In this document: piece after piece, positions 1 through 64,000 of the stretch
Layout of the letters: each line of letters starts with the position of its first letter
Position numbering within the stretch: the first letter of the stretch is position 1
Assembly (NCBI GenBank): GCA_963798485.1
Contig: CAWCTR010000032.1
Location: forward strand, 1-64,000
Direction: 5' to 3'
Length of the DNA stretch: 64,000 nucleotides
Origin: an uncultured delta proteobacterium
Lineage (GTDB): Bacteria; Desulfobacterota; Desulfomonilia; UBA1062
Position numbers and translations under genes: made by a program
Notes under the pieces: model-generated
Seen by the model: only the letters and a program-made list of their open reading frames with translations
Databases searched by the model: none
Told to the model about the DNA's origin: nothing

Positions 1-170
1 CTTGAGTTAATAACATGAAGAGCTTTGTCATATGAAATCGCCAGTTCTTTCTTGGGTACATAATTCTGTGATGCTTCAGGAAATTTTGTATTACCAAGAG
101 TAGTGGCACAGCTTACTAACATAACAACCATAAGCATGGTCATCACTAACGTTCTTGCTTTTTTCTCCAT
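1..170 (-). CDS. Partial lipoprotein (5' end only; runs off the window start)
   Basis: Manual translation from ATG at 170 (GGAGGGA RBS upstream): MEKKARTLVMTMLMVVMLVSCATTLG..., with lipobox LVSC. Not in the ORF track. Confidence 0.75.
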   Translation of the reverse strand, partial: MEKKARTLVMTMLMVVMLVSCATTLGNTKFPEASQNYVPKKELAISYDKALHVINS

Positions 171-226
171 CTTTTTCCCTCCATTTTCCTGATTAAATTA
201 TTTTAGCTAATGCACGTCGCTCATTC

Positions 227-1333
227 TTAAAAGTAATAGTATAAGCCAGCCCCTATACCGAATCCGCTCCAACCGGAGACCGTATATTTCTCGGAATGAT
301 ACGTAATACTACCGGTATTAGGATCAAAGGCAGGAACCTTATAATTAGTCTCTAGGGAAACTGTTGAATAGGAAAGTTCCATCCTCATCATAAGATTCTT
401 AACTATAGATTGAGCAGATGCCAGAATGCCAGCGTGTAAGTCAAAACCAGAACCCTTTATATCTCCAATATCACTAGGCACAGAACCTTTGTATGTAACT
501 GAAGAATAACCAAGCCCAGCATATGGCTTTGCGTTCATAGAACTGCCTATCTTGAACGGTTTATTGAACAGATAATCACCTCGCACTCCGATCATCTGGA
601 AGTCCCCTAAAGAAGAAAAGCTGACTTGGCCTTCAATGTTGTCGGTAAACCAATACTCAGCCGTTGGGCCAATACCGAAGGTTAAGGCTGATATCTCAAG
701 ACCTACACCGATTTTTCCTTTCATCTGGAATTTTTCCAGGCTCCCATTAGGGCGCTCGAATAAGTTTGAGACCGGCGAAACGTTTGCTTTGTTATCCTGG
801 TCTGACTTGTGAGCCTTGGTTTTCTTGTCTTCCTTGTTTATATTTTCTGCCTTCTCTTCTTTTTCCGATGAAGTATTACTAGCCACCTTAAACGTAGAAT
901 GATATGCAACAATCTTACCCCCATAATTCGACTTCTTCACATTGGGTCCTGTAAGCTTACTGCCATTTTTGCCGAAAATATCGCTCACTGATTGAGTTTG
1001 ATTTGCTGAATTTGGCGAGCTGATCTCAATCGTATAAGTGCCAGGGTTAAGAGCTGCACCATTTTTTGTAAAGGGGCCAGCTCGGAAAGAACCATTTGTT
1101 ACTGTAACTTCATCTTTTCCAATAAAAATATTGGTCTTCCGGGTCATGGTGATTATGAGCTCCGTGCCATCCGGTAAATTAGTTTCTCCAACAACTTCAG
1201 GTTTATTACCACCTTCAACAGAAGTTTTGATTAAGACATTCAATGCAACCGCCGGTGAAACGAAAAGGACTAATAACTGTAGTGGTACTAACAGTATTGG
1301 TAATAGTTTCCTCATCATAAGATCCCCTCGCAT
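227..1333 (-). CDS. Exported protein: N-terminal soluble domain + charged linker + C-terminal outer-membrane beta-barrel
   Basis: Signal peptide (VSPAVA-LN), amphipathic beta-strands and C-terminal GLYYYF (BAM-type aromatic end). True start probably ATG ~1318 after GAGGGG. Confidence 0.7.
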   Translation of the reverse strand: MRGDLMMRKLLPILLVPLQLLVLFVSPAVALNVLIKTSVEGGNKPEVVGETNLPDGTELIITMTRKTNIFIGKDEVTVTNGSFRAGPFTKNGAALNPGTYTIEISSPNSANQTQSVSDIFGKNGSKLTGPNVKKSNYGGKIVAYHSTFKVASNTSSEKEEKAENINKEDKKTKAHKSDQDNKANVSPVSNLFERPNGSLEKFQMKGKIGVGLEISALTFGIGPTAEYWFTDNIEGQVSFSSLGDFQMIGVRGDYLFNKPFKIGSSMNAKPYAGLGYSSVTYKGSVPSDIGDIKGSGFDLHAGILASAQSIVKNLMMRMELSYSTVSLETNYKVPAFDPNTGSITYHSEKYTVSGWSGFGIGAGLYYYF

Positions 1334-1446
1334 TTAATATTTAGATCAATTACTCTCCCCAATATTGATAAGTGGTTCGAATATCTATTTAACACCATCC
1401 ACTCTATTCTATTAGATTAAAATAGGAAGCAGCTCGATTCCTATTC

Positions 1447-2490
1447 TTAAAAGTAGTAATACAACCCAGTCCCGATACTGAAGTTGCTGTGTTCAGGAGG
1501 AGTATAACTAAATTGGTTTTCATCAAAGGATGAAGACGCTGTAGTTTTATAATTTATGGCCGAGTAGGAAAAATCCATCCGCGACATGAGATTCTTGACT
1601 ATAGATTGTGCAGATATCAGTATTCCTGCGTGTAAGTCTAAACCAGATCCCTTCGTATCGAATTTATATCCTTGGATACTCTCATCGGACTTCTTTGAAG
1701 AGTAGCCAATACCTATGTACGGCTTCATTTTCAAAGCATTGCCTATATTGAATGGTTTGTTGATGAGATATTCACCACGCAACCCAATAATCTGATAGTG
1801 CCCGAGGACTGAATAGAGCGCATGCAGGTCAATGTTGTCGGTAAACCAGTACTCGGCGGCTGGTCCAAGACCGAAGTATATAGCTGTGATATCAAAACCA
1901 ATGCCGATCTTCCCTTTCATCTCGAATTTTTCCAAGTTCCCATGAGGACGCTCAAAGAATTTGGAATTTGATGAGGTGTTCGCTTTTTCAGCAGTGTCTG
2001 TTTTTTCTGTCTTGTTTATATTATCCATCTTTTCATTTTCCGGTTTGGAAGTACCAGCAACCACCTTAAAAGTGGAGTGATATGAAACAATCTTGCCTCC
2101 ATACTTTGCCTTCTTTACATGGGGTCCTGTGAGTTTGATGCCATCCTTCCCGAAAACATCACTCACTGACTGAGGCTGATTTGCTGAATTCGGTGAGTTG
2201 ATCTCAATCGTATAAGTACCGGGATTAAGTGCTGCACCATTTTGCGTAAAGGGGCCGGCACTAAAAGCTCCATTCGTTACTTTTACATCATCTTTACCAA
2301 TAATACTGCTCTTACGGCTCACGGTTACCATGAGCTCTGTGTCATCCGGCAGATTGGTTTTTCCAACCACTTCAGGCATATTCCCACCTTCAATAGAAGT
2401 TGTGATTGAGACATTCAATGCCATGGCCGGGGAAACAAACAGCAATACGAACAGCAAAGGTAATAGTCTCTTCAAGTAATCTCCTCTCAT
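1447..2490 (-). CDS. Tandem paralog of 227-1333 (soluble domain + OM beta-barrel)
   Basis: Shares TNLPDxTEL, GPFTxNGAALNPGTYTIEI, AEYWFTDNI and GLYYYF. Probable TTG start ~2475 after AGAGGAG. Confidence 0.7.
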   Translation of the reverse strand: MRGDYLKRLLPLLFVLLFVSPAMALNVSITTSIEGGNMPEVVGKTNLPDDTELMVTVSRKSSIIGKDDVKVTNGAFSAGPFTQNGAALNPGTYTIEINSPNSANQPQSVSDVFGKDGIKLTGPHVKKAKYGGKIVSYHSTFKVVAGTSKPENEKMDNINKTEKTDTAEKANTSSNSKFFERPHGNLEKFEMKGKIGIGFDITAIYFGLGPAAEYWFTDNIDLHALYSVLGHYQIIGLRGEYLINKPFNIGNALKMKPYIGIGYSSKKSDESIQGYKFDTKGSGLDLHAGILISAQSIVKNLMSRMDFSYSAINYKTTASSSFDENQFSYTPPEHSNFSIGTGLYYYF

Positions 2491-2604
2491 TAAAAGTAAT
2501 TATTTATAACTAAAACTCAATAATAATTAATAATCATGCTTAAGAAGCCCATTGCGACAGGGTATTCTCTTGCTCGACACAGGAATCAGTAACTCTGCGT
2601 CACT

Positions 2605-4800
2605 CTATTTCTTAATCTTAATAGCAGGTGTTGGAGCAAAGGCATTATTATTCGATGTTGAGAATATTTGCATAGAAGAAGCACTCGAAACAGTATCACC
2701 AATACCATCATGCTGCCAATCTGGGACTGCAACTGGACTTCCATTAAACCAAATATCGCCAACAGCAATCTTTACGCCCGAGGATGTAACGACATAATAT
2801 CTTTCTACAGCATAGTTCCCAGTCAAATACCCATTAATAACCTGCCACACGTTTTGAGATGAATGATACCAAGCTGAGCTTGGCATGTCGGTATTTAGAT
2901 AAAACTGCCAATTTGTTGATTCGCTGGCATAATAATCAAGAATGTATGATACTAAAGATGCTCCGCTAGTGAATGTTATTGTTAAACTTGCTGGTGTGCC
3001 TGCATCACCATAATTAGGATTAACATCAATAGTAGCTGTTACATTATACCCGTTTATCCCTGTTAAATTTCCATTGCTTACATAAGCGTTTGCAACTATA
3101 TAACTAACCGTATTACTGACCTTGCCGGAGATGTCTACACCCCACCAGGTGTACGTGCCTGACGCCTGGTCTGTCGGGATGGTGTAGTTGATTGAGAACA
3201 TGCCATCAGATCCAATCGCTTGAGAGAGGGGTGTAAGCTCAGTACCATCCGGCTTGCTGAAATGGAGCGTTGCCGTACTGTTTGGTGTGAACCCGGTACC
3301 AGACTGAGTTACTGTATCACCTGGTTTGACAGTCAACGGCGTCTGAGCAACTGCGGGGTTGGAATTAAAGGTCGCGATAATATCCGAGACCGAAACACTT
3401 TCATTGTTGACTGTCACAGGTATGCTTGAAGGACCAAATGAATATCCTGCCAATGCCGGCGTTAATGTATATGAACCCCCTGTTACGTCTGGAAACGAGT
3501 AACTGCCTGTTGCAGCGGTTACCGCAGATAATGTATTAGCTCCAGCCAACGTTACCTTAACGCCTGTTAGACCTACACCACCAGATGTAACCTTACCTGA
3601 AACAGTATAACCTGTTTCATCAAGCGGAATATTTATATCAAAGAGTTGCAGACTAAAGTTGGCTAAAGTTTCAGTATAAACTTTCACCTCACCTCCGGCA
3701 TCGCCCTTAATGCCATAGCTCTTCTCGATATGGGATGGTTGGGTTGCAATGTATGAAATCTCACCATAGGGCTGCAAATCTATATAAGGTCCCAAAGCAC
3801 TATAGATATAGAATCCGAGCTTTGCACTAAGATAGGGTCTGGCAGAAAATGATACTTGATCGCCAATAGTATAATAAGGATTAAGTGTGCCATTATAGGA
3901 GGTTATAGGTGAGAAAGTATTATTCGAATATTCAAACCCAGCTGTTACTGTGCTCGTTGATGTAAACCCGGCGCTAACATCAAGTTTTCCCTCAGAAGAA
4001 AATTCTACCCCGATAGAGGGTGTAAACTCAATGGTCAAGAGCACTGGACCAAGATCTATAGGAATACTTACCATTAAGGCATCAAGAACTGTTTCCGGAC
4101 TAAAACTTACTGCACTTGTTATTGATAATGAATCGTTCATGTCAAGAGTTGCATCTCCAACAAGTGCTAATTTAAATTTGTTCAAGTGTGATCCGGAGAT
4201 ATCGATATCATAGTCCAAGTCTGGTGTGAATGTATAATTACCAGATAAGGATGAATTATAACTGCCGGATACACTCCAGTTCGTTAAAGGAATTGAGCAT
4301 GGAATTTCAGGAATACTTTTTGACCCACTAATGCCCCATTTCCTCATTATATAATGTAATTCTGCACTAGCCGGTGAAACATTCTTGGAAGACGGAATAG
4401 TTCCACTTATATGAAGTTCTTGAAAGGCATCCGTAAGAGTTGCTTGGCTTGTCGTAACTTGTATGGTGCCATCTGATGACTTGTTTATGGAAACTACTTT
4501 TTTAAGAAGCCCTTTGGGTGCGGCCGTTGATACACCTGAGATAATAATATCACCTGTTTTAATGGCATCAAGTTGAGTAGTAGAGGCAGAAAAAGAGAGC
4601 GTCACGCCATCATCAGAAACTGAAGAAAGATTACTTGTTGTGTCACTATCCAAAATTTTCGTATTGGGGGCAAGCTTATAATCCTGAGATTCACCTTTAG
4701 CATTAATACTACCACTCTTTCCACTACAACCAAAAAGGAGCGCAATAATAGAAAGAACAATGAATATCCGGAAAATGCCCGTGAACCTAGCCATGAACAT
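2605..4800 (-). CDS. Large Ser/Thr-rich surface lipoprotein with Ig-like/carboxypeptidase-regulatory-like domains
   Basis: Lipobox LFGC; YTVSGKV...GVKVTL...GSYSF..V..GSYTLTP pattern typical of prealbumin/Cna-B-like domains. Confidence 0.7.
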   Translation of the reverse strand: MFMARFTGIFRIFIVLSIIALLFGCSGKSGSINAKGESQDYKLAPNTKILDSDTTSNLSSVSDDGVTLSFSASTTQLDAIKTGDIIISGVSTAAPKGLLKKVVSINKSSDGTIQVTTSQATLTDAFQELHISGTIPSSKNVSPASAELHYIMRKWGISGSKSIPEIPCSIPLTNWSVSGSYNSSLSGNYTFTPDLDYDIDISGSHLNKFKLALVGDATLDMNDSLSITSAVSFSPETVLDALMVSIPIDLGPVLLTIEFTPSIGVEFSSEGKLDVSAGFTSTSTVTAGFEYSNNTFSPITSYNGTLNPYYTIGDQVSFSARPYLSAKLGFYIYSALGPYIDLQPYGEISYIATQPSHIEKSYGIKGDAGGEVKVYTETLANFSLQLFDINIPLDETGYTVSGKVTSGGVGLTGVKVTLAGANTLSAVTAATGSYSFPDVTGGSYTLTPALAGYSFGPSSIPVTVNNESVSVSDIIATFNSNPAVAQTPLTVKPGDTVTQSGTGFTPNSTATLHFSKPDGTELTPLSQAIGSDGMFSINYTIPTDQASGTYTWWGVDISGKVSNTVSYIVANAYVSNGNLTGINGYNVTATIDVNPNYGDAGTPASLTITFTSGASLVSYILDYYASESTNWQFYLNTDMPSSAWYHSSQNVWQVINGYLTGNYAVERYYVVTSSGVKIAVGDIWFNGSPVAVPDWQHDGIGDTVSSASSMQIFSTSNNNAFAPTPAIKIKK

Positions 4801-5077
4801 GGGTCCGCCCCCTCAAAAAAGTAGATAAAAGAAAGTCTCAGATGAGTATCATTCGTGGATGCAAAGGTTTCCCCATCTTGTCAAGTGCATAGCATGATAG
4901 AGCAACCTGATGATATTAATAACAATAAAATTGCCATTAATCAATCAGATTAATTCAATTGGCAAGATAATGACAATATAGAATATGCTGGATATCCGGG
5001 GACTATTAATCCTGCGTAATGGAATAGTATTGATGTTCAATTGCAATGAAGTCGGGTAGTGCTTTGTTGCCTGTTCA

Positions 5078-5359
5078 TCAGGACCTACCCTTCTTGAGCG
5101 CATTCATACGGTGGATAAATGCCAGGAGCTCGGCTACCACTTGATAGAGCTCTTCAGGGATCTCCTCATTGATATCAAGTCGATAGAGCGCCTCCATCAG
5201 GGTGGAATCCTGTTCTATGGGGATCTTGTTCTTCCTGGCCAGGGCCAGGATCTTTTCAGCCAGGGGCCCCCTGCCCTTTGCAGCGATTTTGGGGGCTGCA
5301 TCCTTGCCCCTTTCGTACTTCAGGGCAACGGCCTTTTTTATCTTGTCCTCTTTCTTCAT
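5078..5359 (-). CDS. FlhB C-terminal-like protein (EscU/YscU/HrcU family, YlqH/FlhX-like)
   Basis: KAVALKY...APKIAAKGRG..AEKILALA...IPEELYQVVAELLAF signature. Confidence 0.9.
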   Translation of the reverse strand: MKKEDKIKKAVALKYERGKDAAPKIAAKGRGPLAEKILALARKNKIPIEQDSTLMEALYRLDINEEIPEELYQVVAELLAFIHRMNALKKGRS

Positions 5360-6123
5360 ACCACCACGTCCACCGGAATACGCTGCGCTGCAACCGGTTT
5401 TTTTTGTATAATCTCAATGCCATTAACCCCATAAGGCTCAAGGCTTTTGCCAAGGTCTTTCATATGCGCCTTTAAAAAGTCCACAACCTCCTGGGTCGCA
5501 GAAGAGATTTCAACGGATATCCCTCTTTGGGTCCTTAAGACCGTGCTCTCGATAAGACCCAGGGCATCGGTCTGGATATCAAAATGCAACCGGTAATCCT
5601 GCCCGTCCTTTTCAATGGTTACCTGCGCCTTGCTGCGGGTATCTTCACCCACGACAGGGATCAGGAGATAGGCGATGGTATTGGTCGGTAGCTGTGAAAA
5701 GTCTTGGACAAACTTCCGGGCCATTTGCGCAGTCGTCTTATCATCAGGCAATTCGGATATGAGCTTCTTGAGGATCTCCTTAAGATCGAAGGCTTGTATC
5801 GGGGTACTGCCGAACTTTCCCACAAGCTGCTCCACGAGGTTGTCCATCAGCTTAAGTGCGGTCCTTGTCTCGGGAAATGATTCAACAGGCTTCATCACCA
5901 CCTTAGGGGTGGTGGCCTGAACCTTGAGATTAAGGACTTGGTCCTTTTGCAGGTCAAGGGTCGTCTCCACAAGAAGTTGCTTACCAAACATGGAGACCAG
6001 GACAAGTCCGTCTTTCGAGCTGGCGAGCACTGTTGCGATAACCTGCCGCCCGATAACCAGAGAGGGCATCTTGTCCTGCACAATGATGTCGCCGGCAGCG
6101 ACCTGGGCGGGTATAATACGCAT
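5356..6123 (-). CDS. Hypothetical protein with FliK-like C-terminal region
   Basis: Overlaps the FlhB-like gene; C-terminal 'LHFDIQTDALGLI...VEI' pattern and terminal DVVV. Confidence 0.55.
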   Translation of the reverse strand: MRIIPAQVAAGDIIVQDKMPSLVIGRQVIATVLASSKDGLVLVSMFGKQLLVETTLDLQKDQVLNLKVQATTPKVVMKPVESFPETRTALKLMDNLVEQLVGKFGSTPIQAFDLKEILKKLISELPDDKTTAQMARKFVQDFSQLPTNTIAYLLIPVVGEDTRSKAQVTIEKDGQDYRLHFDIQTDALGLIESTVLRTQRGISVEISSATQEVVDFLKAHMKDLGKSLEPYGVNGIEIIQKKPVAAQRIPVDVVV

Positions 6124-6138
6124 AACTTCTTATTAGTA

Positions 6139-6579
6139 TCAGCCCTGGGGATTACTTACCTTGATCATGAGCTGAATCTCACCCACAGGAACCCCGGTGA
6201 TCTGGGAGATCTCAAGGTCATCGAATCCACCCCTGTGAAGTTTCAGGACATCCGATGAATTGAACTGTCTGGCCTTTTTCACCTTCATCGAGGTCTCTTC
6301 CAATGCCTTCATAAGGACCTCGGCGTTTCGGATTTTACTATCAAGGTTATTCATGACCTTGGCGACAAGGTCTATCCTCTGCTGGACATTGCCATGGAAG
6401 GCATTCGAGAGATCCTGTGTCTGCTTCACTACTTCCTTAAGTTCCTCAAGGGCACCAGGCTTAACCTTTCTCTTTTTTTCCAGGACAAGGAGAAACACCA
6501 CGAATGCAATCAGGATTACCTGGATGACGACTTGGGCGATAAGAAGGAGTCTTGTAGGATCAGAAATGGGAAACAGCAA
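6139..6579 (-). CDS. Membrane-anchored coiled-coil protein with C-terminal HTH-like motif
   Basis: N-terminal TM, coiled coil, then 'EISQITGVPVGEIQLMI'. Confidence 0.6.
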   Translation of the reverse strand: MLFPISDPTRLLLIAQVVIQVILIAFVVFLLVLEKKRKVKPGALEELKEVVKQTQDLSNAFHGNVQQRIDLVAKVMNNLDSKIRNAEVLMKALEETSMKVKKARQFNSSDVLKLHRGGFDDLEISQITGVPVGEIQLMIKVSNPQG

Positions 6580-6581
6580 GG

Positions 6582-6887
6582 TTACACCACCACATCGATG
6601 ATGTGTTTCTCACCTTGGGGGTTTTCCTCTTCGGAAGCGGTCTGGGCCTTGGCCTTATCTTCCTTGGGGTTCTCTTTCCGGTGTTCCTCTTTTGCCTTGT
6701 CACTCACCGAGATCTCCTCGGCCTTCTTGGACTCGGCCACTTCCTTGTTTCTGCGCAGCCTTTCTTTTGCCTCTTGTTCGGTGATGACCTGACGTGCGAA
6801 CTCCGATTGGGCAAAGGGGCTCTGATTGATCTTCTCAATCCTCCCCGCCTGGGAGAGTATAGTAGAAATGTCGGATGGCCCTGCCAT
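6582..6887 (-). CDS. Charged hypothetical protein (flagellar-neighbourhood type)
   Basis: Start after GAGGGAAAGG; ends GEKHIIDVVV; tightly packed with the next three genes. Confidence 0.6.
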   Translation of the reverse strand: MAGPSDISTILSQAGRIEKINQSPFAQSEFARQVITEQEAKERLRRNKEVAESKKAEEISVSDKAKEEHRKENPKEDKAKAQTASEEENPQGEKHIIDVVV

Positions 6888-7028
6888 ATCCTTTCCCTCT
6901 ATTCTCCTATATCGACATGTATCCACTTAAACTTGAAATTGTAAAGGGTAACTTGCAGAAATCTTAGGATCCATAGAACTAACGGCTTAACAAGAAGACA
7001 TCTCGGTAAACTTCAGGGGGAGAGTCGC

Positions 7029-7397
7029 CTAATCCTGCGACTCTCCCACCTTCTGTACCGATCCGCGCATGCCCGCCTCGAAGAGCCTCCCGCATGATTC
7101 GAACAGGATATAGCGTGTTGCGAGCAGGGGGATGTTCTTCTCCTTGGCCAGCTTGATGGCATCCGGAGCGGGACGTTTTCCCCGCACGAAGATGATGACC
7201 TTGAGGTCCAGAGTATCAGCAGTCCGAACCACCAAGGGGTTCGTTAGACCGGTGAGGAGCATTGATCCCTCTTTTGCAAAGGCTAAAACATCGCTCATGA
7301 GGTCTGCGGCAAAACCCCGTTCAACCTTCATGTCCAGCATGTCCTCACCTACGATCACATCGGCATCGAGGATCTTTCTTACCTCCGCAAGGGTCAT
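7029..7397 (-). CDS. DRTGG domain protein
   Basis: AADLMSDVLAF...LLTGLTN..VVRTA...IIFVRGKRP signature. Confidence 0.9.
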   Translation of the reverse strand: MTLAEVRKILDADVIVGEDMLDMKVERGFAADLMSDVLAFAKEGSMLLTGLTNPLVVRTADTLDLKVIIFVRGKRPAPDAIKLAKEKNIPLLATRYILFESCGRLFEAGMRGSVQKVGESQD

Positions 7398-7421
7398 ACA
7401 CCCTCTCCTCTCTCACTACAG

Positions 7422-8828
7422 TTATTTCTTCGACATCAGGTACTGGTGAATTGCCTTGGCAGCCTTCCTCCCGGCACCCATTGCAAGGATGACCGTGGCA
7501 GCCCCTGTTACAATGTCGCCGCCTGCAAATACACCTTCCCTTGAGGTTTGTCCAGTCTCTTCATCAGCAACTATGTAGTTCCATTTGTTCGTCTTAAGCC
7601 CTGGGGTAGTACTCTGGACCAGAGGGTTCGCCCCTGCACCAATGGCAATAACGGCGGTGTCGATATCAATGACAAACTCGCTGCCCTTCATGGGTACCGG
7701 CCTTCTCCTCCCGGATTCGTCAGGTTCGCCCAGTTCCATCTTAAGACATTCTACACCTACCACCCATCCCTTGTCATTGCCAATGTAGCGGACCGGGTTG
7801 GTCAGGAGATGCAGTTCTATGCCCTCTTGCTCGGCATGGTGAATCTCCTCGATTCTGGCAGGCATTTCATCCCTGGAACGACGGTAAACGAGGTAGACAT
7901 GGTCTGCGCCGAGTCTCATGGCCGTACGCGCCGAATCCATAGCCACATTCCCGCCACCCACGACTGCCACGTTCTTGCCTTTGACAATGGGGGTGTCATA
8001 TTCAGGGAACTTGTATGCCTTCATGAGATTGCTCCGGGTAAGATACTCATTGGCGGAATAGACCCCATTGAGGTTCTCGCCGGGGATGTTCATGAAGGTG
8101 GGCAGACCCGCCCCTGTTCCGAGATAGACGGCGTCATACCCTTCCTCAAAAAGCTCATCGACCGTGGCGATCTTGCCTATGACACTCGACGTTTCGATCT
8201 TGGCGCCGAGCTTCTGGAGGTAATCCACCTCTGCGGCCACTATAGCCTTGGGGAGTCTGAACTCCGGGATGCCGTAGACCAAAACCCCGCCTGCCTTGTG
8301 CAAGGCCTCGAAGATGGTGACCTCGTGTCCGAGCTGAACCAGATCACCGGCGACAGTCAGACCTGAAGGACCTGAGCCGACAACAGCGACCTTTTTGCCC
8401 GTGGGGGTTGGTTTATCAGGTATTGATACCTCACCTGTTCCCCGTTCATAGTCTGCCACAAACCGCTCAAGCCTGCCTATGGCGACCGGCTCAGCCTTCT
8501 TCCCTCGCACACACTGGGCCTCACACTGCACTTCCTGAGGACATACCCTTCCGCATACGGCGGGCAGGGCGTTGGTTGCCTTTATCTTTTTCGCCGCACC
8601 GATAAAATCACCTTCCATAACCAGTGCGATGAAACCAGGGATATCGACTTCCACCGGGCATCCCTGGACGCAAGTGGGATTCTTGCACGTGATGCACCGA
8701 AGCGCCTCTGTCTTGGCCGTTTCCGGGGTAAATCCCAAGGGCACCTCATCGAAGTTCCGCGCCCGTACCTTGGGGTCCTGCTCCGGCATCGGTTGACGGG
8801 GGATCTTGAGTCTGTCTTTCATATCCAT
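7422..8828 (-). CDS. nfnB: NfnB/SudA large subunit (NADPH-dependent glutamate synthase small-chain homolog)
   Basis: CxxCxxxxCxxxCP and CGRVCPQExQCE Fe-S motifs, GSGPSG and GGGNVAMD dinucleotide motifs; adjacent to nfnA. Confidence 0.9.
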   Translation of the reverse strand: MDMKDRLKIPRQPMPEQDPKVRARNFDEVPLGFTPETAKTEALRCITCKNPTCVQGCPVEVDIPGFIALVMEGDFIGAAKKIKATNALPAVCGRVCPQEVQCEAQCVRGKKAEPVAIGRLERFVADYERGTGEVSIPDKPTPTGKKVAVVGSGPSGLTVAGDLVQLGHEVTIFEALHKAGGVLVYGIPEFRLPKAIVAAEVDYLQKLGAKIETSSVIGKIATVDELFEEGYDAVYLGTGAGLPTFMNIPGENLNGVYSANEYLTRSNLMKAYKFPEYDTPIVKGKNVAVVGGGNVAMDSARTAMRLGADHVYLVYRRSRDEMPARIEEIHHAEQEGIELHLLTNPVRYIGNDKGWVVGVECLKMELGEPDESGRRRPVPMKGSEFVIDIDTAVIAIGAGANPLVQSTTPGLKTNKWNYIVADEETGQTSREGVFAGGDIVTGAATVILAMGAGRKAAKAIHQYLMSKK

Positions 8829-8829
8829 G

Positions 8830-9681
8830 TTACTTGCCTCCCTTCCCAAGTCTGCATGAGCAGTAGTGGTCGTAGCATTCCTTCTCTTCGGTGAGGTAAA
8901 TCCTCTGCCTGTCTATGAGCTGCCGGAAGTCAACCTGATGGCCGTCGAATTCGGGCCCGTCCACGCATACGAATTGCGTCTTGCCGCCTACACTCACGCG
9001 GCAGGCGCCGCACATGCCTGTTGCATCGACCATGATGGAATTCAATGACACGACTGTCTTCACGTTATATTTCTTCGTGGTGTCACAGACCGCCCTCATC
9101 ATGGGCACCGGGCCGATGGCTACAACCATATCGATCTTCTGGCCCGGCAGGAGGTACTTGTTCTCCAGGGCCTGGCTGACAAAACCCTTATAGCCATAGG
9201 TACCGTCATCTGTTGCCACAATAAACTCATCGGAGACCGCCTTCATCTCGTCTTCCATAATGATGAGGTCCTTGGTGCGCGCACCGATGATGGAGATGAT
9301 GTGGTTGCCCGCATCCTTCAAGGCCTGGGTAATAGGGTAAACAGGTGCGATCCCCACACCGCCGCCGATACAGGCAATGGTCCCTATTTTCTCGATATGG
9401 GTCGGCTTACCGAGCGGACCTACGAGATCCATCAGCACATCGCCGGCATTCATATCGGCAAGAATCCCCGTAGACTTCCCGACCACCTGGAAGATGATCG
9501 TCACGGTCCCCTTTACCGGGTCGGCATCGGCAATGGTCAGGGGGACCCTTTCGCCCTCCTCGTGGATCCTGATAACCACGAACTGTCCGGCCTTACGTCT
9601 CTTGGCGATCTTCGGGCCATCGAGCACCATCTTGAACACGTTTTCGGATAACTGCTGTTTCTCAAGAATCTTGGCTGACAT
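8830..9681 (-). CDS. nfnA: NfnA/SudB small subunit (FAD/NAD-binding, [2Fe-2S])
   Basis: ERVPLTIAD, GGGVG, DATGMCGACRV and CVDGPEF motifs. Confidence 0.9.
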   Translation of the reverse strand: MSAKILEKQQLSENVFKMVLDGPKIAKRRKAGQFVVIRIHEEGERVPLTIADADPVKGTVTIIFQVVGKSTGILADMNAGDVLMDLVGPLGKPTHIEKIGTIACIGGGVGIAPVYPITQALKDAGNHIISIIGARTKDLIIMEDEMKAVSDEFIVATDDGTYGYKGFVSQALENKYLLPGQKIDMVVAIGPVPMMRAVCDTTKKYNVKTVVSLNSIMVDATGMCGACRVSVGGKTQFVCVDGPEFDGHQVDFRQLIDRQRIYLTEEKECYDHYCSCRLGKGGK

Positions 9682-9736
9682 ACACCCTCCATTATCCCTA
9701 ACTCTTCGAGCTAGCCTTTTTTCGTTCTTCTTGTAA

Positions 9737-9790
9737 TAAAAAAGTTGCAGGAGACTGATGATGGTTCCCCAGCATCGCCTCCTGCAACTT
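9737..9790 (-). terminator. Intrinsic terminator-like hairpin
   Basis: AAGTTGCAGGAG (9742-9753) pairs with CTCCTGCAACTT (9779-9790), followed by a T-run on the minus strand. Confidence 0.7.
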
Positions 9791-9824
9791 GTCTGTCTGC
9801 TCCTAGCTTTATGGGTGTATGCGC

Positions 9825-11120
9825 CTAGTCCTCATCATCAAGGTGCGCTATAGAGCCGTCACGCTTCTGGATTGATCTGTACAGACCTCGTGCAAGGATC
9901 AATGCGATGATGAATAGGAGAATGAGCGATACGAATACGACAATAATGCTCGACTTCTGCCACCGTTCAACCTTGAGCTGGATATCCTTAACCTTCTCCT
10001 CGCTCAGTTTGTGGTACTTGTCGATATCGACCATCATGCCGACCCAGCCGAACCCTTCAGGCTTGCTGTAGACAGAGCCGTAATAAGGGATGTGTGCATA
10101 CGCGATGAAGATCCTCTTGTTGTCGACCGTATAGGTGAATGACCCGGACTTCCCGGACACAGCCAGCGCATGAATCTTGGGGAGGTTCTCATCCATAAAG
10201 CCCATATTCAGGACATTCATGGCCCCGGCGCCTGTCTTGATCAACTCGTTATAATTCTTGTCATCCATAGTGGGCACAGGCTTCTTGTCAGGCCCAAGGC
10301 CGCCGATAAGGTATTGCGACGGATGGGCAAGGGCCGAGCCGTCCCGGCCTATAAGGAAGGTATAGTTGACATCATCAGCGTTCACCTTGGAAAAAACCAT
10401 ACCCGGCTCAGTGGGCACAATATGCCCGGTGAACTCCATGATATGGCTGAAGTCCAAGGCAAGTTCCACCACCCCTGCAAAACCGGTGGAATCGAAGACC
10501 GGCGCTGCTATACGGATGATTCCATCGAACTGCTTTCCTGCCTCAAACTCCTGTTTGGTCACGTGGTAACCAACAACATTGCCCATATAGATATCACCCG
10601 GGGCAAGCTGTTTTGCCTTCTGGAAATAATCTTCAGCCCCATATTCGCCATTGGCCGGATCAGACATATCCTTGAGCTTGTCTTTGGGCACAACACCATC
10701 AACAGTGACCTTCAAGGTTTCTTTCCCTGTCTTGTCAAGAAAGGCGATCTCTTTATAAACAGGCACTGGGATCTTCACAATACCTACATTCGAGGCCTGG
10801 ATAACGCCCCTGGTATTGGATTTCAGAAATGTGTTATACGATTGTTCGTCCCTCGGGAGGATAGTTGCTATTCTTATATCCTTCTCCCTGTCAGTGAGAA
10901 ACTGGGCTATCGCATCACCCACATTCTGCGCCCTACCCGCAATGGATAGCTTCTGATTATCGTCGAGAATTCGCAAGTTTGCCTGCGTTGCCTCCTCCCC
11001 TACCTTAATAACTCCCTTGCTGATGATAACGCCGGTTATGGTAAGGGGAAGCACAATGAGAATAAAAAAACTTATTGCAATACTGGCAAAACTGAAATTC
11101 TTTTTTGCTCCCTGTTCCAT
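9825..11120 (-). CDS. Two-TM Cache-domain sensor-like protein with no cytoplasmic output domain
   Basis: TM1, periplasmic 'YKEIAFLD..GKE', 'YFQKAK', 'IRIAAPVF..GVV' Cache-like motifs, TM2 and a ~20-aa tail. Confidence 0.7.
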   Translation of the reverse strand: MEQGAKKNFSFASIAISFFILIVLPLTITGVIISKGVIKVGEEATQANLRILDDNQKLSIAGRAQNVGDAIAQFLTDREKDIRIATILPRDEQSYNTFLKSNTRGVIQASNVGIVKIPVPVYKEIAFLDKTGKETLKVTVDGVVPKDKLKDMSDPANGEYGAEDYFQKAKQLAPGDIYMGNVVGYHVTKQEFEAGKQFDGIIRIAAPVFDSTGFAGVVELALDFSHIMEFTGHIVPTEPGMVFSKVNADDVNYTFLIGRDGSALAHPSQYLIGGLGPDKKPVPTMDDKNYNELIKTGAGAMNVLNMGFMDENLPKIHALAVSGKSGSFTYTVDNKRIFIAYAHIPYYGSVYSKPEGFGWVGMMVDIDKYHKLSEEKVKDIQLKVERWQKSSIIVVFVSLILLFIIALILARGLYRSIQKRDGSIAHLDDED

Positions 11121-11305
11121 ATCAATCTCCTGATCGTGCTATACGAACTTAAAAAGCGTCTCGATAACACTGCAACCTCACGGTTCACAAAACGAATTCC
11201 ACCCGCCCCCTGCAAACCAGGCATGGACGACCCGCACTATACTACAAAAATAATGGGCCGATTCCGAGTGCCTGAATTCTTCCAAAGGGATCAACCTTTC
11301 ACAAG

Positions 11306-11674
11306 CTAACCAAGAATGACGGCTTTGAATGGATTGGCGTACAGGATGATGAGCGAAATAACCAGTGCGTAGATTGCAATGGATTCAATCATGGCAAGAC
11401 CGACCATGAGGGTGAGCATGATCTTGCCCTGTGCATCAGGGTTACGACCAACTGCCTCGGTTGCACCTGCCAATGCGGTACCCATTCCTGAACCGGCCCC
11501 TGTTGCACCGATACCCATGCACAGACCTGCGGCAATGATGGATGCAGCAACAAAGATAACCTTGGCCCAATCAACAAAAACCGGCTGTGCCTGTGCTGCG
11601 TCTGCAGCAAAAGCGATACTGGATACAACTAAGGTCATCATTGCAACAAATACAAAGGTCATTAATCTGCTCAT
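11306..11674 (-). CDS. atpE: F0F1 ATP synthase subunit c
   Basis: GxGxGxG helix, RNP loop, essential Glu in AMIESIAIY; N-terminal signal-like extension. Confidence 0.92.
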   Translation of the reverse strand: MSRLMTFVFVAMMTLVVSSIAFAADAAQAQPVFVDWAKVIFVAASIIAAGLCMGIGATGAGSGMGTALAGATEAVGRNPDAQGKIMLTLMVGLAMIESIAIYALVISLIILYANPFKAVILG

Positions 11675-11720
11675 CGCACACTCCTTAGAGTTTTTTATTC
11701 ATGAATTCAGAGAATTATTC

Positions 11721-11734
11721 TGAATCATGATTCA
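11721..11734. promoter_or_regulatory. Perfect 14-bp palindrome, possible operator in the divergent atpE/pit region
   Basis: TGAATCATGATTCA is its own reverse complement and overlaps a larger imperfect inverted repeat at 11699-11730. Confidence 0.4.
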
Positions 11735-11984
11735 TTTAATACACTATTGGGGGTGTCTATGCAAGCAAAAAGTTGCACTGAATGACTCCTCGTTCATGAA
11801 AAAACGGGGTGCGATCTCGTTTGTATCACCGCTCCAGGAGAACCTCCAAGGTGTCCGGGTTGACCCAATTTCATCAATCACCGATTCATAATCTATGCGG
11901 TTTTCCTTAACCTCACCGGACCTTGCAAAGGTTCTTGTCCTTAAGGGGTAGCCTTATGGGTTCATTTTCAGGTATCATGCCTGC

Positions 11985-13019
11985 ATGGGCACCATGGAAG
12001 TGGCATATTTAACCATAGGCCTGGGGTTGTTCTTCAACTTCAGTAACGGATTTCACGATGCATCCAATATTGTAACCACCATTGTTTCATCCAGGTCCAT
12101 GACCATACGAAGCGCACTCATCATGACCGCCCTGCTCGTATTCCTCGGATCTCTCATCGTTGGCACCGCCGTAGCAAAAACCATTGGGCAGGGGATCGTC
12201 GGCATAGACTCCATGACCATCACGGGTATCATCGCAGCCATCACGGCCGCCACCCTCTGGAATATCCTCACCTGGGTCATCGGACTTCCCTCGTCCTCTT
12301 CCCATGCCATTATCGGGGGACTTATGGGGGCGGCGTTACAGATCTCAGGGGTGAATTCCATCCAATGGATGAGCGTGCTGCTCATATTCGGGGTAATCTT
12401 GATCTCGCCGCTCCTTGGCTTCATAAGCGCATTCAACCTCACCAAGTTGAACTTCCGCCTCTTCCGGCATGTCCACCCGGTAGTGGCAACGCGCATGCTC
12501 AAGAGACTCCAGATAATCTCCGCAGCCATGCTCGCCATTTCCCATGGGACGAACGATGCACAAAAGGCCATGGGGCTCATTACCCTGAGCCTGCTCGTAC
12601 TGTTCCGATACGACCCTGCAACCATGGCACACTTTTATACCCCGGGCACCGGGGGGGCCTTCGTGGTCCCAATATGGGTCATCCTTGCCTGCTCGCTGGC
12701 CCTCTCACTGGGCATGCTGACAGGTGGAAAACGAATCATAAAGACCATGGGCATGAAGCTCTTCAAGATAAAACCGATCCATGGTTTCGGGGCCATGCTG
12801 TCCACTTCACTGGTAGTGTTTATCTGCTCACTTTTCGGGTTTCCCGTGAGCACCACGCATATCGCCTCATCAGGTATTGTAGGAGGGGGGGCGGCACAGC
12901 GCCTCGGTATTGTCCGGTGGGGACTTGCCAAAGAGCTCCTGTTCACCTGGATTTTTACCATTCCCGCATCCGGCGGCCTGGCATATTTGCTGTCGCTGGT
13001 ACTGAAACACGTTTTTTAA
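11985..13019 (+). CDS. PiT-family inorganic phosphate transporter
   Basis: NGFHDASN, GLPSSSSHA, HGTNDAQK and PVSTTH motifs. Confidence 0.93.
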   Translation: MGTMEVAYLTIGLGLFFNFSNGFHDASNIVTTIVSSRSMTIRSALIMTALLVFLGSLIVGTAVAKTIGQGIVGIDSMTITGIIAAITAATLWNILTWVIGLPSSSSHAIIGGLMGAALQISGVNSIQWMSVLLIFGVILISPLLGFISAFNLTKLNFRLFRHVHPVVATRMLKRLQIISAAMLAISHGTNDAQKAMGLITLSLLVLFRYDPATMAHFYTPGTGGAFVVPIWVILACSLALSLGMLTGGKRIIKTMGMKLFKIKPIHGFGAMLSTSLVVFICSLFGFPVSTTHIASSGIVGGGAAQRLGIVRWGLAKELLFTWIFTIPASGGLAYLLSLVLKHVF

Positions 13020-13254
13020 TTGTCCATTATTAAGCGACCAGCTTAAGCCTCATACCAGCAGACACAACCACCATAACAGGCCTGAGCTTTTCATAGATCT
13101 TCTACCAAACAGGTTACGAGGTTGTTCGCTAACTTCCCCCCTAGGCAAAACAAGACCCCCCCCTTATTTCTCCTTAATAATAAAGGACCTAATGCAATCT
13201 CTCCTGAGTCATCACATTACCATGGCATGAGCTCGTGCTAAATTTAGATGTGGT

Positions 13255-14927
13255 TTATTGGGGGCTTACAAATGGACCAACAAGTAAAAACCAGCCTGGG
13301 TCATCTGAATCTACCCCTGTTGTAGATCCAAGCCAGCCATTATTTCCATAACTGGTGGAGTCATTGACAACTTGCTGACCGCTGGTTTCGTTTAGGGGCC
13401 AATAAGCGACAAGGCCCGTTTCACTGCCGGTCAAAGTCGAATTCATGTCAGACTCGATCTCGCTTGCATTCCTAGCCGTGTTCCATATACCTACATTCAT
13501 TAGGTCACCTTCAAAATAATAATTCCAACCTGTTCTATCCTGGCAGCCAAGGGTCAAAATCAATGAATTGCCTATAGATGGGGTCCCTGGGGCGCTTCCA
13601 GCTTCAGTTCCATTGACATATATAATCAAGTTCGAACCGTCGTAGGTCCCCGCTACATAGTACCATGTATTGGTTTGTAAAGATAATCCAGTACAATAGG
13701 CATAGACTTGGTCCACTCCATTTTCACCGATATAAAAATAGAATCCATCACCGTTCTGAGAAAGGTAATATGAACCTTGTGCACCGTCACTCCCCTTTGC
13801 AATCAGCATTTGATTGTTGTCATAAACGATAGTAGCCAGATTTACCCACAACTCAATCGTAATCCGAGATGGGTTCAGAGATGTACTATTGGGTACCTCC
13901 ACACGATCACCATTTCCGAAATCCAAACATGTATTCTGGGGCAGTACAGTAATTTTACGAGATGCGGAGCTCTTGCACCTTCGCATCAGAGACCTGGAAG
14001 GTAACAGTGTAAGTGCCTGCCGTCTTGAAAGTAACAGTGCCCGGGTTTTGAACCGATGAGTTTGTGGCCCCTCCGCCGAAGTTCCATGCATAAGTATACG
14101 GTGAGGTGCCCCCAGTCACTGTTCCCTGGAAATTATCGGATTCACCTAGAGGGATTGTAACATTAGTAGTCGGGGAGGTAATGGCAGCAGCTATTCCTCC
14201 TGGAGAATTTATGTTGACTACTACCGATGCAATGCTCGATTTATTATTCGAATCCGTTACTGTAAAGGCCACTGTATAGCTACCTGGAGTACTGAATGTT
14301 ACATTACCAGGGCTTTGAACTGAAGAATTCGTTGCTCCTCCTCCGAAGCTCCAACTATATGTATAAGGTGCTGTGCCCCCACTGGCTGATCTCTGGAAAA
14401 TGACCGATTGACCGACGGTTATCGTTTGATTGCCTGTCGGCGAACTGATTACTGCAGTAAGAGATATAACAGAATCAAGAGGAAACGTCCCGATATTGGT
14501 ATTCTGACCGGCAACGATAGTTATGCCTGTTTTTGTTCTCTGATATAGACCTGTCCCATTGGCATCTTTTGCTGTTACAATGATCTTATACCCCGATCCT
14601 TCCGGTATATTATCCACCATACCCGTGTGGTCAGAGCATGACCAAGATTCTGATGTAACGGTTGTGCCGCTACCATCAGTAAAAGTTGCAGCAACGTTGC
14701 CACACCTAGTGAAGCGCAATCCACATTCGTAATAGAAGATGCTTCAGGTGGTATGCCATTTTGTTTCATTGATGCATTAGCAGGCGATTGAATGCTGAAG
14801 GAGACCGAACCTACCTTTGGGGAGTCATTTGATGATTTCTCTGTGCACCCTGAAGGCACGGGAAGAAACAGATGGTTATCACGAAGAAAACAACTTCCAA
14901 ATACTTATACCAGGTCAGCTGTTTCAT
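13255..14927 (-). pseudogene. Frameshifted lipoprotein: N-terminal domain + 2 PKD repeats + LamG/concanavalin-like domain (copy A)
   Basis: Four ORF pieces join into one protein (lipobox LQG|C; GGTAPYTYSWSFGGG...PGSYTVAFTVTD; ITIELWV...WYYVAGTYDG...GLVAYWPLNE). Frame breaks near 14848, 14695 and 13980. Confidence 0.8.
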
Positions 14928-15000
14928 AATAACCCCCATTCTCTCTATGAACAACAACTTACTACCCCCAAGCATGCTACAGTGTATTAGCATATAGATA

Positions 15001-15085
15001 AGTTCATTGTTTTCAGCCCCGAGATCATTATCAAGTTTATCAAATGCTTTATTAACCCAGCAGTTATTGCTTTTCCAAACTTTCC
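15001..15085 (-). pseudogene. Remnant of an LPP20-like lipoprotein 3' end
   Basis: Minus strand reads ...KAITA|VNKAFDKLDNDL, matching KAVIERADKAFEELDNEI (22445 gene) and EAIIDRADKAFEYFDKNI (16810 gene). Confidence 0.55.
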
Positions 15086-15130
15086 TAAAATAACATACCC
15101 GATGTGATTATATCTCCATAAAGAGTTGTC

Positions 15131-16741
15131 CTAATTTGAGTAGAGAGTAACATTGTCATACCATACAGTCGGGTTATTACCATGTCCTGCGTTTATGCTG
15201 ATTCCTGTAGGCATGCCACTGTCCATGATCTGATTACTTGAGCCACGAAGCACTCCGTTTATATAGACAGTAAACGTACGAGCTGTAAGATCGACAACCG
15301 TCTTTACCAAATACCAGGTCTGTGCCGAATATGGCATGAGTAATATATTTTTTGACACATCGGAATATGACTGTACTGCATAGATATTTCCATCGTTATT
15401 GAATGAAACCCCCCCAAATCCTGTCCCCCAACTCCCTATAGATGGGTTAAAAAGCGCAGGTATTGCAAAGTCTGGCGTACAACCACCACTCACTATAGAA
15501 TCAATAAATATATTATATTCAAAAATTACACTCGCTGGGATATTAATAGTATTAAATATTTGGGCTCCCCAACAGCTTGATCCTTCGAGATGTAATGACT
15601 GACTTCCTGATACTGAATGTGTGTTGTCTATATACTGATATGATGTACCTGCACCATTATAGATGATCTGCCAACCTCCTGAGCTTGGGAACGTACCTAG
15701 AGCATAAGAATCAAAATTATCGCTGAAGATTAAAGAGCTGTTGAGTTTGAACAGTAATAGTAACAGAAGCACTGTTTGTGTTACTATTTGTATTGTAACT
15801 GTAAATGTCACGGTATAGCTTTTGGTGCTACTGAAAGTCACATTGCTTGGGTTTTGAACTGATGAGTTTGTGGTTTCTCTGCTAAAGTTTCACTGATAGG
15901 TGTATGGAGCAGTGTTGCTTGTGGTTGACTTTTGGAAGTTCACTGACTGACTTGCAGTGATAGTAACATTCGTGTTGGGGAGGTAATGGCAGCAGCTATT
16001 CCTCTTGGAGAATTCACGTTGTTTACTACTGATGCACTGCTCGATTTATTACTCGAATCTGTAACTGTAAAGGTCACGGTATAGCTTTTGGTGTGTGCTG
16101 AATGTCACATTGTTAGGGTTTTGAACTGAAGAGTTCGAAGACTCTCTACTAAAGCTCTATGCATAAGTATACGGTGCATTGCTCTCAGTCACTGTTCTTT
16201 GGAAATTAATCGTTTGACTAGTGGTTATCGTTTGATTTCTTGTAGGTGAACTGATTACTGCAGCAAGGGAATTTATAGGATCAAGTGGAACTTCTCTGAT
16301 GTTGGTATTCTGACTGGCAACGATCGTTATGTCTGTTTTTGTTCTCTGATATAAAGCTGTCTCATTGGCATCTTCTGCTGTTACAATGATCTGATACCCT
16401 GACTCCTCCTGTATATTGTCTACAGTACTCGTATGGGCAGAGCATGACTATGATCCAGTTTCAAGGGATGTTGTACCGGTACTATCAGTAAATTTTGCAG
16501 CAACTGTTGCCACACCCAGTGAAGTGCAGTCTATACTTGTTATGGAAGATGCGTCACGTTGGATGCCGGATTGTTTCTTTGATGCATCAGCAGGCCATTT
16601 GATGCTGAAAGAGGCTGAACCTACTCTCTCCGCATACTGCGATGAAGTATCATTCCCACCGCACCCCTGGATGCATAAACAGATACAGATAGCTACGATA
16701 AGAAAGGTAACACAATCCTTATGTTGGATCAGCTTACCCAT
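15131..16741 (-). pseudogene. Hypermutated paralogous lipoprotein: N-terminal domain + 2 PKD repeats + a different beta-sandwich C-terminal domain (copy B)
   Basis: Lipobox IQGC; aligns to copy A. Trp codons read TAG/TGA (16448-16450, 16157-16159, 15890-15892), Gly codons are replaced, and there are frameshifts. Confidence 0.85.
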
Positions 16742-16809
16742 ATTGGCTCTCCTCATAATCAGCTTTGACCACCACCAGCCATCTACATGCCAGCTATAAG
16801 TATATAATT

Positions 16810-17397
16810 TTATTTTGTTTGGTTCTCGATATTCTTATCGAAATATTCAAAGGCCTTATCAGCCCGATCTATAATTGCCTCCTTCAACCCTTCCGAGAAG
16901 TCCCCCCTATAGATGCTTTCCTTGAACTTCTCTGCATGCAAAGCGACCAGGACATAGTAGGTGCCGTTATCGCTTACCCATGAATCCACCATTTCTGTTC
17001 CCGATAGATTCATATCGGATACCTGTTTTGAAATGATCTCAATATGCTGCTCATCGACTGCATCGGTTCCGAAATGATCTTTCCCGGTGGTGGTAGCTTG
17101 GTAATCCTTCAGCAGAGAAGTGATTGTGACCTGGATCTTTCTGGCAATATCCGCACGTGCCGGAGCAGGGCAGATTCGCGGGCAATTCAGGGTTTTGGAC
17201 TCCTCCAACGCCCCAACACCGCAGATCACCTTGTCGGCCTCATCCGTCTTCCAGTAGGAGCTGCACCCCCTGGTAACCCAATCGGGCGCACCCTTATATT
17301 CCTGCAGCATAACCTTCTCGGGCGACGGTGGTATCTTCGGCCCGCAACCGAGGAGAACGGCACCGGCACAGAGGGCAATGATACCTACCTTTACCAT
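16810..17397 (-). CDS. LPP20-like lipoprotein (short internal frame-scrambled segment)
   Basis: Lipobox LLGC, GAPDWV, ARADIAR...LSGTEMVDSW; paralog of 22445-23056. Confidence 0.75.
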   Translation of the reverse strand: MVKVGIIALCAGAVLLGCGPKIPPSPEKVMLQEYKGAPDWVTRGCSSYWKTDEADKVICGVGALEESKTLNCPRICPAPARADIARKIQVTITSLLKDYQATTTGKDHFGTDAVDEQHIEIISKQVSDMNLSGTEMVDSWVSDNGTYYVLVALHAEKFKESIYRGDFSEGLKEAIIDRADKAFEYFDKNIENQTK

Positions 17398-17495
17398 GTT
17401 AAATGATCTGTTTATCCCCATGGGATCAGCCCTGCAACAAAGGTAGGCCATCTCACAGCCCACCGAGTCTGATGCATTATTGTCCTTTCAAGATC

Positions 17496-17825
17496 CTACC
17501 ATGTTAAGGTTGCGCTTCCGGTATGCCCAGTGTTCTGGTTGCTGCCGCCTCCACCGCTGCCTCCACCACCGCCACCGGCAGCGGCTGCAATCCCTCCGAC
17601 CAGGACAAGCAGACCAAGAGTCCACCAGAGCCATCTATGCCCTGATTTTTCACCGATCTCAGGCGAGGTGTGGACCTCAGGGGTATGTTTCGTTATGCTC
17701 GTCGTCGGCTGGGCCGTTTCGTCGGCAAAGATCACCGCGGGCATGAAGAATATGATGGTTGTGAAGATAAGAAACAGGGTCAGCACGTTTCTTCCTAGTC
17801 TCATAAAACCTCTCCCTGAGAGCAT
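17496..17825 (-). CDS. Small exported/membrane protein with Gly-rich tail
   Basis: Signal peptide, WLWWTLG hydrophobic helix, poly-Gly and C-terminal LTW. Confidence 0.65.
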   Translation of the reverse strand: MLSGRGFMRLGRNVLTLFLIFTTIIFFMPAVIFADETAQPTTSITKHTPEVHTSPEIGEKSGHRWLWWTLGLLVLVGGIAAAAGGGGGGSGGGGSNQNTGHTGSATLTW

Positions 17826-17844
17826 ATTAGTTTATCTATAAAAT

Positions 17845-18743
17845 TTACTTTGTTATTTTGTAAGTGAGATCGGCTTCTTCCATCTCATTCCTTGGCAGCG
17901 TGATGATATAGTTCAGAAGGTCATGCAAGGCCAGTTCGTAGGTCCCATATTGGGACTGGCTGCACAGACTTTCAAAGGAAGATTCCTTCTTTGTCGAAAG
18001 GATTTTGATCACACCCATGTCGATACTCTTCCCGTTCGGGAGAATCGCCGGGATGGTTATGCCCATTTTTTCCTGGTTATTGCTGGGGAATTCAAAATTC
18101 TGGCCCTTCCTCACGAAATTATCCCCACAGTATTTGTTGGGAAAAAGGACATAAACCACATTATCCGATATGTCCAAGACGGTAAGGTAACAGTCCTGTG
18201 TGGATATCAGCTTAATGCGCAGTGTGTCGCCCACTTTGTACACATCCCGGTTCAGGGAAGCCTTGATGGAGAAATACGGGTCTTTCTGACCTTTCTGCGT
18301 GCCGATCTTAACCCTCAGCCTTACGACCTTCTCGACATTCTCACCATCATTGACCACCTTCTCGTCGACGATCACCTTGTCCAAGATCACCCCATTTGTC
18401 GTCAAGCTGGTCAATGAAAGAAAATCGTTTTGGATTACCTGGTGGTTGCTTTCCACCTGCACATCAAGGTTTCTCTGAGATACTTCAAAACCACTGTACT
18501 GAATGGCCTTTATGCAGGCATTGATGATGGCTTTTCTTTTGGCCTTTTCGGGGGTAATATTCGCTTTGCTTGCCTGCCAACTGCCTCCACCCATCCTCCT
18601 CCGATGGGTTTTACGTTCTCTTCCTTGACAAAACCGTTTTTTCTGGGGGCATTGTTGTTTTTGGGAACCACGCCTTTATCGTAAGCGCAACCTATCGCAA
18701 TCATCAAAAAGATCGCTAAAAATATTGCTCTATACTTTCTCAT
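17845..18743 (-). pseudogene. DUF4384-like lipoprotein split by a single frameshift near 18577
   Basis: 5' piece has lipobox AIGC...WVEAVG; 3' piece has QASKANITPEKAK and 'YKVGD.LRI...DCYLTVLDI...VYVLFPN'. Confidence 0.7.
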
Positions 18744-18775
18744 GTTAAACTTCAGCAAAACAAGCTCAGGGCTGA

Positions 18776-20143
18776 TTAATATTTCACAAGCGGTCTATTG
18801 AGAAAGATCCCCTGGATGGTCGGGTTCTGCTTTCTCCCTTGATGGAGATATCTTGCCCAATAAGGAACACCTTCCGTATTATCACTCACATATTCGTAGA
18901 GTTCCTCGTATGTCAGGATATCGCCTTTATCTTTATGTGCATCTCCTCTTAATCCTTTAAGGAGAAAATAAGTGAACAGACCATGATGATTTTCATCATA
19001 CCAGCTGCTTATCTGATCACTTTCGCAACTGGTCATATAAACGGCATTCCCTTTGGATATGGTAGGGTTGGAGACCTTGATCCCGAAGGGACTCGCGCTG
19101 GCTATTAAATATTTTCCGGTACTGGATCCCCCGGAAAAGCATGCATCTAAAACTACGGTAACGTTCTTTGCTTTTAACTGAGCGATGTTCTCATTAAATA
19201 CATCCAATGAGTAGCCGCTCAGGGCAAATTTCAACGAATCACAGTCCGAAGGGACAAAATAACCTTTCAATGTATCGATATCAGGGGCTCCATGCCCGCT
19301 GTAGTATATAAAAACATCTGACTTTTCCGGCTTAATCAAGTCATAGAGCTGGCCTTCATGATTTCCCTTGATACCGAAAATCTGCTCAAACTCAGCCTTG
19401 GTCGCATCGAGCTTGACGATTATATTGCTCTCTTTGTAGCCTAACATTTTTACGAGATATTCTTTCATTACCTTGGCGTCATTATGTGCATATTTGACTT
19501 CAGGGATATCGTTGTTTTTGTATTTCCGGTTTCCGATCACGACGGCAATGGCATCAGGATTGTGCATGCCTGTCTGGGGTATATTCATGTCGATGTCTGC
19601 AACAAGCGGGATTTCCTCACTTGCCTGCGGGCTTGGCGTGCTCGCGACAACAGGGGTGGCAACAGGGGCTACCATATCAAAAGAGTTATTCGCTATGCGG
19701 TCATTATCGTAATAAACATACACCGTCCATCTGCCGGGAATATCCTGGGCCTGTTCTCCCTTCACCGATATCTTGTGAGTTGCCGTCAAATCCTCTACAT
19801 ATTTCCCTTCCGAAACGCTTATGGGATAATTATCCGAGGTGTCGTAGAGTTTGCCCTGGGGGTCATACCACTCCCACCTTAAATAATGAGAACCCGATAC
19901 ATTCTTCAGTTTGATGTATGAAATGACTTCCGAATCTTTGGGGGTGAATTTCACCATTGCGATACCAGGGGTAACCTGATCGCCGTATTGATATACCTCC
20001 TTCACAAGAAGCGATTTGTCCTACATAAACATCCGCCCTTTTAATTCCTGGTTTGATGAAGCGCATCCGCTGATAAGAAAGGTCAGGCTGAATAGGAAAA
20101 CCAGGCAAAGGGGAAAAGTGGAATTATCTCTATATCTATACAT
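18776..20143 (-). CDS. Caspase-family (peptidase C14) lipoprotein with an in-frame TAG at codon 41
   Basis: Catalytic motifs YYSGHG and LDACFSG. ATG 20143 (GGAGGAGG RBS) with lipobox ISGC is in frame with ORF 18776-20005, separated only by TAG at 20021-20023. Confidence 0.8.
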
Positions 20144-20255
20144 AGATACCTCCTCCGCCATTCAGCAAGTGTAATAAAATTAAGTGAATTTATATAATAT
20201 CATAAACAAAATACATTATCAATCTGCCTTGCATTGTGTTCCTCCATATTACTAA

Positions 20256-20281
20256 GACAATTTTGCTATCAAAAAGTTCCC
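20256..20281 (-). promoter_or_regulatory. ECF sigma-type promoter 1 (caspase operon)
   Basis: Minus strand GGGAACTTTTT-GATAGCAAAA-TTGTC. Confidence 0.75.
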
Positions 20282-20328
20282 AGTGGTTGATTCGATATTC
20301 AGTGGGGCAACACCTTAATCAAATATTT

Positions 20329-21318
20329 TTATTGATCACCGATAGCGGTTTCTATCTTTACCGTTAAGATGTCTTGAGTGATTTCGCTTGGGATATTCTT
20401 GGCGTTCAGGTAGCCCAGCTTCTTGAGTTTCTCGATCAACGCAGTTAACTGCCGAGAGCCGATCTCAACCCGGTAGAGTTCTCTTTTCTCAAGTGACTGA
20501 TAGCTGATTGTTTTCGCATTGAATTCTTTTAATACAGCTTCAACTTCCGGCGATGCCGCACTCAGGTCCCGAACAGTTAAAGCGATTTCAACAGGGGTGG
20601 TCATTGGTACTGCCGAACTTTTGTTTGCCGCCTCGGTGATCTGGGGCCCGGATCTCTGGGGAAGTGCGACGTCTCCCTTCTGCCCGTGGCCTGTCGTTAG
20701 AGTAGATGGCGATTTCTTGCTTCCCGCTCCTGCAGATGTTCCGGCCAGGTGACTCGATTCTTCAGAATTGGATTCTCCTTGCACCGATGGTCCATGTGCG
20801 GATTTATCGGCTGATGGCTCTACCCCGGCTCTTTCATCCTGTTTCGTTCCAGAGTTACTGCCCGCTGGTTGTATTTTCCCTGGTCCAGTTAGAGTATTAC
20901 TCCTCCCTTGTGGATTTGTGTGTTTTTCTGCATGGAAGAGGGGTATCTGATGCTCGATCTTGATAAGTTCTGGTTCGGGAAAACTGATCCTGTAAAGGAA
21001 TATCGCTATCACCGCCACCAGAGCAGAGGCAAGAACCTTAACCGGGACCCCGACAGTAAAGAAATCATGGATCTTATCGAAGAGATTCTTTTTCTGTGAT
21101 TCCTGCTTAATCTGTGACATTATCTTCTGGGTGAACCATGGCGGTGGCTCGACCTCCCCGAGATTGTTTACCAGGACTACGGTCTGCCTGAGCTCTTTAA
21201 GCTTTTTGCTGCACAGGGTGCATGAAGCCAGGTGAGTTCTGATTGCATCCTTTTCTTCTTCACTGAGGGCATCATCGATGAAGCCTGTGAAGAGGTCTCT
21301 TATGTCGTCGCAGTTCAT
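20329..21318 (-). CDS. Zinc-binding (zf-HC2) transmembrane anti-sigma factor
   Basis: MNC...HLASCTLC motif, one TM, overlaps the sigma gene stop. Confidence 0.9.
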   Translation of the reverse strand: MNCDDIRDLFTGFIDDALSEEEKDAIRTHLASCTLCSKKLKELRQTVVLVNNLGEVEPPPWFTQKIMSQIKQESQKKNLFDKIHDFFTVGVPVKVLASALVAVIAIFLYRISFPEPELIKIEHQIPLFHAEKHTNPQGRSNTLTGPGKIQPAGSNSGTKQDERAGVEPSADKSAHGPSVQGESNSEESSHLAGTSAGAGSKKSPSTLTTGHGQKGDVALPQRSGPQITEAANKSSAVPMTTPVEIALTVRDLSAASPEVEAVLKEFNAKTISYQSLEKRELYRVEIGSRQLTALIEKLKKLGYLNAKNIPSEITQDILTVKIETAIGDQ

Positions 21319-21980
21319 ATCATTATCTCTGCATGGTCTAAGACATCCATTAGACAGTCTTTTAAAGAATTCCTCGCCCTGAAGAGCCTCGACTTCACCG
21401 TCCCATCCGCAAGATTCAGCATAGATCCTATTTCTTCATAGGATAAGCCCTGCATGTCCCTTAAGATGACGACATCCTTGTGTTCGTCGTCGAGGGCGTT
21501 GATACAGTCCTGAACCTTTCTCTCAAGTTCTCTCTTCTCCAGTCTTTCATGAGCGGAACAATCTTCTGACGGGATCTCCATCAGCGTGCTCCCGTCCTCG
21601 GTTTCCACAGGGGCGTCAAGAAAGATACATTCATGGCAGCTGCGGGTATTTTTCTGTTTCAACTTGTTCCGAGAATGATTGATGACTATAGTGGTGATCC
21701 AGGTCGAAAAGGCCGCATCGCCCCGGAAATTTGCAAGCGCCTTATATGCAGAGAGGAAGGACTCCTGAACGACCTCACAGGCGTCTTCATAGTCATCCAG
21801 CATCCGGTATGCAATGTTCAGCATTCTCTTTTGATACCTCTCAACAAGCAACTGAAAGGCATCCAAGTTGCCTTTTCTACATTGTGCGACGGAGGCAAGA
21901 TCATCGTCCCGGACACTCGGGTTACTGGGAGAACCGCGAGGGTAGTTTCCCTTGATAGGCCCTTTTTCCGTAAAGTCCAC
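21315..21980 (-). CDS. ECF sigma-70 factor (RpoE/SigW-like)
   Basis: DACEVVQESF, FSTWITTI, LSYEEIG..L...GTVKSRLFRAR. Confidence 0.95.
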   Translation of the reverse strand: MDFTEKGPIKGNYPRGSPSNPSVRDDDLASVAQCRKGNLDAFQLLVERYQKRMLNIAYRMLDDYEDACEVVQESFLSAYKALANFRGDAAFSTWITTIVINHSRNKLKQKNTRSCHECIFLDAPVETEDGSTLMEIPSEDCSAHERLEKRELERKVQDCINALDDEHKDVVILRDMQGLSYEEIGSMLNLADGTVKSRLFRARNSLKDCLMDVLDHAEIMI

Positions 21981-22103
21981 AAAACGATAACAGCGAACAA
22001 TTTGAATTCTGTCAAGAATGAATGTTCATTGCTAAGGAGTTTATGAGTATGTATCATGGGCTTTTGTAGTATAAAATGATAAGATAAATTGTGCCTTATA
22101 GGT

Positions 22104-22238
22104 TCAGATTAATGGGCATGACGCGATTACTTCACTAGTGGTTATAAGAGAAAATATTGCGACAAGGATCATTATCCTGAATGAAGAGCTTATCATCTTC
22201 TTCTTCAGATACGGGATCGGAATGGCCCTGTTATTCAT
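22104..22238 (-). CDS. Small 44-aa hydrophobic ORF (signal-peptide-like)
   Basis: GGAGGAG RBS; MNNRAIPIPYLKKKMISSSFRIMILVAIFSLITTSEVIASCPLI*; lies directly downstream of ECF promoter 2. Confidence 0.45.
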   Translation of the reverse strand: MNNRAIPIPYLKKKMISSSFRIMILVAIFSLITTSEVIASCPLI

Positions 22239-22274
22239 ATACTTTCTCCTCCAGCTTCTCTTTATGCTTTTTTA

Positions 22275-22300
22275 GACAAGGCTCTAGAGAAAAAGTTCCC
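22275..22300 (-). promoter_or_regulatory. ECF sigma-type promoter 2 (probably autoregulatory)
   Basis: Minus strand GGGAACTTTTT-CTCTAGAGCC-TTGTC. Confidence 0.75.
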
Positions 22301-22370
22301 GTGATCGATTGAAGTAATATCCCACTCCTTGTGTTATAAGGTATATATTCGAGATGTGAAAAATAACTGC

Positions 22371-22396
22371 GGGAACTTTTTTCATATTTGATTGTC
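22371..22396 (+). promoter_or_regulatory. ECF sigma-type promoter 3 (LPP20/protease operon)
   Basis: GGGAACTTTTT-TCATATTTGA-TTGTC. Confidence 0.75.
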
Positions 22397-22444
22397 ATAT
22401 TCAACATGACTCAAATGAGAATATCAGACGGGGAGGATCTAATC

Positions 22445-23056
22445 ATGAAGGTAGAAAGGCTTCTTATCGTTGTACTGGCAGCAGTGTTCTTCATCGGTTT
22501 TATATTTGCTGCAGGTTGCGCAAAGAGGGTCGGCCCGCCGGAGATCAACACCATGATCGGCCAGGAAATGGATGGTGCTCCGGACTGGGTTAAGGGCAAA
22601 GGTTGCACGACTAAGAAGGCTGACAAGACCATATGCGCAGTGGGCTCCATAGGCGGTACCCGAAATATTTCTCTGGCTCGCGAGGCAGCTATAGAGCGAG
22701 CAAGAGTTCAGATGGCAAGGACCCTTCAGGATAAGGTTATGGCCATGCTGAAGAGCTATCAGGCCACAACGACGGGGGGGCAGGAATTCGGTACATCAGC
22801 GGCTGATGAGCAGCATGTGAGAGATGTATCAAAAACTATAACAGACATGACGCTTTCGGGAACCGAGATGAGGGATTCGTGGGTAAGCAAGACAGGCACT
22901 TATTATGCGCTGGTCGAGCTCGATGTCGATAAATTCAAGGATACGGTCAACAAGATTCAGAACCTCTCTGAATCAGTCCGCAAGGCCGTTATAGAGCGGG
23001 CTGACAAGGCCTTCGAGGAACTCGATAATGAGATAGACAAACAGGAGAGCAAGTGA
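22445..23056 (+). CDS. LPP20-like lipoprotein
   Basis: GGGGAGG RBS, lipobox AAGC, GAPDWV, LAREAAIERARVQMAR. Confidence 0.8.
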   Translation: MKVERLLIVVLAAVFFIGFIFAAGCAKRVGPPEINTMIGQEMDGAPDWVKGKGCTTKKADKTICAVGSIGGTRNISLAREAAIERARVQMARTLQDKVMAMLKSYQATTTGGQEFGTSAADEQHVRDVSKTITDMTLSGTEMRDSWVSKTGTYYALVELDVDKFKDTVNKIQNLSESVRKAVIERADKAFEELDNEIDKQESK

Positions 23057-23091
23057 TCGACTCCGTGTAATTTATTAAGAGGAGAACTGCC

Positions 23092-24165
23092 ATGAGGAAC
23101 TACCTTGCATTTCTGCTTATCTGTCTGCTGGTCCCGACGCTGATGCAGGCCTCAGATTTTGTGCCAAGAGATATCTATAAAAAGGCCGCTGCATCGGTCG
23201 TGTTCATATCCGGATTCAACGAAGGGAAGGCCATCGGCAGTGCAGGCAGCGGATCCATTATCACTCCTGACGGCCTGGTCTTGACAAACAATCATGTCAT
23301 AACCGATTCCACGAAGAACAAGACGTATGATGATCTCGTCATTTGTCTAAAACCAACGCAGCTCACCGGGGACGAAACTAAGGATTTAGGCGAACGTTAT
23401 AACGCTGAGGTTATTGCAAGAAGTGTTGATCTCGATCTTGCCGTCCTGAAGATAAAAGGCGTCAAAAAGGAACTCTGTGTATTACCGATAGGAGACGCAG
23501 GGAAGATTGTAACCGGAGATCAGGTAGCTGCGATCGGGCATCCGGAAGGCGGAGGATTGTGGATACTCACAACGGGAACGATATCGGGCACTAAGATAAT
23601 AGGCGATAAAGATACCTTCCAAACAGAAGCGAGCACGAACCGGGGTAATTCAGGAGGTCCATTGCTCAACAACAGGAGTACTCTTATCGGCATCAATACC
23701 TGCATGGTGCGCAAGGCAGATGATGGACTTGCCATTGTAGGGGTGAATTTTGCGATTAAGAGCACACAAGTAAAAAAATGGCTCAATGAGAACGGGATAA
23801 AAGTGGCGACAGCATCTACACCGGAAGAATCGGAACCACTTAAGGTGCAACCTGCTCAACCCCAACCCCCAAACGTGCAGCCCGTTCAAGCTAAGCCGCC
23901 AAAGGAATTGGAGATTAAACCTCCAGTTGAAAAAAAACATAAATCTTCTCCTGTCCAACCTTCAATGGACAGCAACCAGAAAGATGAGCCACTGGACAAT
24001 GATTTCACGGAATTCAAAGGGGTAGACGGACAGATCATGTACGGCATACCGGACAGCAATTTCAATCTGGACAGGGCTACCAGGATACTTTACGAAAAGA
24101 CAAAGAAGAATGCAGAAAAATCTTTTAAAGAACTTGATGATCTTGAAAAGGAAATTAATAATTAA
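23092..24165 (+). CDS. Exported trypsin-like (S1C-type) serine protease without PDZ domain
   Basis: Catalytic triad motifs TNNHV, DLAVL and GNSGGPL; Pro/Gln linker. Confidence 0.9.
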   Translation: MRNYLAFLLICLLVPTLMQASDFVPRDIYKKAAASVVFISGFNEGKAIGSAGSGSIITPDGLVLTNNHVITDSTKNKTYDDLVICLKPTQLTGDETKDLGERYNAEVIARSVDLDLAVLKIKGVKKELCVLPIGDAGKIVTGDQVAAIGHPEGGGLWILTTGTISGTKIIGDKDTFQTEASTNRGNSGGPLLNNRSTLIGINTCMVRKADDGLAIVGVNFAIKSTQVKKWLNENGIKVATASTPEESEPLKVQPAQPQPPNVQPVQAKPPKELEIKPPVEKKHKSSPVQPSMDSNQKDEPLDNDFTEFKGVDGQIMYGIPDSNFNLDRATRILYEKTKKNAEKSFKELDDLEKEINN

Positions 24166-24188
24166 ACAATCAACATGTTACAATATCA

Positions 24189-24746
24189 ATGGGGGAATCT
24201 CTCAATGGAAATAATAGTGACCCTAATACAGTAGACCGCCTTTCACATCCCAGAATAGATCGTTCGGCCAAAGAAATTGTTCAGGATATTGTGAAAGCTG
24301 AACTTATAAGAAATGGATATACCCTTGGAGATAGCATTGACATAATGAGTGCTGAAGTATATTTTTATAATACTTCTGCAATAGAATCATCAGTAACCCT
24401 CACATTGAGGAACAGCATCAGCAATGAGATAATGTTTCAACGATCCTATCGTAGACATTATTTGTGGAAAGATGAATTGATTCCATCTGTCCAAAGCTTT
24501 GCGGCAGACTTTGTTGGGAATATACCTGCGCTCGAGTTAGCAGAAAATCAAGGCCCATCAGCCCCGACCCATACTATCCCCACGATCAGTTCTGATCAGC
24601 AACCGGACAGAACCAGCCCGATATCCGCAGAGTCGCTGAAGGAGTACCCTACTGGGCCAAACGACTTCATCAAGGCCGAAAACAAACCCCTACTATTCAG
24701 GGTAGTTATTTGTCTAAGGTGTTTATACAATACTAAAGCCTCATAA
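24189..24746 (+). CDS. Hypothetical protein (possibly degraded)
   Basis: ORF only; no recognised motif. Confidence 0.4.
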   Translation: MGESLNGNNSDPNTVDRLSHPRIDRSAKEIVQDIVKAELIRNGYTLGDSIDIMSAEVYFYNTSAIESSVTLTLRNSISNEIMFQRSYRRHYLWKDELIPSVQSFAADFVGNIPALELAENQGPSAPTHTIPTISSDQQPDRTSPISAESLKEYPTGPNDFIKAENKPLLFRVVICLRCLYNTKAS

Positions 24747-24842
24747 TAGAGATAACTGGACAATCAACCTCATCATTTGGTCAGATATCAGCTGACGCAC
24801 TTTAGGTTCTTATATACAATACAACGCCATCCTCTTTATTCA

Positions 24843-24872
24843 GTTGGGCTTGGCTACGCCCTTTCAACCTAC
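24843..24872 (-). repeat. GTAG-type REP-like hairpin at the island edge
   Basis: Minus strand GTAGGTTG-AAAGGGCGTAGCCAAGCC-CAAC. Confidence 0.4.
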
Positions 24873-24933
24873 ATCCTTGACGGGGAGCGCCTCTTCTATT
24901 AGAGATGAGGGGACATTTTCATAAGGAGAAACC

Positions 24934-26853
24934 ATGGCCCAGACCCTGACCGCCAAGATCATTGCAAGCCACCTCGTGGAGGCCACCGATACGGAATATG
25001 CCCTGAAGATCGACCAGACCCTCACCCAGGACGCAACGGGGACCATGGCATATCTCGAGTTCGAGGCCATCGGGCTTGAGCGTGTCAAGACAGAGCTCTC
25101 GGTAAGCTATGTGGACCATAACACCCTCCAGACCGGCTTCGAAAATGCCGACGACCACCGTTTTCTCCAGGACGTGGCCAACAAATATGGGATATACTTT
25201 TCAAGACCGGGCAACGGCATCTGCCATCAGGTGCACCTTGAACGCTTCAGCGCCCCGGGCAAGACACTGCTGGGCTCTGACAGCCATACGCCCACTGGAG
25301 GCGGAATCGGGATGCTGGCTATCGGTGCAGGCGGGCTGGATATTGCTGCGGCCATGGCAGGCATGCCCTTTAACATCCCAAGGCCCAAGGTCGTTGGCAT
25401 TCTTCTGGATGCAAATCTCGAACCCTGGGTCAGCGCCAAGGACATCATCCTGGAGATCCTGCGCAGGCTCACCGTCAAGGGAGGCGTGGGCAGGATATTC
25501 GAGTATTACGGCCCCGGCGTGAAGACATTGAGCGTCCCGGAGCGCGCCACCATAACCAATATGGGGGCAGAGCTGGGCGCCACCACCTCCATCTTCCCCA
25601 GCGATGAGGTGACTCGTGCATTCCTGAAGGCCCAGGGCCGCGAGGAGGCCTGGATCGAACTCGAGGCCGATGAAGGGGCTATCTATGACGGGACCATGGA
25701 GATCGACCTTTCGAAGATCGAGCCCCTTGCCGCATGCCCCCACAGCCCTGACAACATAAGGACAATACGGGAGCTCGTTGGTAAAAAGGTGGACCAGGTG
25801 CTTATCGGGTCATGCACAAACTCGTCATTGAAAGACCTCATGACCGTGGCTGCCGTCCTCAAGGGTAAAAAGATCCACCCGGACGTGAGCCTTGCCATTG
25901 CGCCGGGCTCCCGCCAGGTCATGGAGATGCTTGCGGCAAACGGGGGGCTTAAAGACATTATCGCCTCCGGTGCGAGGATACTGGAGACGGCATGCGGTCC
26001 GTGCATCGGGATGGGTCAGGCCCCTTCCACCGGCGCCGTGTCCGTGCGTACCTTCAACCGCAACTTCAAAGGCCGCTCAGGAACGGAAGATGCCGAGGTC
26101 TATCTTGCATCCCCTGAGGTTGCAGTTGCATGCGCACTTAACGGGAGTTTTACCAGCCCGAGGGAACTGGGCGCATACCCCGTAATAACGTTGCCCGGGT
26201 CTTTCCACATTGATGACTCCATGATCATAAGGCCCGTGAAAAAACCCGTAACCACTGAAGTCCGCAGGGGCCCAAACATCCGCCCCCTGCCCAAGCGCGG
26301 ACCTATGGAGGACACCCTGGAACTTTCGGCCGTCCTGAAGCTCAAGGACAACATCACCACCGATGACATCATGCCGGCGGGCTCCAAGATCCTGCCTCTA
26401 CGCTCCAATATCGACGCCATCTCGCGCTATGTGTTCTCCGGTATAGACAAGGACTTTGCAGAACATGCAAAGTCCGCCGGCGCCGGGTGCATACTGGCAG
26501 GTGATAACTACGGCCAGGGCTCTTCCCGGGAGCATGCGGCGCTTGCCCCCATGCACCTGGGCATAAAGGCCGTGTTTGCCAAATCCTTTGCGCGCATCCA
26601 CAGATCGAACCTCATCAACTTCGGGATCCTGCCCATCCGGATCGATGAAGATGGATATACTGAGATCGAAAAGGGCACCGTGGTGTCAATAAAGAACATC
26701 CATGCAGCCCTCGCAAAATCGTCACCCATAGAGGTATCCATTCTAAATGCTGACAAGCACCTGAACTGCACCCTGGCCCTTTCCGAGCGCGAGAGCGAGA
26801 TCCTGAAAGTTGGCGGGCTGCTCAACTTTATCAATAGAAAGGTACGAGACTGA
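24934..26853 (+). CDS. Aconitate hydratase (short, fused LeuC/LeuD-like aconitase family)
   Basis: DHN, GSDSHT, GSCTN, CGPCIG, TTDDI and GSSREHA motifs. Confidence 0.92.
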   Translation: MAQTLTAKIIASHLVEATDTEYALKIDQTLTQDATGTMAYLEFEAIGLERVKTELSVSYVDHNTLQTGFENADDHRFLQDVANKYGIYFSRPGNGICHQVHLERFSAPGKTLLGSDSHTPTGGGIGMLAIGAGGLDIAAAMAGMPFNIPRPKVVGILLDANLEPWVSAKDIILEILRRLTVKGGVGRIFEYYGPGVKTLSVPERATITNMGAELGATTSIFPSDEVTRAFLKAQGREEAWIELEADEGAIYDGTMEIDLSKIEPLAACPHSPDNIRTIRELVGKKVDQVLIGSCTNSSLKDLMTVAAVLKGKKIHPDVSLAIAPGSRQVMEMLAANGGLKDIIASGARILETACGPCIGMGQAPSTGAVSVRTFNRNFKGRSGTEDAEVYLASPEVAVACALNGSFTSPRELGAYPVITLPGSFHIDDSMIIRPVKKPVTTEVRRGPNIRPLPKRGPMEDTLELSAVLKLKDNITTDDIMPAGSKILPLRSNIDAISRYVFSGIDKDFAEHAKSAGAGCILAGDNYGQGSSREHAALAPMHLGIKAVFAKSFARIHRSNLINFGILPIRIDEDGYTEIEKGTVVSIKNIHAALAKSSPIEVSILNADKHLNCTLALSERESEILKVGGLLNFINRKVRD

Positions 26854-26854
26854 T

Positions 26855-28255
26855 ATGTCCCAAGAGATACGAACTCGATTTGCACCATCGCCCACAGGCC
26901 AGCTCCACATCGGCGGGGTCCGGACAGCGCTGTTCTCATGGCTCCATGCCAGGCACTTCGTAGGGAAGTTCATCCTGCGGATAGAAGACACGGATGCCGA
27001 GCGCTCAACCGATGATAACACCAAGCAGATCCTGGCATCCATGGAATGGCTCGGCCTGGACTGGGATGAAGGCCCCTTCTTCCAGTCAGACCGGCTCGAT
27101 ATCTACAAGTCATATATCCTGAAGCTCGTTGAGGAAGGCAAGGCCTACTGGTGTGACTGCACACCGGACAACCTGGAAAAGAAGCGCAGCCAGGCCCTTG
27201 CAGAAGGGAAAAAGCCGAAATATGACGGCACGTGCAGAAGCAAGGGCCTTGGCCCCGGCCCGGGCAGGGTGGTGCGCTTCCTCATGCCCGATACGGGTGT
27301 CACCTCCTTCGATGACATGATCAAGGGCAGGATCTCTATGGAGAACGCCGAGTTGGATGACCTCATATTGCTCCGTTCCGATGACATGCCGACCTATAAC
27401 CTCACCGTGGTCATCGATGATGCCACCATGAACATGACCCATGTCATAAGGGGGGATGACCATGTGAACAACACCCCCCGACAGGTGAAGATCTATGAGG
27501 CCCTTGGGTTCGAGCTGCCCCTGTTTGCCCATGTCCCCATGATCTTAGGGCCGGACAAGACCAAGCTTTCCAAGAGGCACGGCGCCACCTCCGCAATGGC
27601 ATACCAGGAAATGGGATACCTTCCTGAAGCGCTTGTGAACTACCTTGTCAGGCTTTCATGGTCACACGGAGACCAGGAGATCTTCACCCTTGACGAGCTC
27701 AAAGAGTATTTCGATATCCACGACGTGGGAAGGGCTGCCGCCGTATTCAACCCTGAAAAACTCCTGTGGCTCAACCACCACTATATCAAGACCGGCGATC
27801 CGGAGAGGCTTGCCGGGCTCGTCGCGGATTTCATCACGAGAAAAGGCTATCAGCTGCCGGAAAAGGATTATATCAAAAACGTGGTCATTGACGTGAGGGA
27901 ACGCACCAAGACCGTCGAAGAGATTGTGGACTTCGGGGGCTTCTACTTCCACGACATAGACCCCATGGATGATCTCAAGAAGCAGTTCTATACCCCGGAT
28001 ATCGCCCCGGTATTCAAGGCCATCAAAGGGCGTTTCGAGCAGATAGATCCGTGGGACAAGGAACATATGGAAGACGCCGTAAAGGCAATCCTTGAGGAAT
28101 TCAACCTGAAATTCAAGACTATCGCACAGCCCATAAGGGTTGCATTGACCGGCAGGACGGTTTCTCCCGGCCTGTTCGAGATAATGCTGACCCTCGGCAA
28201 GGGCCTGGTCCTTTCCAGGCTTGAAAAGGCCCTTTCCTTTATAACCAGCTTGTGA
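26855..28255 (+). CDS. gltX: Glutamate--tRNA ligase
   Basis: RFAPSPTG-HIGG and KLSKR motifs. Confidence 0.97.
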   Translation: MSQEIRTRFAPSPTGQLHIGGVRTALFSWLHARHFVGKFILRIEDTDAERSTDDNTKQILASMEWLGLDWDEGPFFQSDRLDIYKSYILKLVEEGKAYWCDCTPDNLEKKRSQALAEGKKPKYDGTCRSKGLGPGPGRVVRFLMPDTGVTSFDDMIKGRISMENAELDDLILLRSDDMPTYNLTVVIDDATMNMTHVIRGDDHVNNTPRQVKIYEALGFELPLFAHVPMILGPDKTKLSKRHGATSAMAYQEMGYLPEALVNYLVRLSWSHGDQEIFTLDELKEYFDIHDVGRAAAVFNPEKLLWLNHHYIKTGDPERLAGLVADFITRKGYQLPEKDYIKNVVIDVRERTKTVEEIVDFGGFYFHDIDPMDDLKKQFYTPDIAPVFKAIKGRFEQIDPWDKEHMEDAVKAILEEFNLKFKTIAQPIRVALTGRTVSPGLFEIMLTLGKGLVLSRLEKALSFITSL

Positions 28256-28351
28256 TGTTCATTAACCTTCTCCTGATTAGTCTGTCACGCCGACGGTCTT
28301 GGTTGCTTATCAAGGTACGAAGTTACTTCACCCATGAGAAATTTGAGGGAG

Positions 28352-28386
28352 CAGGCCGCATCCAACAATATGCCGGATGCGGCCTG
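28352..28386. terminator. Strong hairpin downstream of gltX
   Basis: CAGGCCGCATCC / GGATGCGGCCTG 12-bp perfect stem; no clear U-tract. Confidence 0.5.
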
Positions 28387-28736
28387 AGGAGGAATAGGAT
28401 ATGACTATCCTAAGGGTTCTTTATGTAAGCCGTAATTCTTTTCGCCCAGTGTATCGGGGGGCCATCCCTTGTATCAGCCACGCTCAAGGGCGAATAAACT
28501 TTATCTATTCAAGAGTTATGCCAAAGTATAGTATTGTTTATTTTTATAATGTTATTAGGCTATTATCTATAATTCAATTAATCCGGACCTCCTGTTATCC
28601 CCCTATTATTATGTAAATATTTTCTTATTTTTTCCCAATATTTGGGAATTCTTTTGCCTGATGTAGAAACAATGTTGGGGTTGCCTCTTGCGCACGAAAA
28701 GTAATATTCTTAAGAAAACAATAGAGGAGGCCTTCC

Positions 28737-29330
28737 GTGTCTGAGCATACTCCCACTCGCAAAGAGGCCCTTGCCCTGCTCCATTCCTACAACCGGACGG
28801 ATAACCTGCGCATCCACGCCTATTGTGTGGAAGCGGTTATGCGCTACATCGCCCGGAAAAGAGGGCAGGATGAGGAAAAGTGGGGTGTCATCGGCTTGAT
28901 CCATGACCTCGACTATGAGCAGTTCCCGGAGCAGCACTGCACCAAGACCAGGCAGATCCTTGAGGAGAACGGCTGGCCTGAAGAATATATTCGGGCAGTA
29001 GTCTCCCACGGGTGGGGTATCTGCTCGGAAGCAAAACCTCTCAGCGACCTGGAAAAGACACTCTATACCATAGATGAGCTCACAGGGCTTGTTGCTGCAA
29101 GCGCCTTAGTAAGGCCTTCCAAGAGTGTGCTTGACCTCTCCGTGAGTTCGGTGAAGAAGAAGTGGAAGTCGAGCGCATTCGCCGCAGGGGTGAACCGGTC
29201 GATCATAACCAACGGTGCTCAAATGCTTGGTCTTACGGTAGACCAGCTCATTGAGGACACTATCATGGGCATGCGCGAGGTGGCCGAGGCAATCGGCCTG
29301 AAGGGAGAACCCCAGGGTTCACCATCATAA
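28737..29330 (+). CDS. HD/HDIG-domain protein
   Basis: H...GLIHDLDYE...H...SHG...DELTG. Confidence 0.9.
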   Translation: MSEHTPTRKEALALLHSYNRTDNLRIHAYCVEAVMRYIARKRGQDEEKWGVIGLIHDLDYEQFPEQHCTKTRQILEENGWPEEYIRAVVSHGWGICSEAKPLSDLEKTLYTIDELTGLVAASALVRPSKSVLDLSVSSVKKKWKSSAFAAGVNRSIITNGAQMLGLTVDQLIEDTIMGMREVAEAIGLKGEPQGSPS

Positions 29331-29403
29331 AGGGGGATCGCTTATACGATTCTTTACCTTGGGTTGGTTTCTTTCACACTATAAAGAGAAAGGACTTAAG
29401 GAT

Positions 29404-30051
29404 ATGGTAAGGAAAATCTTTGAAGGTTTGTACGCATTCATCTGGCAGGATAACCGGCAGAACAACTGCAACAGCTACCTTATCGACGACGGGAAACGCA
29501 TCCTCATCGACCCGGGACACAGCCACCTGTTCAGTCATGTAGAACAAGGGTTCGCATCGCTTAAAATCGATCCGGCCTCCATTGACCTCATTATCATTAC
29601 CCATGCACATCCCGATCACATGGAGGCTGCCCAGCTCTTCAAGAAACCCACCCAGCTCGCCATGGGCGCTACCGAGTTCGGATACCTCAAGGAACTGGCA
29701 GGGGAGTATTACAAGGTGCCGGAGCCGGATTTCTTTTTAGCGCCAGGGGACCTGGAAGTCGGCAGCCTACGGTTCGAGGTCATCGATACACCCGGCCACA
29801 CGCCCGGGTCCATCTGCCTGAACTGGCCCAAGCAGGGGGCGCTCTTCACCGGGGACCTCATCTTCGAACAGGGCATAGGGCGGACGGATCTCCCCGGAGG
29901 CAGCGGCAGCCAGCTCAAGGAAAGCATCCTGAAGGTGGAATCTTTACCGGCTCAATATCTTTTCCCCGGCCACGGCAATATAATCAGTGGGGCCATGGCG
30001 GTAAAAGACAACTTCAAGCAGATCAAGGAGTACTGGTTCAGATATCTCTAG
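29404..30051 (+). CDS. MBL-fold metallo-hydrolase
   Basis: THAHPDH, PGHTPGS, TGD and PGHG motifs. Confidence 0.92.
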   Translation: MVRKIFEGLYAFIWQDNRQNNCNSYLIDDGKRILIDPGHSHLFSHVEQGFASLKIDPASIDLIIITHAHPDHMEAAQLFKKPTQLAMGATEFGYLKELAGEYYKVPEPDFFLAPGDLEVGSLRFEVIDTPGHTPGSICLNWPKQGALFTGDLIFEQGIGRTDLPGGSGSQLKESILKVESLPAQYLFPGHGNIISGAMAVKDNFKQIKEYWFRYL

Positions 30052-30554
30052 AGTGAGCGGATCTGTTGCCTGAACCGGTCCTTGAGACCTTTTACAAAGG
30101 CCGGCCAAACCTCATCATGATCCATGTTCGGTACCAGGGCCGTACCTGATATACCCCTTGCCTTGAGCTCGGACAACATACGTCCCTGGTGCTCTTGCCT
30201 GTACAGCTCATAACGGGCATGGTAGTCATTGATAAAATCTGCAAACGGCTTCACTTCAAGCCCGAGAACCTCTGTAAGGGTCTTAAGGATAAGGCTGTTG
30301 TCCCCATCAGGGTCAATATGGCGGGTTAACTCGGCATGGAGGATATCGGCTAATGCATTGTAGCGGGATGACTCAACAGTAAAATCTTTCATGAGTTCAT
30401 CAATGGTAATCTTCTGATCCATAAGCATCTGGACCCATCCCCTGGCCTTGTCCTCCCATTCCTTTCGCTGGAGGGCCTCTCTATCCTCCCGGCTCATGGC
30501 AAGGTTCTTGGTCCTCTCCATGACCAGATCCAGCGTACTCTTTATCTTTGCCAT
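30048..30554 (-). CDS. Conserved-looking hypothetical protein
   Basis: MAKIKSTLDLVMERTK start; GISGTALVPN. Confidence 0.7.
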   Translation of the reverse strand: MAKIKSTLDLVMERTKNLAMSREDREALQRKEWEDKARGWVQMLMDQKITIDELMKDFTVESSRYNALADILHAELTRHIDPDGDNSLILKTLTEVLGLEVKPFADFINDYHARYELYRQEHQGRMLSELKARGISGTALVPNMDHDEVWPAFVKGLKDRFRQQIRSL

Positions 30555-30583
30555 AGCTTCATCCCCGAACGTTTTTACCCCGG

Positions 30584-31549
30584 TCAAACCCGACGCACAT
30601 GCCCGGTAATTACCCCGATGATCTCGGGCCATAACACGGGCGGGAGCGAGTGGCCCATGCCATCGAAGATCTTCAGGCCCGCCCCACGTATCGACTGTGC
30701 CGTATCTATGCCGCATTCAATAGACACCAGCGGGTCATCAGTACCATGTATAACAAGAGTGGGGCTCTTCACCTTGGCAAGCCTCTCCTTCCTGCTGCCC
30801 GAGACAACGATCGCTGCAAGCTGCCGGGCATTTCCCGCCGGGTCAATCCCTCTATGATACGTTTCCACACCGAGCCTGCCTGCCGTGGTATCATCCATTG
30901 GGAAACGCGGTCCGCTCAAGACCCTCCAGACATCCCTGAAGTATGCAACAAAGGCATCCCGGGCGGTGGGAATAGGCCTGAAGAGTATCTCGATCGCCTC
31001 TGTAGAAGGTGGCGGCAGCAGAGGGCTCCCTGTAGTGGACATGATGGATGTTAATGTCATAAGGCGGTCCGGATAAGAAATGGCAATCTCCTGTCCGATC
31101 ATACCACCCATGGATACCCCGACAACATGGGCCTTTTCAATATGGAGCGCATCGAGCAGGCCGACAGTATCCTTTGCCATGTCCGAGATCTTATATGGCG
31201 CTATAGAGAGCTTCCCCAACAACAGTGACTGGATATGGGGCATTCCCAATGCAGTCATTTTCGTCGACATGCCTACATCGCGGTTGTCGAAACGGATTAC
31301 ATAAAATCCTTTTTCAGCAAGCCTAAAACAGAATTCGTCCTCCCAAAGGATCATCTGGCAGCTTAATCCCATGATGAGCAGGATCGGATCATTATCCTTG
31401 TTGCCGAAGGTATCATAGGCGATCTCGATTCCATTGGCATTGACTAAGCTTAAGGGAGAATGTGGTATCTGTGCATTCATGATCTTGATTATCTCTTCTT
31501 CCATACGTTGTCTTTGCCTCCTTTTCATATCATCAACCTTCCTCTTCAT
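30584..31549 (-). CDS. Alpha/beta hydrolase
   Basis: GVSMGG nucleophile elbow, HGTDDPL and GMGH. Confidence 0.92.
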   Translation of the reverse strand: MKRKVDDMKRRQRQRMEEEIIKIMNAQIPHSPLSLVNANGIEIAYDTFGNKDNDPILLIMGLSCQMILWEDEFCFRLAEKGFYVIRFDNRDVGMSTKMTALGMPHIQSLLLGKLSIAPYKISDMAKDTVGLLDALHIEKAHVVGVSMGGMIGQEIAISYPDRLMTLTSIMSTTGSPLLPPPSTEAIEILFRPIPTARDAFVAYFRDVWRVLSGPRFPMDDTTAGRLGVETYHRGIDPAGNARQLAAIVVSGSRKERLAKVKSPTLVIHGTDDPLVSIECGIDTAQSIRGAGLKIFDGMGHSLPPVLWPEIIGVITGHVRRV

Positions 31550-31732
31550 AAAGACAAAGATTTTCCTGTTGTCTGAAAATGTCCGGTCCGTTACAATATA
31601 TCATCGGCCGCATCTTCCGAGAAGCTCCTTAGGATGCAGACGAACGCCGTGAAAACCGCATCCCTTAGGGCCTCTTTGATCATATGGCCTCAATTTACGT
31701 GAAACGAATGACAAAGGAGGATGATCAAAGCC

Positions 31733-32104
31733 ATGTCAGAAGAGACCAAGAAACATGCCCACGAAAAGCCCATCGACAAGATGACCATCAAGGAGCTCAG
31801 GGAGGTCGCCATGGAGATCCCCCACGAGCATACGGAAGTCGCTGTCCGGGATATGACCAAGGAGCAGCTCATTGTTTTCATCAAGGAGGCAAAAGGCATC
31901 AAGGACGAAGGGCCTGTCCATCATGACAAGAAGAAGAAAAAGCCTAAGGCAAAGGTAATCTTGTCCAAGCAGGATATCAAGGCCAAGATCAGGGACCTCA
32001 AAAAGGTAAAAACCGCTGCGTATGAGAATAAGGAAGAAACCCGGGTTGCCATCCTGCGCAGGCGCATCAGCAGGTTAAAAAAACTGAGCAGAAAGATCGC
32101 CTGA
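31733..32104 (+). CDS. Small basic protein with a Rho-N/SAP-like helical motif
   Basis: DKMTIKELREVA...MTKEQLI; Lys-rich C-terminus. Confidence 0.7.
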   Translation: MSEETKKHAHEKPIDKMTIKELREVAMEIPHEHTEVAVRDMTKEQLIVFIKEAKGIKDEGPVHHDKKKKKPKAKVILSKQDIKAKIRDLKKVKTAAYENKEETRVAILRRRISRLKKLSRKIA

Positions 32105-32582
32105 TACGAATAGATAAACGGGCAGCCCATGCAGGTGATTTCAAGGCATCCATGCCGTGGCTGCCCGGGGTACCTTATGAATCGTATTACCTGGGAGAAA
32201 CCCAGATTGTCGACGGGTCTGGGGTAGTCCGGGCACGGATGAGCAGTCATGGTATTATCAAAGAGTAAAAAGAAAGGGCCCTATGAGCATGTCTACAATA
32301 CGCCAAGATGGGCAATCTGCCTGATCAGGGAGAACAATCATTGGAAAACCTTTTCTTCCCAGGGTAGAATTAATTTGCTTACAATCATAAAAGTTTCTCC
32401 TCCCTATAAATTTTCAACTATATGTAATACAACGGTAATACAGATTATTATTAAATAGTACTAGACTATACCTGTAAATAACCTGGGGGTATTTCAGTAA
32501 TTATAACTCATTTATTTGGCACATTTTGTGTAACATATAATCGATGTGAGCATATCCTGTTATCATCTGAAAACCATGAAAG

Positions 32583-34526
32583 ATGTACATCGGCACCCAA
32601 TCCAGCTTCAACGAAAGAAGAACTCAAATGAAAAACCCAACAACAGATCTGAGTTTTGTGACTACCAGAGCTGAATCGGAGACCAAGAGCTCGGTATCTG
32701 TATCCCTAACTACCCTAAGCAAGACCGATTGCATAGGAAGCCTTAAGAATATCGAAGAAGCTGTGAGTTTCAACATCAAGAGTCCCATCAAAGATGATGT
32801 TATCTCGAACAAGGATCTTATAGATCCTGCAACCATGTATCCGCTCAAGTTGGAAAGAGATATCGTTGAAGCACGTCAGGTATTTCATGATCAAAGTGCC
32901 TGGGAAGATCTACTGACTTACAGCAGAACAATAAAACAATATGAAAATGAAGGATTCGTACCGGATTCTATTTCAGCTATCAACCACATGAAAGTTCAGA
33001 ATGGCTATGTTCCCGAAGAAATATCACATCAGGAATTAACAGGTAGACAGTTGATAAGACAAGCAAAATTAATCAGCAAGGCACCGTTTTTCAAAGCAAT
33101 AACATCACATGTTGAGAATAGGGAAGTTAATGGGTTCTCTAAACAGAAACGACTCATCGAGGAGACAATTCAAATTTTAAACCTGCTAAGAAGGATTGGT
33201 AACGTTTTTAGATGCAATAAGATACATACGATGTTGGGAACTCCCGTGGAGGTAAACGTTGCCTGGCAATGTTTCGGTACCATCTGGCCTGCCGGGATTG
33301 ATTTATATGCAATACTGAGGGAATTATATCCAGCCTTTCATGCGCGCATTACTGGCCAGATTCCTCATTATATCGCAGAGAACCTGGAATGTTTATTAGA
33401 TCAAAACGTTGATAGGAAGACTATTCGCGGTATAGGTAGGTTTCTTGTTGATGATAATAGCAGATTTCTCGGGTTATACCCTGTTGCAGAAGTTCCTGTA
33501 GAGCATGTCACTCTTGACTCAACATTCGTTTCTCAAGACCAGATTGGAAGGAAGGCACTAGTTAAGAGAGTATTGGATGACATTACAGATATAATGCAAG
33601 GAGATCGTAATAAACCCATGGTGGTATTAGATTATGCCGGGGGAGTTGGGAACCTTTCCGAGTTATTGTTGAAGATGATTTATTCTCTTGAGGATAATGA
33701 ACTACGGGCAAGACTAATGAACAAGGTAAAGGCAGTGGTAATTGATTTGGAGGACGATCAGCTTGAAGCAGGACGAAAGAGATTTGAAGTGATGGGCAAA
33801 AAGCCAGAACTGCAAGGAATCAAAGATAGAATCATTTTCATGAAAGGTGATGTAACCAAGCCATTGAGCGAATATCAATTAAAAAGTATACATAACAAGT
33901 TTGGCATAAAATATCACGATCAACCTATTTATCTGGGAATGACTGCATACACGATAGGCGCCCTTGATATTCAATCTGATCAGGATGTGACTACATATGC
34001 ACAAGCAATGGCTCGTGAAGTATTTAAACAGTGCAGTAAAATTTATGCCGTTGATTTTTCTTCGCCCATGTGGAGATTAAATGATTTCTTAAGAGATACA
34101 GATAGATGGGGAAATGAATACTTAAGAACAATACATGGTGTGCCGGACCCTCAAGATGAATATACACCATTACCCCGAATTATAGCTTCATGGTTGTCAT
34201 TCCGGCATGGATTGAAATGTAAGACAATAGCTGAGTTTGTCAGGTCCATGGCTCTGGCCCCGGCATTAGCGGCACATTATCTTACAGCGTGGCCTGGTTC
34301 CGAGGGACACAGTGCCGGGTACAGCGTAGGGGAATGTGGTATGATAAAAAAACCTGGAATACTATCTTTTGCCAATAGCCTGCAGTCATATGGCGCCAGT
34401 GTTGCTTACAAATCGAAAGTATGGCTTGTTGGGACTCTGGATCTCGGAAGAACTTCAAAAGATACTCGTGCCTGGGCATTCATCCCCGGATGGGTAGCTG
34501 ATTTTGTTGTTGCCAGAAATAAATAA
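32583..34526 (+). CDS. AT-rich hypothetical protein with class I SAM-methyltransferase-like motifs
   Basis: VVLDYAGGVG (motif I), VIDL (acidic motif II) and KGDV (motif III). Confidence 0.6.
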   Translation: MYIGTQSSFNERRTQMKNPTTDLSFVTTRAESETKSSVSVSLTTLSKTDCIGSLKNIEEAVSFNIKSPIKDDVISNKDLIDPATMYPLKLERDIVEARQVFHDQSAWEDLLTYSRTIKQYENEGFVPDSISAINHMKVQNGYVPEEISHQELTGRQLIRQAKLISKAPFFKAITSHVENREVNGFSKQKRLIEETIQILNLLRRIGNVFRCNKIHTMLGTPVEVNVAWQCFGTIWPAGIDLYAILRELYPAFHARITGQIPHYIAENLECLLDQNVDRKTIRGIGRFLVDDNSRFLGLYPVAEVPVEHVTLDSTFVSQDQIGRKALVKRVLDDITDIMQGDRNKPMVVLDYAGGVGNLSELLLKMIYSLEDNELRARLMNKVKAVVIDLEDDQLEAGRKRFEVMGKKPELQGIKDRIIFMKGDVTKPLSEYQLKSIHNKFGIKYHDQPIYLGMTAYTIGALDIQSDQDVTTYAQAMAREVFKQCSKIYAVDFSSPMWRLNDFLRDTDRWGNEYLRTIHGVPDPQDEYTPLPRIIASWLSFRHGLKCKTIAEFVRSMALAPALAAHYLTAWPGSEGHSAGYSVGECGMIKKPGILSFANSLQSYGASVAYKSKVWLVGTLDLGRTSKDTRAWAFIPGWVADFVVARNK

Positions 34527-34799
34527 GGGGTTTGACTAGTTCCATAGCACCACTGGTCCAGTCACCGTAGCGGATGTGACTTTCGGCCACGACTGGAGTC
34601 AAATACAGGGGAGGAGGGGCTAACTGAATCTGCATGAAACCCCTTGCATATGTTCAGTCTCGAGTAAAATTGTATTATCAAATACATGTTATCATACAAA
34701 TGCATGTCCTGTTCTGTGGCATATGAATGTAAGAATCAACCAAGCCCAGACTGACATCAGAAAGTACTACAATACCCAAGGGTATCTACAGCTCCATGT

Positions 34800-36482
34800 T
34801 CACATGGACTCGGCTTGGTGAGGCACTTCGGGCATTGACATGGTTCCCTTCAGGCGTCTTTTTAAGAGGGCATATCTCATCAAAGCAGGTATTAACGCGA
34901 GCAGGGTATGAACCTGGTAGTATGGTGTATCCACATACCCTTCAACAGGCGGCGGCAGAGGGAGTCCCTTAAGTGATGCCAGTTTCTCTTCGATAAGCTC
35001 CCCTTGATTGTCATAGAGCCCTTCCTCGATTTGTTCCAGATAATTCATGTAACCTTTCTCAACGTATTGCCTCAAGTTGCGGTTTATCCGCTTCATACCA
35101 TATCCCATGGAGACCCCCATAAAGGCCCGGAAGAGATCTTTTGAGAATACATCCCTCAAAATGTTCCAGTGAGAATAAGTCCGGTCGTTGATGTCAAAGA
35201 TCAGCCTCTGCAGGGTGCTGGGTTTCATCCGCTTCGGGAAATAGGTGACGAAACTCCCGGTCATGTAATCCCAGTAATCGAGATTCGTTTGATCGGTTTT
35301 TTCATAATATGTCATGAAGCGCCTGTTCAGGGGGATCAGACGCTCCTCATTTTCATTATCCTCCAGATCGTGAAGTATGAACAGATTCAGGATGAGCCGG
35401 TTTTTCGTAACGAAGTCAATCATATCCCTGGCGTTCTCTGGCGTATCTTCATCATACCCGAGCACAAACGTTGACAGGACATTCATACCGTGATCCGTAA
35501 TGCTACGGATGCTCTTGAGTACTTCCTCGTGTGTCTGTCTCTTATTGAATGCCTTGAGGCTTTTATCAAGGAGTGATTCTACACCGACAATGATCACCTT
35601 TACCCCGGCCTTGTGAAGCATTTCAAGCATTTCCTTGTCTCTGCCGATCTCGTGCCGCTCGAATATGATGAACTGTACGCCAAGGTTCTCATCAACGATT
35701 CTTTGAAGGAGAGCTTTGGTATGTTTACGGTCGCTGCAGAAGTCATTGTCCACGACAAAAAACCGCTCATTATATTTGCGCCTCTTCTTGATATCCTCTA
35801 TGACACTGTCGATATCCCTGTTTCGGTAGACACCCTGGAACAGCTTATGTGTGGGACAGAATCTGCATCGGAAACGGCACCCTCGCGTGGTCTGCAACGT
35901 ATTGACCACCGTTCTGAGTCCTCTGACTCGCGGCTTCACCCGGTCAAACCCTTCAATGAGCGTGATATCGGGTATGGTTGCCGGGATCTCCGGGGGTGTC
36001 CCATCGGGGGTATGGACAATCTGCCCTTCCCGTAGAAATGAGATCCCTGGAAGCGCCTCTATATCGCCTCTGGTGTTCATGCATTCGATAAGACGCGGTA
36101 GGACGTCATCGCCTTCGCACCGCACCGCATACGTACAGCAATCAAGAACCTTTTCCGGAAAGTAACAGACCATTGGGCCGCCCATAATGATGGGGAGTCC
36201 GACCCTTTCCTTAAGTACCTTCTTGGCAAATTCCCTCACCTTATTCATTGCCGGGGCAAACACGGTCAGGCATAATATATCAGCTTCGGTTATAACATCG
36301 AATTCCATGGTGCTTACTCCCTCGAGGAAGTACCGGACCTGATAACCCCTGTCCCGCATAAGAGAGGCGAGGAGCAGGCTGCCATACTTGGGGAATAGCT
36401 GATTGAGTGAACCCAAGGTGTTTATCTTGGCATTGAATTCAATAAAGTTAATCCTTCTGATGGCTGATTGTCCCATGGCCAA
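34800..36482 (-). CDS. B12-binding-type radical SAM protein
   Basis: TTRGCRFRCRFC (CxxxCxxC), IMGGP, GEGD-like and GVES motifs. Confidence 0.9.
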   Translation of the reverse strand: MAMGQSAIRRINFIEFNAKINTLGSLNQLFPKYGSLLLASLMRDRGYQVRYFLEGVSTMEFDVITEADILCLTVFAPAMNKVREFAKKVLKERVGLPIIMGGPMVCYFPEKVLDCCTYAVRCEGDDVLPRLIECMNTRGDIEALPGISFLREGQIVHTPDGTPPEIPATIPDITLIEGFDRVKPRVRGLRTVVNTLQTTRGCRFRCRFCPTHKLFQGVYRNRDIDSVIEDIKKRRKYNERFFVVDNDFCSDRKHTKALLQRIVDENLGVQFIIFERHEIGRDKEMLEMLHKAGVKVIIVGVESLLDKSLKAFNKRQTHEEVLKSIRSITDHGMNVLSTFVLGYDEDTPENARDMIDFVTKNRLILNLFILHDLEDNENEERLIPLNRRFMTYYEKTDQTNLDYWDYMTGSFVTYFPKRMKPSTLQRLIFDINDRTYSHWNILRDVFSKDLFRAFMGVSMGYGMKRINRNLRQYVEKGYMNYLEQIEEGLYDNQGELIEEKLASLKGLPLPPPVEGYVDTPYYQVHTLLALIPALMRYALLKRRLKGTMSMPEVPHQAESM

Positions 36483-36544
36483 ACCTCCCGGTGATTAACC
36501 TTCACGTCATTCTTCAATAATAAACCTAATGTCCTCAAATACAA

Positions 36545-36729
36545 GAATATCTTCATATGTTTTTCCATCTCGTATACAAGGGTTGAGAGGCTTATGGTGA
36601 TAACCAGGTATATGGCCGCTATTGTAAACCAGACCTCAAAGACCAGAAATGTCTATGCCACGATAGCCTGTGGCCCTGCATGGTCAGGTCATAGATTGCA
36701 ATGGTGCTCACCAGGGCCGAGTCTTTGAG
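36545..36729 (-). pseudogene. Fragment of a polar amino-acid ABC permease
   Basis: Reads LKDSALVSTIAIYDLTMQG|QAIVA*TFLVFEVWFTIAAIYLVIT, with a frameshift near 36673 and TAG at 36653-36655. Confidence 0.7.
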
Positions 36730-36832
36730 GTAAAGGCACCAATACCTCCTATGGGCGAGATGACAAAGTAGAGTAAAAAAAGAGACCGATTAAGATTGTA
36801 TGTCAGCGGCCATAAGTATATGCGGCAAACAA

Positions 36833-38491
36833 CTACCTGACGAGCCCTGCCTTGACAAACGCCTGATTAATAAGGTCACGGGCGCCTTCCTGCAGCTGCT
36901 TCAGGTGTTCGGCGCCTTTGAAGCTCTCTGCATAGACCTTGTAGATATCCTCCGTACCCGAAGGACGCGCTGCGAACCAGCCACCAGCGGTCATTACCTT
37001 GATCCCGCCGATGGGGGCCTTATTGGCCGGGGCCTCGGTGAGGACGGATTGGATTGCATCCCCTGCCAAGTCCCCTTTTGCGATAAGTCCCGGAGAGATC
37101 TTGCCCAGTACCGCCTTCTGGGCCGGGCTTGCCGGGACATCCGTACGTTCGTAGGCAAACGCGCCGAATTGCGATTCAAGCCCGTGATAGAGCTCGGATG
37201 GGTCCTTGCCCCGCACCGCCATCATCTCTGCGGCAAGGAGGTCCATAATTATGCCGTCCTTGTCCGTTGTCCACACCGTACCGTCCGTGCGCAGGAACGA
37301 TGCACCGGCGCTCTCTTCGCCTCCGAAGCCCAGGGACCCATCAATAAGTCCCTTGACGAACCACTTGAACCCCACCGGCACCTCGACAAGCCGCCTGCCC
37401 AGAGAATGGGCAACCCGGTCGATCATGGAGCTGCTCACCAGGGTCTTGCCGACAGAGGCGTCTCTTCTCCACCTGTCCCTTGTTGCAAAAAGATATTCGA
37501 TGGCAACGGCCAGGTAGTGGTTGGGATTCATGAGGCCGCCTGTCTTTGTTACTATGCCATGCCGGTCAAAGTCCGGGTCATTGCCGAAGGCAAGGTCGAA
37601 GCGGTCTCTCAGACCGATGAGGCCGGCCATGGCATAGGGCGAAGAGCAGTCCATCCTGATCTTGCCGTCATGATCCACGGTCATGAACCCGAAGGTCGGG
37701 TCGGCCTTGCCGTGCATGAGCTCGATATCAAGCCCGTACCGCTCGGCTATATGCGGCCAGAAGGCAAAGCCCGCACCGCCCAGGGCATCGGAGCCCAGCT
37801 TAAGTCCTGCAGAAGAGACGGCATTCATGTTGACGATGCTGGAGAGCCCTTCCACATACGGGCCGATGTAATCATACAGGGTCGTGGTGGGCGCCTTGAT
37901 GGCCCGCTCAAAGGGTATGCGCCTTACCGAGGCATTTCGGCCTTCAAGGATCTTGTTGGCCTTAAGGGCTATCCATGCAGTGATATTCGTGTCGGCAGGC
38001 CCCCCTGAAGGAGGGTTATACTTGAAGCCCCCGTCTTCGGGTGGATTGTGGGACGGCGTCACCACAATGCCGTCTGAGAGCGGGCGTTGCCTGCCCTTGT
38101 TATAATCGAGTATTGCGTGCGAGATCACCGGTGTGGGGGTAAACCCGCCATCCTCCTGGATCATGACTGTTACGGCATTGGCTGCAAGGACCTCCAGGGC
38201 TGTCCGGAATGCCGGTTCGGAAAGCGCATGGGTATCCTTGCCCATGAACAGCGGCCCGTCAATGCCGAGCTCCTTCTTATGGTCGCAGATGGCCTGGGTG
38301 ATGGCAAGGATATGGTCCTCATTAAAACCGTAAGAAAGAGAAGACCCGCGATGGCCTGAGGTGCCGAATGATACCCTGTGGGAAGCGATATTCATATCGG
38401 GATGCAATGAATAGTAGGCATCGATGAGCGCCTGCACATTTACAAGCATCTCTTTCGGCGCCGGTTTACCTGCAAGATGATGGACTCCCAT
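36833..38491 (-). CDS. pgm: Phosphoglucomutase
   Basis: FGTSGHRG, TPSHNP, NDPDFDR and GEESAG motifs. Confidence 0.96.
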   Translation of the reverse strand: MGVHHLAGKPAPKEMLVNVQALIDAYYSLHPDMNIASHRVSFGTSGHRGSSLSYGFNEDHILAITQAICDHKKELGIDGPLFMGKDTHALSEPAFRTALEVLAANAVTVMIQEDGGFTPTPVISHAILDYNKGRQRPLSDGIVVTPSHNPPEDGGFKYNPPSGGPADTNITAWIALKANKILEGRNASVRRIPFERAIKAPTTTLYDYIGPYVEGLSSIVNMNAVSSAGLKLGSDALGGAGFAFWPHIAERYGLDIELMHGKADPTFGFMTVDHDGKIRMDCSSPYAMAGLIGLRDRFDLAFGNDPDFDRHGIVTKTGGLMNPNHYLAVAIEYLFATRDRWRRDASVGKTLVSSSMIDRVAHSLGRRLVEVPVGFKWFVKGLIDGSLGFGGEESAGASFLRTDGTVWTTDKDGIIMDLLAAEMMAVRGKDPSELYHGLESQFGAFAYERTDVPASPAQKAVLGKISPGLIAKGDLAGDAIQSVLTEAPANKAPIGGIKVMTAGGWFAARPSGTEDIYKVYAESFKGAEHLKQLQEGARDLINQAFVKAGLVR

Positions 38492-38656
38492 TCTAGGATT
38501 CGCCCCCCTTTCCCCTCTTTAATAACGTCAATGAAGCATTCACCTATAGTGAGCTCAGGTCATCTTAATAATAATTGATATTAAGGGGAAGTCTTTGATT
38601 GCACAAGGAAAAAAATATTTCAAGGGATCCTGGGGATAGGTGATGCCTCAAGAGGC

Positions 38657-38686
38657 TTGACAATTACTAGACGACCGGTCTATTAT
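38657..38686 (+). promoter_or_regulatory. Sigma70 promoter with an overlapping TetR/NemR-like operator
   Basis: TTGACA at 38657 and TATTAT at 38681; imperfect palindrome TAGACGACCGGTCTA at 38668-38682. Confidence 0.7.
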
Positions 38687-38708
38687 TATGTCTTGAAAGG
38701 AATCCGTT

Positions 38709-39293
38709 ATGGCTCGTGATGCAACCAGGCTCAACCTCATCAAGGAGGGGGCCCGCCTCGTTCATGAAAAAGGATACAACAATACGGGACTGTCCGACAT
38801 CCTCAAGGCGGCAGGTATTCCCAAGGGATCATTCTATCATTACTTCAGGAGCAAGGATGATTTCGGATTGGCCGTCATCGATTACTTCGGCGAATCCATA
38901 CAGGCAATGCTCAAGGGACCCCTGGATGATACCGGCACACCCCCGCTTGAACGGCTTGCCCGGGTCATGGATACCTATCACTCGATCTTCGAGAAGATGG
39001 GACACCGCTGCGGATGCCCCGTAGGCAACCTGATGCAGGAGATGAGCGATCTGAACGAGGATTTCAGGAACAAAGTGGGTCATGTCTATTCCCTCATGAA
39101 GGACGGCATCGAACAGTGCTTGAGCCAGGCCCGTGAACAGGGGGATATCGCTGCCGACCTCGATCCGGGCCAGGCCGCCCAGTTCATCCTCAACAGCTGG
39201 GAAGGGGCCATCATGCACATGAAGCTCGCCAAGGACAAAGAGCCCCTCATGGTCTTCAAGAAGATGGTCTTTGAACGCATCCTGAAGCACTGA
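38709..39293 (+). CDS. TetR-family regulator (NemR-like)
   Basis: GYNNTGLSDIL...PKGSFYHYF.SK; GCPVGNL; WEGA. Confidence 0.92.
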   Translation: MARDATRLNLIKEGARLVHEKGYNNTGLSDILKAAGIPKGSFYHYFRSKDDFGLAVIDYFGESIQAMLKGPLDDTGTPPLERLARVMDTYHSIFEKMGHRCGCPVGNLMQEMSDLNEDFRNKVGHVYSLMKDGIEQCLSQAREQGDIAADLDPGQAAQFILNSWEGAIMHMKLAKDKEPLMVFKKMVFERILKH

Positions 39294-39391
39294 CAGGAAA
39301 GGGTTTGCTTGGGGTATTCCAATACATAAGAAGAGTAGCCGCATACGAATGACGACCGGATCACTGCCGGGCGTGAACAGGAGGGCTATAT

Positions 39392-41629
39392 ATGGGCGAA
39401 TGGAAGAAGACCGGCTGCGTGCTCTGTGCGCAGAACTGCGGGCTTGAGGTGTATGTCGAGGACAACCGGATCACCAAGACCAGGGGCGACAAGGACAACC
39501 CCCGCTCCAAAGGCTATGTCTGCCGCAAGGGGGCCAACATCGCCTTTCACCAGCACCACAAAGACCGGCTCAACCACCCGCTGAGGCGCGTGGGGGACAA
39601 GTTCGAACGTATCTCATGGGAGCAGGCCATAAGCGAGATAGCCGAGCGGCTCAAGGAAATCATCGCGACCTACGGCCCCAAATCCTTTGCCTATATGGGC
39701 GGAGGAGGCCAGGGATGCCACTTCGAGGCCGCCTTCGGTGTGAGGCTCATGAGGGCGCTGGGATCCCGCTATCACTACAATGCCCTTGCCCAGGAGCTCA
39801 CCGGCATATTCTGGGCCCATGGCCGCATAACTGGCAAGCAGTACCTCTTCGGCATACCCCATGAGGATGGTTCGGACATGCTGCTTGCCATAGGCTGGAA
39901 CGGCATGCAGAGCCACCAGATGCCGCGCGCGCCCCTGGTGCTCAAGGAATTTTCCAAGAACCCGGACAAGCTCCTGGTGGTCATCGACCCGAGGAAATCA
40001 GAGACGGCAGAGATAGCAGACATCCATTTCCCTATCCGCCCCGGCACGGACGCACTCCTCACCAGGGCCATGATCGCCATCATTCTTTCCGAGGGCCGGC
40101 ACCACAAGGAATATATCGAACAACACGTAAGCGGCTTTGCCGAGATCGAGCCATGGTTCAAGGACTTCGATGCACAGGCCGCAGTCAAGGTGTGCGGGCT
40201 CGATTTTGATCAGGTCCGGGAGCTCTGCCGCCTCCTTTCCACGCGCAAATGGTGCATGCACACGGACCTCGGCATCTATATGAACCGCCACAGCACCGTG
40301 GCCTCATATCTCCACCTTGTCCTGCTCGCCGTGTGCGGACGGCTCTGCGTAGAAGGCGGCAACGTCATCCCGGGCCAGCTCATGCCCATAGGCGCGCATA
40401 CGGACGAGCGCGACCCCAGGACATGGCGCACCGTAACGACAGGTTTTCCCGCTCTCATGGGCGTCTTCCCACCCAATGTCATGCCCGAAGAGATCCTCTC
40501 CGATCACCCCGAGCGCCTGCGCTCGGTCCTGTGCTGTCAGTCCAACCCTTTGCGCTCCTTTGCCGATACCACCATGTATGAGAAGGCCTTCAAGCGCCTC
40601 GACCTGCTCGTAACCTGCGAGCTTGCCATGACCGAGACAGCGGCCCTGTCACACTACGTGCTGCCCGCCCGCTCCGGCTATGAGTCCTGGGACGGCACCT
40701 TCTTCACCTGGACCTTCCCGGAGATCTACTTCCAGATGAGGCGCCCGGTCGTGGAGCCTGAAGGCGAAAGGCTCGAGGTGAGCCAAATCCACACGATGCT
40801 CGCCGAGACGCTCGGCCTCATCCCTAAGATTCCGGACTCCCTGAAGGAGGCAGCCAAAGGCGACCGGCTCACCTTCGGCATGGAGCTCATGAAATATGCA
40901 GGTGTTGAGCCCAAGGCCCTGCCCAACATGCAGTATGTCCTGGCGCAGACACTCGGTGAACAACTCGGATCTGCCAATCTTGCAGCGCTGTGGGGCATGC
41001 TCCAGGTGGCACCCAAGGATTTCCGGAAGTGCGCTCTCCGGGCCGGATTCAAGCCGGGGCCTCTCATGGGAGAAGAGCTGTTCCAGGCCGTGCTCGACCA
41101 CCCGGAAGGGATCATCCTCGGCAAGGCGGATGAGGGCAACAACTTTGACTCTGTTCAGACCCAAGACCACAGGCTGAACGTGCACATCCCCGAGATGGCC
41201 GACTGGGTGAACAGCATCGATGCCGAATCAGAAGAAAAGGCCCTGCGGCCCGATCCCGCCTACCCCCTCATCCTCCAGGCAGGCCGCCATATGAGCATGA
41301 ACGCCAACACCCTGATGCGTGACCCTGCATGGAACCAAGGCAAGCGTGCATGCACGCTGGCGATGCACCCGGATAACGCAGCCGGGTTGAACCTTGTCGA
41401 CGGACAGAAGGTACGCATCGTGACCGAGGCAGGCCAGGCCGAGATCGAACTTGAGGTGACGCCTGCAACCCGCAGTGGTCAAGTGATTATCCCCCACGGG
41501 TTCGGCATGGTGTATGACGGCAAGACACACGGGGCCAACGTGAACCGCCTCACCAAGAACACCTGCCGGGACAGGTTCGCAGGAACGCCCCTTCACCGCT
41601 ATGTCCCCTGCAGGGTCGAGGCGGTCTGA
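39392..41629 (+). CDS. Molybdopterin-dependent oxidoreductase with N-terminal [4Fe-4S]
   Basis: CVLCAQNC...C motif, RPGTD and a C-terminal molybdopterin-binding domain (MHP..A...GQ.V). Confidence 0.92.
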   Translation: MGEWKKTGCVLCAQNCGLEVYVEDNRITKTRGDKDNPRSKGYVCRKGANIAFHQHHKDRLNHPLRRVGDKFERISWEQAISEIAERLKEIIATYGPKSFAYMGGGGQGCHFEAAFGVRLMRALGSRYHYNALAQELTGIFWAHGRITGKQYLFGIPHEDGSDMLLAIGWNGMQSHQMPRAPLVLKEFSKNPDKLLVVIDPRKSETAEIADIHFPIRPGTDALLTRAMIAIILSEGRHHKEYIEQHVSGFAEIEPWFKDFDAQAAVKVCGLDFDQVRELCRLLSTRKWCMHTDLGIYMNRHSTVASYLHLVLLAVCGRLCVEGGNVIPGQLMPIGAHTDERDPRTWRTVTTGFPALMGVFPPNVMPEEILSDHPERLRSVLCCQSNPLRSFADTTMYEKAFKRLDLLVTCELAMTETAALSHYVLPARSGYESWDGTFFTWTFPEIYFQMRRPVVEPEGERLEVSQIHTMLAETLGLIPKIPDSLKEAAKGDRLTFGMELMKYAGVEPKALPNMQYVLAQTLGEQLGSANLAALWGMLQVAPKDFRKCALRAGFKPGPLMGEELFQAVLDHPEGIILGKADEGNNFDSVQTQDHRLNVHIPEMADWVNSIDAESEEKALRPDPAYPLILQAGRHMSMNANTLMRDPAWNQGKRACTLAMHPDNAAGLNLVDGQKVRIVTEAGQAEIELEVTPATRSGQVIIPHGFGMVYDGKTHGANVNRLTKNTCRDRFAGTPLHRYVPCRVEAV

Positions 41630-41682
41630 ATCTTGGTAAAGTGGATATCATGCATCCTTCCAGGTGACATGGTATGAATGTG

Positions 41683-41880
41683 GGGCGACCGGTTGTGCCG
41701 CCCCTACTTTCCCACATACAGTCTTATCCCCGCCAAGGCCGATCAAGCTGTTCAGGAGTGTTACACCAAGGTATCACGCTGCCTGTAAAAAGGCGGGCGC
41801 AAGGCCCACCCTTACATCCATCTGTCGGGGTTCGCTCATGATCACCCCAACCTACAGCTGCGGCCAAGGCCGCTCCTACA
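41683..41880 (-). repeat. Cluster of four GTAG-type REP-like hairpins
   Basis: Minus strand GTAGGAGCGGCCTTGGCCGC; GTAGGTTGGGG..CCCCGAC; GTAAGGGTGGGCCTTGCGCCCGCC; GTAGGGGCG..CGCCC. Confidence 0.65.
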
Positions 41881-41904
41881 ATTTCGAGTTATAATCCGGC
41901 GGGA

Positions 41905-42243
41905 TTAGAATCGGCGTCTGCCGCCGCCGCCTCCACCGCCACCTCCACCGCCAGGCCTTCTGCCTCTGTCGCCACCGCCGCCTCCACCCCCGCGGTTATC
42001 AGCACGCGGACGGGCTTCATTGACATTGATTGCGCGTCCTTTCAATTCCTTGCCGTTCAACCCGGCAATGGCAGCCTGTGCAGCGGCCTTGGCCGGCATC
42101 TCTACAAAGCCGAATCCTCGAGAATCACCGCTGAATTTATCGCGGATGACATTGGCTGTTGTTACCTCACCAAATGCCTGAAATGCCTGCTGCAGATCCT
42201 CATTGGTAACTTCTCTAGACAAATTCCCTACAAAGATATTCAT
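41905..42243 (-). CDS. RRM RNA-binding protein with Gly/Arg tail
   Basis: IFVGNL (RNP2) and RGFGFVEM (RNP1). Confidence 0.96.
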   Translation of the reverse strand: MNIFVGNLSREVTNEDLQQAFQAFGEVTTANVIRDKFSGDSRGFGFVEMPAKAAAQAAIAGLNGKELKGRAINVNEARPRADNRGGGGGGGDRGRRPGGGGGGGGGGGRRRF

Positions 42244-42621
42244 GCAACCTCCAACTGTTTATTGTGGACCTTCTGAACTTCACCGGGAGTCTACTAATCA
42301 TTCCTGACCTAAGACGCGTTTAGGCCTCCGAAGAAGTCACCTGTGAAGCCTTATACACCTAGTATCCTTGCGATACAATATAAACTCATCGTTCCTCTTT
42401 TCAGGACCCAGGACCTCTTGAGCAAGGACGATGGCCGTGACCGCCACGGCCTCGTGAAAGTCTGAGACACGGTTGCTCCGGTTATCAATAAGAAGTGAAA
42501 TCCTGGGGTCTTCGTCGCAGAAATAATAAGCCTCAATTGTGTAGTCAATGCTCCAGCATGCACTTCATGATCCCAAGGGGAGTCACAATTTATTCAGGCG
42601 TAAGGGGTTACGCCTTGTTTT

Positions 42622-45600
42622 CTAAAGATCGTTCAGCACCCTGGTCAACTCCGTGCCGAGGCTTGAAAGCCGGTAGGGCTTCTTGATGAATCCGGCAAGG
42701 CCCTTGCCGGCAAAACGACCGGTAGTCTCCTGTTCGTCATAACCGCTACTGATGATCACCTTTACATCCGGATTGATACGCCGGATCTCATCATAAGCCG
42801 CCAAACCGTCCAATTTCGGCATGGTGAGGTCCAGGATGACGCAGACGATCTCGCCAGCGTGCTCATGGAAGATCTTGACTGCTTCTTCACCATCTTTGGC
42901 GGTGATCACCTTGTACCCCAGCCGCTCAACCATGGCCCGGCAGAGGTCCCGCACCATATCCTCATCGTCCGCTATCAAGACTATGCCTGAGGAAAGCGCC
43001 GTTGCACCATTCTCAAGCTCCAAAGCAGACACACCGGATTTTATCCCTTTGAGCGTTTTCTTGCCCTGTGATGCCGGAAACATTACCTTGATGGTTGTCC
43101 CTTCGCCGGGTTCGGACTCGACCATAATGGCGCCCTTGTGCCCGCTCACAATACCCAGGACTGCTGCCATGCCCAGGCCGCGGCCTGTGAATTTGGTGGT
43201 GAAGAAGGGGTCAAAGAGACGGTCTTTGGTTTCATCGTCCATACCGCAGCCCGTATCCCTGACCTCGAAGAATACATAGGTGCCGGGGTCCGGCTTCTCC
43301 TTGAGACGGCTGTCCTGCAGATAACCCTGGTCGCATTCCAAGGCGCCTGTCGTAATGGTGACGACGCCGGGTTGCTCCCCTACTGCCTCTGATGCATTCA
43401 CGATAAGGTTCATGATGATCTGTTGGATCTGGCTCGGATCGGCCACAACGGACGGGAGGTCGGCTTGCATCTGGAGGTTCAGGGTCACGGTCTTGGAGAT
43501 GGATGCCTTGAGCAGGTGTGCCATCTCCTGCACAAGCTCGCTCAGATCGAACGGCTTCAGATCGAACCTGCCCTTGCCTGAATACGCAAGCATCTGGTTC
43601 GTGAGGTCTGCAGCCCTCCGGCCTGCTTTCAGGGCCTGGTCGATGAAGGGCCTTGAACGTGATACCGGTGAAAGGTCAAGCCGTGCAAGATCGAGATTGC
43701 CAAGAATAGCCATGAGCAGATTGTTGAAGTCGTGCGCAATGCCGCCTGCCATGACCCCTAAGCTTTCGAGTTTCTGGGCATGGAGCAGACGGCGCTCCAT
43801 ATCGAGCTTCTGTTCTTCTGCCTTCATGCGCTCGGTGATATCTCTGGCGACGGACATCGTAGCCTGACTGCCATCCATTTCAAATAGGACAGTGGAAACC
43901 TCCACAGGAATCCTGTGGCCGTCTTTGGAAATATGTTCGGTTTCAAACAACACCTGTTTATTATTAAGCAACTTTTTAATAATAGCAGGCATCTGTCCTG
44001 AACGGTCAGGCGCGTCAATATCCTGAGGCGACAACTTGAGCATTTCCGACCTTGTATAACCCAACCTTTCGCAGACAACATCGTTGACCTGTATAAAGTT
44101 TGTCGGCTGACCGTCTTTTCCCATTAGGTGAACAGCTATAGCATCTCTTCCGCTGTTAAAGAGCAGGCGGAATCTCTTTTCGCTTTGCCGCAGCGCCTCT
44201 TCGGCCTTCTTGCGCTCGGTGATATCTCTTACCAGTGCCTGGAGGTATGGCTGATCCCCCAGTTCAATGCGGTTCAAAGTGACCTCGGCGTCAAAAGGTT
44301 CCCCATCCTTTCGCACATGTTTCCAGTAAAAATGTTGGGGTGTTCCATCAAATGCGGCATTGATAACTTCCTGCGCCTTTTCTTTGGATGCCCTTCCATC
44401 GGGCTGCTCAGTCGGGCTGAATTCCCATGGCCTGTAGCCGAAGATGTCATCCTTACTGTCACACCCGAACATCTTCAATGTCATCTGATTGCATTCAATG
44501 TACCTGTCTTCACTCATTATAAAGATTGCATCATTGGCACTCTCAAAAAGGGTGCGATAGCGTCTCTCCGCCTCCCGTATGGCCTCTTCAGCCTGCTTGC
44601 GTACCGAGATATCGCCCAGGCTGCCCAGCATACGGATTGCCCTGCCTTTGTCATCAGAAAGGAAAACGCCGTGGTCCTCCACAAAGATATACGTGCCGTC
44701 CTTTCTCAGCAGACGGTACTCGGCATTATATGGGCACAATTCCTTTAGGGCCGCCTCAAGAATGATAACCACATCAGTGCGGTCATCAGGATGGACCATC
44801 TCGTTGAACGACTTTATATCCACCGTCCCAAACTCCTCAGGGCTGTAGCCTGTAATCCGCGATATGGCCCCATGCCAGGTGAGGCGCCCTGATGGGGCAT
44901 CATAATCATATACGAGCTTCCCGGTCAGCTCGGCCATGAGGCGGTAGCGTTCCTCGCTCTCTCTCAGTGCCTCCTCGACCTGCTTTCGCTCGGTGATGTC
45001 CAAGGCGGTGAACGTTACCCCTGCCAAGAGGTCTCCCGGCACAATGGGGGTAGAGCTCAGGAGGATGTCGATGATCGTGCCGTCTTTTTGTTTCCAGTGT
45101 GTCTCTACGGTCCCGGTGCCTTTGTTCTGGATTTGGCGATATTTCTCAGTACCCACATAATCCGATTCTTCCTGGGTTGGATAGAAGATGCGGGCCGGTT
45201 TCCCCACCAGTTCCTCACGTGAATATCCCGTCATCTCACAGATGCGGTCATTGACCTCCAACAGGATACGGTCAGCCACCACCCCGATACCCGTGGGTGC
45301 CGCCCGGAAGATACTGTCCAGCTTGGCCTGCCGCTGCCTGATGGCCTCTTCTGCATTTTTCCGCTCGGTGATATCGCTCAACACTCCATCGTATGAAATA
45401 ATGGCCCCTGCTTCGTTCCGGTGGACGACAGGCATGTTGACAACCCATCGAATTGAACCCTGCTTATGGTAGATACGGTGCTCGATGGGCCCCTCATGCT
45501 CCCCCATGAGGACCTTGTTGAAATACTCCCGTACCTTCTCCCGATCCTCCTTCACCACCATGTTGAACCAGAGAAACGGGTCAGTATTGAATTCTTCCAC

Positions 45601-46878
45601 CCTGTATCCTGTCACGGCTTCGCATGCAGGGCTGTGCTCCGTATAGACCCCCCTGCCTCCTTCGACATGGACGGTGTAGATATAATCCGTTATTGCCGCA
45701 ACGATCTTCCGGTAGCGCGCCTCACTCTCGCGCAAGGCCTCCTCTATCTCCTTGCGCAAGGAGAGGTCCCTGAATTCAGTCACCCTGACAGTCCGGCCAT
45801 GATAGGGAATGTTCTTACCGATGATCTCCAATGGATAGATCGTTCCGTCTTTCCGGACACCCTCCACGTCGTAGGATTTCTCATACCCGCTTACAATATT
45901 TTGCAGTACAAGATCCCGCCACTTGGGTGCGATGAGATCTAATCCATTCATGCCGATGAGTTCATCCATTGAGTAACCGGTTATGTCAACAAGACCATGG
46001 TTGCAGTCCAGGATGACCCCCTTGTCGTGAATGCCTATGCCGCCGAAGGACGCTTCATGGAGGGCTCGGAACCTTTCCTCGCTCTCTTTAAGGGCATTTT
46101 CCGCTTTCTTCTGTTCGGTGATGTCGCGGGCCAAGGAAAGCATGTAGGTCTTATCCCCGACCTCAATAAGGCGAGACGAGAGGATCACATCCCTTGCCTT
46201 CCCGTCTTTCCTTGAAAGCTTCACCTGCGAGCACTTGGTTGAGTCTTTGGCAGAAAGACTCTTTACGAATCGTTCCCGGTCAGTCTGGTTTGCCCACATA
46301 TTGATATCCAGGGTAGTCTTACCTATAAGCTCATCATGTTCATACCCGGACCATTTTTCACTAGCCTTATTGGCATCGATAATTCTTCCTGTTGCAGGGT
46401 CGGATATCACCATAGATTCAGGGCTTGAAAGGAAGGCCTCGGAGAATTTTTTTTCAGACAGTTGCAGCCGTTCTTCCATCCTTTTTCGCTCGGTTATGTC
46501 GCGGAATGTTAACAGGCCTGCATCCTGGCCGCCAAAGGATACACGCCGGCCGATGGCTTCAATCCACTTCTGGTCACGCTTATGCGTTATGATCCTGTAT
46601 TGATAAAGAGAACCTGCCTCCCCGGCCTTGGTGAGCATAAGGACTTCAAGTGCCTTCTGACGGTCTTCAGGGTGGAGGAATTGGGCAATGTTAAAGCCTT
46701 TGGGTGATTTTCGGGGCTTGAGACCCACGATCCGATACGCAGCCTTATTGGCAAACAGGATATTGCCGTCCCGGTCAATTACAACCAGTCCGTCGAGCAT
46801 GTTTGACGTGAGGGTATCGAAGAGTTCACTGGTTTCCTTTAGATTCGAGCTTGTCTTCATATATCGTTTTTCAGGCAA
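42622..46878 (-). CDS. Cytoplasmic hybrid histidine kinase with ~8 PAS domains and a receiver domain
   Basis: Eight DIT/DIS/DLS-ERK-type linkers; AHDFNN, NASEA, DTGCGM, GRGLG and ILDLTMP motifs. Confidence 0.95.
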
Positions 46879-46946
46879 AGGAATAGATCCAACCCATATA
46901 AGAGTAATAAGACCGTATTGTTAAACAGTCAATGGAAGAAATAATA

Positions 46947-47534
46947 TCATTTTAAAGGCAGGGACCGGGCGATATCCCTCGCCTCTGAGAGCATCTTCTC
47001 CCTCTCGGCAGGGGTGGCAATGGGAACCCCCATGAAGAACCGGTGTTCCAACACCTCAATGCCGCAAAACCTGAATATGCCGCCGTCGATTGTCGTTCTG
47101 ATGCCCTCGAGCATGCCTGACTTCCGGTAGTACATGAGGCTGCCTCCCGTGGAGTTGAGGATCACGGCCTTCTTGCCCCGGAGCAGTCCCTGGGGCCTGT
47201 CCCCCTGGAAGGAATAGGCAAAGCCCGGCGAAAAGACCTTGTCCACGTACCCCTTGAGCACGGCGGGCATGCCTGCCCAGAAGATCGGGGAGATGAACGA
47301 CACAATACCGGCCCAGCGAATGTGATCCTGCTCCTGCCTGATGTCTTCAGGGGGCTCTCCCCGGTCGATCATATTGTAGTCCGAGAGCGTGATTGCCGGA
47401 TTGAAACCCAAAGCATATAGGTCGCGTATGCGCACTTCATGGCCGGAGGCCTTCAATTCCGAGGCATATGCATCCATAATGGCATGGTTAAAGCTCGCCG
47501 GGTTCGGATGCGCATATATGATAAGGTTGTTCAC
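46947..47534 (-). CDS. Flavodoxin-like NAD(P)H oxidoreductase (KefF/MdaB family)
   Basis: YAHPNPASFN, RDLY, P.FW..MPAVLKGYVD motifs. Confidence 0.92.
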   Translation of the reverse strand: MNNLIIYAHPNPASFNHAIMDAYASELKASGHEVRIRDLYALGFNPAITLSDYNMIDRGEPPEDIRQEQDHIRWAGIVSFISPIFWAGMPAVLKGYVDKVFSPGFAYSFQGDRPQGLLRGKKAVILNSTGGSLMYYRKSGMLEGIRTTIDGGIFRFCGIEVLEHRFFMGVPIATPAEREKMLSEARDIARSLPLK

Positions 47535-47625
47535 AAGTGGTCCCCATCACGGCATGTGTTGCTTATTAGTATAAGTCCGGGCGGCAACAAAGCCAGTGGG
47601 GATACAACGACAGGCAAAGAACTCT

Positions 47626-49053
47626 TCAGTTCGCCGCGGGTTCTTGAGAAACCTCTCTCACCACCCCAAGACGCATGAGGAGCGAGCCCTTTTTCGTGCC
47701 ATCGCCGATAGCCAGGCTGCTGACCACCACACGATTGATAGGGACGAACCTTTCGTCAGGCTGGGCAGGCTCGGTATATGCGTAGAGGTCATGTATGGCG
47801 TATGGCATCCCATCAATTGAGCCGAGGAAAAGCATGATGTGCCCTGGGAACTGGAGTGTGGTTATGCCTGCCACCACGGAGTCTGCGAGTATTCCTTGAC
47901 GATCGGTTTGAGAGTTTGCCTTGGTGAAATTCGCCATGAGCTTACCCACCTTGCCCTGCTGGGAGGAATTCCTGGGCAGCGTGATACCCATGGCAGCGAA
48001 GACCTCCTGGATAAAACGGGAGCAATCCTGCTCTCCGTACATGCCGCCCCACCCGTAAGGGGCGTTTAAAAGCTTGAAGGCCTGGCTTATGGCATTGCGC
48101 GGGGTGTAGGAAAGAAAGCCCCGGTGGACCTGGGAAGCTGCGACATAGGCGGCTTCAAACGCGCACCCTCCTTCTTGGGTGCGGGCCGGGACAAGGACTT
48201 GTATGATGCCGTTATCCCATTCCTGGGCAAGGGGGAGCCTGATACCCATGTGAATATAGGTGAGGTGATGCCTGAGCCAGGGATCTTGGTAGATGTCGGC
48301 CTTGGCATCGGTGCCCACGACAAAATCCGTGCTCGCCTCATATCGATCCATATCCTCTTTAGGGCACAAGGCAACATTATCCGAGAGCACCCAGCCTTCG
48401 GAGTCGGGGGATATGGTGTAGACCCATACGTGGTCGGCGCTCTCCATAAGTACAAGAACAGGTGTTGCCATATCCAGGGCATTATTCTGAAGCCTGTCGA
48501 TTGCAGTGTCCGTGGCGCTCTTATAAAACGGCTTTGTGGTCGGCAACAGCCTCTGGTCGGAAGGCCTGACCACATATGCAAAGTGCGCAGTGATGGATGG
48601 CGGAATCTGATCAAGGCCCATCAGGACCTCCATCTGGTTGATGAAGTCCTTTGTCATCAGAACCCCGTTACTGTCCACATAGCCCTGATTTTGGGCAAGC
48701 ATCTTCCGTAACGAGCCTCTAAACGCCAAGCCGTCACGGATAGGCGAAAGCCGGAGTACATCATGCACGGCCTTGGTCTTTTTTATGATATAGGCATTGA
48801 AGCCTACGATATCCTGCCCTGTCATGATAACGGCATCCGGGTCAGGGTGGCGGCCGATCCAGAACCCGGCGGTATTCATCTCAGGACTTGTCCCGGGGGC
48901 GAGCGCCGGCACACTGTAGTAATCATACTTATATTTATATATGATCTTCGGCTGGCACGCGCTCAGAAGCGTAAGTGCGATGACGAAGATAAAAGTGAGT
49001 CTCGACAGCATGCGAAACCCACGAACATGGGCAGATCCTCTTGTCGCTTCCAT
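47626..49053 (-). CDS. SH3 + NlpC/P60 lipoprotein (cell-wall peptidase)
   Basis: Lipobox LSAC, PYGWGG...DCS, LPRNS and GHIML. Confidence 0.9.
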   Translation of the reverse strand: MEATRGSAHVRGFRMLSRLTFIFVIALTLLSACQPKIIYKYKYDYYSVPALAPGTSPEMNTAGFWIGRHPDPDAVIMTGQDIVGFNAYIIKKTKAVHDVLRLSPIRDGLAFRGSLRKMLAQNQGYVDSNGVLMTKDFINQMEVLMGLDQIPPSITAHFAYVVRPSDQRLLPTTKPFYKSATDTAIDRLQNNALDMATPVLVLMESADHVWVYTISPDSEGWVLSDNVALCPKEDMDRYEASTDFVVGTDAKADIYQDPWLRHHLTYIHMGIRLPLAQEWDNGIIQVLVPARTQEGGCAFEAAYVAASQVHRGFLSYTPRNAISQAFKLLNAPYGWGGMYGEQDCSRFIQEVFAAMGITLPRNSSQQGKVGKLMANFTKANSQTDRQGILADSVVAGITTLQFPGHIMLFLGSIDGMPYAIHDLYAYTEPAQPDERFVPINRVVVSSLAIGDGTKKGSLLMRLGVVREVSQEPAAN

Positions 49054-49260
49054 TATTTGATATTATACGACATTGAGCCCTTCTTGGGAACTCTCATATA
49101 CATTGTTCAACGGACTCGGGCACTATCGCCGACATGTTCTATCATCACTCCTGAATTCTGTCTTCTGACTCCTGCATATCTGATTCCAACCTTTTCTTAA
49201 ATAATTGTCTTGCAGTTCTTCTCTGAATATTATCTAATTTCCCTCCATGGAGGATTCTGA

Positions 49261-50094
49261 GTGGGCATGAAACGTTGGATAAATTATTTGCTGGCAGGCA
49301 TGTTGCTGTGCGTGTTCATGAGCACGCCGGCATTCGCGGGTAAAACCCTCGTTGTAGCGGTAAATCCCAACTGGCCGCCCATGGAAATGAAAGATACGAA
49401 GGGGAAGATAACAGGCTATGAGATCGATCTTATAAAGGCCATGGGAGAGGCTGCAGGATTCAAGGTCAAGATTGTAGCTGTCCCGTGGAAAACCATATTC
49501 AATGGTCTCGAAAAAGGCAAATATGACGCCGTCCTGGCCTCTGTAAGCATAACGGAGGCCAGAAAAGATAAGTATGATTTCTCCGAGCCCTATTTCACCA
49601 CGGAACAGATCTTTGTAGTCCCAAAGGCCAAGAGAGAAGAACCGCTGCGGGAAAAGAGCATTGCGGCCTTCAAATTAACAACCGGGGCAGAGGCGATCAG
49701 GTTGTACCAGAAGGTCAACATTGCCTTTTACACGGTTGAAGAAACCGATAAGGCCTTCAAGGATCTGTCAAAAGGCTTCATCGATGGCGTACTCTGCGAC
49801 TCATCCATGGCAGTGGATTACGCCACGTGCAACAAGAAGTATAAGGATAAGTTCGCCCTGACAACCTGCATGTTGCCCGATGGGGTGCAAATACCCAAAG
49901 AGAATTATGGGATAGCGGTCAGGAAGGGCAATGCCGAGGTCCTCGATCTGATCAACCAGGGCCTCCAAGCAGTGAAAGAAAAGGGCATCGAAAGCGAGAT
50001 ACGGACGAAGTGGATTAAACCTTCTGAACTCGGGACAGGTCCCGGTCTGCCCGGCAAAGACGGTTTATCCTTGAATGAACGCGCGGTGCACTAG
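49261..50094 (+). CDS. Polar amino-acid ABC substrate-binding protein
   Basis: WPPME, GYEIDL, ITEARK..YDFSEPY and YGIAVRKG. Confidence 0.9.
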   Translation: MGMKRWINYLLAGMLLCVFMSTPAFAGKTLVVAVNPNWPPMEMKDTKGKITGYEIDLIKAMGEAAGFKVKIVAVPWKTIFNGLEKGKYDAVLASVSITEARKDKYDFSEPYFTTEQIFVVPKAKREEPLREKSIAAFKLTTGAEAIRLYQKVNIAFYTVEETDKAFKDLSKGFIDGVLCDSSMAVDYATCNKKYKDKFALTTCMLPDGVQIPKENYGIAVRKGNAEVLDLINQGLQAVKEKGIESEIRTKWIKPSELGTGPGLPGKDGLSLNERAVH

Positions 50095-50106
50095 CCATTT
50101 GTCTTC

Positions 50107-50673
50107 TCATGCCCGCATGGCCATGAGGAACTCGCTTATCTCATTGTCGGTCAACCCTGCCTTCTCTATCCCGAGTTCCTGCGTAAGCCCTGCGCAGCTC
50201 TGTGTTACCTCCTCCGGCTCCCCGGATGTGCAGATCTCTTCCACATAGATGTCCGGGTCATTCTCCGAACCGAGGATGACATATTGAAACAGCCTCACAT
50301 CCGCCTTCAGACCATGTTGGAGGATGGAATCGATCTCAGGGGGGAATGATGGGGAGAGGATCATGAGCATAGTGGGCAATGTGAAGTCGATCTCACTTGG
50401 CTGGTAGACCCTGGCGAGAAACTCCCGGTTCTCAAGATACCACCGGTAACCGGTCAGCGCCCCGAGCAGGGCATCGCTGAGCTTGCCTGTATTGATGGTA
50501 ACGAGATAGATCCTGTCCTTGTCAACGGCCAGGATATCAATGCTCCCGGTAAAGGAGTTTCCAATGCGGTACTCAACGATCCTTAAACCAAGCCCCTCCT
50601 TAAGCCACTGTGCGCATATCCTGATAATATGGGCCGAGTCAGCGATGTTTACAGGTTTGAGAAACCGCATCAT
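50107..50673 (-). CDS. Hypothetical protein with a possible degenerate PD-(D/E)xK-like fold
   Basis: GSIDILAVD...IYLVTIN resembles NucS-like 'IDILA.D...VIELK' without the ExK. Confidence 0.5.
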   Translation of the reverse strand: MMRFLKPVNIADSAHIIRICAQWLKEGLGLRIVEYRIGNSFTGSIDILAVDKDRIYLVTINTGKLSDALLGALTGYRWYLENREFLARVYQPSEIDFTLPTMLMILSPSFPPEIDSILQHGLKADVRLFQYVILGSENDPDIYVEEICTSGEPEEVTQSCAGLTQELGIEKAGLTDNEISEFLMAMRA

Positions 50674-50675
50674 GG

Positions 50676-51515
50676 TTAAATCTGTTCCTCCTGCCCTGGG
50701 TAACCTTCCAGTAACCGGGAGCAGATTCCGGCCAGCGCATCTTTTGTAACCGAGGCCCCCTGAAAGAGCACCAATGGCCTTTGATTGGTGATGGAGCGCT
50801 CAAAGTGCTCATCTCTTACCAGGCTGCCGAGAAAATCTATGATGAACTCAAGGCGGTCATGGATAAACCGGGATAGTTTTCTGAAAACAGCATCATTGTT
50901 CGACCCTTCATCCGCATCGTCAAAGACAACATGAACCTTGCTTGAGGAAGAGCGCTCATGAATGACCTTGATATATGCATAGCATTGGAGAAGGGACCTC
51001 TCATCCGTCCTGGTAATAACGACATACCCATCACATGGCTTTTCTTCACAAATGAAATCAAGAGAGGAAGCCGGGTTTACCAGGATGAAACCTGCTGAAT
51101 CCTTATCCACGGCAGGTGCATCAGGCCTGGGGGTTTCCCTCCCTTCTTTGATCCCATCAGGACCGTTGTCCTGTATTACGATCTCAGGCAATCCATAGAG
51201 CCTCACAAAGGCCTTGTCCGTAGTCCTTTCATCATCCGAGAGCACGAAGTGCATGAGGGTTGAAAGCCTGGCCCCTTCAGTGAGGGAGAAATCTCTTATA
51301 ATGACTGGGAAGCGATGCCTAGCCAGCTCCAATGCGATGTTTGCGGTAAAGGCTGCCTGGATAAGCGGTGATACGGGGCAGCAGACACATATGGATCTAT
51401 TGCCGACATGAACAGTCAAGGCCTGGGCTTGATCCGGTTCTTGCTGCTGGGCCCCGGTCAGGAAAAACCTGGATACGTCCTCCAGTCCTCTTCCAAGCTT
51501 GGGCCGCTCCTTCAT
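50676..51515 (-). CDS. Degenerate MinD/FlhG-like protein with an N-terminal ParB-type LGRGL peptide
   Basis: MKERPKLGRGLEDV; no Walker A (ANIALELAR...VIIRD follows a degenerate loop); FlhG-like C-terminus LGSLVRDEHFERSI.NQRPL. Confidence 0.65.
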   Translation of the reverse strand: MKERPKLGRGLEDVSRFFLTGAQQQEPDQAQALTVHVGNRSICVCCPVSPLIQAAFTANIALELARHRFPVIIRDFSLTEGARLSTLMHFVLSDDERTTDKAFVRLYGLPEIVIQDNGPDGIKEGRETPRPDAPAVDKDSAGFILVNPASSLDFICEEKPCDGYVVITRTDERSLLQCYAYIKVIHERSSSSKVHVVFDDADEGSNNDAVFRKLSRFIHDRLEFIIDFLGSLVRDEHFERSITNQRPLVLFQGASVTKDALAGICSRLLEGYPGQEEQI

Positions 51516-51517
51516 AG

Positions 51518-52594
51518 TCAGTTAATCTCAATCTTTGAATTCTCGCCGAACTCGTTTATAGACTTATCCGGGTTATTGGGGTCGCTCACCCACTGACCAT
51601 CAACATAAAATTTGTATTCATACCTGCCCTTGCCTAGCGGCACAATCCTCTGCCACATACCCGTGCCTTCAATGTTGACCATGGGAAGTTCACCCACCTC
51701 CCAGTCATTGAAATCCGCCACAACATAGACCTGTGAGGCCTTTGGTGAATAATAGGTGAACAATACGCCGTCCTTTGTCATAACCGGCTTGAGGAACTTA
51801 GAGTCCTCATGGGACTTGACCTTCTTGAGCTTCTTGATAGACATGATCTCTTTGGCAAGGCTCAGGTAATCCTTGGAGCCGGACGAGTTCCTGTCGTACG
51901 AGATGATCGACCGGCCATACCCTGCGGCCTCCTTGAGCTTTACATTGAGGTTGATGACGGTCTTAAACACATGCCCATGCATATGTTTCCGAAGCTCTTC
52001 AAGGGATTCATAGGCGATCTTGGTCCTGCGGTCATAAATAGTGGCAAGTGCATAGACTGTAATCACGGCAGGTCTTTTCAGATCTATGAGATGGATGGTC
52101 TCAAGCAGTTTGGTCAGGCCATGCAAGGCAAACAGGCCGCTCTCCAAGGGGATGACGGCCTCGGTGCATGCATGCAATGCATTAAAGGTAAGTATGCCTA
52201 TGTTCGGCGGGCAGTCGATAACAATGAAATCATACTTCTCTGAGAGGGGATTAAGGATATTTGATAGATAATATTCCCGCTTATCCCTCTGGAGCAGGAT
52301 GGGCTCGGCGGTGCTGAGCATGACATCCGAAGGGATCAAGTCAAGATTGGCGGACAGATTCATGATGACATCATCTACCGAAACTGTCCCCTTTCTGGTC
52401 TCCGTAAGCAGATCGTATATACTTTTTGCATATTCTCCAGGATTGATGCCGAAGGCAAGTGTGGCATGCGCCTGCGGGTCAAGATCCACAACCAGCACCC
52501 TTTTCCTGAGATGTGCCAGGCATGCACCCAGATTAATGGCAGTTGTAGTCTTGCCGCACCCCCCCTTCTGATTGATGATTGCAATAATCCTCAT
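51518..52594 (-). CDS. ParA/Soj-family ATPase fused to a CBM48/AMPK-beta-type glycogen-binding domain
   Basis: NQKGGCGKTT, DLDPQ and DCPP motifs; C-terminal VYVVADFNDW...G.W...L..GRYEYKFYVDGQWVSDP.NP. Confidence 0.9.
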   Translation of the reverse strand: MRIIAIINQKGGCGKTTTAINLGACLAHLRKRVLVVDLDPQAHATLAFGINPGEYAKSIYDLLTETRKGTVSVDDVIMNLSANLDLIPSDVMLSTAEPILLQRDKREYYLSNILNPLSEKYDFIVIDCPPNIGILTFNALHACTEAVIPLESGLFALHGLTKLLETIHLIDLKRPAVITVYALATIYDRRTKIAYESLEELRKHMHGHVFKTVINLNVKLKEAAGYGRSIISYDRNSSGSKDYLSLAKEIMSIKKLKKVKSHEDSKFLKPVMTKDGVLFTYYSPKASQVYVVADFNDWEVGELPMVNIEGTGMWQRIVPLGKGRYEYKFYVDGQWVSDPNNPDKSINEFGENSKIEIN

Positions 52595-52682
52595 CTGAGT
52601 TCTCCTCCCCTTTTTTAATTACTATAGTTATACATTACGAATCTAGGAAGGTTCCCCGGATCTTTTTGACCCTAAGGAAGCC

Positions 52683-53207
52683 CTATCCCCCATCAAGCCC
52701 ATGGTGCTCCCTTTTGGTAAACCATGAAGAAGGGTCCCTTAAGTATTCCTCGGCGTCCTTCAGGGAGAGGTAGTGCTCGCGCTCGATGGATGCAAGCAGC
52801 TCGAAGAAGGCCTTTTCTTTTTCACCAATAACACTTCTACTCAGTTTCATATATGCCTCAGAACCTTTTGCCTCAAAGGCGGTTGCAATACCTATGGCCT
52901 CCAGGTCATCAATATCCGCCACAGGAGACTCATCCACCCCCCTGACCAGTTCCTTCAAGACGGATTGGATATCCGTAATCTTTACCGTCAATGGCATTGA
53001 TTCCGGCCATTTATCTTTCTTCAGCCATTTTTCATGAAGCGCTTTTAACCTCTGGTAATGCTCCAGTTCATCATCTGCAATCTTTTGAAACATGGCTTTC
53101 CCTATTGAATTATTCGTACGCCCGGCGTGCTTGAGATAGAATTCCCTTTCATTTATTTCGTTTTGAAGTGCAACTTCAAGCGCTGCAATGCGTTCTTTGT
53201 CATCCAT
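52683..53207 (-). CDS. Ferritin-like/rubrerythrin-family protein
   Basis: Paired ExxH motifs (DELEHY, IEREHY). Confidence 0.88.
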   Translation of the reverse strand: MDDKERIAALEVALQNEINEREFYLKHAGRTNNSIGKAMFQKIADDELEHYQRLKALHEKWLKKDKWPESMPLTVKITDIQSVLKELVRGVDESPVADIDDLEAIGIATAFEAKGSEAYMKLSRSVIGEKEKAFFELLASIEREHYLSLKDAEEYLRDPSSWFTKREHHGLDGG

Positions 53208-53286
53208 GCTCCCTCCTTTAAGCCCTCTCAAAGTTATCAAGCCGTAAAGGCACTCGTTGCCGCATCGACTATGATTTACAGAATTT

Positions 53287-53324
53287 AAAAAGGGAAGGAC
53301 GGGCCTTGTGCCCGACCTTCCCTT
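53287..53324 (-). terminator. Intrinsic terminator of the ompA-like gene
   Basis: AAGGGAAGG..CCTTCCCTT stem with a T-run on the minus strand. Confidence 0.75.
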
Positions 53325-53349
53325 GCTTTGTAAGTTTGTTAATCAACCG

Positions 53350-54393
53350 CTACTGGATAGGCTTGAACTCGACCCTTCTGTTCCTTGCCCTGTTCTCTTC
53401 CGTGTCATTCGGGGCAATAGGCTTGGTCAGACCATAACCCTTTGTCTCGAGTCTGTTTGCGGCAATACCTTTGCCCACGAGGTATGTCTTAACAGCAGCA
53501 GCCCTTCTGTCGGAAAGCTTCAGGTTGTATGCAGCCTTTCCCTTGCTGTCGGTATGTCCCTGAACCTCCATCTTAACCTTAGGATTGGCCTTCAGGTATT
53601 CCGTTACCTCGTCAAGTATCGGATAGGATTCGGACTTGATGTTCGACTTGTCGAAATCAAAGTTGATGTTCCTGAAGATAATAGAGCCCTGTTCCTTTGG
53701 TGCAGGGGCCGGAGGCGGTGGCGTTATTATAGGTGCAGGAACTGGGGCAGGGACAGGCTCAGCCTCGGTCGCAGGCGCCTCTTCCTTGACCTCTGCCCTT
53801 TCCTTGCCGCCGATCTCATAGGTCAGGCCGGCGGTGTACAGGAGGCTGCTATAGGCCGAACCGGCATTGAAATTGATGACGTCGCGCAGGTCGCCCCTGA
53901 GGGCGATATTCCTGGTCAGGAATATCTTTAATCCTCCACCATAGTTGAGCAGGAAGTCATTGTCAGAATTGCCGCCCTTTATTCCGGGGTCAAAGGCGAT
54001 CATACCAGGACCGGCTGCGAGGTAGGGGACAATCATGTCCCCAGGGAGAAGGCCTGTCAGATGATAGAGCAGGTCAAGTTTGTAGATTTTTGTATTTGCA
54101 TGCTTTTCATCAAAGTCAACACCGTGATTTAGCAGGATATCGCCGTTGTAAGTCGTTTTAACATAATGGAAGGTAAACTCAACCCCGAGCTTCTCAGATA
54201 AGTTATACCCAAGCCCGATTCCATATGCTGTGGCGCTATCGTATGGAAGATCACCATTATAATTGAATCCGCCGATAAAAGGGGTCACATTGATCGCTTC
54301 GTCCCGGTTCTCAGCAAGAGCTCCGGATGCACAGAAACATACTATTAGAAACGCCATAACTACAGTTACTCGAAACATACTACGGTTCTTCAT
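53350..54393 (-). CDS. OmpA/OprF-family outer-membrane protein
   Basis: Beta-barrel, Pro-rich hinge, [19 protein letters not shown] and NRRVE. Confidence 0.95.
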
Positions 54394-54610
54394 TGGTCAT
54401 CCTCCTCGTTCATCTCCGATATCCTCATAGAGGTAATTATTTGCTTAACATCTATTTGATAATTGCATTCTCAGGCAAAGTCAATCCTTTCCTATGACAT
54501 TGTCGCGACTTTTTTTAAAGTAGGTCATTTTTAGGTGATACCGGATTGATTGGATTTAGGATATGCATATAGAACTTTACAGGTCGGTACAGGATCTTTA
54601 AGGTGAGTCA

Positions 54611-55900
54611 ATGAATATGGTCTTTACCTCTCCTCTTGGAAATTCCATGATGAAAAATCCCGCCACCAGGCGGAGAGCCGTTGCCGCTGCCGCCATCGTG
54701 ATGCAGCTCTGTCTTGGAACGGTATATGCCTGGTCCATCTTCAAGAAGCCCATGATGGCGGCTAACGGCTGGAGCGAGACCCAGACCCAGTTCGCCTTTA
54801 TGGTAAACAGCGCCATGTTCGCAATGGCCGTTGCCTTCGGGGGCACAATGGTAGACCGCATAGCACCACGGATCATCGGATCTCTGGGCGGCATCATGTT
54901 CGGCGCAGGGGTCCTTTTGGCGGGTGTTGCGAACAGCATCAAGAGTATCACCCTGCTCATTATCGCCTATGGGCTTATCACCGGGTTAGGGGGAGGATTC
55001 GGATATGTGACCCCCATTGCCACGCTCATCAGATGGTTCCCGGACAAACGGGGGCAGCTTACCGGTCTTGCAGTGATGGGCTACGGCCTGGGGGCTTTTG
55101 CCCTGGGCAATATCGGCCCTGTACTCATAATGAAGTATGGGGTCGCCAATACCTTTTATCTATGGGGGGTGCTGAGCCTTACCGTGGTCATTTCTGCCGC
55201 GCTCACCCTTGTAAACCCGCCTGATGGCTGGTCCCCGGGAAAGACTGCTTCTTTATCAGCCTCTGCCGTGATCCTCCCGCCCTCATCTTCTTTTACCGAG
55301 GCCGTACGTACCCCCCGGTTCTGGATCCTGTGGATGATGCTCTTTGTCAGCCTCACTGCCGGGCTCGGCCTGATATCCCAACTCTCGCCCATAGCCCAGG
55401 ATGTCATGATCAGGGCTTATGGAGGTGCGGTATCCGATGGGAAGATGAAATCCATTGTTATCGTTTCCGGCACCATTGTGGCCATCGCCGGCATATTCAA
55501 CGGCCTTGGCAGGCTCATCTGGGCCTGGGTATCGGATATCATCGGGAGAAAAGCAGTCTTTGCCCTTATATTCATCTCCTTTGCTCTCGGTTTTGTCATT
55601 CTTGCCCATGTGAACACCACCCTCATATTCGCAGTCCTCAGCTTCTTCCTCCTTGCCTGCTACGGCGGTACCATGGCCACCATGCCGGCACTGGCGGCCG
55701 ATGAGTTCGGCCCTGTGAATATCGGCAAGATCTACGGGGTAATATTTACCGCCTGCGGATTTGCGGGCTTGGCCGGACCCTTTGTATTCGCACGGGTGAA
55801 AGAGCTCACCGGCGGATTTACCTACGCGCTGTACATGGAGTCGGCGCTTGCGGTTTTAGGGCTGGTGCTTGTCGTTGTTCTTAATAAGATCAGACGGTAA
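54611..55900 (+). CDS. OFA-family (oxalate/formate antiporter-like) MFS transporter
   Basis: GTVYAWSIF, WFPDKRG and NGLGRL.W..VSD.IGR motifs. Confidence 0.9.
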   Translation: MNMVFTSPLGNSMMKNPATRRRAVAAAAIVMQLCLGTVYAWSIFKKPMMAANGWSETQTQFAFMVNSAMFAMAVAFGGTMVDRIAPRIIGSLGGIMFGAGVLLAGVANSIKSITLLIIAYGLITGLGGGFGYVTPIATLIRWFPDKRGQLTGLAVMGYGLGAFALGNIGPVLIMKYGVANTFYLWGVLSLTVVISAALTLVNPPDGWSPGKTASLSASAVILPPSSSFTEAVRTPRFWILWMMLFVSLTAGLGLISQLSPIAQDVMIRAYGGAVSDGKMKSIVIVSGTIVAIAGIFNGLGRLIWAWVSDIIGRKAVFALIFISFALGFVILAHVNTTLIFAVLSFFLLACYGGTMATMPALAADEFGPVNIGKIYGVIFTACGFAGLAGPFVFARVKELTGGFTYALYMESALAVLGLVLVVVLNKIRR

Positions 55901-55997
55901 TAGTTTTACCATCTCCCGATTGACACCGAAGTGAATTTCCCATTAAGTGTGTAAAAGACCTGCTAGGCAGGGCATCAAACAGCGAAAGGATATTCAC

Positions 55998-57116
55998 ATG
56001 GCGCGAGTAGCTTTCATCGGCTGGCGAGGGATGGTCGGGTCAGTGCTCATGGACAGGATGGTAGCGGAAGACGACTTCCACGGGTTCGAACCTGTCTTCT
56101 ACACTACTTCCCAAGTGGGACTCAAGGGCCCGAAGGTAGGACTGAAGATACCACCGCTCAAGGATGCCTATGACATCAAGGACCTGAAGACTGCCGACAT
56201 CATTGTAACGTGCCAGGGAAGCGACCATACCAAGGAGGTCTACCCCAAGCTTCGCAAGGCCGGCTGGAAGGGGTACTGGATCGACGCATCCTCAGCCCTG
56301 AGGATGAAGGACAACAGCATCATCATCCTGGATCCCGTAAACAGGGACGTCATCGATAAGGGCCTGAAAAAGGGAATCAAGGACTACATCGGCGGCAACT
56401 GCACCGTGAGCCTCATGCTCATGGGTATCGGCGGTCTGTTCAGGGAAGGCCTTGTGGAATGGGTCACCTCCATGACCTACCAGGCTGCTTCCGGAGCAGG
56501 CGCCAACAACATGCGCGAGCTCGTGGAACAGATGGCCTATGTGGGCAAGGCATCCAAGAAGCTGCTGGACAAGCCCGCAACAGCGGCATTAGAGCTCGAT
56601 AAGCTTGTGGTCAATGCGCTGCATGACAAATCCTTCCCAAAGAAGGTCTTCGGCTTTCCCTTGGCGGCAAACCTCCTTCCCTGGATCGACTCGGCCATGG
56701 GAAACGGTCAGAGCCGGGAGGAATGGAAGGGCATTGTTGAGACCAACAAGATCCTGGGCACCAAGAAGACTATTCCCGTGGACGGCATCTGTGTGCGTAT
56801 AAGCTCCATGCGCTGCCATTCCCAGGGGCTTGTGATCAAGCTCAAGAAAGATGTGGGCATCAAGGAGATCACTGGAATCATCGCAGGTGCAAACGACTGG
56901 GTCAAGGTGGTCCCCAACATCAAGGAAGAGACGCTCACGCACCTGACCCCTGCTGCCGTGACAGGCACGCTAACGGTCCCGGTGGGCCGCATCCGCAAGA
57001 TGAACCTTGGTGAGAAGTACCTCACCTGCTTCACCGTGGGCGACCAGCTCCTGTGGGGCGCAGCCGAACCCATCCGCAGGATGCTGAAGATCGCGCTGGA
57101 GTTCATCGACAAATAA
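55998..57116 (+). CDS. asd: Aspartate-semialdehyde dehydrogenase
   Basis: GWRGMVGS, GGNCTVS, TYQAASGAG and DQLLWGAA motifs. Confidence 0.97.
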   Translation: MARVAFIGWRGMVGSVLMDRMVAEDDFHGFEPVFYTTSQVGLKGPKVGLKIPPLKDAYDIKDLKTADIIVTCQGSDHTKEVYPKLRKAGWKGYWIDASSALRMKDNSIIILDPVNRDVIDKGLKKGIKDYIGGNCTVSLMLMGIGGLFREGLVEWVTSMTYQAASGAGANNMRELVEQMAYVGKASKKLLDKPATAALELDKLVVNALHDKSFPKKVFGFPLAANLLPWIDSAMGNGQSREEWKGIVETNKILGTKKTIPVDGICVRISSMRCHSQGLVIKLKKDVGIKEITGIIAGANDWVKVVPNIKEETLTHLTPAAVTGTLTVPVGRIRKMNLGEKYLTCFTVGDQLLWGAAEPIRRMLKIALEFIDK

Positions 57117-57184
57117 CCAAGTGCGAAATGCCCTCCCCTCGTGGCAGACAGCATGAAAAATGAAAAGAGAGTAGGAAAACTGCT

Positions 57185-59275
57185 TTGAAAGATCATTCCA
57201 TCCGGGCGTTGAACGAATTCGAGGGCAAGATACTCCTGAAAGAGTGGGGGATTCCCGTAATTGAAGAAGCAATTGCGGGAGATGAAAACGAAGCCCTTGC
57301 AACGGCAGAGGGGCTGGGTTATCCGGTTGCGCTGAAAATATGCTCACAGGCCGTCCTCCACAAGACGGAACAGGGCGGTGTGGTTCTCAACATCCCTGAT
57401 GCCGGGACCCTCACGAGATCTGCCCGCCGGATGCATGACAGCTTCATAAATGTCCCCCATGTGCTGCTTATCCAGAAGATGGCCTCACCCGGCATAGAGC
57501 TCATCATCGGGGCGCGGCGCGACCCTGTCTTCGGACCGGTAGTCCTGGTCGGCATCGGCGGGGTCTTCACCGAGGTATTCCGCGATACGGTTCTTGAGCT
57601 TGCTCCGGTATCCATTGCCTCAGCACGTGCCATGCTCGATCGTTTGAGGGGGGCGGCCCTTTTGAAGGGCTTTCGGGGCCAGGCACCTGCCGATCTCAAG
57701 TCGGTGTCCGATGCCATCGCAGCCTTGTCTCGCATGATGGTAAGACGTTCAGACATCCTCGAGATCGATATCAATCCCTTCATCGCATATGCAAACGGCG
57801 CAGTTGCAGTGGACGCCCTCGTAAGGCTTGCAGACAAACCGAGCGCCGCCTCGATAAAACACCCGGAACTCATTACGGTGGACCCATTCTTCAACCCGAG
57901 GTCACTGGCACTGATAGGCGCATCCCGGAGCCATGACAAGGGGGGCAACATTATCTTGCGCAACCTCGTCAAGGCCGGCTTTAAAGGATCAATCCATCCC
58001 ATCAATCCTTCAGGGCATGATATCCTCGGGATGAAGACCTATAAGAACGTCCGTGACATTGAAGGCCCTGTAGACATTGCCATGATCGTCATCCCTAAGG
58101 CCGCAGTCCCTGCAGCCATTGATGACTGTGCCGCCAAGGGTGTACAGGCCGTAATACTCAGCACGGGAGGTTACTCGGACATGGGTGCGGATGGGGCCAA
58201 CGAACAGAAAAAGCTCATGGAAACGGTTCATGCAACAGGGCTGCGGCTCATGGGACCCAACAGCATCGGTACCATCCATCCGAGCGCAGGGCTTGCCACC
58301 TCCATCGTTGGGCTTGAACCCATCATGCACGGCGGTGTTTCGCTTATAGGACAGTCCGGCGTTTTCTCTTCAGGCTGGGGCCGCTGGATAGCGGATTACA
58401 AGCCTTTCGGCATATCCAAGGTGGCGTGTATCGGCAACAAAGGGGACGTGAACGAGTCCGACCTTCTGGAATACCTGGCAGATGATGCCGAGACAACGAC
58501 CATCGGCATGTACCTTGAGGGGATCATTGACGGTAAGCGTTTTATAAAGGCTGCTGCCAGGGCAGGCAGGAAAAAGCCCCTGGTTGTCGTGAAGTCCGGC
58601 CGCACCGAGGCAGGTGCCGAGGCCATTGCCTCGCACACAGGCTCCCTTGCAGGATCTGATGCCGTCTTCGATGCCGTCTGCCTCCGCACCGGCATGGTCC
58701 GGGTCCATGATTCCGAGGCCTTTTTCGATGCCCTGTCAGCCTTTGAGTCGCTCCCCCTTCCCCGCAGCAATCGCCTCGGGATCCTTTCCATCACCGGCAT
58801 GGGATGTGTGGTCACAACGGATGCCTGCGACGAGTATGGGGTGGATTTGCCGAAATTGAAACCATCTACCGTCAAAAAACTCAGGGAAGTCGTGCCTGCC
58901 TGGGCGCCCATTCGCAACCCCATAGATATCTGGTCTGCCGTGGAACAGCACGGCTCGCAGAAGACCATGTCTCATATCGCACGCTGCTTTCTTGATCAGT
59001 CGGACATCGATGCCCTTCTCATCATCTTTGTCCTCATGCCCGAGAGTATATTCGACATTGAAGAGGCATTCGGCGGCATCATAAAGGAATACAAGCACAA
59101 ACCCATCCTGGTGAGCTCTTATGGCGGTACGGAAAAAGAGATCAAGCACATCCACGAAGGATTCAAAAACCTCGGTGTTCCGAGCTACCCCACCCCGGAA
59201 CGCGCCATCTATTCCTTCAGCCGCATGGTTGAATATGCACGCTTCCGGGGACACATAAGGGACGGCAAGAGGTAA
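57185..59275 (+). CDS. ADP-forming acetate/acyl-CoA synthetase, beta-alpha fusion
   Basis: N-terminal ATP-grasp (HKTEQGGV, DPVFGP, DINP) followed by CoA-binding domains (GPNS.G, QSG, SHTGSLAG). Confidence 0.9.
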   Translation: MKDHSIRALNEFEGKILLKEWGIPVIEEAIAGDENEALATAEGLGYPVALKICSQAVLHKTEQGGVVLNIPDAGTLTRSARRMHDSFINVPHVLLIQKMASPGIELIIGARRDPVFGPVVLVGIGGVFTEVFRDTVLELAPVSIASARAMLDRLRGAALLKGFRGQAPADLKSVSDAIAALSRMMVRRSDILEIDINPFIAYANGAVAVDALVRLADKPSAASIKHPELITVDPFFNPRSLALIGASRSHDKGGNIILRNLVKAGFKGSIHPINPSGHDILGMKTYKNVRDIEGPVDIAMIVIPKAAVPAAIDDCAAKGVQAVILSTGGYSDMGADGANEQKKLMETVHATGLRLMGPNSIGTIHPSAGLATSIVGLEPIMHGGVSLIGQSGVFSSGWGRWIADYKPFGISKVACIGNKGDVNESDLLEYLADDAETTTIGMYLEGIIDGKRFIKAAARAGRKKPLVVVKSGRTEAGAEAIASHTGSLAGSDAVFDAVCLRTGMVRVHDSEAFFDALSAFESLPLPRSNRLGILSITGMGCVVTTDACDEYGVDLPKLKPSTVKKLREVVPAWAPIRNPIDIWSAVEQHGSQKTMSHIARCFLDQSDIDALLIIFVLMPESIFDIEEAFGGIIKEYKHKPILVSSYGGTEKEIKHIHEGFKNLGVPSYPTPERAIYSFSRMVEYARFRGHIRDGKR

Positions 59276-59296
59276 TCAAGAAAATTTTCTAAGTAA

Positions 59297-60085
59297 TCAG
59301 GCCGCTGCAGGCAATGAAGAAACGTGCCGCCCTTCATCATCTTCTATGAGTGCCTCGATGGCCAGGGGCAGGTGGTCGGACATGGTGAAGTTGACGACAT
59401 GAGCCTTTCTGATAATGACGCCTTCCGATACAAGGACATGATCGATATCCCGGCTTGGCCTCCAGCTCGGATACGTAAGCATATTCTTAATGGCAGGCTG
59501 CAGTCCGGCCCTCTCGGCAATGATCAAAAGCTCTTTGCTGTCAGAGGTGCAGTTGAAATCGCCCACGAGGATAGTCTTGCAATCAAGCTCCCTGATGATG
59601 TCGCCGATATAGCCTGCCTGTTTGATCCTGTCCCTTGGGCCCAAAGAGAGGTGGGATACGGCAAAGGCAATACTTTGACCTTTAAGATCCAGATGGACTA
59701 CCATGAGCCCCCTGCCGGGTATCTTGCCGGGAAGCTGGTGCCTGGCCACGGAAATGATTCGATGCCTGGAGAGAAAGCCTATGCTGTGGCGTGCAAAGAC
59801 CAGTTCACGGTTGACCTGCTCAGCCCAATAGTCGAACCCGCCTAAATGTGCAAGGATAGTAGTCTGGTTCCTAAAGCCTGATCTTATGCTGCCGGCATCC
59901 GACTCCTGGATGCCCACCATGTCGAATGACTTGAACAGACCTGATATCTTCCGAAGGTTATCCATCTTGCAACGGGAAGGCAGCACATGCTTCCAGAGAT
60001 TCTTCATCTGCTCGGAGCTCTTTGATGCCTTGATGCACACATTCGTGTTATAGCTGAGGATGCGCAATGGCTTATGGACTACCAT
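59297..60085 (-). CDS. Endonuclease/exonuclease/phosphatase family protein
   Basis: SYN, IQE, GDFN, IDH and SDHLP motifs. Confidence 0.92.
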   Translation of the reverse strand: MVVHKPLRILSYNTNVCIKASKSSEQMKNLWKHVLPSRCKMDNLRKISGLFKSFDMVGIQESDAGSIRSGFRNQTTILAHLGGFDYWAEQVNRELVFARHSIGFLSRHRIISVARHQLPGKIPGRGLMVVHLDLKGQSIAFAVSHLSLGPRDRIKQAGYIGDIIRELDCKTILVGDFNCTSDSKELLIIAERAGLQPAIKNMLTYPSWRPSRDIDHVLVSEGVIIRKAHVVNFTMSDHLPLAIEALIEDDEGRHVSSLPAAA

Positions 60086-60462
60086 GTCTTGGCTGCGTTC
60101 TCCCTGAATCCGAATTTACGTTTAGATCACTATCGGCGCTGACCCTTCATTACATAAGCGCACCTGTATGACAAGGAAAATTGCAGGTACTGTCTGGAAC
60201 CACGGATATCCTCAAGGAATTCATGTGCAATGAAATTGTAATGTTATCATGTCCGACCGACCGCCGCCTATCTGAGCGAAATATCGTTAAAGGATAGATT
60301 TGTGTACAAGATGTTCATATATGCGGAATTTTGAAACGCCGAGCCGGCTATATCTTCAAAGACAACTTGTGCTTGACAGGGGTGTATTCGAAGGGCATAA
60401 AATGTGGTCGTGACAACATTAATTGTTGTATTTCTCGAACGATTACAAAGTGCTTGGAAACA

Positions 60463-60924
60463 ATGAACAGGAAATCATTCTCAATCGATGAGTCACTCGG
60501 GTTCTGGGTATATCGCATGCACACCCAGAGTGTCGCTGTCCTGAAAAAGGCCTTCCAGGATGCAGGACATGATATTACGCCGGAGCAGTGGGGCCTCATG
60601 GTCCGATTGCAGGAGAACCAGGGGATAAATCAGAGCCGGCTCGGCGAGAAGGCATATAAAGACCGGCACAATGCAACACGTATCATCAAGCAGCTTGAAA
60701 AGCGCGGATTTATCGAGCGCAGGCCGGATGAGATCGATAAGCGTGCGTATAACCTCTTTATCACCGAACCCGGCCGGGACGTGCTGGAAGCGCTGGTTCA
60801 GATAGTCATGAACCATTATACCGGTGCATTCAGAGGCCTTACCGCCGAGGACCTCAAGGCCATGCGCAGGATACACGAGCACATCGTGAATAACCTTTCA
60901 AGGATAGAACAGGCATATGAATAA
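60463..60924 (+). CDS. MarR-family regulator
   Basis: ITPEQW...LEKRGFIER..DE.DKRA..L.IT..G. Confidence 0.92.
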   Translation: MNRKSFSIDESLGFWVYRMHTQSVAVLKKAFQDAGHDITPEQWGLMVRLQENQGINQSRLGEKAYKDRHNATRIIKQLEKRGFIERRPDEIDKRAYNLFITEPGRDVLEALVQIVMNHYTGAFRGLTAEDLKAMRRIHEHIVNNLSRIEQAYE

Positions 60925-61960
60925 ATGGGCATTCAGGTTACTGGTTATAGGAATCGTTCTGGCAGGCATATACGCACTCATTTACTTCGTCCGGTCACTC
61001 TCCCATGAAAGCACGGATGACGCCTATGTGGCAGGGGTGATCGTCCCTGTCTCCGCCGAGGTGAAGGGGAGGGTTGTGAAGGTGCATATCAATGACAACC
61101 AGGACGTTACCGCCGGGTCACCCCTCGTTGAGATCGATCAGGATGATTACCTGCATACGCTGAGTGAAAGAACGGTGAGCGTTTCACAGCTTGAGGCTCA
61201 AGACACAGAAGTGAAGGCTTCTATAGAGCAGGGGAACAAGACCCTTGCACAAGCCCGTGCAAACCTGGATGCCGCTGTTGCCGAAGAAGACCTGGCTGAT
61301 AAGGATGTCAAGCGTTATAGTAATCTGTTCCGACAGAAGGTGGTGTCACAGAGCCAGTATGACATCGTTCAATCGCGATGGAAGGTTGCAAGGGCCAGGA
61401 AAGAGGCTGCAAATGCTGCTGTAGCAGGGGCCGAGGCGGCGCTTAGGACCCTTCAGGCGGGTTTGAAAACCCAGGAGTACAAAATCAAGGAAGCAGAGGT
61501 ATCCCGGAGCCTGGCACGGCTGAGCCTTTCCCGGACAACCGTGGTGGCGCCCATGTCGGGAAGGATAGCCATGAAAAATGTGGATCCGGGCAAATATGTG
61601 GAGCCGGGCCAGCCCCTTCTTTCAATCGTGAAGGAGGATACGTGGGTCATAGCCAATTTCAAGGAGACGCAGATCAAGAAAATGTCTGTCGGGCAGCCGG
61701 TAGAGGTTAAGGTCGATGCCTACCCGGGCAGGGTCTTCAAGGGGCATGTCGACAGTGTGCAGCCCGGGACCGGCGCGGTCTTCAGCCTGCTGCCTCCGGA
61801 AAATGCAACAGGTAACTTCGTCAAGGTAGTGCAGCGCGTCCCCATCAAGATCATCATTGATTCCCGTTTTGACCCTGCACATCCGTTATGGCCGGGGCTT
61901 TCCGTTGTCCCGACCATTGATGTAAGCCGCCGGACAGGCCCCAGTCTGGCCAAGAAATAG
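60917..61960 (+). CDS. EmrA/HlyD-family membrane-fusion protein
   Basis: STDDAYV, ANFKETQ and LLPPENATGNFVKVVQR. Confidence 0.95.
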   Translation: MNKWAFRLLVIGIVLAGIYALIYFVRSLSHESTDDAYVAGVIVPVSAEVKGRVVKVHINDNQDVTAGSPLVEIDQDDYLHTLSERTVSVSQLEAQDTEVKASIEQGNKTLAQARANLDAAVAEEDLADKDVKRYSNLFRQKVVSQSQYDIVQSRWKVARARKEAANAAVAGAEAALRTLQAGLKTQEYKIKEAEVSRSLARLSLSRTTVVAPMSGRIAMKNVDPGKYVEPGQPLLSIVKEDTWVIANFKETQIKKMSVGQPVEVKVDAYPGRVFKGHVDSVQPGTGAVFSLLPPENATGNFVKVVQRVPIKIIIDSRFDPAHPLWPGLSVVPTIDVSRRTGPSLAKK

Positions 61961-61968
61961 TCGCTAAA

Positions 61969-63522
61969 GTGAGCGAGAAATCGATCAGCAATAAATGGCT
62001 CATCGCCATGACGGTGATGACCGGGACGATCATGTCCGCCATTGATACGAGCATTGTGAATGTCGCACTGCCCACCATGCGGGGGACTCTCGGGGCCTCG
62101 GTCGAGGAGATCACCTGGGTTTCAACAGGCTACATCCTCTCGAACGTCATCATTATGCCCATCGTAGGGCTCATGAGCTCCCGGTTCGGACGCAAGAGGT
62201 TCTATATTGTCTCAGTACTGTTGTTCACCTGCGCTTCCATGATGTGTGGTACTGCCTGGAGCCTGGGTTCAATGGTAACCTTCCGCATTATTCAGGGCAT
62301 AGGCGGCGGCGCGTTGATCCCTGTTTCACAGGCGATCCTCAGGGAAACGTTCCCCCCGAAAGAGCAGGCCATGGCAATGGGGATCTACGGTGTCGGCGTC
62401 ATCCTGGGGCCGGCCATCGGGCCCACACTCGGGGGGTGGCTTACCGACAATTATTCCTGGCCTTGGATCTTCTATATAAACCTCCCGGTCGGCATTCTTA
62501 ACATTCTGTTGGTCATGAAGTTCATCGAAGACCCGCCCTATCTGATCCGCGAGAAAGGAAAGCTCGACCTTGCAGGCCTGCTTTTCATGACCATCGGGTT
62601 AGGGGCGCTGCAGATCATGCTCGAAAAGGGTGAGCAGAAAGACTGGTTCGCATCAAACTTCATCATTACTCTTGCCGCCATCTCATGCATGGGTCTTATG
62701 GTGTTTATATGGCGGGAATTGACAACGGACAGGCCGGCGGTCAACCTGAGGATTCTGAAGGATATGAATTTTACCTCTGCGACCTTCCTCGGCGGCATTC
62801 TCGGCCTGGCGTTGATGGGCAGCCTTTTTCTCCTGCCTCTCCTCCTCCAGCAGCTCCTTGGATATCCGGCCTTTGATTCGGGCCTGGCCCTGCTTCCGAG
62901 GAGTATAGCCATGGCGTTCTCGATGCCCATCGGAGGCAGGCTCTATAACAGGTTCGGCCCTCGGGTGCTTATCGGAACAGGGCTTTTGGTGAATGCCATC
63001 TCATTCTACGAGTTCTCATGCCTGTCGCTTGACATGGGATACTGGGATATATTTTTCCCCCAATTCATTCAGGGCATCGGGTTCGGGCTTATCTTCGTAT
63101 CCTTGAGCACGGCAGCGCTTGCATCCATTGAAAAGCCGCTCATGACCGCTGCAACAGGGCTCTACAATGTCGTCCGACAGGTATTCGGCAGCATCGGCAT
63201 AGCGCTGTCCGCCACACTGCTCACCCAGGGAGAAAACTGGAACAGGGCGATGCTCGTCAAGGATATGACCGCATTTCGTGACATCGCCCACGGCTCACTC
63301 AATGGATTATGGCCTTACCTGGTTACCAGGGGCGTAAACCCGGCAGTCGCGAAGAACATGGCCTTGAAGATGATGGACGGATTCATTATGCAGCAGGCGA
63401 GCATGCTTTCATACAATCATGTATTCTCACTCATCTCCATGATTTTCCTGTTCTCAATACCCTTGATCATCTTTATAAAAGATGCCAGGAGGGATAGGGA
63501 CACAGATGTCGTTATCGATTGA
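61969..63522 (+). CDS. DHA2 (EmrB/QacA) MFS efflux permease
   Basis: DTSIVNVALP, GPTLGGWL and WPWIFYINLPVG. Confidence 0.95.
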   Translation: MSEKSISNKWLIAMTVMTGTIMSAIDTSIVNVALPTMRGTLGASVEEITWVSTGYILSNVIIMPIVGLMSSRFGRKRFYIVSVLLFTCASMMCGTAWSLGSMVTFRIIQGIGGGALIPVSQAILRETFPPKEQAMAMGIYGVGVILGPAIGPTLGGWLTDNYSWPWIFYINLPVGILNILLVMKFIEDPPYLIREKGKLDLAGLLFMTIGLGALQIMLEKGEQKDWFASNFIITLAAISCMGLMVFIWRELTTDRPAVNLRILKDMNFTSATFLGGILGLALMGSLFLLPLLLQQLLGYPAFDSGLALLPRSIAMAFSMPIGGRLYNRFGPRVLIGTGLLVNAISFYEFSCLSLDMGYWDIFFPQFIQGIGFGLIFVSLSTAALASIEKPLMTAATGLYNVVRQVFGSIGIALSATLLTQGENWNRAMLVKDMTAFRDIAHGSLNGLWPYLVTRGVNPAVAKNMALKMMDGFIMQQASMLSYNHVFSLISMIFLFSIPLIIFIKDARRDRDTDVVID

Positions 63523-63535
63523 AGAGGAGGGCCTA

Positions 63536-64000
63536 ATGGGAGACAAAGGGCATACTGCAGTAACCATATCGAGGCAGATGGGAAGCGGAGGTACGTATAT
63601 AGGCTACCTGCTGGCAAAAGAGATGGGTTTTACATACGTAGACCGCGAGATTTTGCGCCTGGCGGCAAAACACCTTAAGACCGATGCGGACTGGCTTGAG
63701 AATTTTGATGAGAGATCTTCGGGCCTTCTTGCGAATATCTTGAGGGGGTTCGCATTAGGGACCCCGGAAACCACCTGCGCTTCTCCCTTGAGCAGGCCGG
63801 TTTACGACAGGGAGCTGTTCACCCTTGAGTGCAAGATTATGAATGATATGGCTGACCTTCATAATGCGGTAATCATCGGCCGGGCTGGATTTCATGCACT
63901 GAGAGGCCGCCCGGGGGTTATCCGGGTGTTCATCCATGCCCCGCTGGAATTTCGTATCAAACGGTTGATGAAGGTGCAGAATATCACGGACATCAGGCAG
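63536..64000 (+). CDS. Cytidylate-kinase-like family protein (partial; runs off the window end)
   Basis: Manual translation MGDKGHTAVTISRQMGSGG...YVDREIL...AVIIGRAG...VFIHAPLEFRIKR. Confidence 0.85.
   Translation, partial: MGDKGHTAVTISRQMGSGGTYIGYLLAKEMGFTYVDREILRLAAKHLKTDADWLENFDERSSGLLANILRGFALGTPETTCASPLSRPVYDRELFTLECKIMNDMADLHNAVIIGRAGFHALRGRPGVIRVFIHAPLEFRIKRLMKVQNITDIRQ

Follow-up and report, generated by a model that had tools for sequence, protein, structure and literature searches.

A strand-specific tract of C>T hypermutation with an APOBEC3G-like context in a bacterial surface-protein pseudogene

One of two paralogous PKD-domain genes in the genome of an uncultured sediment bacterium carries a tract of about 725 nt in which cytosines of the plus strand have been changed to thymine, and the changes are confined to that strand. 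They favor the 3' C of 5'-CC, they become denser toward the plus-strand 5' end before stopping abruptly, and they fell on a gene that was already a pseudogene. We believe the tract was probably made in one episode of enzymatic cytosine deamination on a plus strand that was transiently single-stranded, by a CC-preferring deaminase.

The window analyzed here is the first 64 kb of an 83 kb contig (C32), which belongs to a binned genome of 4.30 Mb in 32 contigs that is 97.5% complete with 6.96% contamination. The two genes, called copy A and copy B below, lie head to tail on the minus strand (Table 1). The original prediction described them as copies of a duplicated gene. They are indeed paralogs, but old ones: they align over ~790 nt at 77% identity, and while the N-terminal domain is the same in both, the C-terminal domains differ. 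The C-terminal ORF of copy B has weak Pfam matches to Laminin_G_3 and sialidase-CBM. Both genes are broken, copy A by two frameshifts and copy B by stops as well as frameshifts. The surroundings are ordinary chromosome, with a phosphate transporter, LPP20 lipoproteins, DUF4384 and a caspase-like peptidase, as well as an ECF sigma/anti-sigma pair, aconitase and a class I glutamyl/glutaminyl-type tRNA synthetase. The aconitase shares 75-79% identity with those of MAGs that carry the labels Thermodesulfobacteriota, Desulfomonilia and Syntrophaceae. The annotation of the window places no mobile element or deaminase near the two copies. GC skew over the contig is -0.025, which is too weak for assigning the replication strand. 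From a single DNA run (5% of sampled words) there are contigs at 13000-13057, 14267-14424 and 15247-15412, and none over the tract.

Table 1. Features of the two gene copies, the tract and its lesions (positions count from the first base of the window)
Feature	Position	Strand	Description or basis
Copy A, old paralog	13255..14859	-	N-terminal domain, two PKD domains, Laminin_G_3; unedited
Copy A frameshifts	near 14694 and near 13960	-	translations
Copy B, surface-protein pseudogene	15131..16741	-	lipoprotein-type signal, N-terminal domain, two PKD domains, ConA-like C-terminal domain
Unedited 3' flank, C-terminal domain	15131..15736	-	protein identical to P0013
Hypermutated tract	15737..16462	+	plus-strand C>T only, seen as G>A on the coding (minus) strand; about 725 nt
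Tract core, CC-saturated	15737-16396	+	CC 1 vs GG 31
Partly edited zone	16397-16462	+	binned editing rates
Unedited 5' flank, first 93 codons	16463..16741	-	protein identical to P0024
Trp98 TGG to TAG	16448..16450	-	codon comparison with ortholog
Trp195 TGG to TAG	16157..16159	-	codon comparison with ortholog
Trp63 of P0013, TGG to TGA	15890..15892	-	codon comparison with ortholog
Sole CC left in core	16001..16002	+	second Gly codon of SPGG, now SPRG
Frameshift common to copy B and unedited ortholog	16084..16102 (near 16092)	-	both out of frame after NVTFS
1-nt deletion, copy B only	15967..15978 (near 15974)	-	ortholog reads through as SPTTNV; from protein comparison only
1-nt deletion, copy B only, Asp96 codon	15786..15799 (near 15793)	-	from protein comparison only
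2-nt deletion, copy B only, Gly115 codon (QQG/S)	15732..15743 (near 15737)	-	leftmost trace of the event; from protein comparison only

The right comparator for the editing is not copy A but an unedited ortholog, which is represented in protein searches by two proteins. P0013 (316 aa) is 91% identical to copy B's C-terminal ORF, which is intact, and P0024 (230 aa) is 91% identical to the N-terminal read-through of copy B with its stops written as X. Each of the two has 11,845 nt as its longest contig, and we take them to come from one public contig. Together they are an unedited copy B, and every PKD glycine and tryptophan missing from copy B is present in them. A search of 40 relatives brought up no orthologous DNA, a scan of genome contigs with the C-terminal domain of copy B found no orthologous locus, and metagenome contigs gave two 27% matches only and no orthologous DNA. 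No second, unedited copy turned up when the assembly itself was searched by tblastn for P0013 and P0024.

Only 42 of 544 codons differ between copy B and P0024/P0013, and every one of them lies within 15776-16462. Coding-strand G>A suffices by itself to account for 41 of the 42 (46 G>A changes); the remaining codon, GTC>AAC at 16023, needs a T>A in addition to a G>A. There is no codon difference that is a pure C>T on the coding strand. This comparison is made at the protein level, with synonymous sites outside it and with ancestral bases taken by minimal codon reversion. The total is at least 47 C>T changes in about 725 nt, or at least about one per 15 nt, and the actual number is probably 55 to 65. 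The three codons that had been proposed to be tryptophans turned into TAG or TGA, at 16448, 16157 and 15890, all stand opposite a tryptophan of the ortholog. It had been proposed as well that editing struck the strand which serves as template in transcription, and this is confirmed.

The order of events at copy B can be read from its frameshifts. The one near 16092 is present in the unedited P0024 too, so it predates the editing, and copy B was therefore already dead when it was edited. Beyond this frameshift P0024 ends in ...NVTFSARRKLYRDLYSYGFE, and copy B ends in ...NVTFSTHQKLYRDLYSYRFE followed by two stop symbols (..GFE against ..RFE and the stops). Three small deletions are found in copy B only. 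The A run in which the deletion at 15786..15799 falls was probably created by the editing itself.

The tract was first recognized from its dinucleotides, with a single CC and about 30 GG counted by hand on the plus strand between 15698 and 16396. Those counts hold up: over these 699 nt there is one CC and there are 31 GG, all within 15755-16396. The homologous part of copy A, at 14040-14580, had been credited with about 40 CC and has 41, along with 28 GG. Finding CC in only 1 of 32 such dinucleotides has p = 1.5e-8 by a two-sided binomial test.

Editing rates by context were taken at the first two positions of codons, wherever the residue in the ortholog fixes the ancestral base, which gives 129 G sites on the coding strand, 46 of them edited. 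When the next base is also G the site is edited in 30/42 cases, against 16/87 for all other G (Fisher p = 8.6e-9). Broken down by following base on the coding strand, the rates are 30/42 for G, 11/36 for C, 4/22 for A and 1/29 for T. On the plus strand this ranks the base 5' of the target C as C > G > T > A. A G on the 3' side of the target C is favored too: of the coding-strand G that follow a C, 10/15 are edited. The original prediction gave CC as the motif of the tract. As a preference this is correct, with the 3' C of the pair as the preferential target, but it is not exclusive, since sites with G or T 5' of the target C are edited as well. Only one coding-strand GG is left in the core because the other G was usually edited where the preferred G escaped.

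The editing has a polarity. G before G is edited at 3/8 sites in 16397-16462 and at 3/5 to 5/5 per bin from 16396 down to 15750. Other G are edited at 3/40 sites in 16462-16100 against 13/51 in 16099-15750 (p = 0.029). The rate rises toward the plus-strand 5' end and then comes to an abrupt stop between 15737 and 15698. In 15698-15749 the other G are edited at 0/4 sites. From 15697 to 15600 the counts are 0/7 for G before G and 0/11 for other G, and beyond that they are 0/24 and 0/52, while the whole of 15131-15697 gives 0/31 and 0/63. On the opposite side, in 16463..16741, they are 0/11 and 0/38. The tract had been placed at 15698-16450. It is real, but its bounds are not those; they are about 15737-16462, with the last edited codon being G94E at 16462 and no evidence of editing left of 15737. 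It had also been said to end before the C-terminal domain, and this is borne out by the protein identity of that domain with P0013.

Copy A is a more distant reference. Over 563 aligned positions in 15832-16396 there are 126 mismatches, and from A to B these include 46 C>T, 11 T>C and 7 G>A. C>T makes up 7 of the 62 mismatches in the flank of the same alignment. Mismatches other than C>T amount to 80/563 in the tract and 55/238 in the flank, so there has been no general decay in the tract and only one change is in excess. A C stands 5' of the changed base at 27/46 converted sites as against 13/69 kept sites, and the enrichment of C>T at CC that the original prediction expected of a full alignment is therefore there. 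Where copy A has an isolated CC, copy B has CT 13 times, TC 5 times and TT twice, with CC kept once and GC found once.

We picture the event as follows. The plus strand of copy B, by then a pseudogene, would have been exposed as a single strand over about 725 nt, roughly 15737-16462. Cytosines in it would have been deaminated with an APOBEC3G-like preference for the 3' C of 5'-CC, and the C>T changes would have been fixed when the uracil-bearing strand was copied or repaired. The three small deletions and one transversion would be collateral damage of the same event. The edited version would then have persisted as the allele of the assembled population. Editing would have been neutral, and so have survived, because the gene was already frameshifted.

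That changes limited to one strand, one base and one dinucleotide context are the mark of a single-stranded DNA cytosine deaminase is the reason why we infer a deaminase as the agent. The original prediction had also read the tract as deamination of exposed single-stranded DNA or cDNA. The signature part of that reading stands (41 of 42 codons explained by G>A, a preference for the 3' C of CC, and the polarity), and the single-stranded intermediate is the part that we infer. Candidates for it are a gap whose filling started on the right, a 3' tail produced by resection at a break near 16470, a single strand taken up from outside, and first-strand cDNA. A limit that is sharp on the 5' side and graded on the 3' side is what one would see if the stretch had stayed single-stranded longest at its plus-strand 5' end. 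An ordinary R-loop does not fit because the edited strand is the template strand.

Several other sources of the pattern were considered and rejected. An antisense promoter at the left edge is not indicated, with 7 promoter-like sites there against a shuffled expectation of 6.7. A bias in the dCTP pool does not agree with the sparing of isolated C, and UV damage does not agree with the persistence of TC and CT dinucleotides (41 and 60). Alkylation at 5'-RG would fall on the other G of a pair than the one preferred here, and for nitrosative damage the expected excess of A>G is lacking.

The enzyme itself is not apparent in the genome. A search for an encoded DNA deaminase, which was suggested along with the original prediction, turned up none that is recognizable. 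DddA-like, DYW, Pput2613 and APOBEC_N have no match in the 97.5% complete genome, and PF08210 (AID/APOBEC) has no genome match at E <= 0.1. The MafB19 model together with a zinc-motif scan finds three loci only, all of housekeeping type, which we read as TadA-, dCMP-deaminase- and RibD-type on the basis of motif and length rather than annotation. Because no recognizable deaminase is encoded, the enzyme would have to be foreign, such as the toxin of a competitor or something phage-borne, or else belong to an unrecognized family. Two further observations count against deamination. The genome has a UDG-family gene, so dense uracil should have been attacked. The near-saturation, far denser than eukaryotic kataegis, is also awkward, since all the GG of the core but one were destroyed, some of them through the less favored G.

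It is important to ask whether the tract exists in the organism at all. A consensus of low coverage could carry the errors of one or a few damaged or miscalled molecules, be they long reads, products amplified from a single molecule or DNA that was deaminated after leaving the cell. The assembly is binned and has 6.96% contamination, and the edited ORF has no 100% match in the protein collection. The three small deletions all lie within the tract, two of them in short repeats, with none in the flanks, and they could be read errors. However, the rest of copy B matches the ortholog exactly at the protein level, long ORFs are intact across the window, and a 700-nt consensus of short reads requires many independent reads. 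We know of no library or sequencing artifact that prefers CC, is one-stranded, saturates ~700 nt and is sharply bounded within a clean 83 kb contig, and spontaneous, bisulfite-type and nitrosative deamination all lack a CC preference as far as we are aware. We therefore think an artifact unlikely. A little less likely still, in our opinion, is a retro-transfer, in which a host reverse transcriptase would have made plus-strand cDNA that took on C>T changes, either by deamination or by misincorporation of T during a shortage of dCTP, and then recombined into the chromosome. The edited strand is the one that first-strand cDNA of the mRNA would be, the tract is entirely inside the transcribed gene, and a sharp 5' and graded 3' end fits primed cDNA whose oldest part was single-stranded longest. 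There are 8 reverse transcriptase matches in the genome, 3 of them not of group II intron type. Against this, the other 5 are intron maturase types and none of the 8 is on this 83 kb contig, and we know of no bacterial process that returns copies of ordinary mRNA to the chromosome. If the dCTP pool had been at fault isolated C should have changed too, yet G is edited at only 1/29 sites before T and 4/22 before A. Nor are the differences between the two copies adenine-specific, with only 64/126 mismatches falling on a plus-strand T of copy B.

The remaining two explanations seem to us very improbable. The original prediction allowed for repeat-induced inactivation, meaning a RIP-like process that senses duplicated DNA and mutates it. 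The tract does coincide with the PKD-repeat part where copies A and B are most alike, and both copies are pseudogenes. But copy A has no such changes, the two copies are only 77% identical, they are the only skewed pair among 495 duplicate pairs, and the context is CC rather than the CpA of fungal RIP. The frameshift common to the ortholog also puts the pseudogene state before the editing. The evidence does not bear this idea out. The other explanation is a cytosine methyltransferase, either driving the changes itself or through deamination of 5-methylcytosine at a motif containing CC. With the liking for a 3' G (10/15) the optimum becomes CCG-like, which recalls the sites of methylases, and the CpG observed/expected ratio of the tract is 0.52 where that of copy A is 0.80. 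A methylase, however, works on both strands and across the whole genome, whereas this is one strand of one 725-nt stretch, and many of the edited sites have no longer motif in common.

The preferred reading, enzymatic deamination of a single strand, invites comparison with systems that are already understood. APOBEC3G causes G>A on the retroviral sense strand, with GG>AG at many sites per molecule, tryptophan codons turned into stops and a graded density. The tract resembles this in having G>A only on the coding strand, the 3' C of 5'-CC as its target, tryptophan stops and graded editing. It differs in sitting in a segment of a bacterial chromosome instead of retroviral minus-strand cDNA, in having G and not T as the second-best 5' base, and in the removal of GG almost to saturation. 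If the APOBEC3G-type signature is taken piece by piece, C>T on one strand is found (41/42 codons) and so is the preference for the 3' C of 5'-CC (30/42 vs 16/87), and no AID/APOBEC enzyme is found in the 97.5% complete genome (PF08210, E <= 0.1), though one of foreign origin is possible; strand exclusivity and polarity suggest that the substrate was single-stranded DNA or cDNA. Kataegis in eukaryotes consists of strand-coordinated C>T clusters with sharp limits, formed on transient single-stranded DNA near breaks or forks, in TC context and with one change per hundreds of nt. Ours is also a strand-coordinated C>T cluster with sharp limits, but it is denser, with one change or more in about every 15 nt, its context is CC and not TC, and it is in a wild bacterium. 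We do not assign the tract to the APOBEC3G class or to kataegis because no such enzyme is present.

Two further systems act on repeated sequence. Fungal RIP ruins duplicated DNA by C>T, normally in both copies and in CpA context. The tract has C>T changes in duplicated sequence as well, but in one copy and on one strand only, in CC context, with other repeats in the genome untouched (1/495 pairs skewed). Diversity-generating retroelements produce differences that are specific to template adenines and have a reverse transcriptase and accessory genes nearby. The likeness here lies in the repeat pair, the directional differences and a surface-protein gene with Ig-like domains. Unlike such an element there is no reverse transcriptase on the contig, the tract is about 725 nt long and stop codons were made. 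The spectrum excludes this candidate: among the 126 mismatches a plus-strand T stands in copy B at 64 and in copy A at 25.

The closest bacterial systems are the deaminase toxins. DddA (BaDTF1) acts on 5'-TC in double-stranded DNA (PMC13346905), and DddB (BaDTF3) acts on double-stranded DNA in a broad context (PMC13346905, PMC7901873, PMC12494967). SsdA (BaDTF2) acts on single-stranded DNA and is described as context-independent or as preferring 5'-YCY (PMC7901873, PMC13346905, PMC12494967). Bacterial single-strand DNA deaminases mutate the genomes of surviving cells and leave C>T behind (PMC7901873), and one bacterial Sdd disfavors CC (PMC11472066). The tract is like the work of DddA, SsdA and DddB in consisting of C>T mutations of the kind left in surviving cells, and unlike it in that the mutations reported for the toxins are scattered and these form one saturated tract (PMC7901873, PMC13346905). 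Among the bacterial single-strand deaminases described in PMC7901873, PMC12494967 and PMC11472066, none has a preference of C > G > T > A. For a DddA-type enzyme the data fit poorly, with T 5' of the target C edited at only 4/22 sites and changes on one strand only. Set beside SsdA, the editing of one strand only agrees, the 5' order of C > G > T > A departs from a preference given as YCY or context-free, and the genome has no DYW-type gene. No member of the toxin deaminase families is found in the genome, although a toxin would come from another cell.

Clustered hypermutation by deaminases is established for retroviruses and for cancer genomes. Bacterial deaminase toxins scatter mutations in laboratory co-cultures. 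Literature searches turned up no report of a deaminase tract that is strand-coordinated and arose naturally in the genome of a bacterium. Copy B may hold the first footprint known from nature of hypermutation in the manner of APOBEC3G on a bacterial chromosome, the trace of a novel CC-preferring single-stranded DNA cytosine deaminase, although we would put the chance of this slightly below even. If it is true, a saturated and strand-coordinated tract in a wild genome would show that natural chromosomes are exposed to enzymes of this kind, and the event would be visible only since it struck an already dead gene. The enzyme may then serve as a weapon, used between bacteria or carried by phages, or as a defense against incoming single-stranded DNA. 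Its preferences, C > G > T > A on the 5' side of the target and G on the 3' side, would also be revealed by the tract and could interest those who work on base editing.

Long runs that are free of CC and rich in GG provide a simple scan for how often this happens in bacteria and for single-stranded intermediates that become exposed. A scan of this kind across the whole genome had been suggested with the original prediction, and only this tract stands out in it; the event is unique within this genome. In 42,885 windows of 500 nt there are 13 with CC or GG at 4 or fewer, and the combination of at most 3 CC with at least 21 GG occurs in 3 windows only, all inside the tract. The tract has two adjoining CC-free gaps of 396 and 305 nt, which rank 1st and 4th among the 358 gaps of at least 150 nt free of CC or of GG in the 4.3 Mb assembly. 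Among duplicate pairs of at least 300 nt, the skewed one of the 495 is the A/B pair, and the next-best candidate, C4:233221, is plain AT drift without a CC preference. Candidates of the CC/GG scan at C10:7500-8400, C18:26407-26688, C12:10260, C4:10573, C14:171621, C14:172149, C7:396444 and others proved ordinary. The GG-free stretch at 14913-15171, which adjoins the tract, is AT-rich intergenic DNA; its weak homology to 16611-16900 has 86 mismatches with no clear skew (G>A 12, A>G 7). The 10 other long-gap stretches that we inspected are AT-rich genes, intact ORFs or intergenic DNA.

Copy A of the PKD-domain gene pair (13255-14859, minus strand) is a pseudogene with two frameshifts, one near 14694 and one near 13960, and it lacks the C>T skew. 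The segments upstream of copies A and B (14801-15090 and 16611-16900) share weak homology. The old duplication seems to have taken in the neighbouring LPP20 gene's 3' end as well. Upstream of copy B sits a run of genes that includes one for an LPP20 lipoprotein; another LPP20 gene is found further on (see table).

Features around copy B and reverse transcriptases of the assembly
Feature	Location	Strand
LPP20 lipoprotein, DUF4384, caspase-like peptidase, zf-HC2 anti-sigma factor, ECF sigma factor gene run	window 16810-21980	-
Second LPP20 gene and trypsin-like protease	window 22388-24165	
Reverse transcriptases without intron maturase domain	C7:266011-266703 (same as C18:3891-4583); C17:74951-75643	

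Three reverse transcriptases in the binned assembly (GCA_963798485.1) carry no intron maturase domain, and their PADLOC match is generic only. Five further reverse transcriptases belong to the group II intron type.

A GC-rich stretch of the assembly at C8:187851-191451 has 15 to 26 CC per 400 nt versus the 44 to 53 expected from base composition; its GG is normal and it is not a zero-CC tract. A minus-strand gene at C10:7500-8400 is AT-rich (23-28% G+C) with GG nearly absent, and has the look of a foreign island, not of an edited tract.

Contigs C22 (1-14832) and C29 (6261-21086) have 14.8 kb in common at 99.4% identity. The overlap may stem from a large repeat or from the presence of two strains in the bin; it agrees with the bin's contamination figure of 6.96%.
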